The position numbers and the translations under genes were made by a program. 38,287 nucleotides of DNA from a virus. Lineage: Duplodnaviria; Caudoviricetes. Below are positions 1 to 38,287 of the stretch, in pieces. The stretch is from the IMG/VR virus record IMGVR_UViG_3300017785_003577, positions 1 to 38,287 of that record; one strand, written 5' to 3'. Within the stretch, counting starts at the first letter, position 1. Every line of letters starts with the position of its first letter. The notes beneath the pieces were generated by a model. It searched no databases. It saw only the letters and a program-made list of their open reading frames with translations, and was not told the DNA's origin.

Positions 1-137
1 ACATCAAACATTTCTAAAGCCATGTCATCTTTAACATCAGTTAAAGCGTCATCTGCTAATTCATCGAGCCTTTCATCTAATATTCTTTTGGCTTCGAGTA
101 AATCATTAGAAAAAATGGCATCAATTAATGATCTCAT
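1..137 (-). CDS. Prohead core protein, gp67-like N-terminus (partial; runs off the left edge)
   Basis: Not in the ORF track. ATG at 137 overlaps the upstream stop (TAATG). Reads MRSLIDAIFSNDLLEAKRILDERLDELADDALTDVKDDMALEMFD, resembling the T4 gp67 N-terminus as I recall it (MEGLIEAIKSNDLVAARKLF). Lies downstream of the portal, where gp67/gp68/gp21 are found. Confidence 0.6.
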   Translation of the reverse strand, partial: MRSLIDAIFSNDLLEAKRILDERLDELADDALTDVKDDMALEMFD

Positions 138-652
138 TATGGTGCTAAAGCGTATGGACCATAGTTAAATGCTGCTGGATCGGTCAATTGACCTTTGTCA
201 TAATATTTGTTATTTTTATGCAATTCAATAATTATTGTATATGCTGCATTGGCAGTTGTACCCACAGTTTTAATTGTTACGTTACCTGTAGGACCAATTG
301 CATTGTTTCCAATTGATGGAAACTGGTATTGTGGATTAGTATCAAAAACACCTACACCAGCTGCAACAATAGTTTGTGATGTTGTTGTGCCTTGCCACTT
401 TAATTGTAGATGACCAACTTCAGCATCTACAGAAGCAAGAATTCTTGAAATAGTAAACGCAGAATTGGCTAGACCAGCAGGAGTTGTATTGCCTGTTTGA
501 TAGTAAGCGCCATTGGCATTCAATGCACCAAATAATTTTAATGGTTCAATGATGACTGTTTCATTTTCGTCAGAATCAATAATACCAATACGTTTAATAA
601 CGGTTCTAGAATTAGTATCGACTAAAGTTTGTATGCTATTTGCGATTGCCAT
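137..652 (-). CDS. Hypothetical protein, probably virion/head-associated (171 aa)
   Basis: Clean ORF with AGGA SD; N/T/A/G-rich beta-type composition; in the head gene cluster; translationally coupled to the next gene. Confidence 0.6.
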   Translation of the reverse strand: MAIANSIQTLVDTNSRTVIKRIGIIDSDENETVIIEPLKLFGALNANGAYYQTGNTTPAGLANSAFTISRILASVDAEVGHLQLKWQGTTTSQTIVAAGVGVFDTNPQYQFPSIGNNAIGPTGNVTIKTVGTTANAAYTIIIELHKNNKYYDKGQLTDPAAFNYGPYALAP

Positions 653-661
653 TTTTTTATC

Positions 662-877
662 CTATTGAAATTCTAATGGTACTGTAGAGGACCATTTCAT
701 TGCTGTATATGGTACGGTTACATATTTATCTAATTTATCCACATAGTATAATGCCACCCGTTGACCATCAGAAAACTGTCTAACAGATTTTCTTCTCATC
801 ATTAGAACGGCTGGAGGATCCATTTGAGTTTCTTTTTTCTCTTTGGCCTCAGACATTAATTGTTTAAGTGTTTTCAA
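662..877 (-). CDS. Small basic hypothetical protein of the head cluster (~71 aa)
   Basis: ORF track 662..922. A TTG start at 877 preceded by CAGGAAACAGAAG is more plausible and gives MKTLKQLMSEAK...DPPAVLMMRRKSVRQFSDGQRVALYY. Confidence 0.6.
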   Translation of the reverse strand: MKTLKQLMSEAKEKKETQMDPPAVLMMRRKSVRQFSDGQRVALYYVDKLDKYVTVPYTAMKWSSTVPLEFQ

Positions 878-1064
878 CTTCTGTTTCCTGTTGTTCTTGG
901 TCCAACTCTTGTTGTGGAGCAATTAAACTGTGTGCAATTTCTTGTTTCTTTGCTTCAATATGATCTGCCACTCTATCGTGAATTGCCGAATACAAAGCAT
1001 TACGGAACTCTACGCCGTTATCATCGTGTGCAAAATCAATAATTTGTCTTGTTGTATCTGTCAT
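864..1064 (-). CDS. Prohead core protein, gp67-like (66 aa)
   Basis: Directly after the portal; helical with KKQEIAHSLI followed by an acidic tail, like T4 gp67; GGAG SD and its own TATAAATA motif. Confidence 0.65.
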   Translation of the reverse strand: MTDTTRQIIDFAHDDNGVEFRNALYSAIHDRVADHIEAKKQEIAHSLIAPQQELDQEQQETEVENT

Positions 1065-1083
1065 TTTTTAATCTCCATTCCAA

Positions 1084-1091
1084 TATTTATA
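1084..1091 (-). promoter_or_regulatory. T4-type late promoter TATAAATA
   Basis: Perfect consensus on the minus strand, overlapping the portal stop codon, 19 nt upstream of the ATG at 1064. Confidence 0.8.
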
Positions 1092-2760
1092 ATATTCGTT
1101 TCAGTTTCACCAATGTATTGGTTTCTTCTTTAACACTTGACTTGGCGGCCGCTTGTTGGGCCAATTCTGCCTCATGCTCTTGGTCTAACGGATGTTGTGG
1201 TTGTGATGGTACTTGTGACATCATTTGTGCTTGCGCCACATCATTGGTCACACCAACTGGTAATCCAAGACCTGCTTCTTTTTCTTCGTCCATCTCAATT
1301 TGCATCTCTTTAATATCATCATCATTTAGACGTAGAACATTTCTTTGAATCCATGATTGAGAGAAATAACGACCAGTATATGGGTCGATTGTTGCCAACA
1401 GAGCCAATCTTTCTTTCATTAATTCGGCATCTTTGAGTTCAGTAAAGTTATTATCTTTAATGAAATCATAGTGAATGTTAGTTCTAAAATCTTCCCATTC
1501 TTGGTCTGTACAAATACCTTTTAATACACATTGTATCCGTAACGCTTGGTCAAATAAATCAGAGAAACGATTACGTAAACGGTCTACAAATTTAGCAAAC
1601 TTTAATTCGTCACGGGTAATCTCATTGGTGCGACCAAGAGAAAAACCAGATGTTTCTGGATTCAAACGAGATACAGGAACATTTAGTGCCTTGTATAGTT
1701 TCTTTTCAAAGTATTTGACATCTTCCAACTCACCTAGATTTTGACCACCAGGTAATGTAGTAATCTCTGTACCTTTTCCACCTTCACGGCGTGGTAACCA
1801 GAAATCTTCCATCATGGATAAAAATTTACGGTCATCACGGACTTCACCTGTGTTGGCATCGTATACAAGTTTATTTTTGTATTTTACCATAATGTCACGA
1901 AGGTATTGTTCTGCCTTTAACTTAGGTAAATTACCCACGTCAATATAGAAAATACGGCGTTCAGGTGCACGTGAGATACGATAGATAACAGTTGCATCTT
2001 CAATCATGCGTAACTGATTGAGTGGTTTAATTGCTTTGTGTAGATATGATAGAACTACAGCACGGCGAGAATCCATTAAACCAGAAACCACAGAGATAAT
2101 AGAATCAGTAGTAATACGAACACCAACAGGACCAAAATTAGAAGAAGTACCAGTGTTAACTTTGTCGTTATACAGATAATACTCATTAATTACCTTCATA
2201 ACTTCTACGCCAGTGCGCTCATCTTTTGTTTTTTTCATCTCACGTATTTTACGTAACTTACGTGGATCAACGTATCGTAATTCTTTAACACCTTCCATAG
2301 GTTTGGTTTGATCCACTATGATGTGGTAGAATAGGCGACCATCAACATAGTACCTACGGAAAATATCTTGTGCCATATTTTTATAATTCAAAAGTTTCAT
2401 TACTGTTTCAAATTCAGTTTTAATGGCATTTTTAATTTTGTCTGGTTGTTTTAAATCGTCCAACACGATTTGAAGAATCTTACCATCATCATCTTGGCAA
2501 ATTGCTTCACCAACAATATCATCAATAGCAGATTCAATTTCTGGCTGCATTGCCATTTCACGGTAACGTGAGATAAGTTCTACATCATTTTTTGCTGTGC
2601 CGTCAAGGTCAACGTATGTTCCATAATAAGCGGCTGAGGTAATTGTGAGAGCGCCATCATCGTTTGACGGAGGCGTAAAAGATTGTTGCACCGTTTGGTC
2701 ATCTTCGACCTTATTTCGTGCAATTGTGAAACCAAAAAGAGAGAATTTATTAGCTGCCAT
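1087..2760 (-). CDS. gp20: Portal vertex protein (T4 gp20 family)
   Basis: Motifs YRISRAPERRIFYIDVGNLPK, EDFWLPRREGGKGTEITTLPGG, ITRDELKF; follows the tail tube gene. Confidence 0.98.
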   Translation of the reverse strand: MAANKFSLFGFTIARNKVEDDQTVQQSFTPPSNDDGALTITSAAYYGTYVDLDGTAKNDVELISRYREMAMQPEIESAIDDIVGEAICQDDDGKILQIVLDDLKQPDKIKNAIKTEFETVMKLLNYKNMAQDIFRRYYVDGRLFYHIIVDQTKPMEGVKELRYVDPRKLRKIREMKKTKDERTGVEVMKVINEYYLYNDKVNTGTSSNFGPVGVRITTDSIISVVSGLMDSRRAVVLSYLHKAIKPLNQLRMIEDATVIYRISRAPERRIFYIDVGNLPKLKAEQYLRDIMVKYKNKLVYDANTGEVRDDRKFLSMMEDFWLPRREGGKGTEITTLPGGQNLGELEDVKYFEKKLYKALNVPVSRLNPETSGFSLGRTNEITRDELKFAKFVDRLRNRFSDLFDQALRIQCVLKGICTDQEWEDFRTNIHYDFIKDNNFTELKDAELMKERLALLATIDPYTGRYFSQSWIQRNVLRLNDDDIKEMQIEMDEEKEAGLGLPVGVTNDVAQAQMMSQVPSQPQHPLDQEHEAELAQQAAAKSSVKEETNTLVKLKRIL

Positions 2761-2778
2761 ATTGTGTTATTCCAATTC

Positions 2779-2813
2779 AAAAAAACATAATGAGAGAGAC
2801 CTTGGTCTCTCTC
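2779..2813 (-). terminator. Rho-independent terminator after the tail tube gene
   Basis: Minus strand: GAGAGAGAC-CAAG-GTCTCTCTC, a perfect 9-bp stem (2792-2813), followed by ATTATGTTTTTTT. Confidence 0.7.
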
Positions 2814-2828
2814 GTAAAATAAAATAAA

Positions 2829-3371
2829 TTAACTTGTTGTATCTGTTTCCCACCATTGATATGCGAATGTTACTGCGTATTCTTCAATAGTGTCGTTAGA
2901 ACCCCAATCTAAATCAATGGGGGCCAGATCAAGTGGATACAATCCAACAAATTTGTAAGTTTTCAATGTGTCGCCAGTTTTTCCATACTGTGTAACTAAT
3001 GCATCTACGGTATAACCAGATGGACCAGCTGCAGCACCTGTACGGACATTGCCTGCGTGACTATTGATGCCGTTCATCCACGATTCTAAAGCTCTACGAA
3101 TTGTGAAATCTTCGTCATTAATAATCTGTAATGTCCAATCAGCAAACTGTCGATTACCAGCAAATTTTAATTCTCGGCCAAAATAAAATAATGGTACTTG
3201 GCCAATTGTTGAACCAGGCAACTGAGCAGTTTTGGCCATAAATGTGGTTTTCTGACCGGCTGCTGTGCCATTTTCTGCAATTGTTGGAAAAGTGAGCGTG
3301 ACTTGAAATAAATTGGGACGTGCACCGTCACCAATCAGATTTGCTCTAAATTCTGCTACGTTGAATGCCAT
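2829..3371 (-). CDS. gp19: Tail tube protein (T4 gp19 family)
   Basis: GARPNLFQV, AQLPGSTIG, GRELKFAGNRQFADWT, IEEYAVTFAYQWW; 180 aa; synteny. Confidence 0.96.
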   Translation of the reverse strand: MAFNVAEFRANLIGDGARPNLFQVTLTFPTIAENGTAAGQKTTFMAKTAQLPGSTIGQVPLFYFGRELKFAGNRQFADWTLQIINDEDFTIRRALESWMNGINSHAGNVRTGAAAGPSGYTVDALVTQYGKTGDTLKTYKFVGLYPLDLAPIDLDWGSNDTIEEYAVTFAYQWWETDTTS

Positions 3372-3393
3372 TTGTTTTCTCCTATATCGTGGT

Positions 3394-3401
3394 TATTTAT
3401 T
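3394..3401 (-). promoter_or_regulatory. Late promoter AATAAATA for gp19
   Basis: NATAAATA overlapping the sheath stop; AGGAG SD downstream. Confidence 0.7.
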
Positions 3402-5112
3402 AAGCTGCACCAACGACTTCAGTAAAATCAACACCAGTTCTTACTGCAACAAAGTTCAACTGGATAAAGTTGATAGAACGAGCAGGTTTAATATAAATGT
3501 CACCAACAAACTGGTTGGAATCAATAACTTGCCCTGTATTATTTGTTGTATCACAAACAACACGGAAGTCATAGATACCACGGCGACCTTGAATATCACG
3601 AAGGAACGGTGTTACTAATGCTACAAACTGAGCACGGGTAAATTCATCATTAAATTCAAACAATGAATACTGAGCAGCTTGAGCAATTGTTTTTTCTAAC
3701 ACAATAAACAACCTACGGACATTGATACGGTCAAAAGCAGAAGGTTTAGTTTGTAATGTTTTGTCACCATACAATACCGTGCCATTTCCTGGGAATGTGG
3801 CCACAGGATTTACGCCTTGTGCATACAGAGTATCTCTATTTGTTTTGGTTGGATTCCATGCTAAACGCACAACGTTCTTTAGATTGCCACGATTGAAACC
3901 GGCAGGTGAGAACCATGGATCACGAACATTGTCGGTGTTAACACAAAGACCGGCAATATCACCGTTCAATGGTATCCAACGATAAATGTTGTTGTATTTG
4001 TCAAACATATATTTCCAACCAGAATCAGCAACAGCATAAGATGTAGAACGACCAAGAGCTGTGTTCCATGCTGTAATATTGGTTGTTTCATTACCAGCTT
4101 GATTGATAACGTTAGCAGAAGGAGGCGAAATAAATGCCAAACAATCTTTACGAGCACCAGCAATATTGTCAATTACATATTGTTGAGTAGCAATGTTGGC
4201 ATCACCAGTTAATACTAAAGAAATATCAACTTCATCAGCATTTTGGAATAATCCATAAGCTGTTTGTGTATTTGCTGTAGATGGAGCATCATCTGCGCCA
4301 CCACTTAAACCCAACAAAGGTGGTGTAGTAAATACAAAATATGTTGTATTTGCCAAAGGTCTACCCCATGTGTTTGCTTCGAGGCCGGTTGGCAAAGGAT
4401 CAACGGCATAAATGAATTTTGAATTATTAAAAATTACATTTTTATAATAATTAGAATTGCCTAAAGCATCAATAGCATCTGATCCTTTTGACAGATATGG
4501 AAAAATTTCTAATACTGTGTTACGAACACCTGTAAACAAACCGCCGGTGTCCATAACAATAAAATGTAATTCATCGTTAGTTGCGCCAGCCGCTGTAGCT
4601 TGAGCTGAAGTGCCTGGAGCTCCGTTAAAATAAGAAGAAATACCAATTCCATTAATATTCCATGTGGAAAAATTTGATCCTGCGTCTATCAAAGAAACAG
4701 TCAAAGAATTTCCTAAACCACCAGAATATCTGGCAAAAATTGGACCAGCAGCAGAACCAGCGGTGCCAGTTAAATAGGCTGCCTGAAATACATCTTCATT
4801 TGGAATCTGTAAAGCTGTACCGCTTGTATTGGCACGAGCATTACGGCCAGCGGAACCAACGGCACGAGCAACAGTTAAGTTATTACCATAAGCTAAGAAA
4901 GAAGCAGCAGTAAAAAATGATGTTGCTGAGTTGCTGTCTGGTGTACCAAATACACTTGCAAGAGTAATCTCGCTATCTACTTGAATTCTTTTTTGTGCTG
5001 GACCCCATTTGAAATTTCCAGCAAAAGCACCGGCTGTAGTTAGTACTGAAGGTACGACTGTGGTTAAGTCAACTTCAGATACATTTACGCCTGGAGAGAT
5101 TTGAAATGCCAT
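3400..5112 (-). CDS. gp18: Tail sheath protein (T4 gp18 family)
   Basis: N-terminal SPGVNVSEVDLT; C-terminal PWFSPAGFNRG, FDRINVRRLF, FEFNDEFTR, IYIKPARSINFIQLNF. Confidence 0.98.
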   Translation of the reverse strand: MAFQISPGVNVSEVDLTTVVPSVLTTAGAFAGNFKWGPAQKRIQVDSEITLASVFGTPDSNSATSFFTAASFLAYGNNLTVARAVGSAGRNARANTSGTALQIPNEDVFQAAYLTGTAGSAAGPIFARYSGGLGNSLTVSLIDAGSNFSTWNINGIGISSYFNGAPGTSAQATAAGATNDELHFIVMDTGGLFTGVRNTVLEIFPYLSKGSDAIDALGNSNYYKNVIFNNSKFIYAVDPLPTGLEANTWGRPLANTTYFVFTTPPLLGLSGGADDAPSTANTQTAYGLFQNADEVDISLVLTGDANIATQQYVIDNIAGARKDCLAFISPPSANVINQAGNETTNITAWNTALGRSTSYAVADSGWKYMFDKYNNIYRWIPLNGDIAGLCVNTDNVRDPWFSPAGFNRGNLKNVVRLAWNPTKTNRDTLYAQGVNPVATFPGNGTVLYGDKTLQTKPSAFDRINVRRLFIVLEKTIAQAAQYSLFEFNDEFTRAQFVALVTPFLRDIQGRRGIYDFRVVCDTTNNTGQVIDSNQFVGDIYIKPARSINFIQLNFVAVRTGVDFTEVVGAA

Positions 5113-5165
5113 TTTATTATCTCCTTGAATATGATGTTATATTGGCAATTAAGATACCATACGAA

Positions 5166-5173
5166 TATTTATG
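5166..5173 (-). promoter_or_regulatory. Late promoter CATAAATA for gp18
   Basis: NATAAATA in the gp17-gp18 gap; AAGGAG SD before the ATG at 5112. Confidence 0.7.
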
Positions 5174-5184
5174 AAAGGCCATAT

Positions 5185-6864
5185 TTAGAGATTTCTCATA
5201 GCGTCTTTAATAAATTTTGAATATAGTTCGGAACCATCGGCAACTTCCCACAAATCTCCGTCCATATTTTCATACCGTTCACCCAGTCCGTCATCAATAA
5301 TTGGAGCCGGAAGAACTTCTTCATCTAACTGATTCATATTTTCTAACTGAATCTGTTTACGAATATCATGGTTTACGATGTCTTTAAAGTATTTTTGAGT
5401 GGCCACCCAAGCAAAAAGTACCAAAGTCATTACTAAATCATCATTATTATCATCTTCTGCAGCAAATGATGTTTTACTTGCCACAAAAGTTGTCAGTTCC
5501 GAGATGGTATCAAAATCTGGAATTAACAACTTATCACCTTCAATCAATGTTTTTAAATTAGAACAACCAATTCTTTTGACCGCCACAGACATTTTAAGGC
5601 CCATCTGTATGCCTCGGCCAAATCCACTATGCAACTGCTGTGGTTTTTTGTTTCCTGTAAATACTTTCCAAAGATTCTCATACTCTAAATCTTGGTGTAT
5701 GATGTCGGCTACCTGTGGATTGTTATTAATTTCAACCAAAATATAGGCATCATTATAATACCGAGCGGCATTGTGAATAACCGTAGGGAATAATATGGGT
5801 GAAATTGAAGAACTCTTATACACTGCCACCTGTTTATATGGTGTTGATGAAATATCAAACACAGAAAATGCTGAACAGTCTAAATTACGACCTTCTGATA
5901 CATCCACGGTAATACAATATAGATGGTCTTTGGTAATTTCATCGTCACCTTTAATCGGATGTTCATAGATTATCATCTTATCATGGTGAGCAATTGGCGG
6001 ACTGTAAGCCATCTTCTGTAACTTGGTGCCAGCAATAAGAGTATTGGTAGAACCTAAAAACTCGGTTTCAAACTCCTGTCGAAACTGGTGTTCAGAAGTA
6101 TTACGAATCGTTTCTTCTTTCCAATCATCATCACGACCCGGTACCATCGACCAATGCACCTCAAATGGTACATAATTGTTTCGTTTATTGATGGCGTCTG
6201 TCCATATCTTATAGAACAGATTCATGCCGTTAGGTGTAGAAACAATAATAATCTTTGTTTTTGTACCAGCAGTAATAACAGGATAAACTGAGGTAAAGAA
6301 TTCTGTGGCAATATTAGATGGTACGAAAGCAAACTCATCTAAGAATACAATGTTAAACGAACCAGAACGAGCCGCAGAAGATGACGTGGAAGAAGCGATG
6401 ATAACTGATCCGTTCTCCAGTTCTATTCGACCTTTGTTCCATTCAACCACACCTTGTTGTAACCACATAGGTAGATTCTCATACGCCAACTGTAACTTAC
6501 CAAGAATACCTCGAGCAGTTTCACCACGGTTGGCCAGAACAGCAATTGATTGTGCGTCTTGAAAGAGTATTGTCCAAAGAAGATACGCCACCGTGGTAGT
6601 CGTTTTACCCACCTGCCGTGGACATTTCATAATAGTAAAACGATTATTGTGAAAAGTTCGTATCATGTCTTGCTGAAAATCATACATTCTAAAATCAGTT
6701 ACACCATCATCTAGTGTGATAATTTTAATGTACTTGGCAAAATAGATAGGATCTCTAGAACACTTGATATATTCATCAACTTGATCTTGTGTGAAATTGA
6801 CTTGAACTCCTACTCGTTTGAGTAGAGGGTTGTCACGGTAACTTTCTTTATTCTTTGCTGGCAT
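5185..6864 (-). CDS. gp17: Terminase large subunit (T4 gp17 family)
   Basis: Walker A PRQVGKTT, Walker B FLDEFAF, coupling motif VSTPNGMN, nuclease acidic residues (VDVSEG, DDLVM). Confidence 0.98.
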   Translation of the reverse strand: MPAKNKESYRDNPLLKRVGVQVNFTQDQVDEYIKCSRDPIYFAKYIKIITLDDGVTDFRMYDFQQDMIRTFHNNRFTIMKCPRQVGKTTTTVAYLLWTILFQDAQSIAVLANRGETARGILGKLQLAYENLPMWLQQGVVEWNKGRIELENGSVIIASSTSSSAARSGSFNIVFLDEFAFVPSNIATEFFTSVYPVITAGTKTKIIIVSTPNGMNLFYKIWTDAINKRNNYVPFEVHWSMVPGRDDDWKEETIRNTSEHQFRQEFETEFLGSTNTLIAGTKLQKMAYSPPIAHHDKMIIYEHPIKGDDEITKDHLYCITVDVSEGRNLDCSAFSVFDISSTPYKQVAVYKSSSISPILFPTVIHNAARYYNDAYILVEINNNPQVADIIHQDLEYENLWKVFTGNKKPQQLHSGFGRGIQMGLKMSVAVKRIGCSNLKTLIEGDKLLIPDFDTISELTTFVASKTSFAAEDDNNDDLVMTLVLFAWVATQKYFKDIVNHDIRKQIQLENMNQLDEEVLPAPIIDDGLGERYENMDGDLWEVADGSELYSKFIKDAMRNL

Positions 6865-7273
6865 TGTTCTTCAATAGTTTGCTGAGTTCAGAAGTTGAGC
6901 CAACAAAAATTGCTTTATCAATATTGGTATTATTTGTTTCTTTTTTAATGCCTTCCATCTCACGCATTTCTTTTTGTATCTTTAATAATCTATCATTGGC
7001 TTCGGTCATGTTTTTTAATAAACCAGAATACACCTCAAATGCTCTTGGGTGTTGGCCAGCTTTGGCAATATTGAGTATTTCTTCCATGGCGTCTTTGCCT
7101 TGGTCAATAATACCTTGAAGATTTTCTTTTGATTGTTGATAAGCATCATTTAAATCTTGTTTAATATCTGCTTCATTATACTTGACGGACATTACAGGTA
7201 AATTTATTTTTTCTTCTTTAACTGTGGGTGTTACGTCAAATATTTGTTCCATGCTTTTTTCAAAATTGTTCAT
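6848..7273 (-). CDS. gp16: Terminase small subunit (T4 gp16 family)
   Basis: HPRAFEV and FVGSTSELSKLL motifs; overlaps the gp17 start. Confidence 0.93.
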   Translation of the reverse strand: MNNFEKSMEQIFDVTPTVKEEKINLPVMSVKYNEADIKQDLNDAYQQSKENLQGIIDQGKDAMEEILNIAKAGQHPRAFEVYSGLLKNMTEANDRLLKIQKEMREMEGIKKETNNTNIDKAIFVGSTSELSKLLKNNASKE

Positions 7274-8265
7274 TATGTATTAGGGAATTCTGTTATTGTG
7301 GTGGTATATGTATAATCAACGTTGGCGTTTGCAGTATTTGCTGTGGTAGGATTAGGCACAATTGTAATTGTGGCCATTTTTTCTGCTGGTACAACGTAAG
7401 AAGTGAACTGATAATTTGAATTTGTTTTTGTGCCTATAATGCGTGCATCGGATACAAAATTACCCTGTATGTTGGTCAAGTGTAATATATTATTAGTCCA
7501 CAAAATAACTCGACCAGATGCCGTAGATTCTTGTGCTGAATAACCTTGATACACAATTTCACCAGTTTGATATGTTCCTGTACCGGTGTTGGCCATATTA
7601 AATTGAACAACATCAGTTGATAAAATATCGTTATATATGTTTGTAATTGAAGTTCTAATTTGACCTGTTTGTGTAGTTTTACCAAACACATAACCTTTAA
7701 CAGTAAAACTTAATGTCCAAATAATCATACGAGTTTCGGAATCTTTATCACCTTCATAAACAATATCATGTGATGTGCTATTTAATACAATAGGTATTTC
7801 TTTAACAATACCCATTTCAGGAATTAAATTTAATTTAATTGTATAATCTGGTGCAAAGAACGGTAAAATATGCTCAATGATTTGTGTACCATCTTCTATG
7901 TTTCGTACATAGATGTAAAGATTAAAATCAAAATTATATGGTACAGGATTATATTGTGAAATTAATCCAGTAGTTGTTTGTGCAAATTGTTTAAAATTAG
8001 TATTTTGTTTACGAGAAGAATCGTAAGAAAGACCGGCCATTTCAAAAGACATTCTTGGTAATGCTATTTGAATTTTTTTATCTAAAGTTGGATCATCGTC
8101 TAAACGTCTTACATATAATTCCTTTGTTGCATACACAATAGGTACCAACATACGTTCAGCTTCTGTTAAATCTGGATTATAACGAACTAGGGTAATATTG
8201 TCGAATAGGTTACCAAACCCAATAACCATCTTTCGAATAATTCGGTTATATGAAATATTGGCCAT
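7273..8265 (-). CDS. gp15: Tail sheath stabiliser / tail terminator (T4 gp15 family) with an extra C-proximal domain
   Basis: FGNLFDNI, LPRMSFE, PVPYNFDFNL, QIIEHILPFFAP, IIWTLSFTVKGY. Confidence 0.93.
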   Translation of the reverse strand: MANISYNRIIRKMVIGFGNLFDNITLVRYNPDLTEAERMLVPIVYATKELYVRRLDDDPTLDKKIQIALPRMSFEMAGLSYDSSRKQNTNFKQFAQTTTGLISQYNPVPYNFDFNLYIYVRNIEDGTQIIEHILPFFAPDYTIKLNLIPEMGIVKEIPIVLNSTSHDIVYEGDKDSETRMIIWTLSFTVKGYVFGKTTQTGQIRTSITNIYNDILSTDVVQFNMANTGTGTYQTGEIVYQGYSAQESTASGRVILWTNNILHLTNIQGNFVSDARIIGTKTNSNYQFTSYVVPAEKMATITIVPNPTTANTANANVDYTYTTTITEFPNT

Positions 8266-9158
8266 TAAATTTCTCCAAATGGATTAGTTTCAGAGAAATC
8301 TATAATTGCGTCTGCTTGAGTATTAATATACTTATTGTCATAACTTTCATTATAAGAATTATCTAGTTGTGAATCATAAGAAGTTAATATGTAACGTGCA
8401 TTACTTGATGCACCAATAATTACAACATTGTTTGTAAACGTACCAGAAATATTGCTGATCATTAAAGAATTGGCCGATGGTGTCCAAGCTTGTACGATTG
8501 CCACACAAGTAGCATTGGCTTGAGTTTGGTCGGCTGCCTGATATACTGTTTCGTTTATTGTATAATTGATTACGTTACTAGTTTTTGCTCCAGTAACCAA
8601 CTTAATCATGTAACCAGAATCACTAACAATCATATCAATATCGTTAACACCAGTATCGATAATCTCTTGAGCATACTTGAATTTCTCAAGACGCAACTCA
8701 TAAAAATATGGTTCTTTACGACCTAACATATGAAAATCTTTTGCTTGTTCCGTAAATGTTATTTCATATAATTCACCAGTACCATTTAAGAATGGCACAT
8801 AAACCAAATCACCTTCTCTTGGACGTGTAAATGTATTTTGTGGAACTCGTTGTTGAAATGACCTACGGGAAACAGATACCGTCACCACATTTTTAATTTC
8901 TAGGCCAAACTTAGAAAAGAACTCTTGTTGACCTTGGTAATCCATTACGTCACCAGAAAGGTACATTTCTAATGGAAAAGCTGATTTGAATTTTTTAACT
9001 GGATCTTCACCATATAATATATCTCTATCTGCCGGATTTTCTATAGGCAAATAGAATGCATCAAAACCCATGATTTGCATGGATTCAACAATCAGATCCT
9101 CTATTACTCTTTGTTCGGCAGTAGAGTTGTAGTTATTAAAATATACACTTGTTGGCAT
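8265..9158 (-). CDS. gp14: Neck protein / head closure (T4 gp14 family)
   Basis: EQRVIEDLIVESMQIMG, FFSKFGLEI, RPREGDLVY, terminal DFSETNPFG. Confidence 0.94.
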   Translation of the reverse strand: MPTSVYFNNYNSTAEQRVIEDLIVESMQIMGFDAFYLPIENPADRDILYGEDPVKKFKSAFPLEMYLSGDVMDYQGQQEFFSKFGLEIKNVVTVSVSRRSFQQRVPQNTFTRPREGDLVYVPFLNGTGELYEITFTEQAKDFHMLGRKEPYFYELRLEKFKYAQEIIDTGVNDIDMIVSDSGYMIKLVTGAKTSNVINYTINETVYQAADQTQANATCVAIVQAWTPSANSLMISNISGTFTNNVVIIGASSNARYILTSYDSQLDNSYNESYDNKYINTQADAIIDFSETNPFGEI

Positions 9159-9159
9159 A

Positions 9160-9933
9160 TTAGTTCATCATAAATTCTAATGGAGCACCATACTCGTTTT
9201 GCATTTCAGTTTCCAGCTTTTCAATTTCGCCTACCGCTTCTTCATAAATCTTATCACCATTAAGTGTGACACCACCCGGTAATTGTAAGCCAGAAAACTT
9301 TTTGAGGTTGTTTCCCCATGTTCGTTTGAATAGTGCCGTAGTATATTCTTTCAACCATCGGTCATTCCATACTCGATTATATTCTGTGGCATCAATACAA
9401 GCATAACATTCGGCAACTACAATTGTACCAGCAGGAGCTTCGGATGCTCCCCATGCCCAATCAATAAAGAGTTTTCCCATATGTCGTTGGAAACGAATAG
9501 GAACTTCTCCACTAAACATTAATTCCAGTGAACGTAAGTGTTGTTGTGTTAGAGTATAGTTAACGTAAGATGCGGAGGTAAAGTCGTAGAGTTCGTTTAG
9601 ACGGAGTTGATACCGCAGGTCAAACATATTAATAGTTGCCTGAGAATCTTGGACTGGGAAAATACGAGTAACGCCAACAATGTCCAAAGGAACATTGGCA
9701 GAATCTAACACATTGGTTAAATCCAAATATTGATTATTGACATCGGCATCCGTAACCCTTCGGATATAATAGATTTTTTGTAGACCATCAAAGTGGTAGT
9801 CTTGCCAATATTGAATGGCATCATCTATTCTATCTTCTAACTGGTCATCATCAATATTGATTTCAATGACAGGGAAACCTAATCTTCTTAAACAGTAATC
9901 TTTTAAAGTTGCTCTACTTGTTACGGCCGGCAT
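9160..9933 (-). CDS. gp13: Neck protein / head-tail adaptor (T4 gp13 family)
   Basis: LKDYCLRRLGFPVIEINIDDDQLEDRIDDA, WLKEYTTAL, WGNNLKKF, LPGGVTLNG. Confidence 0.95.
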   Translation of the reverse strand: MPAVTSRATLKDYCLRRLGFPVIEINIDDDQLEDRIDDAIQYWQDYHFDGLQKIYYIRRVTDADVNNQYLDLTNVLDSANVPLDIVGVTRIFPVQDSQATINMFDLRYQLRLNELYDFTSASYVNYTLTQQHLRSLELMFSGEVPIRFQRHMGKLFIDWAWGASEAPAGTIVVAECYACIDATEYNRVWNDRWLKEYTTALFKRTWGNNLKKFSGLQLPGGVTLNGDKIYEEAVGEIEKLETEMQNEYGAPLEFMMN

Positions 9934-9954
9934 ATTAACCTCCTATGATTAAGG

Positions 9955-9962
9955 TATTTATG
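9955..9962 (-). promoter_or_regulatory. Late promoter CATAAATA for gp13
   Basis: NATAAATA upstream of an AGGAGG SD and the ATG at 9933. Confidence 0.7.
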
Positions 9963-9977
9963 CTTCGATTGGATTAC

Positions 9978-10298
9978 TTACCAGGGTAATGGTGCAGGTT
10001 GTGGAACTGGAATTGATGCTTTAGCAATCTGGTCAGTTACTTCTTGTTCCATGGCGGACACACGATCCTCACCTAAAGCATTTTTAGTCCATTGTAAAGC
10101 TTGTTCTTCAGTAATATCAGCATAGGGTGTGAAGTTTTCTGCATCTGGTGCCAATAAATTGACAGCATAACTCACTTGTCCTGTATATTCTCCATCGGTA
10201 CCGCTGATAGAAAAGTTGGACATTACAGCCACTTTCTCTAAGTCGCCTTCATTTTGTACCATTAAACCAGTAACTTTCCATGTGTATGTGATTGCCAT
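9978..10298 (-). CDS. Small acidic protein of a family commonly next to phage tail fibre genes (possible fibre accessory/chaperone)
   Basis: Pattern YTWKV...GTDGEY...FTPYADITEEQALQW...PLPW; AAGGAG SD; own TATAAATA. Confidence 0.6.
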   Translation of the reverse strand: MAITYTWKVTGLMVQNEGDLEKVAVMSNFSISGTDGEYTGQVSYAVNLLAPDAENFTPYADITEEQALQWTKNALGEDRVSAMEQEVTDQIAKASIPVPQPAPLPW

Positions 10299-10323
10299 TT
10301 GAACAACTCCTTTGTTTATACTA

Positions 10324-10331
10324 TATTTATA
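10324..10331 (-). promoter_or_regulatory. Late promoter TATAAATA
   Basis: Perfect consensus, 25 nt upstream of the ATG at 10298. Confidence 0.75.
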
Positions 10332-10342
10332 ATTTAAACCAT

Positions 10343-11176
10343 TTAATTAAGACCCAACTCTTTACGAATCTTTGTAGCGGAGATTGAGTGTGTTTCATCA
10401 TCAAATGTTTCTTGTTCAATTTTGTAACCCACATCACGACCATAAGTAATATTTACAATGTTTGGTACCACCTGAATCTCGTATTGTCCTTGATAAATTG
10501 GATCTAAATCACGTTTAATATAAGATTTAACTTGTTCAATGGCAAACGGATTAGAACCTTGCCATCCTTGGCAATCTCGAATCTGAATAACTACTTGACC
10601 GGTTTTAGCAATGGATCGGTCAAACAATGCTCGATGACCTTCATGCCATGGTTGCCAACGACCTAACATCTGTACTGTTTCTTTTTGCCAATCAAATGTT
10701 GGCCGCCTACGATTTTCAATAATATGATTACCAATAAACTCAGCCCACTTTTCAGCATTCTGTTCGGTCACACGAAAGTCATATACCTCTGGTGGAATAA
10801 AGGCTTTGTTAGTATCTTCAAAACGACCTTTGTCAATGGTGTCCATCCAAATAGTCCAATCGGCCTTGAAGTTGTTTCTCATCTCCACCAATGGTGCCAC
10901 AAAATCACAGATAACATAATCACCACCAGCCTCTAAAGCAAACTGTGCCATTCTTAACGATTGACGAATACGACCAGTATCAGTAAAATCCCAATCGTTG
11001 TATTTTTTACGAACTTCATCAGCATTGAACCAAGTAACTTGAGCATTAAAACCTGTGATAGGTAACATCTCAGCATTACTATTTGTCGTACCGTTTTTTT
11101 CAAGATACTTCTTTAATGCTTCCGCCATAAATGTTTTACCTGAACCAGGTAATCCCATAATCAAAATCTTTTTCAT
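10343..11176 (-). CDS. Fusion of an adenylylsulfate-kinase (CysC)-like P-loop domain and a HIGH-family nucleotidyltransferase domain
   Basis: N-half: GLPGSGKT, NADEVR, DFTDTGRIRQSLRM, DFVAP (CysC-like). C-half: LGRWQPWHEGH (HxGH) and terminal SISATKIR. Confidence 0.8.
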   Translation of the reverse strand: MKKILIMGLPGSGKTFMAEALKKYLEKNGTTNSNAEMLPITGFNAQVTWFNADEVRKKYNDWDFTDTGRIRQSLRMAQFALEAGGDYVICDFVAPLVEMRNNFKADWTIWMDTIDKGRFEDTNKAFIPPEVYDFRVTEQNAEKWAEFIGNHIIENRRRPTFDWQKETVQMLGRWQPWHEGHRALFDRSIAKTGQVVIQIRDCQGWQGSNPFAIEQVKSYIKRDLDPIYQGQYEIQVVPNIVNITYGRDVGYKIEQETFDDETHSISATKIRKELGLN

Positions 11177-11186
11177 TTATATTCCT

Positions 11187-11924
11187 TTATTGAGGTTTGC
11201 ATAATAAATTATTTCCAACTACTGTGTAATCATATTCATACTGATTTAAAAATTGTTTGATATCGTCTATAATAGTTTTTCTATTATCACAATGTTCCAC
11301 AAATATAATAGGCAAGTGTTTTTTAATTGTGTTAGAACCTCCAACTAAAACGTCCAAATCCATGCCTTCCACATCTATCTTTAATAAATGTACTTTAGGT
11401 ATATTATAGTGTTCTAAAAACCAATCAATTGTGTGTATGTCAACAACAACTTTATTGTTTGTTTTTTCAGTAATAATATCTTCTACTAAACTAAAAGTAC
11501 CAAAATCATTTTTTCTAAAGTAATTGGGTTCTACGAATTCAATCTTAGTATTTTCTTTACCTAATCCAATGTTGTATGGGTATACATTATATAGATTGTT
11601 TATAGAGGCATTCCCACATAACATTTTAAACACTTCTCTTTGGGGTTCAAAACAATATATTTTTCCCTGAGGAAATGCTCTGGCCATCCAAGTGGTGAAT
11701 GTTCCTATATTGGCACCAATGTCAAATATTACAGGCTCAGAAAATTCTTTAATTGATTCATAACAATTAAATGCTTCTATTGTTGAGGTATTACCATGAT
11801 CCAGTAACCATTGACCGTGGCCAACTTGGTTATCATTGCAATCAAAACGATTTACAATCATCAACCCGTGGTCACAACTCAATAACACATTACGGTGAAC
11901 TTTATCACCTACATTAAATATCAT
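11187..11924 (-). CDS. FkbM-family SAM methyltransferase
   Basis: IFDIGANIG, YCFEPQ, LLKIDVEGMDLDVLVG, PIIFVE. Confidence 0.92.
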   Translation of the reverse strand: MIFNVGDKVHRNVLLSCDHGLMIVNRFDCNDNQVGHGQWLLDHGNTSTIEAFNCYESIKEFSEPVIFDIGANIGTFTTWMARAFPQGKIYCFEPQREVFKMLCGNASINNLYNVYPYNIGLGKENTKIEFVEPNYFRKNDFGTFSLVEDIITEKTNNKVVVDIHTIDWFLEHYNIPKVHLLKIDVEGMDLDVLVGGSNTIKKHLPIIFVEHCDNRKTIIDDIKQFLNQYEYDYTVVGNNLLCKPQ

Positions 11925-11928
11925 AATA

Positions 11929-12531
11929 TTAAAAAATATTTAAATTTTCAAATCTTCCTGGTTTGTGTACTTTAATAAAGATGTTAACCGATTCTGCCAC
12001 ATTTGATAATGTATTAAGTTTATTGTTTAACTCTCCACTACCCAACATACCATTTGCTAATTGTTCTTTCCAATATCCAACAATTTCATACGTTACATCG
12101 TATACCTCTAAGTCAACAGAGTGATATATTCCAAACGTACTATCACTAAATTTCTTTTGAATAGATTCGTGATTTACTTTTTGGTCAAACATCTTAAATG
12201 TTTTGGCAGATAAAGGCCTAACATGGGTGTAATCGTCCCAAAACAAATCACAACGGTGATGTGGAACATTTATAAACCATTCTGCTTGATCGGCACTTAC
12301 TCGATACATTTCTTTAATAACATTGGTAAAAACTTTTGGGTCTTGACCTAGATGTTCTAAGATATTATCTGCTGTAATCTTCTCAAAGAAGTTATCTTCA
12401 TATGGCCATGGAGTTTTTTCAAAGTCTAATACTTCATCAGGATTACATTTAGCTTCCACGTCCACATTCCAATGGTCGTTTAATTTTTTAAACCCACAAC
12501 CCATGTTTAGTTTTTTATGTTCTGGTGTCAT
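11929..12531 (-). CDS. Class I SAM-dependent methyltransferase-like protein (type 11-like)
   Basis: LNMGCG, NVD, PWPYEDN, ILEHL, KEMYRV, VPH...DYTH. Start moved to ATG 12531 (AAGGA SD; avoids overlap with the upstream gene). Confidence 0.82.
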   Translation of the reverse strand: MTPEHKKLNMGCGFKKLNDHWNVDVEAKCNPDEVLDFEKTPWPYEDNFFEKITADNILEHLGQDPKVFTNVIKEMYRVSADQAEWFINVPHHRCDLFWDDYTHVRPLSAKTFKMFDQKVNHESIQKKFSDSTFGIYHSVDLEVYDVTYEIVGYWKEQLANGMLGSGELNNKLNTLSNVAESVNIFIKVHKPGRFENLNIF

Positions 12532-12542
12532 AATATATCCTT

Positions 12543-13340
12543 TTAAATCCAAGCGTTCCAAAATATTTCACGATTGTATTGTTCGTAAATATCAAGTCCA
12601 AGATACTCCACACAGTTAACTGTGGTACGATCCAGTGATGGTTTAACTTTGTGTAAATTAGGTAAACCAATTGCCAAATCATTATAGACTTCTGTTTGAA
12701 CAATCTTTTCAAAGTCATGTTCGTATTTTGGTAATTCTAAAAATTCATAGATTCGTTTTGTTTGACTTTTTGGACTATTGCAAAAACGGTTGTAATCAAT
12801 AAAAAGAAAACGATCCAAGTAACCCATAGTAATTGCATCTTTAATATTTCTATGTGATAAACCCATTGGGCCTTCAGGACCAGCATAGTAATAAGCTCTA
12901 GAAGCAATATTAGACCCTTCTCTTAAAGAAGAATCTGCTTTAGTAAAAAACAAAGGATTATCTTTTCTAAGTTTTTCAAAAGAAGTTAAGATTTCGGCTG
13001 GGTTTCTAACACAAACCACAATTTTAACTTTGCGTTTCAATACTGCTTCTACTTGAGGCAGTAATGGAATCCATCCACGGTCTTTATCAATAACAAAAGG
13101 CTTATCAATATGAGAATAATATCCTTGTAGAACTGATTTTAAAACTCCAACTTTAGCCTCTGTATTATTATATTCTTGATTTGTTTCCATACTGAACCAA
13201 GAAGCATTAATGCTACCAAATATAGAAGATAAAGAACTTACAGATTCTCCGTGAACTTTTGGATTTTGTTTGAGTATATTTGTTATGAGAGTGGAACCCG
13301 ATCTTGGGAGACCTGCCACAAAATGTAGAGTTTTTTCCAT
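12543..13340 (-). CDS. PAPS-dependent sulfotransferase family protein
   Basis: 5'-PSB loop AGLPRSGSTL; DKDRGW; 3'-PB motif VRNPAEILTSF; FIDYNRFCNSP...RIYEFLEL. Confidence 0.88.
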   Translation of the reverse strand: MEKTLHFVAGLPRSGSTLITNILKQNPKVHGESVSSLSSIFGSINASWFSMETNQEYNNTEAKVGVLKSVLQGYYSHIDKPFVIDKDRGWIPLLPQVEAVLKRKVKIVVCVRNPAEILTSFEKLRKDNPLFFTKADSSLREGSNIASRAYYYAGPEGPMGLSHRNIKDAITMGYLDRFLFIDYNRFCNSPKSQTKRIYEFLELPKYEHDFEKIVQTEVYNDLAIGLPNLHKVKPSLDRTTVNCVEYLGLDIYEQYNREIFWNAWI

Positions 13341-13384
13341 GATTACCTTTTCAGTTTAAAATTATAAAGTCAACGTTTATTATA

Positions 13385-13392
13385 TATTTATG
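13385..13392 (-). promoter_or_regulatory. Late promoter CATAAATA for the sulfotransferase-MTase-MTase-kinase run
   Basis: NATAAATA overlapping the glycosyltransferase stop, 44 nt upstream of the ATG at 13340. Confidence 0.62.
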
Positions 13393-14434
13393 CGTCTATT
13401 TCCTCAGTTTTTTTAGGAAACAATTCTGCCAGTTCTTTGCCAACTTTTTCAAATGTGTCTGTCCAATCTCCAAACTTTGTTTGTCTAAAAACTTTAGTGG
13501 TGTTTTGATACCAAGGACTGTGGTCTCCACCATAAGCCCAAACATGATATGGTAATATTGGCACAATCACCCAAGTGGGTTTTCCCATTGCAGAAGCTAA
13601 ATGAGCAATACTAGTACATGATGTAATAACTAAATCTAAATTAGCAATACATGCAGCCGTATCTTCCCAAGAAATTATTAAATGTTGAAGGTCATTTATA
13701 CTTTCAGGTAATTCTTTTACATCTGTATCTCTTTGTAAACTATAAAATTGTATATGAGAAAAATCTTTGTGTATATCAATTAATTTTTGAGCGGGAAAAA
13801 TACGAAACTGTTGATGCTCAAAAAGAGGACTACCACTCCAACGAATACCCACTTTTATTTTTTTTGTGTTTAACATTGTTTTCCAAAGATCCACACTTTC
13901 ATTTTTGGCAAAAATGTAAGGATCATTTGGTAAATTATCAAATTCATGTCCAAATAACCAGCTAGCACTAAATCCTGGAATCCAAAAATCATGATATGTT
14001 CTAGACACTTCATCTAAAGTGATACATTCTTTAACACCAGGAATTCGTAGAAATAGTGGGTGTAAAGATTTGTCACAACACATGATACAAGTACCGCCCT
14101 GTTTCCAAATTTCTGTGGCAAATCTTGCATAAATTATTTGGTCACCAAAACCACATTCCATATTCAAAATAACGGTCTTACCTTTTAGATCGCTTTGATC
14201 CCAAATTGGCTTAGTGGTATTAATTTTGCCACTACCATAAACTTTAAGTGCTCGGCCGTGCTCAAGGCATTTAAATCCTTCTTGTAAGTTTCCTTGATTA
14301 ATAAGAAACCATCCACGATTAAATTTGGCTTTTGGATCTGTAGGATCTAAAGCTTCTAGTTCTTCTGCTAGTTTCCAAGCTTCATCAAATCTTCCTCGTA
14401 TCATTAAATTTAGCTGCTGGTCAATCAAATGCAT
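13388..14434 (-). CDS. TPR-containing GT-B glycosyltransferase (GT9/heptosyltransferase-like)
   Basis: N-terminal TPR-like helices (GRFDEAWKLAEELEALDPTDPKAKFNRG); ECGFGDQIIYARF, KVGIRWSG, WEDTAACIANLDLVITSCTSIAHLASAMGKPTW, SPWY. ATG at 14434 has an AGGAG SD. Confidence 0.85.
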   Translation of the reverse strand: MHLIDQQLNLMIRGRFDEAWKLAEELEALDPTDPKAKFNRGWFLINQGNLQEGFKCLEHGRALKVYGSGKINTTKPIWDQSDLKGKTVILNMECGFGDQIIYARFATEIWKQGGTCIMCCDKSLHPLFLRIPGVKECITLDEVSRTYHDFWIPGFSASWLFGHEFDNLPNDPYIFAKNESVDLWKTMLNTKKIKVGIRWSGSPLFEHQQFRIFPAQKLIDIHKDFSHIQFYSLQRDTDVKELPESINDLQHLIISWEDTAACIANLDLVITSCTSIAHLASAMGKPTWVIVPILPYHVWAYGGDHSPWYQNTTKVFRQTKFGDWTDTFEKVGKELAELFPKKTEEIDA

Positions 14435-14458
14435 TCTCAACTCCTATATTATAATTAA

Positions 14459-14466
14459 TATTTATC
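14459..14466 (-). promoter_or_regulatory. Late promoter GATAAATA for the glycosyltransferase
   Basis: NATAAATA in the RCC1-GT gap. Confidence 0.6.
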
Positions 14467-14479
14467 ACACATTTTAAAT

Positions 14480-16615
14480 TTATTTAAGTAAAGCAACTGT
14501 ATGAAAGCCGCCAGTCGTTACGTCAGTCCAAGAGCTAGATCCAATTTGTACTGGACTGGATCTATTGGTAGTTGTACCATCTCCTAGTTGGCCCGAACTA
14601 TTATATCCCCATGTAAACAAGGCACCACCAGAACGTATAGCAGCTGTAAACTGACCAGTAGCAGTTCTTACAACCGTCCAGGAACTGGATCCTATCTGTA
14701 CTGGACTGGATCTATTGGTAGTAGTACCATCTCCTAGTTGGCCAAAACTATTACCACCCCATGTAAATAATGTACCACCAGAACGAATAGCGATTGTATA
14801 GTCTTGTCCAGCGCCTACAGCAGTCCATGAGCTAGACCCTATTTGTACTGGACTGGACCTATTGGTAGACCCACCATCCCCCAAGCGTCCAGCATTGCTA
14901 AATCCCCACGTAAACAATCTACCATCAGAACGAATGGCTGCACAATGCGCCAGGCCAACCGATACAGCAGTCCATGAGCTAGATCCTATTTGTACTGGAC
15001 TGGATTTAGTAACAGTTGAACCATCTCCTAATTGGCCTAGACCACCATTTCCCCACGTAAACAATATACCATCAAATCGAATAGCAGCTGCGTTACTTTG
15101 GCCAAAACCCACAGCAGTCCATGAGCTAGATCCTATTTGTACTGGACTGGATCTATTGGTAGTAGTACCATCTCCTATTTGGCCAGAATAATTCTGTCCC
15201 CATGTAAACAATATACCATCAGAACGAATAGCCGCTGAGTTATAAAATCCAGCCGCTACAGCAGTCCAAGAGCTAGATCCTATTTGTACTGGACTGGATT
15301 TAGTAACAGTTGAACCATCTCCTAATCGCCCACTACCATTACTTCCCCATGCGAATAATAAATTATCTGAACGAATAGCAACTGTGTGAAGTCTACCAGC
15401 AGATACAGCAGTCCATGAACTGGATGATATTTCGGTTGGTGAACTTACGCTATTTATTCCTATTGTTATCGGACTGCTTTTACTAGTGGTTGTATCATCT
15501 CCTAAATTACCATAGTTATTATTCCCCCACATAAACAAAGTACCAGTACCCTCAGAACGAATGGCTCCTGTAAAAGCCTGGACTACCCCAGGCTGGCCAC
15601 CAGCAGAAACGGCTGTCCAAGAGCTGGATCCGATTTGTACTGGACTGGATTTAGAGACAAGTGTACTATCTCCCAACTGACCAACACCATTATATCCCCA
15701 TGTAAATAATAACCCATCAGAACGAATAGCAGCCGTATGAGAAGTGCTAGCGGACACAGCAGTCCATGAACTGGAACCTATTTGTACTGGACTGGATCTA
15801 TTAGTAGTTGTACCATCTCCCAATTGGCCACTAGTATTACGTCCCCATGTAAACAAAGTTCCACCAGAACGTATGGCTAGTGTATGATTTTGACCTGCAG
15901 CTATAGCAGTCCATGAGCTAGATCCTATTTGTACTGGACTGGATCTATTAGTAGTTGTACCATCTCCCAATGCGCCGTATCCATTAAGTCCCCATGTAAA
16001 CAAAGTTCCACCAGAACGTATGGCTGTCGTATGAAAGGCACCATTGCGTACAGCAGTCCATGAGCTAGATCCTATTTGTACAGGACTGGATCTGGTGGTA
16101 TTTGTACCATCACCTAATTGGCCAGAATAATTGAATCCCCATGTAAATAACAAACCATCAGAACGAATAGCGGCGGTAAAAGCGGCACCAGCAGCCACAG
16201 CAGTCCATGAGCTAGACCCTATTTGTACTGGACTTGATTTACTAAATCCGGTACCATCTCCTAGTTGGCCCGAACTATTATAACCCCACGTAAATAATGT
16301 ACCACCAGAACGTATAGCAGCCGTATGAGTACCTCCGGCAGCCACAGCAGTCCATGAGCTAGACCCTATTTGTACTGGACTGGATTTTTGAGTAGTTGTA
16401 CCATCTCCTAATTGACCATTGAGAGCTCTTCCCCATGTAAACAATAAGCCGTCAGAACGAATAGCCGCCGTATGCCGAAATCCAGTACTTATTGCACTCC
16501 AACTAAGAAAAGTATTTTTTCCTAATTGCCCACTACTATTGTTTCCCCACGCATATAAAAAATTACTAGGGACAGAAGTACCAGCTTTAGCTAATAGTTG
16601 TTCAATTAATAACAT
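14480..16615 (-). CDS. RCC1/BLIP-II-like repeat beta-propeller protein (14 blades), putative receptor-binding adhesin
   Basis: 13 full ~49-aa repeats SWTAV.AG..HTAAIRSDG.LFTWG.N..GQLGDG....RSSPVQIG plus N- and C-terminal half repeats. Confidence 0.9.
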   Translation of the reverse strand: MLLIEQLLAKAGTSVPSNFLYAWGNNSSGQLGKNTFLSWSAISTGFRHTAAIRSDGLLFTWGRALNGQLGDGTTTQKSSPVQIGSSSWTAVAAGGTHTAAIRSGGTLFTWGYNSSGQLGDGTGFSKSSPVQIGSSSWTAVAAGAAFTAAIRSDGLLFTWGFNYSGQLGDGTNTTRSSPVQIGSSSWTAVRNGAFHTTAIRSGGTLFTWGLNGYGALGDGTTTNRSSPVQIGSSSWTAIAAGQNHTLAIRSGGTLFTWGRNTSGQLGDGTTTNRSSPVQIGSSSWTAVSASTSHTAAIRSDGLLFTWGYNGVGQLGDSTLVSKSSPVQIGSSSWTAVSAGGQPGVVQAFTGAIRSEGTGTLFMWGNNNYGNLGDDTTTSKSSPITIGINSVSSPTEISSSSWTAVSAGRLHTVAIRSDNLLFAWGSNGSGRLGDGSTVTKSSPVQIGSSSWTAVAAGFYNSAAIRSDGILFTWGQNYSGQIGDGTTTNRSSPVQIGSSSWTAVGFGQSNAAAIRFDGILFTWGNGGLGQLGDGSTVTKSSPVQIGSSSWTAVSVGLAHCAAIRSDGRLFTWGFSNAGRLGDGGSTNRSSPVQIGSSSWTAVGAGQDYTIAIRSGGTLFTWGGNSFGQLGDGTTTNRSSPVQIGSSSWTVVRTATGQFTAAIRSGGALFTWGYNSSGQLGDGTTTNRSSPVQIGSSSWTDVTTGGFHTVALLK
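14490..16505 (-). repeat. ~147-bp tandem coding repeats (RCC1 blades)
   Basis: Recurrent plus-strand block cagtccatgagctagatcctatttgtactggactggat at ~147-bp spacing. Confidence 0.92.
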
Positions 16616-17110
16616 TTAATTTTCTAATGATGGCCAATTGACTTGTTCAATATTAACAATTTCATTTTCTGAATAATCTTCAACAATATCTCTTAGAGCC
16701 TGCCGATATACAATCCATTTATTTTTTGTAGTTTCATCAAAAAAATTCTGTACATCTTGTAACTGAGTCCAATCACAATTGGCCAGCAACTCATTTCTTT
16801 TATTTCTCAATTGCTCTATGAATCTATATTTTAAAGTAGAAAATTCTTCAACGGGTTCTGGTTGTTTTTCGGATAATATAATACTTTCTAAAACATCATT
16901 CTCCCTAATTTCATAATCATAACCACTTACATAGTGAGTTAAATCATTCCATGTTTCACTTTGTTTAGTTACAGGATACCAACCTGCAGATTTTAAAAAA
17001 GGCAAATCATCAGCAGCCAAATTTAGTCCGCTAATATTTTTCCAAGTTTTAGGTAGTAAATCATACTGACCTGTAATTTCATTATTTTCTATGTGTACCC
17101 AATTTGCCAT
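16616..17110 (-). CDS. Tail fibre assembly chaperone-like protein
   Basis: C-terminal LRNKRNELLANCDWTQLQD...WIVYRQALRDI...WP, typical of phage tail assembly chaperones; directly downstream of a fibre gene. Confidence 0.8.
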   Translation of the reverse strand: MANWVHIENNEITGQYDLLPKTWKNISGLNLAADDLPFLKSAGWYPVTKQSETWNDLTHYVSGYDYEIRENDVLESIILSEKQPEPVEEFSTLKYRFIEQLRNKRNELLANCDWTQLQDVQNFFDETTKNKWIVYRQALRDIVEDYSENEIVNIEQVNWPSLEN

Positions 17111-17121
17111 TTTAATATCCG

Positions 17122-20100
17122 TTATTTACTATCTAACATTGAAACAACTCCACGCCATATTGTCCCACCATCATCTGTAATAAATGTTAACACATCAACA
17201 CCAGATGCTGTAAGTGTTGGAGCTGTGCCTCCAGGCCATTTTACAGCAGCAGGCCAAGTTAATGCAGCAGAACCTCCATTGGTTAATTCCAACACAAAAC
17301 CAATGGATGCAGGAGATGCAATAGGATTAGAAAAAGTCCATGTAGTGGTTCCGGTTACATTTGCCGATACAAAATTACCTAGAATTAAATTTATATCTCT
17401 AGTACCAGAACCAGCACCTAATTGATTATGAGTTGTACCATAATAAGTGAGAGTTCTATTACTGTTTATAAATGTTGGACTTGAAGATGTTAAAGATAAA
17501 CTTGTTACGTTTACTGAACCAGATCCTTTTGTTATTAAATTAATACTTACGTTAGCATCAGTACCAATTGCAGTTATTGTTGGAGCATTACCTGTTGTAT
17601 TACCTGTTACTGACAAATAATTTACTGCTGAACCTGTATGAGTAATTTCAAATTGTGTATTACCAGAATAAGATCCTACACCCGTGCCGCCAAAAGTTCC
17701 AAATCTCATTGAACTGGAATCAGGGGTTTGAATAGTAGCTGTAGTATCACCAGGTAATGTTAATTTTGAACCCCATGCACCAGGTATAGTTGGTGAAAAT
17801 ATAAACGGACTTGCTATGGTTCCAAAAGGTGAACTACCAGACGCCATAGTAACTACTGGAACTCCTTGAGAAATAAAATTAATTGAACCTGCACCTTTTG
17901 ACACAAGATTCATACTTACATCAGAACCAGAACCTTGTGCAGATAAAGATATAGGATTACTTGTGGTGTTACCTGTGACTTGTAAATAATTTACAGCACT
18001 AGTTGTTGTAGTAACAGCAGCCAAAGAATTATTTAAGAAAGTATTACCAGCAACACCAAGGCCTCCGGTAACAACTAAAGCGCCTGTAGTGTTACTTGTT
18101 GATGCTGTGGTATTAGCAATTATAACTGTGGCCACACTATTAGTTGTAATTACTGGACCTATATTTGCAACTGCATTATTGGCTGTGTTATAAGCAGATG
18201 ACATTTTGCCATCAGTAGCCGCTATGTTGGTGTTTTGTGTAGTATCAACGCCTTGAATAATGGTGATAGCCGTATTACTGAAATCTATCCTTACGTTTTG
18301 GCTATTGTCCACACCTTGAGCAATAGTTAATGCTGTATTACTATAATCTATTCTAACATTCTGACTTGCATTGGTACTTTCAATGATGGCCATACGAGCA
18401 TTTTGGCTTACATCTGTACCTTCGATGATGGTCATACGAGAATTCTGCGTGGTGTCAACACCTTGAATTATGGTAATGGCTGTATTGCTATAATCCAATC
18501 TCACGTTTTGGCTTAAATCTACACCTTCACTTACGGTTAATCTGGTATTCTGTGTAGCATCAACACCAATTGTTACGTTTGCTTGAGCATAGGCTGCTTG
18601 AGAATAAGCACTCAATTCTATTCCACCAACTACTGCTGTTGTAGCAATTAAATTACCTTTTACAAAACTAGCATTTAAATTGGCCGTTCTAAATGATGGA
18701 TCTGTAAGAACAATGTTATTGTTGGCACCTAATTCAGGAGTGTATCCTTGAAACAAATAATATTCTTTTGTACCAGAATCACGAATGAGTCCTGTATGAG
18801 CATTTGAGCCATCATTGTAGTGTGCAGCAAAGCCAATATCACGTAAATCACTAGTGTAATTGCCAACACCCAGTTGAATTAATGGATCAGAAACAGCAAA
18901 TGATTGTACGTTTTCGACACTAACATTGCCTATAACTGTTAAATTACCAGAAATAATTACGTTGTTAGCAAATGTGACCATACCAGTTGCGGCATTGGCT
19001 AACATAATATTGGTTACTGTTGTTGAACCTAATCTAAAATTACGATTTGTTGTTTCAAAATTATTAACATTACCATATGCACCTATTTGTAAATATTGCC
19101 CTGCGTCTGATGGGGTTCCAAGTTGAAGCCTTGGTCCTGTTGCACTAAAACCATCAATTCTTGCCACATAACTTGTATTATCAGTAGATGTAATATAAGA
19201 ATTTGAAACCACATTACCTGATACACCAAGGCCACCACCAACAATCAAAGAACCTGTAGTGTTACTTGTAGACGCTGCGGTATTTTGTAATCTAACTGGA
19301 GCAACAGTATTAAAAATTACTGTGTTGTTACCAGTATCATTAGTAATAACACCTCTTGCAACGAAAGATGATGTAGGTTCAATATAAAACGGTCCAGTCC
19401 TTATAGCCAAAAAGTTGCCAGTAAAATACAATCCAGTGTATACTGGCGACCTTGTAAAATAATTATCTGACCAGCCTAAACGATAACTATCTTGGAGAGT
19501 CGTAGTAAGAGAATAATTATTAGCAGCAGACATAAACAAATTACCGGTAATACCCATACCACCAGTAACTACAAGAGCACCACTTGTATTGCTTGTTGAA
19601 TTTGCTGTACTTGTAACGTTGGCTGAACCAGCACCTTTTGGTGTAATGTTGATACCTACATTGGTATCAGAGCCTTGTCCAGAAATTACTGGACCACCAC
19701 CTGTAGTGTTACCGGTTGCTTGTATATAATTTACTGCTGATGCTGTATGCGTTATTGTAAATTGAGTTCCTTGTCTTGGAGAAGCACCAGTAACAAAAAA
19801 GTATGGAGCTGATGTGGTATAAAAATCTAAAGCTTCAGCAACACCTATTCTTGCACCAATAACTCCAGCTTGACCACCTTGTATTGTGAGTGGCCTATTT
19901 TCTGTACCTAAAGAAAGAATATTAATTGTATTAGATACGTTTACATTACCTGATACACCAAGGCCACCATGTACAACCAATGAACCTGTAGTATTTGATA
20001 TTGATGTATTTGCACCTAAAACAAAAGTATTACCCATTACAAATAAATTATTATTTGCTTTAACTATATTACCAGATGATGTGTTTGCATATGCCGAAGG

Positions 20101-20811
20101 AGTAATTCCTGGTTCTAACTGAGCACCCCAAAAATAGCCAAACTCACCTGCAACTCCTGAGGCTCTTAAATATAATCTGGGAATAAAAGTTTGTTGATTT
20201 AATGAATTGAGTGTAAGTGAAATCCTATACCAGCCTCCACCAACATTCACAAAAGTTGAATTAACAAGATTTGTTCCAGAAAATGCAGCCGTGCCTGTGC
20301 TAAAATTTACGTTTCCGGTAGCATCATTTAATCCTCCGCCGGCCGCATAAAGATTGATTTGGCCAAAAGGACAAGATCCTTGCTTCATGTATGCAGAAAA
20401 AGTGTAAGGCGTATTTCGATTTAAGGTGTTAAAAATAGTTTGGTCCATATAACCGGTATCACCACCACCGGTTGTATTAATTAATTGTGACGCAGTATTT
20501 GTTCCGTCTGGCGCAAAAGTGTTTGCAGATGGACCAAATCGAACAGTTGATGTATTTTTAGCCCAAGCAGCATTCTCAAAATTTTGTGAAAATCTTATAA
20601 GATTGGAATTGCCTTGAACGTATATTTGTTCAGTAGTTGATTGGCCACCGATTGTTGTATTGCCTGAAATGTAGGCACCACCCCAAACCTGTAAAGATCC
20701 GGTATTTGCAAGACCTACGTTTGCATTATTTGGAGTAATCTGACCAACGACCAACATTCCGTCAACGTTAGCGGATCCATATATTCGAGTACCTGAGTTT
20801 AATCTAGCCAT
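17122..20811 (-). CDS. Modular tail fibre protein (1229 aa)
   Basis: One CBM-like APDGT/GWYR/WGAQLE domain, STSNTTGALVVxGGLGVSGN repeats, three SAVNY modules, 14/21-aa coiled-coil repeats, C-terminal LTWPAAVKWPGGTAPTLT..VDVLTF domain. Confidence 0.85.
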   Translation of the reverse strand: MARLNSGTRIYGSANVDGMLVVGQITPNNANVGLANTGSLQVWGGAYISGNTTIGGQSTTEQIYVQGNSNLIRFSQNFENAAWAKNTSTVRFGPSANTFAPDGTNTASQLINTTGGGDTGYMDQTIFNTLNRNTPYTFSAYMKQGSCPFGQINLYAAGGGLNDATGNVNFSTGTAAFSGTNLVNSTFVNVGGGWYRISLTLNSLNQQTFIPRLYLRASGVAGEFGYFWGAQLEPGITPSAYANTSSGNIVKANNNLFVMGNTFVLGANTSISNTTGSLVVHGGLGVSGNVNVSNTINILSLGTENRPLTIQGGQAGVIGARIGVAEALDFYTTSAPYFFVTGASPRQGTQFTITHTASAVNYIQATGNTTGGGPVISGQGSDTNVGINITPKGAGSANVTSTANSTSNTSGALVVTGGMGITGNLFMSAANNYSLTTTLQDSYRLGWSDNYFTRSPVYTGLYFTGNFLAIRTGPFYIEPTSSFVARGVITNDTGNNTVIFNTVAPVRLQNTAASTSNTTGSLIVGGGLGVSGNVVSNSYITSTDNTSYVARIDGFSATGPRLQLGTPSDAGQYLQIGAYGNVNNFETTNRNFRLGSTTVTNIMLANAATGMVTFANNVIISGNLTVIGNVSVENVQSFAVSDPLIQLGVGNYTSDLRDIGFAAHYNDGSNAHTGLIRDSGTKEYYLFQGYTPELGANNNIVLTDPSFRTANLNASFVKGNLIATTAVVGGIELSAYSQAAYAQANVTIGVDATQNTRLTVSEGVDLSQNVRLDYSNTAITIIQGVDTTQNSRMTIIEGTDVSQNARMAIIESTNASQNVRIDYSNTALTIAQGVDNSQNVRIDFSNTAITIIQGVDTTQNTNIAATDGKMSSAYNTANNAVANIGPVITTNSVATVIIANTTASTSNTTGALVVTGGLGVAGNTFLNNSLAAVTTTTSAVNYLQVTGNTTSNPISLSAQGSGSDVSMNLVSKGAGSINFISQGVPVVTMASGSSPFGTIASPFIFSPTIPGAWGSKLTLPGDTTATIQTPDSSSMRFGTFGGTGVGSYSGNTQFEITHTGSAVNYLSVTGNTTGNAPTITAIGTDANVSINLITKGSGSVNVTSLSLTSSSPTFINSNRTLTYYGTTHNQLGAGSGTRDINLILGNFVSANVTGTTTWTFSNPIASPASIGFVLELTNGGSAALTWPAAVKWPGGTAPTLTASGVDVLTFITDDGGTIWRGVVSMLDSK
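18180..18570 (-). repeat. 14/21-aa coiled-coil repeats shared with the 1841-aa fibre
   Basis: SQNVRLDYSNTAITIIQGVD and SQNARMAIIE units. Confidence 0.85.
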
Positions 20812-20816
20812 GTTCT

Positions 20817-20824
20817 TATTTATT
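20817..20824 (-). promoter_or_regulatory. Late promoter AATAAATA, 5 nt before the fibre ATG
   Basis: Minus strand AATAAATA-AGAAC-ATG; no SD visible. Confidence 0.6.
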
Positions 20825-20836
20825 CGTTATATTTTG

Positions 20837-22948
20837 TTAGATACCATATCTTCCACGAATGGCAGAATAGTTCTGAGATACTTCTGATGCCACCAAAGGT
20901 CTGTTATAATACATAAAATTACCAATGTTACCGTTTATACTTGCAGTACCTTGGCCATTTGTAAATGCTGAAGGTCCCGATGTCCAAGCCGGTTGTTGTG
21001 GCATTGTGTAAACAGCATCTCTTTGTGATGCCACCAATACACCATTCACATAAAAGCTAGCAAATTTACGGGTGTCATCAAATGTTATAACAGTTTGATA
21101 CCATGTATTAATCGATATCGTTGAAGAAGTTAATGATATGGTTCCTCCATTGAATACACTATAAAAACCTACGGTGCCTGTAGTCGCTGCAGCTGAACCA
21201 CCAGCAGGATTATAACCCATTCGATGGCCATGTTGTAAATAGTTGCCACGACCAGAAATCATGTTATTATTAAAATCACCAGCGTTAAAGGAACGAACTC
21301 TTGACCAAATTTCTATACTGAATGATGGAGTGTTAATTGTTGCATTAGCTATGCCCTGAATACTTGTACCAAAATTATTTCCTAAGGCTAAAAAAGATTG
21401 TGAACTGTAATCCCAAACAATTGGACTATTTGCTGTTCCAAAATTATATATTGTCATATCATTTCTATTTGGTGTAGTATCAAACCATGTCGTACCACTA
21501 CCTGGATAACTTTCTAATTTTGCTGCATCCAAATTGATTACTAAACTGCTATCTATTACTTGGTCTAGTACACCATTTTTCTCATCAAATTGTGAACTGA
21601 CCAATGAAACACCATTGGCTGTATCACGCTTAACAAAATTGGTTGCTATTGTACCTGTATTGGTTGTCTGTACATAATCTGTTGGTACAGTACCTTCTTC
21701 AATTTGATAACCCCAAAAATACGCAAAGGTGTCTGATGTGGCATATCTTATAAATTGATGTCCTTGATTATTGTTTGCCACTCGATTTGTTGAAGTCATC
21801 CAACAACGATACCATCCATTACCAACAGGAACGATTCCATAGGAATCTGCAGTGCCGCCACTTCCATCGGAAATTGTTGTACTAGTTGGTGTTAAAAAAA
21901 ATTGTACTCCAACATTAACACTGGATCTCCCTGCATATGCAAACCCATATAACAAAATATAAAAAGACATACTTGGTGAACCTGGTTTTGCATATACACT
22001 AAATGTATATGGTACTCCTGATTTGTATCTTGGATTATTAAATGGTGTACTGAGTTGACCTGATTGACGAGCTTGCTGCCATTTAACTGCTGTATTTGTT
22101 CCGTCTGGTGCAGCCGTTTCATCTGTCACATTAATAACCGGAGGATCAAAATCCCATCCTTTGGACCATAAAGCTAGGTTTGCTGGATAGGCTAAGTTTT
22201 TTGCTGGAACATTTTTGTTGTAACTCATCTCATCAATATAGGAACGTGCATAATAATTGCCTATATTTGTTGTTTTAAATATGACGTTTGAAACAGGAAA
22301 TCCAGAAGAATTTGTGAGAACAGGATCGGTAGCTACTGCGCCTATTTCTACTTGTGGATTCCACAAATAAACACCAGAAAATCCATCTCCAACTTTTGTT
22401 CCAGTACCATTTGCCTCACCTAAAGATAAATTAAAACCTACAGTTAGTGCCCATCTTGGTGTGGCACTTACTGATACACGATACCATCCATTACCAACAT
22501 TGATTACTGGATTTGTTTGATTTCCACCAGTTTTTGTTCCATCAATAATATTAATTAAATCAGCTGCACCATAATATGCGCCTTCTTCAAGATAACCGGG
22601 AGGAGTGCTATCAAACCACAACATAATATTTGAAAAACCAGCTTCTTTAACATATACACTAAAAGTATATTTTACGTTTGCTTGTAAAGTAATACCTTGA
22701 TAAATTGATTTTCGAATAGTGACGCCGGCATTACCAATTATTTTACTAGCAAAAGTCTTTTCGTCCGGCCCCAAAATAAAGTTATCAATAGCAGTACTAT
22801 TTTGCGGAACCCAAAAACCTGTGTTGTATGCTTGTGAAGAACGAATTAGATTTTTGCCAAATGCAACAGAAGGATTATAACTTATTTCATCTATTGTATT
22901 TGCTGTGTAGAAAGTACCGTTTGATGTGATTCGAGTAACATTAGGCAT
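20837..22948 (-). CDS. Virion lectin-like protein: two CBM-like domains plus a C-terminal LamG/ConA-like domain (703 aa)
   Basis: Two NL...W...(A/G)PD...VGNGWYR...W..Q.E.G domains; LDAAKLESYPGSGTTWFD...YNRPL...QNYSAIRGRYGI. Confidence 0.8.
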   Translation of the reverse strand: MPNVTRITSNGTFYTANTIDEISYNPSVAFGKNLIRSSQAYNTGFWVPQNSTAIDNFILGPDEKTFASKIIGNAGVTIRKSIYQGITLQANVKYTFSVYVKEAGFSNIMLWFDSTPPGYLEEGAYYGAADLINIIDGTKTGGNQTNPVINVGNGWYRVSVSATPRWALTVGFNLSLGEANGTGTKVGDGFSGVYLWNPQVEIGAVATDPVLTNSSGFPVSNVIFKTTNIGNYYARSYIDEMSYNKNVPAKNLAYPANLALWSKGWDFDPPVINVTDETAAPDGTNTAVKWQQARQSGQLSTPFNNPRYKSGVPYTFSVYAKPGSPSMSFYILLYGFAYAGRSSVNVGVQFFLTPTSTTISDGSGGTADSYGIVPVGNGWYRCWMTSTNRVANNNQGHQFIRYATSDTFAYFWGYQIEEGTVPTDYVQTTNTGTIATNFVKRDTANGVSLVSSQFDEKNGVLDQVIDSSLVINLDAAKLESYPGSGTTWFDTTPNRNDMTIYNFGTANSPIVWDYSSQSFLALGNNFGTSIQGIANATINTPSFSIEIWSRVRSFNAGDFNNNMISGRGNYLQHGHRMGYNPAGGSAAATTGTVGFYSVFNGGTISLTSSTISINTWYQTVITFDDTRKFASFYVNGVLVASQRDAVYTMPQQPAWTSGPSAFTNGQGTASINGNIGNFMYYNRPLVASEVSQNYSAIRGRYGI

Positions 22949-22951
22949 CGT

Positions 22952-23341
22952 TTATCCAAAAGTAACATCAATACTACCCAAAGGATTGTAGACTTGAAAA
23001 GCAACCGAGGTGGCATTGGCTACACCAGCAGAAAAACCTAATCGACTACCAACATACAAAGATTCTGAAACACCAACACCGCCACCCACAACTAAAGTTC
23101 CTGTGTTGGTCGAATTGGATGTTGCATATGTGGTTAAATTAATTCTACCAACAGAAATGGTTGTGTTCGCTAATGCGGGACCGTTTAACAATACTTCTGA
23201 GTTGATGACTTGTGTGCCACCAATAGGTAAAGTTTTGAAAAGCCGATTTGATGTTGGGTCAAACACCTCATCTCCAAGCCTTTGGCCGTTGATTGAGGTG
23301 TTTGCCGATACTACACTTCGAATATAATCCCGAGAGGACAT
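22952..23341 (-). CDS. Small fibre-like protein (129 aa)
   Basis: Start moved to ATG 23341 (GGAGG SD; MSSRDYIR). One TGTLVVGGGVGVS repeat; ends YNPLGSIDVTFG. Confidence 0.72.
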   Translation of the reverse strand: MSSRDYIRSVVSANTSINGQRLGDEVFDPTSNRLFKTLPIGGTQVINSEVLLNGPALANTTISVGRINLTTYATSNSTNTGTLVVGGGVGVSESLYVGSRLGFSAGVANATSVAFQVYNPLGSIDVTFG

Positions 23342-23351
23342 TTTACCTCCC

Positions 23352-26219
23352 TTAAGCTTGCGCCTCTGTCCAACTAATACGAGCATTGATTGAATTTGTT
23401 GTAACAGCAGTAACGTTGGTAGCACAAATTGTAATCATATCTGGTCCATCTGGAAAGACGTTCTGGAAGGTAGTAGGTACGTTAAGTGAATTACCGCCAC
23501 CTAAAATTGAATTACCTAAATCACGAACCAATGTAAGTTCTTCAGAAGTTACACCTGGAGTTGTTGTAAAGAAACCATAGATATCTTCACCACCAAGAAT
23601 TGTTTGTCCTGCTGTATGAAATGCCACTTGTGATAAACTTGAACCGCCAGCATTAATAAATGTTCCGCCACTTACTCGACCATTCAATCGTAATGTAATT
23701 AGAAAAGACATACCTGCGCCGGTGCTAAACGCATCAACTTGACGTAATATCATTTGCATACGATTAATAATTTCTCGTTGACCTAACAAACCCGACAAAC
23801 CACTATCTACTGAGGGAGAAGGACGAATTGTGAGTAACGGTACTGTCGCACCAGCACCAATATTATTAATTGTTGTTCTCATACCAGCAACGAACACAAA
23901 AGATTTATCGTCATCAAAACGACCATCCATAATTACAGAAGAACCCCAATGGCTAATTGTTGATGCTTGAGCAGGTGAGAAAGATTCAACTAATATTGGC
24001 GCAGTTGCCGAGAATGTAAATGTGGTTGCTGTACTGGTACCTAATGCAATACCACCAGTATTGGCAGAATTGCGTTGCAATCCAGTAAATGTTGTTGCTG
24101 TTTTACCCGTATAGTAGATGTATTCAATTGCACCACCAGCCGAAGCAGCTGCAGATACCACTAACGTACCAACTGGTGGGAATAATGTTGTATCATTAAC
24201 CGTCATTGAAGTTGCACCAGCAGCCAATGTTGATGCTAAGAAAGTTCTTGATGCAATTGTGTTTGTTTCATATCGAGCAGGAATGTTACCTGATCGCATG
24301 TAAGCTTCAGTATTGTTGTTGTTGTTTACTATTCGATGGCAGTAGAACACTTCACCACGAGTATTTTTGAAACCAAAACGAATTGCTCCAGCACCATACC
24401 AAGTAAAGTCAATATAGAACATTTGCATCTTAGTCAAATCTAAATTGTATAAACTTGCTCCTGTGCCATCACATCGGTCAATATTCCATTGTGATTGTGG
24501 GAATCGTAAATCTACCGTTTTACTAACTACACATGGGCTAGTTGACATACCACGATATTCAGGGTAAACACACATTACTGTATTTGAAAGGATTGATTGT
24601 ACAAGATAACTCATTCCTCGAATAACAACATAATCTCCTGGTTTTAATTCTTGTGCATATTTGGTGTTAGTACCAGTTATAAGATTGCCTCCGACATTCG
24701 CTGAAGAATAACCAGAAAGTTGAGCCGTGCTTGAACGGCGAACAGCATATATGGTTTGACCATCATATTCAAAGAAGAAACCGTTTTGATTATCAAACAT
24801 ACCAACACGATTAGAAGAACCGTACCAAGCGTATGGTGAAACTATTAATGGAAAACCTGTTGCTGTTACCGCTGCCGGTACTGAGTTTGCTGTATATGTT
24901 AATGCTAAAGCGGTATTAGAACCAGTAACAGTAAACAACCCGTTGTAACCGGATTGTTCAGCACCAGATATCAAAATTTGTGAGTTGGCGGCTATACCAT
25001 GTGGATATTTTGTTGTAATCGTGCATGTTGTACCTGAACTTGAAATGTTATCGACATACAATGGAGGTTTAATAATAGAACCTGTAGAGAATTGAATGCC
25101 TTTACCTGATTGATAACGGAACTGTCTACGAGTTTGACGAATTACTTGATATCCGTGGAATGGAGATACGTTACTAAATTGTACACCGCCATCAAATGGT
25201 CGATGTTCAACATAACCCAATGACCTTGGGAAAATAGAATTGTTTGCCTGTGCAGTGATTGATCCTGTTGCAGCACAAGGGAAAGTAAAGATATGTGTGT
25301 TTGGTGTATTTGCAACAACAAAGCTACTGTTTAATAGTCCTGTATTGCCGGTACAGTTTGTAACATACAGACCACTACCAACTCGTAAGCCATGTGGATT
25401 GGTTGTAGTAACTGTTGCAACTGTACCATTTAAAACAATGGCATTGGTGGGGGCTGGAATTGCAGCGCCTGTAAAGAAATTACCAATCGACACATATGTT
25501 TTTGTTGCATCAAACAATGCTGTAGTTGTTGGAGTGCCAGTTGTTGTAAATGTAAAACTTGTATTAGGCGAAACACCTTCAACGATCCACCAACCATCTA
25601 CGTTTGCTTGGTCTAACGTACCTTGAATAAAAATAGGAGTGTTTGCAACAATACCAAGGGTATTATTAATTGCAACAGTTATGGTTTTACCAGATGATGT
25701 TACGTTGGTAACTTGATATACACCAGACGAATTAAAGAAAGCAGAGTTTGACGATATGTTTGAAATACTTTGTGTAGGATCATAGAAAGCTGAAGGACGA
25801 TTGTTTAAAAGATTAATAGATTCCCATTTGGTTGATTGCACACCATATTCAAAGTCAGTATCAATAAGAGATTGTGGTGTAGACACACGAAGTTTGTCCA
25901 CAGGATCACGCATGACTTCAGAAGGAATAATTTCTTGATAAGATTCTTCTGTGAGAATAGATAACTTATCTGTCGAGTTCATTGAACCAGTAGCAAATGC
26001 TAACACAACTGTGGTAGTTTCTAAACCAGTCGAAGTATTGGTTGAGTTGGTATAACTAGTTGCTTGAAGTGCTGGATCGGAGAAATTATAGATGACTGTG
26101 CCAGCAGTTGTATTGGTAATCAATAACAACTGTTCTCTACGAATATTCTTACCAGTTACCGTAACCGTTCTTGTAGACGGAGTAAATGTGTAGTTTTCAA
26201 TTATAACGTGCTTTGCCAT
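23352..26219 (-). CDS. Large virion structural protein (955 aa), baseplate/fibre-associated
   Basis: T/S/N/G-rich; N-terminal YTFTPS...LLLITN...IYNFSDP; DPVDKLRVSTPQSLIDTDFEYG; repeated T.TT..PHG small beta domains; WYGAGAIRFG. Confidence 0.72.
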   Translation of the reverse strand: MAKHVIIENYTFTPSTRTVTVTGKNIRREQLLLITNTTAGTVIYNFSDPALQATSYTNSTNTSTGLETTTVVLAFATGSMNSTDKLSILTEESYQEIIPSEVMRDPVDKLRVSTPQSLIDTDFEYGVQSTKWESINLLNNRPSAFYDPTQSISNISSNSAFFNSSGVYQVTNVTSSGKTITVAINNTLGIVANTPIFIQGTLDQANVDGWWIVEGVSPNTSFTFTTTGTPTTTALFDATKTYVSIGNFFTGAAIPAPTNAIVLNGTVATVTTTNPHGLRVGSGLYVTNCTGNTGLLNSSFVVANTPNTHIFTFPCAATGSITAQANNSIFPRSLGYVEHRPFDGGVQFSNVSPFHGYQVIRQTRRQFRYQSGKGIQFSTGSIIKPPLYVDNISSSGTTCTITTKYPHGIAANSQILISGAEQSGYNGLFTVTGSNTALALTYTANSVPAAVTATGFPLIVSPYAWYGSSNRVGMFDNQNGFFFEYDGQTIYAVRRSSTAQLSGYSSANVGGNLITGTNTKYAQELKPGDYVVIRGMSYLVQSILSNTVMCVYPEYRGMSTSPCVVSKTVDLRFPQSQWNIDRCDGTGASLYNLDLTKMQMFYIDFTWYGAGAIRFGFKNTRGEVFYCHRIVNNNNNTEAYMRSGNIPARYETNTIASRTFLASTLAAGATSMTVNDTTLFPPVGTLVVSAAASAGGAIEYIYYTGKTATTFTGLQRNSANTGGIALGTSTATTFTFSATAPILVESFSPAQASTISHWGSSVIMDGRFDDDKSFVFVAGMRTTINNIGAGATVPLLTIRPSPSVDSGLSGLLGQREIINRMQMILRQVDAFSTGAGMSFLITLRLNGRVSGGTFINAGGSSLSQVAFHTAGQTILGGEDIYGFFTTTPGVTSEELTLVRDLGNSILGGGNSLNVPTTFQNVFPDGPDMITICATNVTAVTTNSINARISWTEAQA

Positions 26220-26223
26220 TTAA

Positions 26224-26682
26224 TTAATCTCCTAGTGCTATCGTAGCGGCTGAATATGGGTACTTCTTAGTTTGTGGAATTGATGAATTATTTATGAGTG
26301 TTAGAATCGCTTGGTCACCAGGTGCCGGTGGGTTATAAATGGTAAGCCGAGAAGTGGTATTACTACTCACCACTCTATAACCTTTGAAGGAATCGTATGG
26401 AGTTAACCAGGGAAATCTTAGTTCTCGGACATACGGTGACAGACGAGCACCATTGACAACGACCTCCAAGTTCTTGGAGTCCATAATACTGGTCACATTT
26501 GACTGGTCGACCCTTAATTGAAACACACACTTAGCATTATCAAATTCATTGGTAATATCATTTAGTACGGATGGTATGGCTGTGGTAACAATATTGTTAG
26601 CAAATACGGTACCACCAACGAACAATGTGGAATCCACATTCGCTGTACCGTATACTCTTGTTCCGCTTATAAGTTTTGCCAT
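26224..26682 (-). CDS. Hypothetical virion protein (152 aa) sharing its N-terminus with the 1229-aa fibre
   Basis: MAKLISGTRVYGTANVD versus MARLNSGTRIYGSANVD. Confidence 0.7.
   Translation of the reverse strand: MAKLISGTRVYGTANVDSTLFVGGTVFANNIVTTAIPSVLNDITNEFDNAKCVFQLRVDQSNVTSIMDSKNLEVVVNGARLSPYVRELRFPWLTPYDSFKGYRVVSSNTTSRLTIYNPPAPGDQAILTLINNSSIPQTKKYPYSAATIALGD
26289..26296 (-). promoter_or_regulatory. Possible intragenic late promoter CATAAATA for the 955-aa gene
   Basis: NATAAATA about 70 nt upstream of the ATG at 26219; could occur by chance in AT-rich coding DNA. Confidence 0.4.
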
Positions 26683-26689
26683 GGTATCC

Positions 26690-26697
26690 TATTTATC
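26690..26697 (-). promoter_or_regulatory. Late promoter GATAAATA, 7 nt before ATG 26682
   Basis: Minus strand GATAAATA-GGATACC-ATG. Confidence 0.58.
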
Positions 26698-26702
26698 TAT
26701 AT

Positions 26703-28925
26703 CTATACGCCATATCTTGTACGTTGAGCATTAACATTAGTCAATATTTCTGAAGGAGTTAATGAACGATTATATACTTGAACCGTACCAATTTTACATA
26801 ATAATGAACTTCCACCATTAGCATCAGAACCTATACCTATGCCAGCAGTATTTGCTTTAAATGTTGAAGTTGCTGATGAACCATATACATTTCCATTTAC
26901 ATAAAGAGAAGTGAAAGAATTGTTACTTGTCATCGTTATATTGTACCAAGTATTAATTGCCAAAACTGGACCACTAACAGTTGCTCTCGCATCATATGAG
27001 AAAATGGATCCTCTGTTAGCATTAATCCCTCCACCTTGTTCTATGTACCAACTTTGTGTCGGAAAACTATCTCTGGAAATTATTCGACTAAAACTTCCAT
27101 CAATAAATTGAGTGGGATTAACCCAAACGGAAGCGGTAACTGCTGTAGATATTGTATTTAAACTGGCTGATGTAGGTATAGAAAGATAACCACCATTTAA
27201 ATTGAATGCTGAATTATAGGTGTCAAAAGTTACACTACCATTTAGTGTGGCGTGATTTTTATTTCCACTAATATCAAAACAAGTTGTGCCAGTACCAGAG
27301 TAACTAGCATCATATGAAGGATCTAAATTAACAATTAAAGAACTATCTTCAATAGGTAGAGTTTTTGAAACTTCATCATATATTCCACGAACATATGTAT
27401 TACCTGTGTTCACAGTTCTTTGATTAAATGTGTTGGCTATGATTGCATTGATGCCGGTACGAACATAAATTGATGGACTTGCCGATTGTTCATATTGAGC
27501 ACCCCAAATATAAATTGCTGGAACACCAGTTCCCAAATATACACTAGATGCTCCGACTACTGGAGCTATTGTAAAATTATTTTGATTGTTTACTGATCCT
27601 TTTGTTGCTGTTAGAGTACATCTAAACCACCCATTTCCAACAGGTGTAATTGTGCCAGACACATTAGTATAATCACTATTATTTCCACTAACAAGAGTAA
27701 TTGTACCTGCAATTAAATCATAATGAACTTGGCAAGAAAAATTTAAAAAATTACTTAATGAAATATAACACCGTGTTCTAAAACCAGCTTTTGCATAATA
27801 AGAACCTGTCATTGTTTCATCTCGACCAGTTCTTGATTGAAATATTAGGTGTTCTCCAGTAGTGGTATTTTCATTTAAAGAAAAACCGGTCGTGGTTCCA
27901 TCTGGCGCAACAACCACATCTGCTGTTACGGTTGCTAGGCTGGGTGACCAAGGAGATAAATTAAATTGTTGTGAGTTTGATAATGTATTTACTCTTACAT
28001 TTGATGTAGGATTATAAGTGACTTCATCAAATTCACCAGAAATTGTTTGAATAACATTTTGTGTTGTATTGTTGGATCTTGTTGCAGTCACCACAGGATT
28101 AACTGTTGAACCTAATCGATATCGTGCTGAAGCAATATTATAATTTTGTCGTATTTCAGCTGGTGTTAAAACACGATTATACATTCTGAAACTTGACCAA
28201 GAAACATTTCCATAATATGTTCCTGTAGATGGTAACGTGCCATTTATAGGCGTTCCTATGTAAGATCCATTTAATTGAAATTTATATGTGCCATCAAATG
28301 AATTATAAGCTCTTGTTGTTGCTGTTCCAGTCCCCACAACTAAAGATAATGATTGTTGAACTCCATTAATCCATAGCTGATAGGCTCCTGGAATATTACT
28401 GGTAGGCATAACAAAAACATAATGTACATTTCGATTTAATAAATTTAAAGAAGTGACTGTTGCTGCGGATATACCATAAACGTCACCAAAAAATGTGTTA
28501 AAACCAAGGGTGCCCCCTGCAGTCCAAATATCATAAAAACCAAAACCGGCTATCATTCCAGTAATTTGTCTTAGATTTAAAACACCTTCAATTGTAACAT
28601 TTGCTGCTGTGGCTAATTGTGGTATAGTAATTTGTCCATAACTTCCTAATGATACTGAAGAACCATTTGTTGTAAAGAATGTTATGTTTGCACTATTTGA
28701 ACTTGGTGAAAATAAAGCTGGTGTACTATTATTATTAAAAATTTTAATATTATTATTGCCAGCTATGTCATACCAAGTAGATGCATCGATTTCAGGATAA
28801 TAGCTTCTATTAGCGTCCCAAGATCCTAGTAATCCACTTGACACATATGTACTAGACACTTCATCAAATGATCCACTAATTGTTAAACTTCCATTGGCTG
28901 AAAGTCTACTCGCTGTATTGGGCAT
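26703..28925 (-). CDS. Virion lectin-like protein: LamG + CBM-like + LamG (740 aa)
   Basis: Two LamG-like domains ending YNRVLTPAEIRQNYNIASARY and YNRSLTPSEILTNVNAQRTRYGV, flanking an APDGT...VGNGWFR...WGAQYE domain. Confidence 0.8.
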   Translation of the reverse strand: MPNTASRLSANGSLTISGSFDEVSSTYVSSGLLGSWDANRSYYPEIDASTWYDIAGNNNIKIFNNNSTPALFSPSSNSANITFFTTNGSSVSLGSYGQITIPQLATAANVTIEGVLNLRQITGMIAGFGFYDIWTAGGTLGFNTFFGDVYGISAATVTSLNLLNRNVHYVFVMPTSNIPGAYQLWINGVQQSLSLVVGTGTATTRAYNSFDGTYKFQLNGSYIGTPINGTLPSTGTYYGNVSWSSFRMYNRVLTPAEIRQNYNIASARYRLGSTVNPVVTATRSNNTTQNVIQTISGEFDEVTYNPTSNVRVNTLSNSQQFNLSPWSPSLATVTADVVVAPDGTTTGFSLNENTTTGEHLIFQSRTGRDETMTGSYYAKAGFRTRCYISLSNFLNFSCQVHYDLIAGTITLVSGNNSDYTNVSGTITPVGNGWFRCTLTATKGSVNNQNNFTIAPVVGASSVYLGTGVPAIYIWGAQYEQSASPSIYVRTGINAIIANTFNQRTVNTGNTYVRGIYDEVSKTLPIEDSSLIVNLDPSYDASYSGTGTTCFDISGNKNHATLNGSVTFDTYNSAFNLNGGYLSIPTSASLNTISTAVTASVWVNPTQFIDGSFSRIISRDSFPTQSWYIEQGGGINANRGSIFSYDARATVSGPVLAINTWYNITMTSNNSFTSLYVNGNVYGSSATSTFKANTAGIGIGSDANGGSSLLCKIGTVQVYNRSLTPSEILTNVNAQRTRYGV

Positions 28926-28927
28926 GA

Positions 28928-30664
28928 TTATCCAAAGACTACATCTAAACTATTTGTAGAAGAATTGTATGATTGATAGACTGAAACAATATTATTTGAG
29001 TTTGCAAATCCTACTATATTAGAAACAATCACATTAGCAGAAGATATATTGCTGGTCGCAAATATGTTATTGTTTAGAGAGACAATTACAGCAGAACTAA
29101 ATGTCGGTATGTAAGGTGAAGCAACGTTTCTTGGTGACGTTGGGTTACCTAATTCAAGTTGTGGACCCCATACTAAGTAATTACCAGTAGCCGCATTTGT
29201 ACTTAATTTAAAACGAACACCGGCACTTGCTGAAAATGGTAATCCTGTAACAGCAGAAATAACAAATCGTTGCCATGAACTTGTTAATGAAACTAGAGTA
29301 TTTGCAACAGTAGTATCATCGGAACCACCAGTAATCATTAATCGTGCAGAAGATAAACTTCCTGCTCGCAACCAAACAGAGGCTATCCATGGTCCAGTTG
29401 AAGATCCTGTTTGTTGATATATTCCATATGTTGGATTTGTTTGTCCGCCGGAATTATTTAATTGCCATGCAGTAGTTGTTCCATCTGGAGCCACCACTAA
29501 ACTTGGTGTTACTGTTGTGGCACCAGCGTCACCAGAATGAGTTAACCATGATCCACTTTGTAAATTAGCTGAGTTTGTTATCCAGTTTGAACCACCTTGT
29601 ATATACAGATTTTGTGCTACAATGGCACCATTAGCAGCAACGTTACCTGTTACTTGTAATGTACTACCAACGTTTACTGTATTTTGATTATATGTTTGGT
29701 TGATTAATACACCGCCAGTACCTTTTGGTAACAAAGACATGGAAACGTTAGTGTCTGAACCTTGTACTGATAGTGCAGGAGTGTTTGCTGTTGTTGATCC
29801 AATTACTTGTAAATAGTTTACTGCTGATGCTACGCTAGCAACCCTAAATTGTTCTGTGAAACCCGAACTACTACCATGGCCAATACTGGTAAAATTTGTA
29901 GAGGTTTGGTGAAATATTTGTAATTGGCCAGCTTGAATTCCAAATCCATAACCAGCACCGCTGCCACCATCCCAAAGGCCAATTTTATTTCCTAAAGCAT
30001 TTCTAAAAAGTAGTGGAAAACTTGCTGTGGCTGCCTGAGTGATTACAACATTAGGAACCACAATGGCATTATTAGAAGCAACAAAGAATGAACCACTACT
30101 ACCTAAAAAACCTCCAGAGTTGGCTGTAATGATTGTATTGGCCTCGTAACCTGATGCAGATACATTACCTGAACCGCCGGAGCCACCACTACCCATGACC
30201 CATGGTAATCCGTTAGCGGCATATCGTAGTATGTCAGTATAGATACCATTTGATCCTGCACTTGTGCCACCAACATAGATGTTACCTGTTACACCGACAC
30301 CACCAAAAACAACTAACTCGCCAGTCGTATTTGAATTTGAGGTTGTTGCAGATGTATTGGCACCAATAACAACACTACCATTGTATTGCGTTAGATTGAC
30401 ACGACCAGTATCCAGTACCTCAATACTAGGAATACCAGAGATGTCATTGACTGAGAATAAAGAACCAGTTAGATTGTTGGTGATTGAGAATAATTGGCCA
30501 GCAGAACCCTCAAATGATAGAGTTCCATTAGATGTAGGATAAGCCCGAAGGGTAATGTTGGCTGCATTGGAGGTATTGTTTGCGGCCGAAAAAACAATCT
30601 GAGGATCACCATTGGCATTACCAACGTTGGGAGTTATAAGAATATTTTTATCGGTATGTGCCAT
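28928..30664 (-). CDS. Fibre-like virion protein (578 aa)
   Basis: N-terminal DKNILITPN...LSFEGSAGQLFSI...LFSVNDISGIPSIEV; one TGELVVFGGVGV repeat, one SAVNY module, one APDGT/WGPQLE domain; ends YNSSTNSLDVVFG. Confidence 0.75.
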   Translation of the reverse strand: MAHTDKNILITPNVGNANGDPQIVFSAANNTSNAANITLRAYPTSNGTLSFEGSAGQLFSITNNLTGSLFSVNDISGIPSIEVLDTGRVNLTQYNGSVVIGANTSATTSNSNTTGELVVFGGVGVTGNIYVGGTSAGSNGIYTDILRYAANGLPWVMGSGGSGGSGNVSASGYEANTIITANSGGFLGSSGSFFVASNNAIVVPNVVITQAATASFPLLFRNALGNKIGLWDGGSGAGYGFGIQAGQLQIFHQTSTNFTSIGHGSSSGFTEQFRVASVASAVNYLQVIGSTTANTPALSVQGSDTNVSMSLLPKGTGGVLINQTYNQNTVNVGSTLQVTGNVAANGAIVAQNLYIQGGSNWITNSANLQSGSWLTHSGDAGATTVTPSLVVAPDGTTTAWQLNNSGGQTNPTYGIYQQTGSSTGPWIASVWLRAGSLSSARLMITGGSDDTTVANTLVSLTSSWQRFVISAVTGLPFSASAGVRFKLSTNAATGNYLVWGPQLELGNPTSPRNVASPYIPTFSSAVIVSLNNNIFATSNISSANVIVSNIVGFANSNNIVSVYQSYNSSTNSLDVVFG

Positions 30665-30691
30665 CTGTTTTTCTTTTTATTGGTTACCTAT

Positions 30692-30699
30692 TATTTATA
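30692..30699 (-). promoter_or_regulatory. Late promoter TATAAATA
   Basis: Perfect consensus overlapping the stop at 30695, 27 nt before ATG 30664. Confidence 0.75.
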
Positions 30700-31411
30700 G
30701 ACCGTATCTTCCTCCAAGTGCATTATAGTTTTGCGCCACTTGTGCGTCATTAAGCGATACATTGTAGATTTGAAAATTACTGACGCTTCCATTCCAGTTT
30801 CCACTACCTGCAAAATTAGCAATAGCACAAGGATAAACGGCGGTGCTGACTGTGCCCAGCGTTAGAGTTTTTCCTGTACCCGTGGCTATGCTTACCCCAT
30901 CTAAATAAATGGCCATGGTTCCTGCTGTGGCATTTAGAGTAAATACCCAATGGTGCCAACCTGTTTTCTGTGCCAAAGTCAGTATACTGGTATTGATTCT
31001 ATTGAAACCGCCACTATTGCCGGCATCCCAATAGACTATGCTGTCGCTCCAGGGTAGGTGTATGTTTACAACCCTGATGGCACTAGAGTCAAAACACGAA
31101 AACACACTGGCAGCAGGTGGGGTAGCAGGATTGCCTAGATTGATCCAACAACATACACTAACTTGACTACCACCTGAAGGTATGGCCGCAACAGGAACAT
31201 CTGCGTATTGTGTTGTGCCAGATGCATTGAATCTGATAGCACCCATTTGATCTGTGGTATATGTGGGTGAAGAATTTAAGGTTGCATTATTTTTATTGTT
31301 ACTCAAATCATTCCAAGTTGTACCAGAGCCAGCATAACTTTTTGAATTGCCTGCATCCAAATTCAACACTAATCCATTAGTTACAATATTTGGTCCACCA
31401 AATACACTCAT
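30695..31411 (-). CDS. Single-domain LamG/ConA-like lectin protein (238 aa)
   Basis: IVTNGLVLNLDAGNSKSYAGSGTTWNDLS...WHHWVFT...IYLDG...QNYNALGGRYGL. Confidence 0.85.
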   Translation of the reverse strand: MSVFGGPNIVTNGLVLNLDAGNSKSYAGSGTTWNDLSNNKNNATLNSSPTYTTDQMGAIRFNASGTTQYADVPVAAIPSGGSQVSVCCWINLGNPATPPAASVFSCFDSSAIRVVNIHLPWSDSIVYWDAGNSGGFNRINTSILTLAQKTGWHHWVFTLNATAGTMAIYLDGVSIATGTGKTLTLGTVSTAVYPCAIANFAGSGNWNGSVSNFQIYNVSLNDAQVAQNYNALGGRYGL

Positions 31412-32058
31412 AGTCCGTATCTTCCTTTAAGTGCATTATAGTTTTGTAATATTTCTTGTGCAGTTAATACACGGTCGTATATAAAAACTCCGTTTATTTG
31501 TCCTAGAAAATTATTACTATTACCATATGCTGCAACCTGTACATCTCCAGTACCACCGGTAAAAGTAGTAGTTGACACATCAGTATCTTCTAACAAACCA
31601 TTTAAATATAATGCCCAACCTGTTGTAGTATTAAATGTAACTGCACCAAAATACCATTGATTTACTACAAGAGTTGTACTTGATTGAACAGTACTCCAGA
31701 GGCTATTGTGACCTGAATTTAATTTATTACCGCCTGCTAACCAAAAAGCATGTTGGCCAATATTACCACTCATAATGTTATTTGAAGCTGATAAATTTGA
31801 TGTTTGAAACCAGGCACATTTAGTATACGCAGTTGAGTTTAAAAGATTATTAGATGTACTAGCATACTGAGTTGATCCGTTAAATGAAAATATATTATTT
31901 GCACCTAATGATGGTGAACTAACTAGAGTAAAAGAGTTTGTATTGGTACTTAAATTAATCCATGTTGTGCCTGAACCTGGATAACTTTTTGAATTAACTG
32001 AATCCAAATATAAAGTTAATCCGTTAGTAACAATAGAAGGTGAATGATTAAGACCCAT
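31408..32058 (-). CDS. Single-domain LamG/ConA-like lectin protein (216 aa)
   Basis: IVTNGLTLYLDSVNSKSYPGSGTTW...WYFGAVTF...LYLNG...YDRVLTAQEILQNYNALKGRYGL; ATGA overlap with the next gene. Confidence 0.85.
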   Translation of the reverse strand: MGLNHSPSIVTNGLTLYLDSVNSKSYPGSGTTWINLSTNTNSFTLVSSPSLGANNIFSFNGSTQYASTSNNLLNSTAYTKCAWFQTSNLSASNNIMSGNIGQHAFWLAGGNKLNSGHNSLWSTVQSSTTLVVNQWYFGAVTFNTTTGWALYLNGLLEDTDVSTTTFTGGTGDVQVAAYGNSNNFLGQINGVFIYDRVLTAQEILQNYNALKGRYGL

Positions 32059-32759
32059 TATATATTAAATCTTCCACGGGTAGCATTAAAGTTTTGTAAT
32101 ACTTCATTACTAACTAATTCTCTATTGTAAATTAAAACTTGAGGTATACTTCCAGTAAAAGTATCGCCACCAAAACCGTAATTTCCAATTTTTATTACTG
32201 AATTAATTATGTTAACATTCAAGTCAATCGTTCTAGTTATAGTACTACCCAAAACACCATTGACATATAATCTAGAAACTTTCGTTGTGTAATTATAAGT
32301 GTGTACCATATTATACCAGGTATTTGAAACAATAGAAACTGATTGTCCTTCTCCATAAAAATCTACTAAAAAACCATCAAAGCGAATAAGATTTGAATAT
32401 TGACCACCAGCTGTTGCACTGCCATCGGCCGCCAATACCGCTCCGCCTTGTGTTGCACTAGTTGGTGCCGTATTTGGAGTATTAAACCAAGAAGATACGG
32501 TGAAATTATTTTGATACATGCCAACAGAATTTACTGTTGCAGTAGTTGTGATGTAAGAATTGTTTGCACGACTTAAAACAAATGTTCCATTATTTGTTGT
32601 ATTATATAACACGCCATTTAAAAGTGTGCCAATAATCGTTGGTTGAACTATATTGGTGCAACTGGTTAACAAAGTATTTGCATAACATTTTGAATTAGCC
32701 GCATCAATTGCTAATGTCAAACCACTTGTTACTATCTGTGGATTATAATTGGTGCCCAT
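32058..32759 (-). CDS. Single-domain LamG/ConA-like lectin protein (233 aa)
   Basis: IVTSGLTLAIDAANSKCY...WYNMVHTY...LYVNG...YNRELVSNEVLQNFNATRGRFNI; TAATG overlap. Confidence 0.85.
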   Translation of the reverse strand: MGTNYNPQIVTSGLTLAIDAANSKCYANTLLTSCTNIVQPTIIGTLLNGVLYNTTNNGTFVLSRANNSYITTTATVNSVGMYQNNFTVSSWFNTPNTAPTSATQGGAVLAADGSATAGGQYSNLIRFDGFLVDFYGEGQSVSIVSNTWYNMVHTYNYTTKVSRLYVNGVLGSTITRTIDLNVNIINSVIKIGNYGFGGDTFTGSIPQVLIYNRELVSNEVLQNFNATRGRFNI

Positions 32760-32761
32760 AG

Positions 32762-35700
32762 TTAACCTTCTACATCAAGTTTATCTACGTCAGCTCTTTC
32801 TCCGTATACAACATAGTAACAATGAATTTCTTTTTTGAACCAGCCATCACTACTAATAATAATTGTATTGTCTTTAACTTCTTTGACAGAAAGTTTTTGA
32901 TACTTACCAATAGATGTAAGTGAAACAGTAATTGTATTGGCATCAACTAACTTAGTCCAGTAATCAGGCAACTCAATAATATTAGAACCTTTTAAAGTGC
33001 CACGAACATACACACCAAACTCTGGTCCCTCTAAAGAACCATATCGTAAGTCTTTACCTTCTTTGGTCGGATGTGGAATGTTGAATGACTTGGTTGTAGC
33101 ATTGAGAGCACCAGAGATACCTACACCACCTTGAACTACAAGAGCGCCAGTAGTTGTATTGGAGCTTGCTGTGCCGTTTTGAATCTTAACTTGTGAAGTA
33201 CCAGCAAACAATACAGTAGTGTTACCTGTATCATTATAAATTGGACCTCGTTGTATTAAAGCGGTTTGGTTATAAACACCACCAGTATTGTTAAAATAAT
33301 AATAATTAGTGCCCGTAAATACTATTCCAGCACTATCATTATATATAAAATGTGTTGGGCTTAAAGTTAATCTTCCCACGTTTGGTACTATACTCATTGT
33401 CAAATTGCCGGACAATCCAAGGCCACCAGTAACTACAAGAGCACCTGTAGTATTACTTGTTGAACTTGTTGTGCTTGTAACGTTAACGGAGCCAGCACCT
33501 TTAGGATTAATATTGATACCTACATTGGTATCTGAGCCTTGTCCTGATAATATTGGAGAACCACCTGTAGTGTTACCGGTTACTTGTAAAAGGTTTACTG
33601 CTGATGCTGTGTGAGCAATTTTAAATTGCTGAGTAAAACTTGTTGTAGCAGTATAAAAATCATGCCCTCCGGTGCCTTGAGTTGAATACGACATACCAAG
33701 ATTTGTATCACTTCCTCTAGATGCAATTACCGGTAAAAACCCAGTAGCTTGTCCTTGGAGATGGATACGGTTTACGGCAGTACCACCACTATCAATAATT
33801 CTTACCTGAGTTCCTGATCCGGTATTTAAATTGACAACACCAGTACCCTTAGAGATTATATTGAAATCAATGTTGGTGTCAGACCCAGCTGATGTTAATG
33901 TTGGAGGATTACCAGCACTATTACCCGAGGCTTGTACATAATTTACTGAAGCTGAGCCATTAAATACAGGCAGTACAGTAAATTGTGTTCCTCCAGCACC
34001 TTGAAAATAATGTATGCCAGCATTTTTTGAATTATAAACTATACCAACAGATGAATCTGGACCAATTGCTTGAATAGTTGGATAGTTACTTGTTATTGCA
34101 CCAGAAACATTTAAATAATTTACAGAACTTGCTGGTGCTGAAACAAATAAAGCGTTTGCACTATTTGCTGTAATACCAAGAACACCGGTAAGAGGTGCAT
34201 AAATTCCTAGGTTTCCTACTCCACTAAAAGTAAATGCTGCAGCTGAATTTGAACCGGGATTTGCAACAAATTGTTGAGCATTTATTGAACTATTAAATGT
34301 GAATCCTGATCCAAAAGTTTTGTTAAAACTACTATCACCTAAGAAAATTGTTCCTGAATTTCCTGTCGTGGCAAATCCATTATTAATTGTGATTGATCCA
34401 CCAGTAGAATATACATTACCTGATACACCAATGCCACCAGTAACAATTAATGTACCTGTTGTGTTACTTGTTGATGGCACATTGTTGGCAACAGTAAGTG
34501 ATCCAGCCAAATAGTTTGGTGCTGTGCCGGCCATGTACAAGTTAAACGCATTGTTGCCTGTGTTTACGGCACCATAGAAACCGTAATTGCTTAATAGTCC
34601 TTTTGTTAAATTGGCTGTATAAAATCCATACTGGTTACTAGGACCGGCTAAGCCACCACTATTGTTAGAAAAATAATTGTATGAATTTGTAGAAAATGCT
34701 CCTGCTGAAACATCATTTCTAGCCCAAAAACCATATTGACTGTCAGTTGTTCCACCAACACCACCTGCTGTGCACAAATTCAACATACTCATAAGGTTAG
34801 TTATGTTGCCTGATGTGTGTTGTGCAACAGTATTGAGTCTTAATCCTTGTTTTAAACTTGTATCTGCCACATTATATGCAACAGAATTAAGTTGGCCAAA
34901 TTGTTCAGCAGCAGTAGGCAATAAAAAGGATTTAGATAGTGTTAATGGTGCTGAAGCTACTGAAGTGCCAATTGATAGATTGGCCATTGAATGTAATTGA
35001 CTATTACTTGCATCAAACCGCATTACACTATTCGACAAGAATCCGGCCGAGTTAGCAACGATAACTGTATTGGGTGTCCAAGCAGATTGAATTTGATTGA
35101 TGACTGTGTTACTATAATTCAACCTTACGTTCTGGCTATCATCAACACCTTGAGCAATCGTAAGAGCTGTGTTACTATAATCCAACCGAACGTTTTGGCT
35201 TGCATTAACACCATCACTTATGGTCATTCTAGCATTCTGGCTTACATCTGTACCTTCAATGATAACCATTCTAGCATTTTGGCTTACATCTGTACCTTCG
35301 ATGATGGTCATACGAGAATTCTGCGTGGTGTCAACACCTTGAATTATGGTAATGGCTGTATTGCTATAATCTATTCTTACATTCTGACTAGTATCTGTAC
35401 CTTGTATAATAGTAATAGCGGTGTTACTATAATCCAATCTTACATTTTGGCTAGCATTAACACCATCAGCAATAGTCATTCTAGCATTTTGGCTTGTATC
35501 GGTACCTTCAATGATAACCATTCTAGCATTTTGGCTTGTATCAACACCTTGTATAATGGTGATAGCTGCATTACTATAATCTATTCGGACATTTTGGCTA
35601 TTGTCCACACCTTGAGCAATGGTGAGAGCAGTATTACTGTAGTCCAGCCTTACATTCTGGCTTAAATCTGTACCTTCGATGATGGTCATACGACTATTCT

Positions 35701-38287
35701 GACTAGCATCAACACCAATAGTCACATTGGCTTGGTCAAATGCCGCATTGGCTTTAATGAAAGCTCCGTTGGCATGGAAGTATGCAGCTACAGACCGAAC
35801 ATCAGCAGTATTGGCCACATTGTAAGCACTTTGCATCTTACCATCTGTTGCTGCAATGTTGGTGTTCTGTGTAACATCCACACCTTCAATAATGGTCATA
35901 CGGGTATTACTAAAATCTAATCTAGAATTTACATCTAAACCACCAACTCTTGCTGTAGTAGCAATTAAGTTACCCTTGAACCAGTTGCCGTGTATGTTTG
36001 CTTTGGCAAACGATGCAGCGTTAACATTGATTACGTTGCCTGAGGCCTCTGGTGTATAACCTTGGAATGCATAGAATTCTTTTGTTACTGCATCTCGAAT
36101 CATACCAGCATGAGCATTCGTGCCATCATTATAGTGACCAACATAACCAATTGTTAAAGCATCTGTATAGTAATTTCCTATACCAAGTTGAATTAAAGTA
36201 TCTTCTACTTCAATCGAGGTTACATTAAGTGATATGGTGTTGCCAAGAACAACTAAGTTACCTGTTACTGTAACATCATTACCAAATACAACATTGCCTG
36301 TTACTGTTTGACTTGCTGCACCACTTAATGCTAATCGATTTGATATACTGGTGTTCTGTGTTACATCGACACCTTCAATGATTGTCATGCGAGCATTTTG
36401 GCCTGCATCGACACCATCAATAATATTCATCCGTGTATTACTGAAATCCAACCGAACATTCTGGCTTAAATCTACACCTTCAGATACAGTAAGTCTGGTG
36501 TTTTGTGTTACATCAACACCTTGTATGATTGTTATTGCTGTATTACTAAAGTCTATCCTTACGTTTTGACTTGCATTGGTACCTTCTATTACAGTAAGTC
36601 TTGTGTTTTGTGTAGTATCGGTACCTTGAATTATGGTGATGGCTGCGTTACTATAATCTATTCGAACATTTTGGCTATTGTCCACACCTTGAGCAATGGT
36701 GAGAGCCGTATTACTATAATCTAACCTAGAGTTTTGGCTAGCATCTACACCATCCGCAATGGTCATTCTAGCATTTTGGCCAGCGTCAACACCTTGAATA
36801 ATGGTGATGGCTGTATTACTGTAATCTAAACGAACATTCTGACTAGCATCTACACCATCCGCAATGGTCATTCTAGCATTTTGGCTAGTATCAGTACCTT
36901 CAATAATGATCATTCTAGAATTCTGACCTGCATCAACACCATCAATAATATTCATTCGTGTATTACTGAAATCCAACCTTACATTTTGACTGGCATTAAC
37001 GCCGTCACTAATGTCCATACGAGTGTTACTGAAGTTTAGCCTTACGTTCTGGCTCGCATCTGTACCTTCGATAATGGCCATTCTAGCATTTTGGCCAGCG
37101 TCAACACCTTGAATAATGGTGATGGCTGTATTACTATAATCCAACCGAACGTTTTGGCTTGCATTTACACCATCACTAATCGTCATGCGAGCATTTTGGC
37201 TTACATCTACACCATCAATAATGTTCATACGGGTATTACTAAAATCTAACCGAACGTTTTGGCTTAAATTGGTACCTTCAATTACGGTTAATCTGGTGTT
37301 TTGAGTATTGTCAACACCTTGTAGATAACTTAATACTTCTACACCGCCATCATATATGGCATCAGCGTATACATTACCTGATACACCAACACCACCTAAT
37401 ACTGTCAAAGCACCAGTAGTGGTTGAAGTGGATGTTTTTGTATTCTGTATTGCTACTGTTGTTGCTGGATTAAATGTTACGTTACCATTGGCACCAGCAG
37501 TTGATGGTCCAATATTAATTTGAGTGTTTGATCCTGAACCTGCTGATGTACCTAAATTGACAACTTTAGTTGAGCCGGCTGCCGTAGTTCCGTTTGCTAT
37601 ATTAGCAGTTTGGTTTACTGAACTGTAACCAAAAGTAATGTTACCTGTTTGAGTTGCACCACCAATGAATATATTACCTGTAGTAACTGATGTACCAAGT
37701 TGTACTGTTGATGTTGTGCCTGCCGTTAATGCTAATGTACTTGAAGCAGTAAATGTTCCACCTACAGAAGTTGTTGATAATGATGTTGAACCACCAACAA
37801 CTAATGCGCCTTGAATTGTTGATGAACCATCTACATATGCAGAACTTTGTACTGCTAAATTTCCTTGAATTCGTGCATTATTATTAACAGTTAAAACATC
37901 TGTTGTTATGGCAATTGAATTTGTATCTGTGTTGTATTGATAAACTGTGTCATTGGTTGAGCCAACAAGGTAGACACGATTATTAGCACTAGAATCAATA
38001 AACAAACCTGTAGGGGTTGTTTCTTGAAAACCAATATAAAACGAATTTTCAAATACTGCGGTTGAAACATTAAATGCAGTTCCAAGAGCATATTGAGTAA
38101 TATCGTCACCAGTTGAACCAGTAATCCACATCTTTGTGCCATCAGCACTTAGGTTTACTTGGGCTGGAACTGTTTCTTGAGATGCAACACTAAACGAAAT
38201 ACTTGCGTAAGAAGCAGTTGAAACATCCCAAGCCGTTCCTAAAGTGTATTGAAATACTGTATCGTTTGTTGAGCCAACCACATACAT
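32762..38287 (-). CDS. Giant modular tail fibre (at least 1841 aa; probably 5'-truncated by the window edge)
   Basis: Begins mid-repeat in beta-propeller blades (DGTKMW, QYTLGTAWDVSTA); two coiled-coil repeat blocks; four SAVN modules; four TTGALxVxGG repeats; charged C-terminal KSFNIPHP...YGSLEGPE.GVYVRG...ELPDYW domain. Confidence 0.87.
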   Translation of the reverse strand: MYVVGSTNDTVFQYTLGTAWDVSTASYASISFSVASQETVPAQVNLSADGTKMWITGSTGDDITQYALGTAFNVSTAVFENSFYIGFQETTPTGLFIDSSANNRVYLVGSTNDTVYQYNTDTNSIAITTDVLTVNNNARIQGNLAVQSSAYVDGSSTIQGALVVGGSTSLSTTSVGGTFTASSTLALTAGTTSTVQLGTSVTTGNIFIGGATQTGNITFGYSSVNQTANIANGTTAAGSTKVVNLGTSAGSGSNTQINIGPSTAGANGNVTFNPATTVAIQNTKTSTSTTTGALTVLGGVGVSGNVYADAIYDGGVEVLSYLQGVDNTQNTRLTVIEGTNLSQNVRLDFSNTRMNIIDGVDVSQNARMTISDGVNASQNVRLDYSNTAITIIQGVDAGQNARMAIIEGTDASQNVRLNFSNTRMDISDGVNASQNVRLDFSNTRMNIIDGVDAGQNSRMIIIEGTDTSQNARMTIADGVDASQNVRLDYSNTAITIIQGVDAGQNARMTIADGVDASQNSRLDYSNTALTIAQGVDNSQNVRIDYSNAAITIIQGTDTTQNTRLTVIEGTNASQNVRIDFSNTAITIIQGVDVTQNTRLTVSEGVDLSQNVRLDFSNTRMNIIDGVDAGQNARMTIIEGVDVTQNTSISNRLALSGAASQTVTGNVVFGNDVTVTGNLVVLGNTISLNVTSIEVEDTLIQLGIGNYYTDALTIGYVGHYNDGTNAHAGMIRDAVTKEFYAFQGYTPEASGNVINVNAASFAKANIHGNWFKGNLIATTARVGGLDVNSRLDFSNTRMTIIEGVDVTQNTNIAATDGKMQSAYNVANTADVRSVAAYFHANGAFIKANAAFDQANVTIGVDASQNSRMTIIEGTDLSQNVRLDYSNTALTIAQGVDNSQNVRIDYSNAAITIIQGVDTSQNARMVIIEGTDTSQNARMTIADGVNASQNVRLDYSNTAITIIQGTDTSQNVRIDYSNTAITIIQGVDTTQNSRMTIIEGTDVSQNARMVIIEGTDVSQNARMTISDGVNASQNVRLDYSNTALTIAQGVDDSQNVRLNYSNTVINQIQSAWTPNTVIVANSAGFLSNSVMRFDASNSQLHSMANLSIGTSVASAPLTLSKSFLLPTAAEQFGQLNSVAYNVADTSLKQGLRLNTVAQHTSGNITNLMSMLNLCTAGGVGGTTDSQYGFWARNDVSAGAFSTNSYNYFSNNSGGLAGPSNQYGFYTANLTKGLLSNYGFYGAVNTGNNAFNLYMAGTAPNYLAGSLTVANNVPSTSNTTGTLIVTGGIGVSGNVYSTGGSITINNGFATTGNSGTIFLGDSSFNKTFGSGFTFNSSINAQQFVANPGSNSAAAFTFSGVGNLGIYAPLTGVLGITANSANALFVSAPASSVNYLNVSGAITSNYPTIQAIGPDSSVGIVYNSKNAGIHYFQGAGGTQFTVLPVFNGSASVNYVQASGNSAGNPPTLTSAGSDTNIDFNIISKGTGVVNLNTGSGTQVRIIDSGGTAVNRIHLQGQATGFLPVIASRGSDTNLGMSYSTQGTGGHDFYTATTSFTQQFKIAHTASAVNLLQVTGNTTGGSPILSGQGSDTNVGININPKGAGSVNVTSTTSSTSNTTGALVVTGGLGLSGNLTMSIVPNVGRLTLSPTHFIYNDSAGIVFTGTNYYYFNNTGGVYNQTALIQRGPIYNDTGNTTVLFAGTSQVKIQNGTASSNTTTGALVVQGGVGISGALNATTKSFNIPHPTKEGKDLRYGSLEGPEFGVYVRGTLKGSNIIELPDYWTKLVDANTITVSLTSIGKYQKLSVKEVKDNTIIISSDGWFKKEIHCYYVVYGERADVDKLDVEG
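35095..35910 (-). repeat. Coiled-coil repeat block 2 (42/63-bp units)
   Basis: SQNARMTIIEGTD (14 aa) and SQNVRLDYSNTAITIIQGVD (21 aa) units. Confidence 0.9.
36350..37325 (-). repeat. Coiled-coil repeat block 1 (42/63-bp units)
   Basis: Same 14- and 21-aa units in irregular order. Confidence 0.9.

Follow-up and report, generated by a model that had tools for sequence, protein, structure and literature searches.

The locus described here raises the question of whether a phage can encode a complete PAPS synthase in a single protein of 277 residues and, if so, what reaction its very small C-terminal domain carries out. In the window, by which we mean the whole stretch of 38,287 bases that was analysed, the candidate PAPS synthase gene (Table 1) is the last enzyme gene in a same-strand run that starts with a TPR/GT9-like glycosyltransferase and continues with a sulfotransferase, a weakly matched methyltransferase and an FkbM methyltransferase. 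Genes for a T4-like portal, tail tube, sheath, terminase and neck lie at 1087-9933, and further virion structural and tail genes are found beyond 20 kb. The original prediction pointed to a 277-aa ORF with the motifs GRWQPWHEGH and SISATKIR, and both are present, on the minus strand. The sulfotransferase at 12543..13340 is likely the consumer of PAPS; against the PDB, it and the glycosyltransferase gave weak matches only.

Table 1. Positions in the window of the candidate PAPS synthase gene, its domains and motifs, and the neighbouring cassette genes
Feature	Coordinates	Strand	Remarks
Two-domain gene, 277 aa, ATG start	10343..11176	-	Candidate PAPS synthase; trimmed APS-kinase relative plus minimal HxGH adenylyltransferase-type domain
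Kinase domain, residues 1-153	10718..11176	-	K14, T15, D53, R56, F64, R69, F119 kept; ~19 lid residues absent
P-loop, residues 8-15	11132..11155	-	
Minimal nucleotidyltransferase domain, residues 160-277 (118 aa)	10343..10699	-	Apparently NadM-derived; predicted strand-swapped dimer
GRWQPWHEGH, residues 172-181	10634..10663	-	G, R, Q, both H invariant 43/43
YGRDVG, residues 245-250	10427..10444	-	At ATP-sulfurylase GRD-loop position by motif
SISATKIR, residues 264-271	10364..10387	-	R271 invariant
Shine-Dalgarno AAGGA, 6 nt upstream of start	11183..11187	-	Overlaps stop codon of upstream FkbM gene
FkbM-family methyltransferase, 245 aa	11187..11924	-	Pfam PF05050 7.5e-25; TIGR01444 over cut-off
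Methyltransferase-like protein, ~210 aa, weak match	11929..12561	-	phrog_6636 5e-9; Pfam 0.089
Sulfotransferase-family protein, 265 aa	12543..13340	-	PF00685 1.2e-15, PF13469 1.4e-13, both over cut-off
TPR + GT9-like glycosyltransferase, 350 aa, weak match	13388..14440	-	Pfam/NCBIfam profile searches

Directly upstream of the cassette, at 14480-16615 of the window, lies a gene for a 711-aa RCC1-repeat propeller protein, relatives of which were seen in 58 of 157 loci. A scan of the window for the T4 late promoter TATAAATA gave 3 matches against 5.5 expected by chance, none of them directly before the cassette; the three matches, at 1084, 10324 and 30692 (minus strand), are all intergenic, on the coding strand and just before genes. 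Sigma-70-like sites numbered 33 in the window, with 30 expected.

The two-domain ORF is not a product of chance, since its family numbers at least 8000 clusters when grouped at 90% identity (all 8000 candidates that were scored passed) and the PHROG 10255 profile matches residues 49-275, across both domains, with an E value of 1.8e-49. PHROG 10255, which is named 'kinase' and includes Xylella phages Sano and Salvo and Stenotrophomonas phage DLP6, represents the same two-domain protein. In 12 of 15 cultured-phage records with a match, at least 80% of the 277-aa protein is covered, with 35-40% identity over the whole length, and the phage records of this PHROG are labelled only 'kinase', 'adenylylsulfate kinase' or 'hypothetical', with no function assigned to the C-domain. 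For the C-domain and its relatives, which we call the mini-transferase, the ESM Atlas returned only 'cytidyltransferase' clusters, and other database labels read cytidyltransferase or phosphopantetheine adenylyltransferase. Existing catalogues list the family, but under the names kinase, cysC or cytidyltransferase only, and no assignment of the C-domain was found in the open literature, which was the scope of that search, subscription papers being outside it. Viral cysC is treated as an APS kinase in the available portions of three reports, where phage cysC auxiliary genes are read as APS kinases of sulfate reduction (bioRxiv 2020.02.13.942896, PMC13584214, PMC13172472).

The N-domain had been described as CysC-like, and the searches agree. 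Pfam APS_kinase (PF01583) matched with an E value of 2.2e-6 and 28.2 bits, over its cut-off of 21.1, and a profile built from the family alignment of 43 sequences, which was also used for the conservation counts, found APS kinases or Sat/APS-kinase fusions in all of its 23 best PDB matches (E 1e-18 to 7e-12). With the AlphaFold model of the 277-aa protein (pLDDT 91) as query, Foldseek placed APS kinases or PAPS synthases at its first 13 ranks. The ligand residues of M. tuberculosis CysC are given as K456, S457, D480, R483, F492, R497 and F576 in the part of the structural report available to us, where lid closure is also described as essential (PMC4373884). When these residues were mapped by motif spacing and printed alignments (5cb6), not by superposed coordinates, the counterparts were nearly invariant in the 43-sequence alignment: the P-loop K14 and the Mg-binding T/S15 (43/43 each), the catalytic base D53 (41/43), the phosphosulfate arginines R56 (43/43) and R69 (40/43), and the adenine-stacking F64 (42/43) and F/Y119 (41/43). 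The N-domain thus has in common with CysC (TIGR00455; M. tuberculosis 4bzp, A. fulgidus 7yq1) the fold and the seven named ligand residues, but a 19-residue gap relative to 5cb6 and to P0250, a CysC fusion described below, deletes the lid with the equivalents of K562 and R559, and NAD replaces DGD. The first Asp of the LDGD motif (D478 equivalent, Mg-water) is N in 31 and D in 10 of the 43 sequences. R118, an Arg or Lys in 34/43, may take over the role of the lost lid lysine. As judged from its sequence, the N-domain resembles an APS kinase in its substrate site, yet it falls far below the curated CysC cut-off (apsK TIGR00455, 20.5 against 138.7 bits).

The C-domain motif had been noted as closer to that of NMN adenylyltransferases, and the best sequence matches of the domain are indeed NadM-type NMN adenylyltransferases (E 1.6e-13). 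Structure comparison, proposed with Sat and NMNAT among the references, sided with the latter: NadM (Z 10.2, rmsd 2.8-3.2, 108-111 residues aligned) and PPAT (Z 10.1) were closest, whereas the likeness to Sat did not hold to the same degree, the best ATP sulfurylase being 1v47 (Z 8.8, rmsd 3.2, 115 aligned) and the others reaching Z 5.6-6.4. Small cytidylyltransferases are also fold relatives (5x3d, Z 8.3; 2b7l, Z 7.8). Residues 4-75 and 110-140 of NadM align to the C-domain, in which the GRxQPxHxGH and NPF motifs of NadM are present, and NadM residues ~76-109 (~34) are replaced by ~9 residues carrying YGRDVG. That segment of NadM is a helix-strand-helix, presumably holding the nicotinamide-stacking tryptophan of the nicotinamide subsite, and no helix is found at residues 238-259 of the phage protein in either model. 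With this segment replaced and the curated NadM cut-offs missed (NF002243, 25.7 against 127 bits; TIGR01527, 24.4 against 181.2 bits), membership of the domain in NadM was rejected. NadM (M. jannaschii 1f9a, F. tularensis 2qjt) is nevertheless closest in both sequence and fold, and the C-domain differs from it further in the change of GS to RD at the end of strand 2, in the sulfur-gene context and in that no Nudix fusion was seen here. The sequence thus suggests that the C-domain descends from NadM-type NMN adenylyltransferases.

Membership in the Sat family was likewise rejected, as the QxRN/RNP sulfate-binding loop is absent from the C-domain, GRxQP standing in its place in 41-43 of 43 sequences, and Pfam PF01747 gave no match at E 0.1. 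CysD (TIGR02039) was not matched among 21 NCBIfam families at the same E 0.1. The C-domain has in common with Sat-type enzymes (PF01747; A. vinosum 4dnx, T. thermophilus 1v47) the HIGH-superfamily fold with the ATP-binding motifs HxxH and ISxTxxR and a GRD-like motif, but it is about one third of their size and its GRD-like loop is predicted to come from the partner subunit. In YGRDVG, the Y, G, R and last G are invariant (43/43), D is found in 32/43 and the position of the Sat His is a Val, the equivalence to the GRD loop being drawn from the motif. A. vinosum Sat binds sulfate via Gln199, Arg201 and Ala299-NH and ribose via the GRD loop, according to the accessible text of its description (PMC3779200). 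Human PAPSS1 (1x6v/1xjq) offers a parallel in layout: its kinase is likewise followed by an HxGH transferase, the fold and the APS-binding residues of the kinase agree, and the proposed overall reaction is the same. Metazoan PAPS synthases had been put at more than twice the length of the phage protein, which is correct for PAPSS1 (630 residues in chain 1x6v against 277); the lid of the phage kinase is ~19 residues shorter, and its 118-aa, apparently NadM-derived domain reaches only Z 6.3 to 1x6v and has no RNP loop. YGRDVG, the kinase lid deletion and the loss of the NadM segment are features beyond the original prediction.

Residues 238-259 are confident in both monomer models, yet have no assigned secondary structure. 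When two copies were predicted together, pairing was seen between residues 240-244 of one copy and 167-170 of the other, and between 243-245 and 252-255; runs agreed in 100% of contacts, with pLDDT of at least 93. The dimer score was 0.92, against 0.01 for the best of 3 controls, and the mark it passed is one that 20 of 30 solved pairs attain, as does 1 of 23 single chains, a calibration that is only rough, as an analysis-specific alignment and ATP were used and likeness to solved oligomers may explain the pass. In the predicted dimer, strand 238-245 would pair with strand 167-170 of the partner and the YGRDVG loop would cross in trans, so the model suggests that the small size of the domain is likely made good by strand swapping.

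The partners to which the mini-transferase is joined are informative about its substrate. In a fusion scan of 36 representative proteins out of 150 listed, the domain was found joined to CysC in opposite orders, in P0153 (233.6 bits) and P0250 (164.6 bits), both above the apsK cut-off of 138.7, from clusters of 7 and 3 members, respectively. Among long metagenome matches to the reversed fusion, 36 of 37 are complete ORFs with HxGH and a full RDxKG lid, and the fetched locus of 7 of these 36 ORFs contains a sulfotransferase. At the SAR11 locus L134, a near-canonical CysC gene is directly before the mini-transferase. Fusions with both trimmed and intact kinases imply that the partner of the mini-transferase is an APS kinase either way. 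Fusions longer than 485 aa gave 1 match among 32 candidates (P0271), the N-terminal part of which has a sulfotransferase-like motif by eye, with no sulfotransferase among the Pfam families listed for it (5 of 11). A small DUF2061 membrane protein is a neighbour in 29 of 157 phage loci (L044:8737-9039, L184:6350-6559), and P0128 seems to be a fusion of it with the mini-transferase.

Relatives of the 277-aa protein, both fused and split, are also found in Pelagibacterales chromosomes, and the domain was found in 0 of 400 other Pseudomonadota genomes in a phylum-wide sample. Among 18 SAR11 stretches fetched by position or discordance, there are five in which a 126-aa gene stands alone ~50 bp before aprM-like-aprB-aprA and on their strand, with no kinase beside it and a product 50% identical to the window C-domain; in three, kinase and domain converge on the apr genes, and in one, the domain is beside a TauE exporter and apr is gone. 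The aprB and aprA genes pass their cut-offs, and the label 'aprM-like' comes from position and a weak QmoC match. The accessible text on A. vinosum places sat in the slot upstream of aprM-aprB-aprA (PMC3779200), so that in some SAR11 genomes a C-domain relative stands upstream of aprMBA as the Sat gene does. Co-transcription of aprM in the SAR11 lineage has been described (PMC2211403, in the part available), and SAR11 is reported to have AprBA and mostly no sat in the sections available of three studies (PMC5069961, PMC3448164, bioRxiv 2022.09.23.509140). The mini-transferase is likely the enzyme reported missing from SAR11.

The distribution of the domain was followed in 151 SAR11 genomes at least 85% complete, with a domain call at E <1e-20 and 6 weak matches counted as absent. 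The domain was present in 122, aprA in 123, Sat in 6, CysD in 7 and the trimmed kinase in 111 (without the unpublished genome G080, domain 121 and aprA 122 of 150). Domain and aprA were both present in 117 genomes, both absent in 23 and discordant in 11 (5 and 6), and none of the 7 CysD-bearing genomes had the domain; Fisher values for this co-distribution are 4e-17 and 5e-6, with kinship ignored, and physical linkage or contigs that are missing may account for the joint loss of domain and aprA. In an rpoB tree built from 57 of these genomes, with none of the 28 submitted or complete genomes of interest left out by choice (G031 and G114 gave no match, and G095 was fragmentary), the state with neither gene required 10 changes, at least 8 of them forced by well-supported branches, a count that linkage and missing contigs may have inflated. 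Mutual exclusion of the domain with Sat was rejected, since 5 of 6 Sat-bearing genomes keep the domain (p=1). Among genomes with a sulfotransferase and without Sat or CysD, the domain is absent in 10 of 79.

The trimmed kinase is accompanied by a C-domain gene in 110 of its 111 genomes. Of the 12 domain-bearing genomes without it, 8 have no match to any APS kinase, and all 8 have aprA; other APS kinases (PF01583) occur in the remaining 4. An absence of sulfotransferases from these kinase-less genomes was considered and rejected, as PF13469 finds 0/12 against 72/110, but PF00685 finds 4/12. SAR11 NadD was full-length in 4 of 5 genomes and over its cut-off in 3. The domain is also found inside glycan-biosynthesis islands at SAR11 loci L006, L011, L012 and L014.

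Several other genes were observed around these SAR11 loci. A pyruvate kinase gene lies within 1-2 genes of the APS kinase, mini-transferase or sulfotransferase in SAR11 islands (L134:4192-6076, L032:7004-9489, L135:4995-8095), possibly for ATP regeneration for PAPS synthesis, and a CysQ-like PAP phosphatase (203.5 bits, cut-off 228.8) is ~5 kb from the module at L009:2328-3107 and also seen at L017. A CADD-family TenA-like gene (L124:3902-4573) and, across deep clades, an unannotated 116-aa gene (L124:8200-8550) travel with aprMBA. At L136:4937-5325 (G020:C1:283937-284325) the mini-transferase is in two frames, from a frameshift or sequencing error, and the CysD matches in four genomes (L142-L144) are open frames of 494-500 aa, longer than usual for CysD.

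Among phages, 157 viral loci were fetched, which left 144 distinct contigs after 13 same-contig duplicates were dropped. The sulfotransferase family of the window was found in 72 of the 144 contigs and in 57 of the 94 with at least 5 kb upstream, adjoining the gene in 12; these loci are close relatives (75-100% identity) and so not independent. A further 11 of the 94 well-flanked contigs have motif-only sulfotransferase-like genes, and no sulfotransferase was found in the other 26. After clustering at 90% identity, 13 of 45 clusters have a sulfotransferase, or 22 of 45 including motif-only candidates. In Sano, a gene weakly resembling a sulfotransferase (E 4e-4) lies two genes upstream and a NADAR gene directly upstream, RSL1 has an annotated Gal-3-O-sulfotransferase, and none was seen in DLP6, which has a second, longer HxGH protein (381-aa frame). 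A PF13469 search of Sano, DLP6, RsoM2USA and RSL1 gave no match. Kinase-only genes occur in RsoM2USA and RSL1, that of RSL1 near the annotated sulfotransferase. A single protein of 567-617 aa combines the sulfotransferase with the TPR-glycosyltransferase in many relatives (e.g. L079:5852-7624), and a second phage cassette around the candidate PAPS synthase gene (L109, L111, L113) encodes a TctC receptor, an unannotated 220-aa protein and two proteins that resemble sulfotransferases by motif only.

Enzymes of the HxGH family catalyse NTP/PPi exchange, and to our knowledge ATP sulfurylase is the only HxGH-type reaction linking ATP and APS. The reading of the C-domain as an ATP sulfurylase follows from the CysC fusions, the sulfotransferase neighbours and the APS-reductase operons because APS is what all three share. 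We consider it probable, at about 70%, that the 277-aa protein is a minimal PAPS synthase whose ATP sulfurylase is of neither the Sat nor the CysD type. A stripped-down, non-canonical ATP sulfurylase was also the favoured inference of the original prediction, and, on sequence grounds, it is now the best-supported reading, with the CysC fusions, the SAR11 sat slot, the co-distribution with AprA and the exclusion from CysD genomes in its favour. Weighing against it are the lack of the Sat sulfate-binding loop, the closer likeness to NadM and PPAT, the deleted kinase lid, the retention of the domain in 5 of 6 Sat-bearing SAR11 genomes and the phage contigs in which no sulfotransferase was recognised. 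The 118-residue C-domain would convert ATP and sulfate to APS and PPi, and the trimmed N-domain would convert APS to PAPS, feeding the sulfotransferase encoded three genes upstream. Sulfate would be held at a site unlike that of Sat, for which R173, R200 and the G250 backbone are candidates, and the unfavourable first step may be drawn forward by the kinase together with host pyrophosphatase. The acceptor of the sulfate is probably, from gene position, a glycan made by the cassette glycosyltransferase, perhaps on fibre proteins. In SAR11, the mini-transferase would run in reverse behind APS reductase, converting APS and PPi to ATP and sulfate.

All of the sulfur-context evidence would fit any role in APS handling, and the C-domain could instead act on APS or PAPS with phosphate or water in place of PPi (as an ADP-sulfurylase-like enzyme or APS hydrolase), or could bind or channel APS, while the kinase draws APS from host CysDN or AprBA. 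The missing sulfate ligands of Sat and the existence of kinase-only phage genes agree with such a role, which we regard as unlikely given the NTP/PPi exchange of HxGH enzymes, the invariant His and Arg motif residues and the absence of the domain from all 7 CysD genomes; moreover, a domain that destroys APS would be self-defeating when fused to APS kinase in both orders. It is very improbable that the C-domain is an ATP sulfurylase joined to a kinase that is dead or works on a different adenylate, so that only APS is made. The lost lid segment with its lysine and arginine, the N that mostly replaces D478 and the low apsK score would be expected of such a protein, but 40-43 of the 43 sequences, a diverse set, retain the P-loop lysine, the catalytic base and both phosphosulfate arginines, and streamlined SAR11 genomes retain the trimmed kinase in 111 of 151 cases, 110 of them with the C-domain gene.

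Two further readings place the protein outside sulfur metabolism. The likeness to NadM, the best match in sequence and fold, and the NADAR gene of Sano could indicate a NadR-like enzyme of NAD salvage or anti-defence, with NMN adenylyltransferase and nucleoside kinase activities. We give this little credence, since the ~34 NadM residues at ~76-109 are reduced to ~9, the kinase is a much better match to APS kinases than to kinases of any other type, SAR11 has NadD and DLP6 a second HxGH protein, and the linkage to aprBA would be left unexplained. The original prediction had also allowed for activation of a sugar or phosphonate for the glycosyltransferase. Such a CTP- or ATP-dependent activation of a small phosphate ester, phosphonate or other oxyanion, with the kinase supplying the phosphorylated acceptor, is compatible with the SAR11 glycan islands, with the cytidylyltransferases among the fold relatives and with the database labels. 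It has been weakened by the stand-alone genes in APS-reductase operons, with no glycosyltransferase found beside them, by the fusion to intact CysC and by the invariant APS-binding arginines of the kinase, and seems equally hard to sustain.

The minimal PAPS synthase remains the preferred explanation, and on balance we favour, with somewhat less confidence, the wider view that the mini-transferase is a third ATP sulfurylase family that arose from NadM-type enzymes and works as a strand-swapped dimer, that it completes sulfite oxidation by AprBA in SAR11 with a yield of ATP, and that with the lid-less kinase it gives thousands of aquatic phages a PAPS supply independent of the host, for sulfation of their own products. 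The ATP sulfurylase types that we know of are Sat and CysD(N). If the reading is true, a third, NadM-derived type of ~120 residues has been invisible to current annotation, and a PAPS synthase of 277 residues might find use in PAPS regeneration. The gap in SAR11, which has AprBA and mostly no sat, would be closed by one small gene, and many phage 'cysC' genes would be complete PAPS makers serving sulfotransferases, not APS kinases of sulfate reduction.
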